From NCBI GenBank assembly GCA_046757665.1, contig JBHHYO010000064.1:1-16094 (forward strand): a stretch of DNA of 16,094 bases, read 5' to 3'. The notes beneath the pieces were generated by a model. It ran no database searches, had not been told where the DNA came from, and was given only the letters and a program-made list of their open reading frames with translations. The first letter of the stretch is position 1. Each line of letters opens with the position of its first letter. The position numbers and the translations under genes are program-made. Source of the stretch: Nitrospinales bacterium. GTDB taxonomy: Bacteria > Nitrospinota > Nitrospinia > Nitrospinales > JAJDAT01. This document shows, one piece after another, positions 1 through 16,094 of this stretch.

Positions 1-448
1 CGGACAGGAGGCTGATGTATTCGTCGAAATCGCCGATGGCGCCGACGATTTTTTCCATGGCGTCCCAGGCTTCGCGGCCGCGGTACACGCGGTTTTTGCC
101 GAGGTCGTAAAGCAGGGTTTCGCCCTGGTCGCGGATGAACACGCCTTGCGGCCTGCCGAAAACGTCCAGGGTGTCGAGGCGCAGGGAGTCGTCGCCCATG
201 ACCAGCAGGGCCTGCTTGAAGGAGTGCGACTGTTTATTTTTGGTGACGGTGGCGCGGACGAACGACTTGATGTCGATCAGCCCGGCGCGGCGGGCGACCA
301 GGGTTTGAAACAAAAATTCCGGGGCGATGGTTTCCTGGCTCAGGTGCGGGGCGGTATAGGCCGGCGGGCGCGCGGACGGGGTTTGGCACGCGGCCAGCCA
401 CAAGACCAAGAGGCACAGCAAACAGAGCCGCCGGGAACCGGCCTGCAT
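1..448 (-). CDS. Lipoprotein, LolB/LolA-fold-like (DUF4292-like); 3' end runs off the window
   Basis: Not in the ORF track; translated by hand from ATG 448: MQAGSRRLCLLCLLVLWLAAC-QTPSARPP...KSFVRATVTKNKQSHSFKQALLVMGDDSLRLDTLDVFGRPQGVFIRDQGETLLYDLGKNRVYRG... There is a canonical lipobox LAAC (Cys at 386-388), and the 'LRLD.LD.FG.P' beta-strand pattern resembles LolB-like proteins. An in-frame GTG at 514 is an alternative start. The family call is by recognition only. Confidence 0.7.
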   Translation of the reverse strand, partial: MQAGSRRLCLLCLLVLWLAACQTPSARPPAYTAPHLSQETIAPEFLFQTLVARRAGLIDIKSFVRATVTKNKQSHSFKQALLVMGDDSLRLDTLDVFGRPQGVFIRDQGETLLYDLGKNRVYRGREAWDAMEKIVGAIGDFDEYISLLS

Positions 449-521
449 AACGGGTGCGCGCCGGGCGGCATCGGGTTCGGATTGGGGTTTGAGGATTCCT
501 GGGGCTCGCGGCACGTGGGAG

Positions 522-2843
522 TCAGAAGCTGGTTTTCAGGAGGTTGTTGAGTTTGTTGATTTTCTCTTCCAGGGTTTTGGGGTCGGGCAGTTCGACGTCA
601 TTCTCTTCCTGGCTTTTTTTGCGGGTCAGGGACAGGCTGGTTTTCCAGGCTCTGCCGGCCTCTTTGTAATTTTTGAGCGCAAACTGGATGTCGCCCAGGT
701 GGTTATAAATCACGGCGTCGGGGGAGGTGTAGATCATGGCTTTTTTAATTTCGGCCAGCGCCCGCCTGGTCTCGCCCTTGCGGAAATAAATCCACCCCAG
801 GCTATCCAGAAAATAGCCGTTTTGCGGTTGCACGGCGAGGGCCTTTTCCAGATGGTCGACGGCCTGGTCCAACTGTTCTCCTTTGATGGCGTACAGGTAC
901 CCGATGAAGTTATGGGCGTTGGAGTGCCGGGAGTCAATCTCGAGCACCTTGTGCATGGTCTCGATCGCTTCGTCCACCCGGCCAACCTGCTCCAGAAGCG
1001 CACCCAGCTCGAAATAATAGGCGGGGTTGTCCTGGTCGAGTTCGAGGGCCTTGCGGATATACTGAATCGCCCGGTCCGGCTGTTTCTGCGCCATGTATGC
1101 CAGGGAAAGCGAACGGTAAATCCGGTCGTTGTCGGGATAAAGGCGCGCGGCGGTTTGCAGAACCTTGATGGCTTCGCCGGTTTCTTCGTTCAGGTGGTAC
1201 ATGCGCGCCAGCTGGAGCAGAATCTCCACGGATTCCGGTTCCTGCTTGAGCAGGACATTCAGTTCATCGATCGCTTTTTTATAGTTTTGGAAAATCTCAT
1301 AAATTCTTGCGATGAGGAGGCGGACGTTCTTTTTTTCCTCCTGGGCCAGGACCAGGCGGAAATCTTCCAGGGCGGCCGTGTAGCGGGTCTGTTCAAAGAA
1401 GATCATCCCCATTTTCAGGTAGAGGCTGGAATCCCCCGGCAACGGGCCGGCGAATTCCTCGGTTGAGGGGATATCCTGTTCGCCGCTGTTTATCTGTTTC
1501 AACTGCTGGAACTGTTCCCGGAAGCGGGTGTTTTCCGGGTCGAGTTTCATGAGGATGTTGTATTCTTCCGCGGCTTCCTTGAAATTGCCCGTTTTTTCCA
1601 GGACCCATGCGAGAAGGATTCTGGAATCGCGCAAGCTGGGTCTGAGGGCGAGGGTTTTTTTAAGAGCTTGCTCGGCCTTCGCGTACTGGCTGTTCAAGGC
1701 GTAGTTGCGGCCCAGCAAATGAAACGCCAGGGAATTGGTGGGGTCCACCAGGGTTGCCTTGTTCAGGGTTTTTTCGGCTTTCGCGTGGTTTTTTTCCTTG
1801 CCGTAGATGAGTCCGGACAGCAGTAAGGCGCGGGTGTTGTGTGGCGAGGCGGGAATTTTCTCGAGATAGGCAAGCGCCTCCCGGTTTTCGCCGCGCGCGG
1901 CGAGGACCTCCGCCAGAAGGAGCATGAGTTTGGCGTTTTCCGGAAACCGTTCGAGGCCGTTTCGGCAAACGGCGATTACTTGATCGGTTTTTCCGTCGCG
2001 CAGATAAAGATGCGCCAGTTTGGGGTAGAACTTTTCGGTGGCGGGGTCATGGGCAATGACCCGGCGGTAATGCCCGGCGGCGTTGCCGAAATTTCCCACC
2101 CGCTCCTCTCTGAGGGCCAGGAGGAAATTGTAGTACGCTTCGGGGTCCTTGTGTTGTGGGGGGCTCTGGTTCTGCTGTAACGCCAGCGCTTTTTTCAAAT
2201 ACTGCTCGCTACGTTCGCGGATTCGCCGGGCGGCGGCCTGCGGGTTGTCCGCCTGGCGGTAGGAGCCGGCAATGCCGTTGGCCGGGGTTTTCTTGTAAGC
2301 CACCATCCGGACGGGGGCCGGTTTATAGACCACTTTTTTTACGATGTACGTTCCGGAGGGGTAGGTGGTTCCGAGTTGATAGCTGGAGTCGGCCGACGCA
2401 CAGCCGATGGCGAAGCTCAACAAGCTCAAGGCCGCCATGGTGTGCCGGACGCGGGGTTTGCGGGCGCGGCGGCGCGTGTTTTTCGCGGACGCGGGCCGGG
2501 GCGCCGGGGTTTCCCGGCCGGCGCCGGACGTTGTGCCGCCTTCACGAAACGTCAGGCGGCTCACCAGGGTTTCTCCGGCGCGGCGGTTGAGTTCGCTGAT
2601 GATATCTTTTTCCAGGCTCTCGAAAGCCGCGACCCAGCTTTTGTCCGCCACCCGGACGTGCAGGGTCCGCGACGCCAGCCGGTCGATCCGGGACACCGCC
2701 GCCAGCCGGCGGCCAACGGTGAGGGTCCAGTGAAAGTTCAATTGATCGAGGGCGCGGGGGGCGTCAATTTTCGCCAGGGATCGGGACAGCAGTTCACTCA
2801 TGTTGACCCAGTTGCCGGTTTGTTTCGGGAGTCGTTCCATCAT
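522..2843 (-). CDS. Fusion of an N-terminal DciA/DUF721-like domain, an internal lipoprotein signal (AIG-C148) and a long TPR array (LbcA/PA4667-like)
   Basis: 773-aa ORF. Residues ~11-101 fit the DUF721 pattern (W...VG..LA......L....LHV.V....W......L...II..LN...G...V..L.F). Residues 121-148 are basic then hydrophobic and end in a lipobox. Residues ~235-750 are tandem TPRs ending with AHNFIGY.YA...LDSLGWIYFRKG...IYNHLGDI. Confidence 0.85.
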   Translation of the reverse strand: MMERLPKQTGNWVNMSELLSRSLAKIDAPRALDQLNFHWTLTVGRRLAAVSRIDRLASRTLHVRVADKSWVAAFESLEKDIISELNRRAGETLVSRLTFREGGTTSGAGRETPAPRPASAKNTRRRARKPRVRHTMAALSLLSFAIGCASADSSYQLGTTYPSGTYIVKKVVYKPAPVRMVAYKKTPANGIAGSYRQADNPQAAARRIRERSEQYLKKALALQQNQSPPQHKDPEAYYNFLLALREERVGNFGNAAGHYRRVIAHDPATEKFYPKLAHLYLRDGKTDQVIAVCRNGLERFPENAKLMLLLAEVLAARGENREALAYLEKIPASPHNTRALLLSGLIYGKEKNHAKAEKTLNKATLVDPTNSLAFHLLGRNYALNSQYAKAEQALKKTLALRPSLRDSRILLAWVLEKTGNFKEAAEEYNILMKLDPENTRFREQFQQLKQINSGEQDIPSTEEFAGPLPGDSSLYLKMGMIFFEQTRYTAALEDFRLVLAQEEKKNVRLLIARIYEIFQNYKKAIDELNVLLKQEPESVEILLQLARMYHLNEETGEAIKVLQTAARLYPDNDRIYRSLSLAYMAQKQPDRAIQYIRKALELDQDNPAYYFELGALLEQVGRVDEAIETMHKVLEIDSRHSNAHNFIGYLYAIKGEQLDQAVDHLEKALAVQPQNGYFLDSLGWIYFRKGETRRALAEIKKAMIYTSPDAVIYNHLGDIQFALKNYKEAGRAWKTSLSLTRKKSQEENDVELPDPKTLEEKINKLNNLLKTSF

Positions 2844-2933
2844 TCAATTCATGGGTTGCCGGTGACCGGTAAAACCGGAGACCGCAGGCGTTGGGCGAAA
2901 CTTTTTCCGCCGGGATGTCGTTTGCCTTGTGAA

Positions 2934-2966
2934 AATTATTTTAGCCACATTGAGGGGCAAGTTAAA
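2934..2966 (-). promoter_or_regulatory. Putative sigma70-type promoter for the DciA-TPR/lipoprotein genes
   Basis: AT-rich patch in the recN-TPR spacer. The minus strand reads TTAACT-16nt-TAAAAT, or alternatively TTGCCC-16nt-TAATTT. Confidence 0.35.
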
Positions 2967-3005
2967 GTTTTATTTTGGCTTGGCGGCGGATGCGCGGCTC
3001 GGCGG

Positions 3006-4703
3006 TCAGCCGGGTTTGACCATTTCGCGGGCGTGTTGGCGCGTGGTTTCGGTGATTTTCTCCCCGCCGGACATGCGGGCGATTTCCTCGATGCGGTCCT
3101 CGAGGCTCAGTTCGCGGATGGAGGTGCGGGTTCTTTTGCCTTCCACTTGCTTGTGGATGGAGAAATGGGTGGCGGCCATTCCGGCGATCTGCGGCAGGTG
3201 GGTGACGCAGAAGACCTGTCGGCGCGCGGCGATTTGCTTGAGCCGGACGCCGACTTTTTCCGCCACCTTGCCGCCGATGCCGCTGTCCACTTCATCGAAG
3301 ATCAGCACGGGCACGGGGTCCTGCTCGTTCAAGATGGTTTTCAAGGCCAGCATGACGCGGGACAATTCGCCCCCGGAGGCGATTTTGGCCAGCGGGCGCA
3401 GGTCTTCGCCGGGGTTGGGCGAGAAGAGAAACTCCATGACGCCCAGGCCGTCGGGCGTCACCCGCACCGTGTCGCCGCGGAAGGTGACGAAGCCGTCGGG
3501 GTCGGGCTCGTAGTTGAAGCGGGCGCCGAAGCGGGTTTTGGGCATGTTCAATTCGCGCAATTCCTTTTCGGCGCTCTTTTGCAGTCTGGCGGCGGCTTTT
3601 TCCCTTTTTTCGGCAAGCGCCACCGCCTGTTTGGCCAGCGTTTGCCGCCGCCGCGCCAGGTCCGCCGTCAAGGCCTCGACCCTTTCCTGATTCGAGGACA
3701 GGGCCTGCAACTCGGCGGCAATCTGCTCGCGGGACTCCAGGACGGCCGGGATGTCGCCGCCGTACTTGCGCTTGAGGGTATTGATTTCCGCCAGGCGGTC
3801 GTCGATTTCCTCCAGCCGCTCGGGTTGAAAAACGTTGTCCCGGCCGTAAGCGCGAAGGGTTTCCACGAGGTCTTCCACCTCGTAGGACAGCGACTGCGCC
3901 CGGTCGGCGATGGTTTGCAAATCGGGGTCGAGTTGCGCGGGCTGTTTCAGTTCGTGATCCACTTGCCCCAGTTGTTCACGAACGGCGCCTTCATTGTCCA
4001 TGAGCAGGTTGAGGGCACGTTGCAGGGCCTGGTGAGTTTTTTCCGCATTCAGCAACCGGGTTTGCTCGGTCCTCAGGGCGTCTTCCTCGGATGGGGAAAG
4101 GTTGGCCCGGTCGATCTCGTCGAGCTGGAAATTCAGCAGGTCCTCGCGTTGTCGGCGGTCGCGCTCGCGGGTCAGCAGGGATTGGTATTCGCGGTCCAGG
4201 TCGCGGTAATCGGCAAACTCGCGCTCGAAGCGTTCTTTCTCCGGCACGAGGCCGCCGTACAAATCGAGGATGCCGAGGTGGTTTTCGGGGTGCAGGAGGG
4301 TTTGATGGTCGTGCTGGCCGTGGATGTCCACCAGGCGGTTGCCGATTGCCGCCAGGGCGCCGACGGTGATGTTGCCGCCGTTCAGGAAGGCGCGGTTTTT
4401 CTCGCTGAGCGACACTTGGCGTTTGATGATCAGTTGGCCGTCCTCGACCTCGATGCCCAGTTGGCGGACTTGCTCCAGGATACCGGGGTCGTCCACGTAA
4501 AACAGCGCCTCGACGGCGGCGGTCTGCCGTCCGGTGCGGATGTTGTCAGTGTCCGCCCGCCCGCCCAGGGCGAGCGTCAAGGCGTCGATGAGGATGGACT
4601 TGCCGGCGCCGGTTTCGCCGGTGAGGACGTTGAATCCGGGTCGAAACTGGACGGCGAGGTTTTCGATGACGGCGAAATTGGTGATTTTCAGTTCCTTGAG
4701 CAT
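3006..4703 (-). CDS. recN: DNA repair protein RecN (SMC-like ATPase)
   Basis: 565 aa. N-terminal MLKELKITNFAVIE and Walker A TGETGAGKS, HGQHDHQ Q-loop, coiled coil, signature ASGGELSR, Walker B LIFDEVDSGIGG, and VTHLPQIA H-loop. Confidence 0.98.
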   Translation of the reverse strand: MLKELKITNFAVIENLAVQFRPGFNVLTGETGAGKSILIDALTLALGGRADTDNIRTGRQTAAVEALFYVDDPGILEQVRQLGIEVEDGQLIIKRQVSLSEKNRAFLNGGNITVGALAAIGNRLVDIHGQHDHQTLLHPENHLGILDLYGGLVPEKERFEREFADYRDLDREYQSLLTRERDRRQREDLLNFQLDEIDRANLSPSEEDALRTEQTRLLNAEKTHQALQRALNLLMDNEGAVREQLGQVDHELKQPAQLDPDLQTIADRAQSLSYEVEDLVETLRAYGRDNVFQPERLEEIDDRLAEINTLKRKYGGDIPAVLESREQIAAELQALSSNQERVEALTADLARRRQTLAKQAVALAEKREKAAARLQKSAEKELRELNMPKTRFGARFNYEPDPDGFVTFRGDTVRVTPDGLGVMEFLFSPNPGEDLRPLAKIASGGELSRVMLALKTILNEQDPVPVLIFDEVDSGIGGKVAEKVGVRLKQIAARRQVFCVTHLPQIAGMAATHFSIHKQVEGKRTRTSIRELSLEDRIEEIARMSGGEKITETTRQHAREMVKPG

Positions 4704-4767
4704 CGGCTGAGGACACGGGCCGTCCGCCGGGCGGTTCGCAACCGGGAACCGCCGGGGAGGGCCGGGT

Positions 4768-5484
4768 TCAAAATTTTTTCAACAACTGTCTGGCCCGGCG
4801 GCGTTGTTCCCTCAGCTTCGGCGTATCGGGAAACTTTTGCACCGCCCGCAGATAGGCCCGGATGGTGGAACGCGCCGCCTTGGCGTTGCCGGCGGCGTCA
4901 TAAGATTCCGCCAAGAAAAAATAGTTGTCGGCAAATGTCGGTCCGTAACGTACGGCCTGTTTCAGATGCCGGATCGATTTTTTGAAACTGCGGCCCAGTA
5001 GCGCCGGCAGGGCGGCATAATATTTCCCCAAGGCCCGGTGGGCGCCTCCCTGCTCGACGGAAGGGTCGAGGCGGGCGGCTTTTTCCATATTCTTCCGGAA
5101 GGTGGAAATCAGCGACAAACTGCCGAAGACGCCTTGAAGCCGGCCCAGCTTGCCCATGCACAGGGCCTTGAAGTAATAGCCCGCCGCGGCGCGCTTGTTG
5201 AGAGCCAGGGCGCGCTCGGCGCTGTCGCGGCACCGGGTGAAATACTTTTTCTTCTCGCGGTCGGTGACAGCGCGGTTGCCCAGCGAGGCGTACGTGCGCG
5301 CCAGCCGCCACAGCAGGGCGTCCGATTTTTTTTCGGGACTTTGCCGGAGCAGACGCTCGATTTTTTTGTAATCGGCAACGGTGTTGCCCTGACGATGCAA
5401 CCGGTCGATGCTCTCGAGCGGCGCCGCCGACGCCAGGCGCGCCAGGAACAGCCCTGCTAACAGCAAAACAATTTTTCGCCGCAT
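4768..5484 (-). CDS. Secreted TPR/helical-repeat protein (TatT/RMDN-like)
   Basis: 238 aa. Sec signal peptide MRRKIVLLLAGLFLARLASA-A, then TPR-like helices (LLWRLARTY, ERALALN, GYYFKALCMGK, LDP..EQGGAHRALGKYY..LP). Confidence 0.75.
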   Translation of the reverse strand: MRRKIVLLLAGLFLARLASAAPLESIDRLHRQGNTVADYKKIERLLRQSPEKKSDALLWRLARTYASLGNRAVTDREKKKYFTRCRDSAERALALNKRAAAGYYFKALCMGKLGRLQGVFGSLSLISTFRKNMEKAARLDPSVEQGGAHRALGKYYAALPALLGRSFKKSIRHLKQAVRYGPTFADNYFFLAESYDAAGNAKAARSTIRAYLRAVQKFPDTPKLREQRRRARQLLKKF

Positions 5485-5535
5485 AAATTCGGGAACTCAA
5501 TGGAAAAACTTGGCCTGAATGAAATTTAACCACAA

Positions 5536-5563
5536 ATTCTATCACAACCGCCAGCATTATAAA
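5536..5563 (-). promoter_or_regulatory. Putative promoter(s) for the TPR-recN unit
   Basis: Minus strand has an extended -10 TGaTAGAAT (5544-5536) with TTTATA 16 nt upstream of the hexamer. A perfect TATAAT also lies at 5561-5556. Confidence 0.5.
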
Positions 5564-5664
5564 CCGGTCAGGCGCGGCGGCTCAGGATGGAAACGGGCGT
5601 GTCGGGGCTCCGCGCTTTCGATTTCCTCTGGATTCCGCAAGGCGGATTTTGTATTCTTGCAGTT

Positions 5665-6282
5665 ATGCTTGCATTGAAAAACATATTCCGAGTTGCGCTT
5701 CCGGTCTTTTTTCTGTTATTCAGCGGCCCGGCCCTGTCAGCAAACCCCGGGCCGCAGGAAACGGTGAAATCCCTTTTGGAGGTCATTAAAAAAATTAAGA
5801 ACGGCAACGACCTGTCCGCCGAGCAAAAAAAGATCAATCAAAAATATTCGGCGCTGGCGATAACCAAGCTGAATATCCCCGGGGTAGGACGCAGAACCCT
5901 GGGAAAATACTGGAAGCAACGAACGCCCCAGGAACAACGGGATTTCCTGGCCTTGTTGAGCAAATTGTTTCAGGAAGTGGCTTTCCCCAACTCGGGAAAG
6001 TTTTTTGCCGACTTGCAGATCACCTACGGGAAAAGCCGGATTAAAAAAGACCGGGCAATCGTTCCCGTAACCGTGGTCCACAAAGATGAGGGCGAGGTGG
6101 ACATCGATTTCTCTCTCGCCAAAGTCAACGGCAAATGGCTTGTCGTCGAGGTCGTACTCGACGGCGTCAGTATGCGCAATAACCTGCGCTCCCAGTTTTA
6201 CAAGGTCATCCACAAAAACAGTTATCAGGAACTGATCCGGCGGATGAACAAGAAACTGAAAAAAGTCGAGGCGGAGGGATGA
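5665..6282 (+). CDS. MlaC/Ttg2D-family periplasmic lipid-binding (ABC substrate-binding) protein
   Basis: Starting at ATG 5665 gives a signal peptide (MLALKNIFRVALPVFFLLFSGPALS-A). Family motifs: LGKYWKQRTPQEQRDF..LF, IDFSL.KVNGKWLVVEVVLDGVSMRNNLRSQF.KVI....YQELIRRM. The ORF-track start at 5587 is probably too long. Confidence 0.88.
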   Translation: MLALKNIFRVALPVFFLLFSGPALSANPGPQETVKSLLEVIKKIKNGNDLSAEQKKINQKYSALAITKLNIPGVGRRTLGKYWKQRTPQEQRDFLALLSKLFQEVAFPNSGKFFADLQITYGKSRIKKDRAIVPVTVVHKDEGEVDIDFSLAKVNGKWLVVEVVLDGVSMRNNLRSQFYKVIHKNSYQELIRRMNKKLKKVEAEG

Positions 6283-6305
6283 TCAAACCGGAGACGCAAT
6301 AACCG

Positions 6306-6347
6306 GCAGATTGCTGAAAAAGCCAATTGACTTTTTCAGCAATCTGC
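6306..6347. repeat. 42-bp near-perfect palindrome (17-bp perfect arms); probable bidirectional terminator, possibly an IS-end remnant
   Basis: GCAGATTGCTGAAAAAG-CCAATTGA-CTTTTTCAGCAATCTGC, located between the convergent stops of the MlaC-like gene and ispF. Confidence 0.85.
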
Positions 6348-6366
6348 TAACGAATCGATTCTTGGT

Positions 6367-6849
6367 TCAGTCGTTGTTTTCGCGGAGCATGGCCACGGCA
6401 TATGCGGCGATGCCTTCCTCCCGTCCGACGAAGCCGAGCGTTTCGGTCGTTGTGGCCTTGACGTTAACCTGGTCGGCGGGGATATCCAGGGCGGCGGCGA
6501 TATTGGTTTTCATTTGATCGATAAAGGGAGCCAGGCGAGGCTTTTGGGCAACGACAATCGCATCGGTATTGACGATCTGGAACCGGCGTTGCCGGCAGAT
6601 GTCGCCGACTTTTTTCAACAACAACAAGCTGGAAACGTTTTTCCATTTGGGGTCGGAATCGGGGAAATGCCGGCCCAAATCGCCCGCTCCGCAGGCGCCC
6701 AAAACGGCATCGCAAATGGCGTGGAGCAGGGCGTCGGCGTCGGAGTGTCCATCGAGTCCGGCGACATGGGGAATTTCCACGCCGCCGAGGACCAGCTTTC
6801 TTTCTTTCACCAGACGGTGAACGTCATAACCGTTGCCGATTCGGAACAT
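6367..6849 (-). CDS. ispF: 2-C-methyl-D-erythritol 2,4-cyclodiphosphate synthase
   Basis: 160 aa. RIGNGYDVHRL, GHSDADALLHAICDAVLGA, GDLGRHFPD, NVKATTTETLGFVGREEGIAA. Confidence 0.98.
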   Translation of the reverse strand: MFRIGNGYDVHRLVKERKLVLGGVEIPHVAGLDGHSDADALLHAICDAVLGACGAGDLGRHFPDSDPKWKNVSSLLLLKKVGDICRQRRFQIVNTDAIVVAQKPRLAPFIDQMKTNIAAALDIPADQVNVKATTTETLGFVGREEGIAAYAVAMLRENND

Positions 6850-6937
6850 GGGGAGTTTGTCTCAAAAAATGGAAAGTGGAAAACCGGGCGCCGCCCCGCA
6901 AACCTGAAAAACTCCGGGTCCTTGCGGCCGGCGTTCG

Positions 6938-8089
6938 TCAATAAGCCACGGTGATGCGTTTCCGGGCTTCGTTTCTGGCCCAGCGGTCGGCGGCGAGCAC
7001 ATCGTCGAGTTCCTGCACGGGAACGCTTTGGTGGCAACGCATGGTGGCGCGGATGACTTCGGGAATTTCCTTGAAGGGAATTTGTTCCTCCAGAAAAGCC
7101 TCCACCGCCACTTCATTGGCGGCATTCAATACCGCCGGCATGGTTTGACCGGCTTCCAGGGCCTCCATGGCCAGCCGCAGGCAGGGAAACTTTTCGAAAT
7201 CGGGTTTCTCGAAGTTGAGTTGCGAACACCCGGCAAAATCCAGCGACGGAAGCTCCATTGCAAACCGGTCGGGATAAGTCAGGGCGTAGGCAATGGGGAC
7301 CCGCATGTCCGGAATGCCCAATTGGGCGATTATTGAGGTATCGACGAATTCAATCATCGAATGCACGATGCTTTGCGGATGCACGATGATCTCGACCGGG
7401 ACGTCCAGGCCGAACAGCCATTTCGCCTCGATGTATTCGAGGCCCTTGTTCATGAGGGTGGCCGAATCGATGGTGATCTTGCTTCCCATTTTCCAGTTCG
7501 GGTGATTGAGCGCTTCCCGGACGGTGACGTGTTCCATTTTTTCCTTGGACCAGGTGCGGAACGGTCCGCCCGACGCCGTGAGGATGATTTTTTTTATGCG
7601 TTCTTTTTTTTCACCGTTCAATGCCTGGAAAATGGCGCTGTGTTCGCTGTCGATGGGCACGATGCCCGCCCCATTGCGCGCCGCCTTCAACACCAGTTCT
7701 CCGGCGATCACCAGCGTCTCCTTGTTGGCAAGGGCGACATGCTTGCCGGCCCGCAGGGCGGCAAACGTGGGCACCAGGCCGGCTCCGCCGACAATGCCGG
7801 AAACCACTGTGTCCGCTTCTTCCAGCACCGCCACTTTTGTGGAGCCTTCCTCGCCGCTGACCAGTTCCACGGGATGCCCGTTGAGCACTTCCCGTAGCGG
7901 CTTGATTTTGGCGGGATCGAAAATAGACGCCACTTTGGGCTTGAATTTTCTGACTTGCCGGGCAAACAACTCGACATTGCTCCCGGCGGAGAGACCCACG
8001 ATCTCGAACTGTTCGGGATATCTATCGACAACGTCAAGGGTGTTGACGCCGATGGAACCGGTGGACCCCAGGATGGAAATTTTTTTCAT
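6938..8089 (-). CDS. dxr: 1-deoxy-D-xylulose 5-phosphate reductoisomerase
   Basis: 383 aa. ILGSTGSIG, LANKETLV, PIDSEHSAIFQ, LTASGGPFR, HPNWKMGSKITIDSATLMNKGLE, NAANEVAV. GAGGAG Shine-Dalgarno upstream. Confidence 0.99.
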   Translation of the reverse strand: MKKISILGSTGSIGVNTLDVVDRYPEQFEIVGLSAGSNVELFARQVRKFKPKVASIFDPAKIKPLREVLNGHPVELVSGEEGSTKVAVLEEADTVVSGIVGGAGLVPTFAALRAGKHVALANKETLVIAGELVLKAARNGAGIVPIDSEHSAIFQALNGEKKERIKKIILTASGGPFRTWSKEKMEHVTVREALNHPNWKMGSKITIDSATLMNKGLEYIEAKWLFGLDVPVEIIVHPQSIVHSMIEFVDTSIIAQLGIPDMRVPIAYALTYPDRFAMELPSLDFAGCSQLNFEKPDFEKFPCLRLAMEALEAGQTMPAVLNAANEVAVEAFLEEQIPFKEIPEVIRATMRCHQSVPVQELDDVLAADRWARNEARKRITVAY

Positions 8090-8101
8090 ATGCCTGCTCC
8101 C

Positions 8102-8896
8102 TCAAGGGGAAAGGACACCTGTGTAATAACCATAAAAAGCCGGTCCGGCAAACAACAAACCGTCGATGCGGTCCAAGATCCCGCCATGACCGGGAATCAA
8201 ACTGCCGGAGTCCTTGGCGCGCGCGCTTCTTTTCAACAGTGACTCGGCCAAGTCGCCAAATTGTCCGATCATACCGCAAATGAGGGCCATAATCAAACAA
8301 TGGGCAAGGGCCACGTCCGGCAAAAACCAGAGTTGGGCGATCCATCCGCCGGCGAGGCTTCCCGTCAAGCCCGCCACGGCCCCTTCCACGGTTTTTTTCG
8401 GGCTGATGACCGGGGCTAACGGATGTCTGCCAAAGTTCCGGCCGACATAGTAGGCGGCCGTATCGCCCAGCCAGACAACAAGCAACACAAAAAACACATA
8501 ATATTGCCCCTCCGCCAGATTGCGGATTAAAACAAAGGAGCCCAACAAGCCCGCAACATAAAAAATGCCCAAAAAAGTATAGGCGATTTGATCAAACGCT
8601 GTGCGGATATCCTTTTCCAGGACAAACCAGGCTAGAAAAAGAAGAACCGTTGCCGCCAAAATCCATTGCGCGAGAAACTGACCGCCGAAATAAAAGCACA
8701 GGGTCAGCAGAAAACTCAATACAAATCCCATCACGGGAAATCCCGTGATGCCGATCTCGGAGATCAGGGCAAAATACTCATAAATGCCCAGCAATACGGC
8801 GGCTAAAACTACAAGGTAAAAAACAACAGGCGAGCCGAAATAGATGACGGCTATTAAAATCGGCAGGAGTAGGACGCTACTTAAAACTCGCTTCAA
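8102..8896 (-). CDS. cdsA: Phosphatidate cytidylyltransferase
   Basis: 264 aa, polytopic membrane protein. DTAAYYVGRNFGRHPLAPVISPKKTVEG and GDLAESLLKRSARAKDSGSLIPGHGGILDRIDG. TTG start with GAGG 8 nt upstream; canonical position between uppS and dxr. Confidence 0.97.
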   Translation of the reverse strand: MKRVLSSVLLLPILIAVIYFGSPVVFYLVVLAAVLLGIYEYFALISEIGITGFPVMGFVLSFLLTLCFYFGGQFLAQWILAATVLLFLAWFVLEKDIRTAFDQIAYTFLGIFYVAGLLGSFVLIRNLAEGQYYVFFVLLVVWLGDTAAYYVGRNFGRHPLAPVISPKKTVEGAVAGLTGSLAGGWIAQLWFLPDVALAHCLIMALICGMIGQFGDLAESLLKRSARAKDSGSLIPGHGGILDRIDGLLFAGPAFYGYYTGVLSP

Positions 8897-9002
8897 AAGG
8901 CCGGCCTCGCGCGAACGGTTTGGGGTTTGTGGTTCACGATTGAAATTTGAGGATAGGAGTCTTCGCGGATATGATCCTGCCGCAGTCCACGGGTTTGCCC
9001 AT

Positions 9003-9758
9003 TTAAGCCTTGAAAATCTGCTCCTGGAGCATACCGAAGCGCCTTTCGCGTTTTTGAAAGTCGATGATGGCCATCAATAAATCTTCCTCGGTGAAATCCG
9101 GCCACAGCACATTGGTATAATGCAACTCCGTATAAGCAATCTGGTACAGGAGAAAATTGCTGATTCGCATTTCCCCGCTCGTTCGTATCAGCAGATCGAG
9201 ATTGGGTAGACCCCGGGTATCGAGAAAGGTTTCAAACAAATCGGAATCGATGTCCCCCGGCAACAGGTGTCCGTCGAGCACCTTTTGCGCGATTTTTTTG
9301 ACCGCATCAAGGATTTCCTGCTGGCCGCCATAACCCAGGGCCAAGGTCAGAACCAAACCATCATTGGTTTGCGTGTATTCCCTGGCGCGGCGGATAAGTT
9401 TTCGAATATCTTCCGGAAACCCTTCGATCCGGCCAATGGTGTTGAAACGGATATTCTCCCGTTTCATGCGGTCGAGTTCTTTTTTCAGATACTGGTCCAG
9501 AATCTTCAGCAAGGCCTTGATTTCCGCCGCCGGACGATTCCAGTTCTCACCGGAAAACGAATACAGGGTGAGCGCTTCGACATTAAGCTTGCGGCACAAG
9601 GTAACGATCCGATCCACAGTCTTGACGCCGGCCCGGTGGCCATGAACCCGGGGGAGCAAATTTTTTTTCGCCCAGCGGCCGTTGCCGTCCATGATGATGG
9701 CAATATGCCTGGGTAGCCTGTTCCTGTCGATTTTCTCTAGTAACGCAACATTTGCCAA
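9003..9758 (-). CDS. uppS: Undecaprenyl diphosphate synthase (cis-isoprenyl transferase)
   Basis: 251 aa. PRHIAIIMDGNGRWA, FSGENWNRP, DLLIRTSGEMRISNFLLYQIAYTEL, RERRFG. TTG start with GGGAG upstream. Confidence 0.98.
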   Translation of the reverse strand: MANVALLEKIDRNRLPRHIAIIMDGNGRWAKKNLLPRVHGHRAGVKTVDRIVTLCRKLNVEALTLYSFSGENWNRPAAEIKALLKILDQYLKKELDRMKRENIRFNTIGRIEGFPEDIRKLIRRAREYTQTNDGLVLTLALGYGGQQEILDAVKKIAQKVLDGHLLPGDIDSDLFETFLDTRGLPNLDLLIRTSGEMRISNFLLYQIAYTELHYTNVLWPDFTEEDLLMAIIDFQKRERRFGMLQEQIFKA

Positions 9759-9830
9759 GAAAATTTCTCCCGGGGAAAGAGTTGACGGGTTGGAAACCGG
9801 GTGGACTTTATCGAGCCTGCCGGGAAAGGG

Positions 9831-10385
9831 TTAAGTTTCCCGGATACTTGCTTCTTTTGCCTGGGCGATCTGGCTAACGAGATTGATATGTTCGTCGGTG
9901 ATTTTTTGCAGTTTTTCCTGGCCCTTTCGGCAGTCATCCTGTGGAACTTTTTCTTTCTCCAACTTCTTTATCTTGTCATTGAATTCCCGGCGAACATTGC
10001 GGATCGCCACCTTGCATTCTTCTTCATACTTTTTGAGAATTTTGATGATCTGCTCTCGCCTCTCACCCGTAAGAAGCGGTATATTGAGACGGATAACATT
10101 GCCGTCGTTTGCCGGATTCAAACCCAGCGTGGACGACTGAATGGCTTTTTCAATGGCCTTGAGCAAAGAGCTCTCCCACGGCTGGATAGTGATCGTGCTA
10201 CTGTCGGGCACTCCGAGAGTTGCCACCTGGGAGAGCGGCGTCGGCGTTCCGTAATAATCAACTTTCAACCCATCCAGCAAGGCGAGCGATGCACGACCCG
10301 TGCTCAGCTTGCCCAGCTCCTGTTTAAGGTGCTCGATTGAGTGGTTCATCATGATTCCGGATTCTTCCAGCAACTTGTCAATCAT
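9831..10385 (-). CDS. frr: Ribosome recycling factor
   Basis: [56 protein letters not shown]. Start placed at ATG 10385, which overlaps the pyrH stop and gives 184 aa. Confidence 0.95.
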
Positions 10386-11154
10386 CGGTGAGCCCCACAG
10401 TTGTTCCCAGTTTTTCTCCAAGTAAAACCTTTCGGATACTGCCCCGTTGCCTGACGTTGAAAATTACCATCGGCATTTTGTTGTCCATACAAAGAGACAC
10501 GGAAGTCGAATCCATCACCTTGAGGCCCATTTTCAACACATCCAGGTAAGACAAGCGGTCGAATTTTACGGCCTTCTTGTCCTTCATGGGGTCGGAGGAA
10601 AAAATCCCATCCACCTTCGTCGCCTTGAAAATCACCTGCGCATCAATTTCCATGGCGCGCAGGGCGGCGGCGGTATCCGTCGTGAAATAAGGGTTGCCCG
10701 TACCCGCGGCGAATATCACCACACGGCCTTTCTCCAGGTGTCGAATGGCCTTTCGGCGGATGTACGGCTCGGCAAGCTCATGGATTTCGAGAGCCGTCTG
10801 CACCCGCGTGGAAATGCCCGCGCTCTCCAGAGCGTGTTGCAGGGCCAGAGCGTTGATCACGGTGGCAAGCATTCCCATGTAGTCCGCCGCAACCCGCTCC
10901 ATGCCAAGGCTACTGGCGGTGGCGCCCCGAAAAATGTTGCCGCCGCCGATGACGATGGCAATTTCCACACCCAGGGCTTTTGCCTCATGGATATCCGCGG
11001 CAATATTTGCGAGAGCCTTTTGATCAATCCCGAAACCCCCGTCACGATCGGCGAGGCTTTCTCCTCCCAGTTTCAGCAGAACCCTTTTAAAAACAGCCTG
11101 TGGCCTGGCTGTTTGGTCATCCTTTACCGATTTCGAATCGTGCAAAATTTCCAA
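10378..11154 (-). CDS. pyrH: Uridylate kinase (start uncertain, see findings)
   Basis: [67 protein letters not shown]. The only in-frame starts upstream of the conserved core are TTGs inside tsf. Confidence 0.95.
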
Positions 11155-11713
11155 TAGTTATATTTTCTCCCAAGGAGGCAATTTTTTGCTGAATCAGTTC
11201 CTGTACGGTGATGTCGGTATTTTTGATAAAATGCTGGTCCAGAAGACAAGCTTCCTCGTAAAATTTTTCCATCTTTCCCGAAACAATTTTATCGATGATT
11301 TTCTCCGGCTTGCCCGATTCGCGCGCCTGGTGGGCGTAAATTTCCTTTTCCCTGGCCAGCACTTCCTCCGTCACCTCTTCCCGCGAGACGAATCGCGGCC
11401 CGGCGGCGGCAATGTGCATGGCAACATCTTTAACCAGTCCCTTGAAGTCGGGCGTGTTGGCGACAAAATCGGTTTCACAATTCAATTGCAGGAGGACACC
11501 GATTTTGGCCCCGGCGTGAATATAAGACCCTACAGCTCCCTCGGTCGTGGCACGGCCGCCTTTTTTTGCCGCCTTGGCCAGGCCTTTTTTGCGAAGCACG
11601 ACTATCGATTGCTCGATGTCTCCTTCGGCTTCTTTAAGAGCCGCCTTACATTCCATGATGCCCGCGCCCGACTTGGCGCGCAAATCCTTAACCATTTCCG
11701 CGGTAATATTCAT
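11117..11713 (-). CDS. tsf: Elongation factor Ts (short, 198-aa form)
   Basis: [79 protein letters not shown] Shine-Dalgarno. Confidence 0.98.
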
Positions 11714-11761
11714 TCTGCTCCTACTCCTTTATTTAAATTTCGGCTCTTCGCCTGTTGATGC

Positions 11762-12598
11762 TTATGGGTTTGGAACTGTGTTTTCGGTCTTCTCGGTCTC
11801 GGCCAGAACGGCTTTCACTTCTTTCGCCGGCTCGTTATCGAGAACGGGGCTCTCAAGGCTGGACGGTTCAGGCGATGCCTCATCTTTACCCGGTTCATCC
11901 TTCCGGGTGGCCTGAACAATTTCCTGCCCTTCCAGGCAAAGGTCGGCAATACGCCGGGTAAACAGCCGAATGGAACGAATCGCGTCATCATTGCCCGGAA
12001 TGGGGAAATCGACTCCATCCGGATTGCAATTTGTATCGACAATGGCAATAATTTTCATTCCCAACTTCCGCGCTTCCGCCAAAGCTATCTTCTCTTTTCG
12101 TATATCAACAATGAATACCGCATCCGGAAGCTTCGACATATTTTTTATGCCGCGCAGGAATTTGTTCAGCTTGCCGATTTCCTTGTGCTTTTTCAGCGCT
12201 TCCTTTTTATGGAGCCGGTCAAATTCATTTTCCGCCTCCATCCGTTCCAACTCTTTCAAGCGGTCAACGCTTTTTTTGATCGTGGCGAAATTGGTCAGCG
12301 TCCCGCCCAACCACCGCTGATTCACATAATACATCCCGCATCGCAACGCTTCTTCGGCGATCAGGTCCTGAGCCTGTTTTTTCGTGGCGACGAAAAGAAT
12401 TTTTTGGCCCAATCGGGACATTTCCTTAACATACTTCTCCGCCTCCCTGAACTTCTTCAAGGTTTTATGCAGGTCGACGATGTAGATCCCGTTGCGCGCC
12501 CCATAGATATACTTTTTCATCCTGGGGTTCCAACGATTGGTCTGGTGGCCAAAGTGCACGCCAGCCTCCAGAAGGTCTTTCATGGTGATTTCAGACAT
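11762..12598 (-). CDS. rpsB: 30S ribosomal protein S2
   Basis: [54 protein letters not shown], acidic C-terminal tail. Start at ATG 12598 with AAGGAAG upstream; the ORF-track start at 12670 lies in the leader. Confidence 0.98.
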
Positions 12599-12617
12599 TT
12601 TTTCTTCCTTTGACAAA

Positions 12618-12693
12618 TGGGTTGGCCTCCGTCTCCATCTTCTCGAACCGGGAACCTCGCGGTCACCCACGGCTCGATCCGGAAACGTGTGAA
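12618..12693 (-). ncRNA. rpsB 5' leader (S2 autoregulatory element, t44-like)
   Basis: The minus strand reads CACA-CGUUUCC..UCGAGCCG-UGGGUG-ACC(GCGA)GGU..CGGUUCGA..GGAGACG-GAGGCCA-ACCCA. This gives nested stems, a GNRA-capped hairpin and UGGGU/ACCCA complementarity, the same layout as the E. coli rpsB leader. Confidence 0.8.
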
Positions 12694-12728
12694 TTTTACA
12701 CGGAAAAATCCAATAACGGTGTCGGTCT

Positions 12729-12757
12729 AGGTTAGCACATTGTTTTTATTGTGACAA
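12729..12757 (-). promoter_or_regulatory. sigma70 promoter of the rpsB-tsf operon
   Basis: TTGTCA (12757-12752), a 17-nt spacer, then TAACCT (12734-12729) preceded by TGTGc. This is the TGTG extended -10 also seen at E. coli rpsBp. Confidence 0.75.
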
Positions 12758-13115
12758 GATTTATGCTGAACGCAATCTGTCCAGCGCCACCAAGGCGGCG
12801 GAAGCAGATATGCCGTAGCAATTCGGGCTTCCTGCCTCATCGCCGTTTCTTATTTCACCATTTTTCGGGGAAAATTTTTTTCCAAAAACGAGGAACGAAA
12901 TAGTCGAAACGTCAGGAGATAAATCCATCAACCCCTTGCGCCACAACCCATTTTCCCGGTGTCCCGTCAGGTAAAAAATCAACGAATTTCGCGGCAAAAC
13001 GGCCCAAAAACCGGATCGCATTTTGACTTATATCCACATGATTTTAAACGACTTGTAAAAACAGGTTTTGGCATGTCGAATCCCGCGCTTTGAAGATTAA
13101 AATTTGGTTTCCTTC

Positions 13116-13206
13116 GCGTCCTTCAACAAGCTTAGGACGCAAAATTGCTGTCACGCTGAGCCCGTCGAACTCAAATTGTCACGGTATCTGTCGAAGCGTG
13201 AAGCAA
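13116..13206. repeat. REP-like imperfect palindromic element (two adjacent hairpins)
   Basis: GCGTCCT-tcaacaagctt-AGGACGC (13116-13140), then TTGCT-g-TCACGCT...AGCGTGA-AGCAA (13145-13206) containing two GTCACG...GTCGAA units. Confidence 0.6.
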
Positions 13207-13290
13207 CGGTTATGAACTTTTGCAACGAAGCGCCAGTCGAAAACCCCAATGGAAAATTCATTCCGTGGCATGTCGCAGACCCAAAACCAT

Positions 13291-14388
13291 TCACCGCCCC
13301 AGGCTGATGCCGATGGACTCCGCGCACCGGATCAACTGGCAATCTTGCGGCACGGCGCGCACCTTGCCGGCAAGGTCTTTCAACGGCACGAGGGTGAGGT
13401 CGGGCGTTTTCAAGGAAACCATGTTGCCGAATTTTTCCTCCGCCGCGGCCTGCACCGCAAACGCGCCGAGGCGCGTTCCCAGAACCCGGTCGAAGGCGAT
13501 AGGCGTTCCGCCCCGCTGGATATGCCCCAGGACGGTGCAACGAACTTCGAGATCGATTTCTTTTTTAATCCGGTCCGCCAGGTAATACCCCACGCCGCCC
13601 AACTGCGCCACGCCTTGCAGTCGGGCAGAGGCGGATTCCTGGGTGATCGCGGAGCCGCCCTCTTCCACGGCTCCTTCCGCCACCATGATGATGCTGTAAG
13701 GACTGCCTCCCGCTTCCCGCCGCCTTAGTTTTTCCAACACCCGGTCCAGTTTGTAGGGAATCTCGGGAAGCAAAATAACATGCGCGCCGCCGGCGATGCC
13801 GGCTTCCAGAGCAATCCAGCCGGCGTTGCGGCCCATGACTTCCAGGATCATGATCCGGTCGTGGCTCCTGCCCGTGGTTTGCAACCGGTCCATCGCGTCG
13901 CTGGCCACCTGCACCGCCGACTGAAAACCAAAGGTATAGTCGGTTGACTCCAGATCGTTGTCGATGGTCTTGGGAATGCCGATGATCGGCAATCCCCGCT
14001 TGTAAAATTCATAGCCGATCTGCAAAGTGCCCTCGCCGCCGATCACGAACAAACAGTCCAGCAACATCCGCTTGAAATTTCTGATCACCTTGTCGGAATA
14101 ATCATGGGTGACGATGGAGTCGTCCGCGCCGTATTCCCGAAACGCAAACGGGTCGCCCTTGTTGCTGGTTCCCAGAATGGTGCCGCCCAGGGTCAGAATG
14201 TCCCGCGTCCGCGGGATCGTCAACTCGCAGGTGCGGTCGAAAATCAGGCCCTCGAAACCATCCTCGATCCCCACCACGGCGGCGTTATCGTGCTTGATGA
14301 TAGCCGCCCGCGTGATGGCCCGGATCACCGCGTTCAACCCCGTGCAATCGCCTCCCCCCGTCAATATGCCAACCCGCCTGAGCCTCAT
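13291..14388 (-). CDS. pfkA: 6-phosphofructokinase (PfkA family, group III type)
   Basis: 365 aa. GILTGGGDC.GLNAVIR, GGTILGTS, IGGEGT, PKTIDND, EVMGRNAGWIAL, LGHIQRGG.P.AFDR. AGGAG Shine-Dalgarno. Confidence 0.95.
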   Translation of the reverse strand: MRLRRVGILTGGGDCTGLNAVIRAITRAAIIKHDNAAVVGIEDGFEGLIFDRTCELTIPRTRDILTLGGTILGTSNKGDPFAFREYGADDSIVTHDYSDKVIRNFKRMLLDCLFVIGGEGTLQIGYEFYKRGLPIIGIPKTIDNDLESTDYTFGFQSAVQVASDAMDRLQTTGRSHDRIMILEVMGRNAGWIALEAGIAGGAHVILLPEIPYKLDRVLEKLRRREAGGSPYSIIMVAEGAVEEGGSAITQESASARLQGVAQLGGVGYYLADRIKKEIDLEVRCTVLGHIQRGGTPIAFDRVLGTRLGAFAVQAAAEEKFGNMVSLKTPDLTLVPLKDLAGKVRAVPQDCQLIRCAESIGISLGR

Positions 14389-14410
14389 GGACTTCGTCTC
14401 CTGTCGGTTC

Positions 14411-15760
14411 TCATGCTTTTCCGGCCTCCTCCGCGCAGGCGATCAGATCGTAATCCAGGCTCGCCGTAACGCGCGCCGGCAGGATTTGCCCCGGTTCGGC
14501 ATGGGTCTTTTCGAGAATCACCTGGCCGTCGATCTCCGGCGCCTGAAACGGAAACCTGCCGGTGAGCAGAAACTCATCGTCCAACCTCTCCACCAGCACG
14601 GGATAAACCTGGCCGACGCGGCGCGCGTTTTTGCGCCGGGAAATGGCCCGTTGAATGTGCATCAATTCATCTTTTCTTTCCCGGGCCGTTTTCCCGGGAA
14701 CGCGGTCGGGATAATCGTAAGCGGCGGTGCCCTCCTCATCGGAATAGGTGAAAACGCCGACGTGGTCAAACTCTATCTCCGCGAGGAAATCCGCCAAGCG
14801 GCGGAACTGTGCGTCGGTTTCGCCGGGGAAACCCGTGATGAAAGTCGTGCGTAGCGCAACACCCGGTATCTTGCGGCGCAGTTCCGCCAGCAGGGCGCGC
14901 ACATCCTTCTCGCTCTCCTGACGCTTCATCCTGCGCAACATGCCGTCGTCAATGTGCTGAAGCGGAACATCAATATAATTGCAAACCTTGTCCTCGCCGC
15001 CGATGTAGTCGATCAACCCCGTGCCGAGGAACGTCGGATAGCAGTACAACAGCCGGAGCCATTCGACGCCTTCGATGGCGGCCAGGGCCTTGAGCAGTTG
15101 CACCAATCCGTCCTTCATTCGCAAATCCGCGCCATACAGAGTGGTCACCTGGGAAATCAGGTTGAACTCTTTCACACCCCCTTGCGCCAGGCCGCGGGCT
15201 TCCTCGACAATGGACTCCATAGGCCGACTGCGAAAGGCGCCGCGGATTTGCGGGATATAGCAGAAGGCGCACTGGTGCGAGCAACCTTCCGCAATCTTCA
15301 AATACGCCGAATAAAACGGCGTCGTCAGGGCACGCCGGCTAAAAGATTCATAATATTCCGCCGCGTCGTTCACATGGTTGACCCCGTTGGCGCCGTCCCG
15401 CCGGGTTTCCCCCACGGTGGCCAGAAGATGCTTCAGACGGGGATACTGGTTCACCCCCAGCATCAGGTCGATCTCCGGAATTTCCTTGAGCAACTCCTCG
15501 CTGTAGCGTTCGGACAGACAGCCGGTTACCACCAGCTTTTGGCACCGACCCTCCGACTTCAACCGCGCCATTTCCAGAATGGCGTCGATCGACTCCCGTT
15601 TCGCGGACTCGATGAAACCGCAGGTGTTGACGATGATGACGTCCGCTTCCTCCTGGACGGGCGTAATCTCGTAGCCGCTTTGCGCGAGGTCGCCCAAAAC
15701 AAGCTCCGTGTCCACGCTATTCTTCGGACAGCCCAGGCTGACCATGCCGATTTTTTTCAT
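14411..15760 (-). CDS. rimO: Ribosomal protein S12 methylthiotransferase RimO
   Basis: 449 aa. UPF0004 domain SLGCPKNSVD, NTCGFIESAK.ESI, VTGCL; radical SAM motif CSHQCAFC; C-terminal TRAM with GR..FQAPEIDG, which is RimO-like rather than MiaB-like. Confidence 0.96.
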   Translation of the reverse strand: MKKIGMVSLGCPKNSVDTELVLGDLAQSGYEITPVQEEADVIIVNTCGFIESAKRESIDAILEMARLKSEGRCQKLVVTGCLSERYSEELLKEIPEIDLMLGVNQYPRLKHLLATVGETRRDGANGVNHVNDAAEYYESFSRRALTTPFYSAYLKIAEGCSHQCAFCYIPQIRGAFRSRPMESIVEEARGLAQGGVKEFNLISQVTTLYGADLRMKDGLVQLLKALAAIEGVEWLRLLYCYPTFLGTGLIDYIGGEDKVCNYIDVPLQHIDDGMLRRMKRQESEKDVRALLAELRRKIPGVALRTTFITGFPGETDAQFRRLADFLAEIEFDHVGVFTYSDEEGTAAYDYPDRVPGKTARERKDELMHIQRAISRRKNARRVGQVYPVLVERLDDEFLLTGRFPFQAPEIDGQVILEKTHAEPGQILPARVTASLDYDLIACAEEAGKA

Positions 15761-15792
15761 AACAAACCACTCTTTTATTAAATTGGCCCTAC

Positions 15793-15821
15793 ATAGTACG
15801 GGATAAACGGAAAATGGTGAA
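15793..15821 (-). promoter_or_regulatory. Putative sigma70 promoter for rimO-pfkA
   Basis: Minus strand TTCACC-17nt-TACTAT in the AT-rich spacer upstream of rimO. Confidence 0.45.
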
Positions 15822-15842
15822 GCAAAAACCCCTTAAGCCAGG

Positions 15843-16094
15843 CTAAACAACCACGGCGGCGTCGATGGTGATCTGGCGGTCTCTTACCCGCCGGTCGAAA
15901 ACTTTAAAAACATGCTCCGTCAAATCGTCCAGGTCCTGCGTCACCACTTTGACCTGCAGGTCCACGTTATCCAGGGCGTTCTCCAGGCGTTCCAGCTTGT
16001 TTTTCCGATTCGTTGAGCTTGGGCCCGCCCAGGCCGAAGAGTTTGCCGAACGCCGTGCCGATGCCGGTGCCGAAAAACGAACCGACACCCGCGC
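15843..16094 (-). CDS. 3' end of a hypothetical protein (start lies outside the window)
   Basis: The frame is open to the window edge. It ends with a coiled-coil-like segment KLERLENALDNVDLQVKVVTQDLDDLTEHVFKVFD and a stop at 15843. Confidence 0.55.
   Translation of the reverse strand, partial: ARVSVRFSAPASARRSANSSAWAGPSSTNRKNKLERLENALDNVDLQVKVVTQDLDDLTEHVFKVFDRRVRDRQITIDAAVVV

Follow-up and report, generated by a model that had tools for sequence, protein, structure and literature searches.

The helicase loader DciA is encoded in frame with a large TPR lipoprotein in Nitrospinales, an order of nitrite-oxidising marine bacteria, and we show that this fusion is real and order-wide. Among bacterial helicase loaders DciA is the commonest, and how it works is still under study. 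We favour, at a little better than even probability, an account of the order-wide fusion in which an internal signal would export the TPR part in an N-in/C-out orientation, and Lgt and LspA would then cut at Cys148, freeing the TPR lipoprotein from DciA. The window (the whole 16,094-nucleotide stretch of DNA that was analysed) holds all of the following features except the DnaC/DnaI-type gene, for which the coordinates of its own contig in the studied genome are given.

522 to 2843, minus strand: fused precursor ORF, 773 codons plus stop; same frame in 26/39 genomes of the order
2547 to 2795, minus strand: DciA (DUF721) KH-like domain, aa 17-99 (Pfam PF05258)
2439 to 2546, minus strand: linker, aa 100-135, predicted to be disordered (AF2 pLDDT <50 from aa 105)
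2442 to 2483, minus strand: basic stretch K121-H134, putative n-region of the internal signal (from the sequence)
2403 to 2438, minus strand: candidate hydrophobic h-region and lipobox, M136-G147 (A-I-G before the Cys), within an uncharged run of 14
2400 to 2402, minus strand: Cys148, putative lipidated +1 Cys, with a candidate LspA site at G147/C148 (column invariant)
525 to 2399, minus strand: predicted exported part, aa 149-773 (AF2 pLDDT mostly >90; Pfam TPR families)
2 to 514, minus strand: downstream lipoprotein gene, truncated at the contig end; orthologue of a DUF4292/LolA-like (LolB-like) protein
3006 to 4703, minus strand: upstream RecN-type SMC-like ATPase gene (SMC_N 70.5 bits, AAA_23), named by domain pattern
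2938 to 2965, minus strand: promoter-like site TTAACT-16-TAAAAT upstream of the ORF start, at chance level
G000, contig C51, 8480 to 9364: DnaC/DnaI-type AAA+ gene, 295 aa (PF01695, 45 bits against a cut-off of 24.1)

The ORF opens with ATG-ATG, directly preceded on its 5' side by an in-frame TGA (2846-2844). Its 773-aa product comprises a DciA KH-like domain, a disordered basic linker, an uncharged segment with Cys148, and a TPR solenoid. An earlier reading made from the letters of the window (the sequence-only reading) had described one unbroken 773-codon ORF with a linker free of stops, which was borne out on the sequence, and had proposed that reads be mapped over the linker. Two Logan per-run assemblies (X1 and X2), only partly independent in that both may derive from the source samples, span positions 2000-3100 with no indel, and X2 carries a single substitution in this region, at 2157. 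The linker dN/dS was 0.16-0.69 (37 of 39 within-genus pairs of relatives giving a value) and its indels were all in-frame; hence the linker is under purifying selection and is translated as part of the fusion. That a stop or frameshift was missed during sequencing or assembly might be suspected of a 16-kb contig from a 160-contig MAG, but the probability of such an artefact is negligible. The identical single frame is present in 25 other genomes, closed ones among them, 14 cluster representatives of 739-772 aa occur within the best 150 profile matches, the per-run assemblies have no indel, and the linker changes in the manner of coding sequence. The artefact was rejected on the shared frame in relatives, the cluster representatives and the per-run assemblies.

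The DUF721/DciA-like domain that the sequence-only reading had placed at the N-terminus matched PF05258 above the cut-off (aa 17-99, E 2.2e-8, 34.7 bits vs. 24), and its fold is nearest to solved DciA. The AF2 model of this domain has a pLDDT of 90-97 (aa 30-100). When the PDB was searched by sequence with the DciA part alone, UBL4A matches at chance level and nothing else were obtained, so a fold search was needed. The top Foldseek match was 7ykm (E 8.2e-5, target-normalised TM-score 0.76, rmsd 1.2 A over 67 columns), followed by chains C and D of 8a3v, and then by RbfA and DnaA domain I. The KH-like fold is therefore that of stand-alone DciA (Vibrio cholerae, 8a3v; Deinococcus radiodurans DUF721, 7ykm), but here the C-terminus runs on into a signal peptide and 625 residues, so that the product is no small soluble protein. 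As to another dciA, raised as a question in the same reading, a six-frame search of the whole genome with PF05258 returned this domain (38.9 bits) as the sole match above the cut-off.

The C-terminal tail of V. cholerae DciA binds DnaB (PMC9912922). A C-terminal helix resembling this tail is found in the DciA of relatives, but it is absent from the studied copy. The motif is present in 18/26 fused relatives and in 7/8 DciAs of other orders (the fused form of G109 counted), missing from all 13 split DciA ORFs, and degenerate in the family of the studied genome. The studied copy can still be considered a DciA, because DciAs with the KH domain alone form a recognised group (Blaine et al., 2022, bioRxiv 10.1101/2022.01.24.477630; PMC9912922). 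The predicted complex of two copies of DnaB (150-452) with DciA (1-132) scored 0.40 (best control 0.01; only 7 of the 80 solved complexes score 0.60 or less), with runs agreeing in at least 40% of contacts and a partner pLDDT of at least 58. It gives weak support for a DnaB contact: it passes a mark that is also passed by 58/80 solved complexes and 2/110 mismatched pairs, and the pass may reflect likeness or memory only, because a DnaB-DciA complex has already been solved.

The sequence-only reading had proposed looking for the same architecture in related genomes. Among the 39 Nitrospinales genomes with the locus, the fused form was found in 26, including closed single-contig genomes, and the split form in 13, so separate genes are not universal. 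With one frame shared by so many genomes, the architecture lies well outside chance. Given the split forms (13/39), the fusion is not obligatory. A scan of the phylum gave 109 DciA matches, 42 of them in frames of at least 740 aa, and 41 of these 42 are in Nitrospinales. The fusion spans four families, with 36-44% identity to the studied protein. Elsewhere in the phylum dciA lies directly upstream of the lipoprotein gene: it adjoins the orthologous TPR lipoprotein gene, or is fused to it (G109), in seven of eight genomes of other orders. In 18/26 fused forms the C-terminal helix motif of stand-alone DciAs is retained directly before the hydrophobic segment, only 3-5 residues from it. Comparative sequence analysis thus shows that two adjacent genes gave rise to the fusion. 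The tree contains at least five changes between the fused and the split state, four of them forced by well-supported branches, and at least three split clades, and the break points of the split forms vary between lineages. The fusion was thus split again later in at least three lineages.

Lipoprotein precursors carry a basic n-region, a short h-region and a lipobox with a Cys, and are processed by Lgt and LspA (signal peptidase II). The genes for Lgt (PF01790, 238 bits) and LspA (PF01252, 141 bits) adjoin on contig C42. The basic stretch, the hydrophobic segment and the lipobox Cys (2402-2400) are all as the sequence-only reading described them. Like ordinary lipoprotein precursors, the fusion combines a basic n-region with a short h-region free of charges, which is followed by a lipobox-like A-I-G-C. 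In contrast to them, its signal is internal, ∼120 residues in and behind a ∼135-aa folded cytoplasmic domain, and an Asn precedes the Cys in most fused relatives. A literature search on internal lipoboxes and internal signal peptides gave no precedent for a lipoprotein signal behind a folded domain of ∼135 aa. The Cys column is invariant in 26/26 fused, 14/14 split and 7/7 outgroup rows. The uncharged run before it measures 13-16 residues in the 26 fused forms (median 14) and 13-17 in the 14 split forms (median 14.5), with basic residues preceding the hydrophobic segment, and the same segment is an ordinary N-terminal signal in the split orthologues. These data support the view that the hydrophobic segment and the Cys represent the signal peptide of the ancestral lipoprotein.

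Met136 had been described as having no Shine-Dalgarno sequence, and indeed no AGGAGG-like match of four or more bases was found 3-12 nt upstream. We also agree with the sequence-only reading that a start at Met136 would yield a signal with no basic n-region, and Met136 is unconserved. It has no Met counterpart in P0002 (775 aa), the closest relative found in a word-indexed protein search that returned two proteins, which is 65% identical over the first 260 aa. The studied copy thus has no usable internal start. Upstream of the Cys, candidate starts are present in fused genes as ATG at -32/-33 (7/26) and as TTG/GTG at -35 (7/26), and some candidate internal starts in relatives carry weak AGGA matches. 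In genus g4, none of the four genomes carries a start codon between -32 and -35 relative to the Cys. Internal initiation in relatives is possible, given the in-frame starts at -32 to -35.

The sequence-only reading had offered two fates for the product: it could stay bitopic, or signal peptidase II could cleave it as a precursor. Both remain the leading candidates, and cleavage is favoured because the Cys is invariant and the uncharged segment stays at signal-peptide length. An uncleaved product would be a bitopic inner-membrane protein with one spanning segment and perhaps a lipidated Cys. Its cytoplasmic DciA would be covalently tied to a periplasmic TPR scaffold, so that helicase loading or another DciA activity would take place at the membrane, where a coupling to the envelope is conceivable. 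We consider this outcome unlikely, though well short of negligible. It draws on the residue that precedes the Cys. The canonical residues at this position of a lipobox are small (G, A, S). In the fused forms the residue is Asn in 22/26 and Gln in 1/26, with Gly in the studied copy, whereas it is small in 9/14 split forms. LspA cleavage may therefore be poor in most relatives, because Asn and Gln are non-canonical before the Cys, and the pattern looks as if efficient cleavage were selected anew only once fission had occurred. Asn is, however, also found in 5/14 split forms, and the studied copy has the canonical Gly. A crude lipobox scan of the genome, noisy and no more than suggestive, gave an Asn before the Cys in 10/352 candidates, ∼3 of them convincing. 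The persistence of the fusion across four families (36-44% identity) and the retention of the DciA tail helix close to the hydrophobic segment in 18/26 fused forms would also fit a bitopic protein. On the other hand, 13-16 uncharged residues, no longer than in the split forms, are short for a stable membrane helix, a plain anchor needs no invariant terminal Cys, and the repeated fission, seen in at least three split clades, marks the covalent tie as dispensable.

The TPR part was modelled by AF2 as a low-confidence stretch to ∼aa 200 followed by a TPR superhelix (aa ∼201-772, ∼570 aa), and many Pfam TPR families match over aa ∼215-750. PDB searches with this part, by sequence and by fold, gave generic TPR matches only. 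The sequence-only reading had labelled it LbcA/PA4667-type. LbcA (PA4667), the partner of the CtpA protease in Pseudomonas aeruginosa, is a large TPR lipoprotein, like the Nitrospinales product, but its match to the Nitrospinales TPR part in the PDB search is weaker than those of designed TPRs, OGT and CDC27. PA4667 (7rqf_A) matches 157 of the 625 aa (E 1e-12) and ranks below 24 generic TPR sequences, and the chains that Foldseek listed for the full model do not include it; the LbcA-type identity was therefore rejected. A LolB-like gene and a GHMP-kinase gene come next after the Nitrospina orthologue, an arrangement resembling what we take to be the P. aeruginosa gene order, PA4667-lolB-ispE. 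Our literature search on PA4667 together with PA4668 found nothing. In the window itself, the truncated downstream gene has no Pfam match, and its product is 36% identical (E 6e-24) to L018:3790-4575, which matches DUF4292 (28.8 bits vs. a cut-off of 23) and also LolA_like. A scan for promoters and terminators stayed at chance level (promoters, 1 vs. 0.9 expected) and placed no site within the linker.

The genome also contains a gene of a second loader type unrelated to DciA, a DnaC/DnaI-type AAA+ gene, so the question of a resident dnaC or dnaI, which the sequence-only reading had raised, is answered positively. Among PDB matches of the 295-aa protein, DnaC (Aquifex, Escherichia coli) was best (3ecc, E 1.6e-19; 6qel, E 1.7e-11), followed by DnaI (2qgz, 2w58) and then IstB. 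Its scores stay below every curated NCBIfam cut-off (DnaC, 63 vs. 357 bits; DnaI, 45 vs. 228; PRK08116, 101 vs. 189; IstB, 58 vs. 200), so the protein is a candidate loader. The gene is single-copy, with 47-61% identity across the order, and occurs in 38/41 relatives and in 34/34 of the high-quality ones; searches of the phylum's other orders did not turn it up. The protein search and the frame lengths served as evidence, because PF01695 family searches are unspecific (control matches in 14/14 and 11/14 named genomes). In genus g3 the DnaC-like gene was considered as a pseudogene, and this was rejected: the apparent internal stops are the natural C-terminal stop, and the gene is intact. The neighbouring genes are of the GGDEF, GNAT and FabI types, with no transposase or mobile-element genes. 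The arrival of the DnaC/DnaI-type gene coincides with the fusion on one branch only, which does not amount to a statistical association.

According to Brezellec et al. (2016, PMC5109545), dciA and dna[CI] are never co-maintained, and dciA disappears once dna[CI] has arrived. The studied genome departs from this rule, with a PF01695 protein and DciA together, and PF01695 is present in 38/41 relatives. As in the replacements of DciA by a domesticated DnaC/DnaI reported there, the gene is resident, vertically inherited, free of mobile elements and placed at the base of one order. In contrast to them, Nitrospinales keep the DciA domain, either fused to the lipoprotein or cut to the KH domain. DciA may thus not be the sole helicase loader in Nitrospinales, because the resident DnaC/DnaI-type gene is conserved in the order.

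This gene opens a further explanation of the fused frame, namely that it is an irrelevant read-through. DciA would be a decaying or repurposed remnant after takeover by the DnaC/DnaI-type loader, most of the lipoprotein would come from an internal start, and little full-length product would be made. The explanation is improbable to us. It agrees with the published rule that dciA is lost following the advent of dna[CI] (PMC5109545) and with the presence of the DnaC/DnaI-type gene throughout the order but not in the phylum's other orders searched. The loss of the tail helix in the studied genome, its degeneration in the family and its absence from the 13 split DciA ORFs, as well as the candidate in-frame starts that 14/26 fused genes have at -32 to -35 relative to the Cys, point the same way. 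A decaying remnant is, however, hard to reconcile with purifying selection on the DciA domain (dN/dS 0.00-0.54; 35/39 pairs giving a value) and with the presence of DciA in 109/120 genomes of the phylum (55/57 of the high-quality ones). Moreover, in the absence of a stop codon each DciA molecule must be a fused precursor. The studied copy offers no plausible internal start (Met136 has neither a Shine-Dalgarno sequence nor a basic n-region and is missing in P0002), and neither do the four g4 genomes at -32 to -35.

In the fusion the dciA stop codon was lost, and DciA reads on without a break into the signal peptide of the gene that follows, that of the TPR lipoprotein. Under the favoured reading, cleavage at Cys148, translation would begin upstream of the DciA domain; the folded KH-like domain would remain in the cytoplasm. 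The basic stretch and the 14-residue uncharged segment would act as an internal Sec-type signal in a predicted N-in/C-out topology, leading to export of the TPR part. Lgt would then lipidate Cys148 and LspA would cut at G147/C148, so that aa 148-773 would become the mature TPR lipoprotein and aa 1-147 a DciA fragment. The former signal peptide would tether this fragment to the inner membrane, from which signal-peptide peptidases might later free it. The fused form is probably tolerated, and flips to the split state and back, because a cut would restore two proteins and because the DnaC/DnaI-type protein may share or take over loading. We infer a division of labour between DciA and the DnaC/DnaI-type candidate loader. 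A bolder proposal, to which we assign a low probability, is that Nitrospinales are a living intermediate on the way from DciA to a DnaC/DnaI-type loader. Instead of being lost once the AAA+ loader had arrived, DciA would be re-used as a membrane-tethered module in a 1:1 ratio with an exported envelope lipoprotein, and its supply or release, and hence helicase loading or another replication step, would be coupled to lipoprotein export and envelope growth.

Blaine et al. (2022, bioRxiv 10.1101/2022.01.24.477630) have already catalogued the DciA-TPR domain pair, in Rokubacteria proteins too, and placed TPR among domains 'associated with DNA replication'. The words membrane, signal peptide, lipoprotein, periplasm and transmembrane have no occurrence in the main text of that work, and the internal lipoprotein signal, the adjacent-gene origin, the fissions and the co-resident DnaC-like gene are not described in it. 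No publication on the internal lipoprotein signal of the DciA-TPR fusion came up in our literature search. Also new here, all high-quality Nitrospinales genomes keep a DnaC/DnaI-type AAA+ gene alongside DciA.

These data suggest that (i) Nitrospinales provide a natural example of cells whose sole DciA is produced within a membrane-crossing precursor, which would correct the view, in the main text of the published catalogue, of the TPR part as a cytoplasmic replication-associated domain; (ii) the fusion may be the first instance in which a lipoprotein signal peptide is preceded by a folded cytoplasmic domain, and would then be a new kind of Lgt/LspA substrate; (iii) the order is an apparent exception to the reported non-coexistence of dciA and dna[CI], conserved order-wide and including genomes assembled as a single closed contig; and (iv) the split and fused forms that alternate in close relatives constitute a comparison set for the parts of DciA that are needed beside an AAA+ loader.

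The fused protein is the genome's only DciA joined, through the lipoprotein's own signal peptide, to an exported TPR lipoprotein, and the arrangement is real and conserved. It is encoded by one frame:

522..2843, minus strand: fused DciA-TPR ORF, a single open frame of 773 codons with an ATG-ATG start.

An in-frame TGA (2846-2844) lies immediately 5′ of the start, so the fused frame cannot extend further upstream. Pfam places DciA (PF05258) at aa 17-99 (E 2.2e-8, 34.7 bits, cut-off 24) and numerous TPR families at aa ~215-750; NCBIfam returned sub-threshold TPR families only. The uninterrupted 773-codon ORF with a DUF721/DciA-like domain described in the sequence-only reading was confirmed, and the linker, the basic stretch (K121-H134), the hydrophobic segment (M136-G147) and Cys148 are all present as it had them. 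The AlphaFold2 model of the full protein (26 orthologues, mean pLDDT 80.4) contains a folded N-terminal domain (aa ~10-101), a low-confidence region (aa 105-209) with a single helix at 133-149, and a confident TPR superhelix (aa 201-772). A further model, limited to the first 173 aa (42 rows), reached pLDDT 90-97 across aa 30-100. The top Foldseek PDB match of this N-terminal model was 7ykm (E 8.2e-5, target-normalised TM-score 0.76, rmsd 1.2 Å, 67 columns), the DciA DUF721 domain of Deinococcus radiodurans, which has a like fold. Vibrio cholerae DciA in complex with DnaB (8a3v chains C and D) was also among the best matches, and RbfA and DnaA domain I ranked after the DciA structures.

The window is a complete contig of a 160-contig MAG (97.6% complete). 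We searched 40 relatives together with the window's own genome, and the locus was read in all 39 genomes holding it; G011 (86% complete) and G020 (79%) lacked an orthologue and are excluded from this count. In this check of related genomes, which the sequence-only reading had proposed, DciA and TPR share a single frame in 26 of the 39: 6/6 in family f1 (the window's own), 15/15 in f3, several of these being closed single-contig genomes, 3/3 in f4 and 2/15 in f2. The remaining 13, all of family f2, carry two adjacent genes. A DciA profile scan of 120 genomes of the phylum gave one match each in 109, and open frames of 740-854 aa contain 42 of these matches (41 from Nitrospinales). Among the best 150 matches of an N-terminal-region profile to 1.84 billion cluster representatives, 14 were 739-772 aa long. 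A 2398-aa protein from the searches, P0034, showed 29 separate matches to positions 36-68 of the DciA N-terminal profile and appears to be a repeat protein made of a DciA-like helix segment.

Two per-run assemblies (X1 and X2, two samples of one study) reproduce positions 2000-3100 with no indel; they may be the source samples and are only partly independent. The earlier claim of an intact linker stands. At position 2157, inside the fused ORF, the X2 contig has C vs. T in the window, a single substitution and presumably a strain variant. The same single frame in 26/39 genomes and the indel-free assemblies rule out an assembly or sequencing artefact. The fusion is order-wide in Nitrospinales, and neither artefactual nor rare.

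Selection on the linker was estimated by the Nei-Gojobori method in 39 within-genus pairs from five genera. From the DciA domain to the Cys, dN/dS was 0.16-0.69 (37 pairs yielding a value). The DciA domain gave 0.00-0.54 and the TPR part 0.03-0.15, both from 35 pairs; length differences were whole codons in every case. The linker is a translated sequence. Within 45 codons of the Cys, the only in-frame starts of the window's copy are an ATG at -12 (Met136) and a TTG at -9, neither preceded by a Shine-Dalgarno-like match. The earlier remark that Met136 lacks such a site thus holds, and Met is absent from that position in P0002 (775 aa, 65% identity across the first 260 aa), the closest relative found, whose sequence in this region is ...APNSLAALILLSFAIGC. 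An in-frame ATG at -32/-33 from the Cys occurs in 7/26 fused forms and a TTG or GTG at -35 in another count of 7/26, some with a 4-base AGGA match; all four genomes of genus g4 have no start codon at -32 to -35. Internal initiation may operate in some relatives, but it cannot be a source of DciA, since the DciA part lacks a separate stop codon.

The fusion can be traced to adjacent genes. In 6 of the eight genomes read from the phylum's other orders, dciA lies immediately upstream of the TPR orthologue, which shows 27-36% identity; in five of the six this TPR gene is intact (E 3e-66 to 8e-108), and in the sixth, G113, it is broken over two frames. G046 has no TPR orthologue within the stretch fetched. 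In G109 the two are fused, and its congener G108 keeps two genes. The G109 fusion is probably independent of that in Nitrospinales; a sequencing error is another possibility, the MAG being 83% complete. At its locus (L054, G109:C31) a 783-aa frame reads through the former stop and the intergenic region, vs. two genes at L057 (G108).

All the TPR proteins read in the other orders carry an N-terminal lipoprotein-type signal ending in G-C, and their stand-alone DciAs have a tail ending in a helix motif (e.g., LKKTIQRIISK, IKDALKRLMVK). In 18/26 fused proteins this motif (e.g., LKETLTRLAHK) precedes the hydrophobic segment by 3-5 residues; it occurs in 0/13 split DciA ORFs. The fusion therefore united DciA in full, with its tail, and the h-region of the signal peptide encoded by the next gene; the terminal basic residues of DciA now act as the n-region. 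Family f1 has only a degenerate motif, and the window's copy, with an Arg/Lys-rich stretch in its place, has lost it. In V. cholerae, the disordered C-terminal tail of DciA is described as forming a helix hairpin on DnaB's LH-DH module (PMC9912922), and by analogy the Nitrospinota motif may be the equivalent of that DnaB-binding tail. In four DciAs of another lineage (P0071, P0125, P0143 and P0148, 282-285 aa) the same motif precedes a CxxC...CxxC zinc ribbon and, beyond it, an additional C-terminal domain of ~100 aa.

No form lacks the Cys, whether among the 26 fused, the 14 split or the 7 outgroup rows. Fused forms have a median of 14 uncharged residues ahead of it (range 13-16) and split forms 14.5 (13-17); after fusion the segment was not extended to the length of a typical membrane helix. 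Genes for Lgt and LspA are both present, and adjacent, in the window's genome. Only small residues are known as canonical before the lipobox Cys.

Residue before the conserved Cys
Outgroup (other orders): Gly 7/7
Fused forms: Asn 22, Gly 3 (the window's copy among them), Gln 1, of 26
Split forms: Ser 6, Asn 5, Ala 2, Gly 1, of 14

The Asn in most fused forms makes cleavage in most relatives uncertain. A crude scan of the window's genome for lipoprotein-like N-termini placed G (71), A (56), S (40) and N (10) before the Cys among 352 candidates, and some three of the ten with N seem convincing. The Nitrospinales lineage may have an unusual lipobox or attenuated cleavage. With this one caveat the signal looks cleavable, and the most likely reading, held with moderate confidence, is a precursor that would be cut at Cys148; the main rival, an uncleaved bitopic protein, is less likely.

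The TPR part matched only generic TPR solenoids in sequence and fold searches. Its assignment as LbcA/PA4667-type in the sequence-only reading is unsupported and was rejected: the match covers 157 aa at E 1e-12 and is unspecific. Around the fused gene the window holds:

2-514: downstream ORF truncated at the end of the contig; a protein of a closed relative shares 36% identity with it.
4768-5484, minus strand: second small TPR protein with a signal-like N-terminus and TAtT/TPR_19 matches.
5587-6282, plus strand: MlaC-family gene, divergent from the small TPR gene.
6367-11154, minus strand: ispF (YgbB), dxr, cdsA, uppS, frr and pyrH-type genes (from Pfam matches).

The closed relative's counterpart of the downstream ORF matches DUF4292 and LolA_like, with a GHMP-kinase gene after it, which makes an envelope role of the TPR lipoprotein plausible. 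With the MlaC-family gene by the small TPR gene, the recN-dciA locus is flanked on both sides by envelope-lipid genes. The 6367-11154 run looks like an ordinary conserved housekeeping cluster.

The window's genome encodes one DnaB (452 aa, TIGR00665 565.6 bits). A prediction of two copies of DnaB aa 150-452 with DciA 1-132 weakly supports a contact, scoring 0.40 vs. 0.01 for the best control; a like complex has been solved, so the score may reflect likeness only. Runs agreed in at least 40% of contacts, with partner pLDDT of at least 58. The genome has no second DciA, but for the other loaders that the earlier reading named (dnaC, dnaI) it has one candidate, outside the window:

G000:C51:8480-9364 (also locus L050:1303-2190), plus strand: DnaC/DnaI-type AAA+ gene, 295 aa.

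Its product has a Cys-rich N-terminus (CxxC...CxC...CxxCxGxG), described as a Zn-ribbon, and an AAA+ domain (PF01695 45 bits, cut-off 24.1), and falls under every NCBIfam cut-off (PRK08116 101/189, DnaC 63/357, DnaI 45/228 and IstB 58/200 bits). The closest solved relatives are the DnaCs of Aquifex aeolicus (E 1.6e-19) and E. coli (1.7e-11), followed by two DnaI proteins and only then by IstB. The gene lies among GGDEF, GNAT and enoyl-ACP-reductase genes, with no transposase beside it. At another locus (L093:931-1215, plus strand) a 94-aa ORF with Flg_bb_rod and Flg_bbr_C (flagellar basal-body rod N- and C-terminal motifs) stands alone between the GNAT and AAA+ genes. Orthologues occur in 38/41 relatives (34/34 high-quality ones; 49-61% identity), single-copy in Nitrospinales; the phylum scan found 5/5 in f1, 4/5 in f4, 19/21 in f3, 57/70 in f2 and 0/18 in the other orders. 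A family search there yielded nothing beyond IstB-like genes at 150-250 bits and weak matches in ~450-480-aa frames, the latter taken to be DnaA cross-matches. Gain of the AAA+ gene falls on the same branch as the fusion; this is one event and does not amount to a statistical association. DciA and dna[CI] are reported never to coexist (Brezellec et al., 2016, PMC5109545); with both in the same order, Nitrospinales look like an exception, the AAA+ protein being a putative loader.

The DciA-TPR domain pair is already known: 36 homologues from Nitrospinae and Ca. Rokubacteria were catalogued under 'domains associated with DNA replication' (Blaine et al., 2022, bioRxiv 10.1101/2022.01.24.477630), with no mention of membrane, signal peptide, lipoprotein or periplasm in the main text, supplements aside. 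Literature searches showed nothing relevant among the papers listed on DciA linked to a lipoprotein, and nothing on an internal lipobox or internal signal peptide of signal peptidase II lipoproteins, or on coexisting DciA and DnaI ('coexist' was used only for helicase conformations). As far as these searches show, the internal lipoprotein signal, the origin and repeated reversal of the fusion, and the co-resident DnaC/DnaI-type gene are not in print.

For the TPR part, a quick maximum-likelihood tree (46 rows, rooted on the other orders) omitted G113 (two frames), G046 (no orthologue in the stretch) and G095 (contig end). It places the fused state at the base of Nitrospinales and, in f2, three split clades (g8; g13 and g15; g22 and g3) among the fused genera g14 and g11. 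The whole tree requires at least five state changes, four forced by well-supported branches. In g3 the DciA ORF ends right after the KH domain, and in three g3 genomes both ORFs share a frame with one stop between them; the stop lies within the helix motif in g15 and before it in g13. Fission has recurred in family f2. With this number of changes and the differing break points, switching between the fused and split states is evidently easy, an argument for their near equivalence in function.
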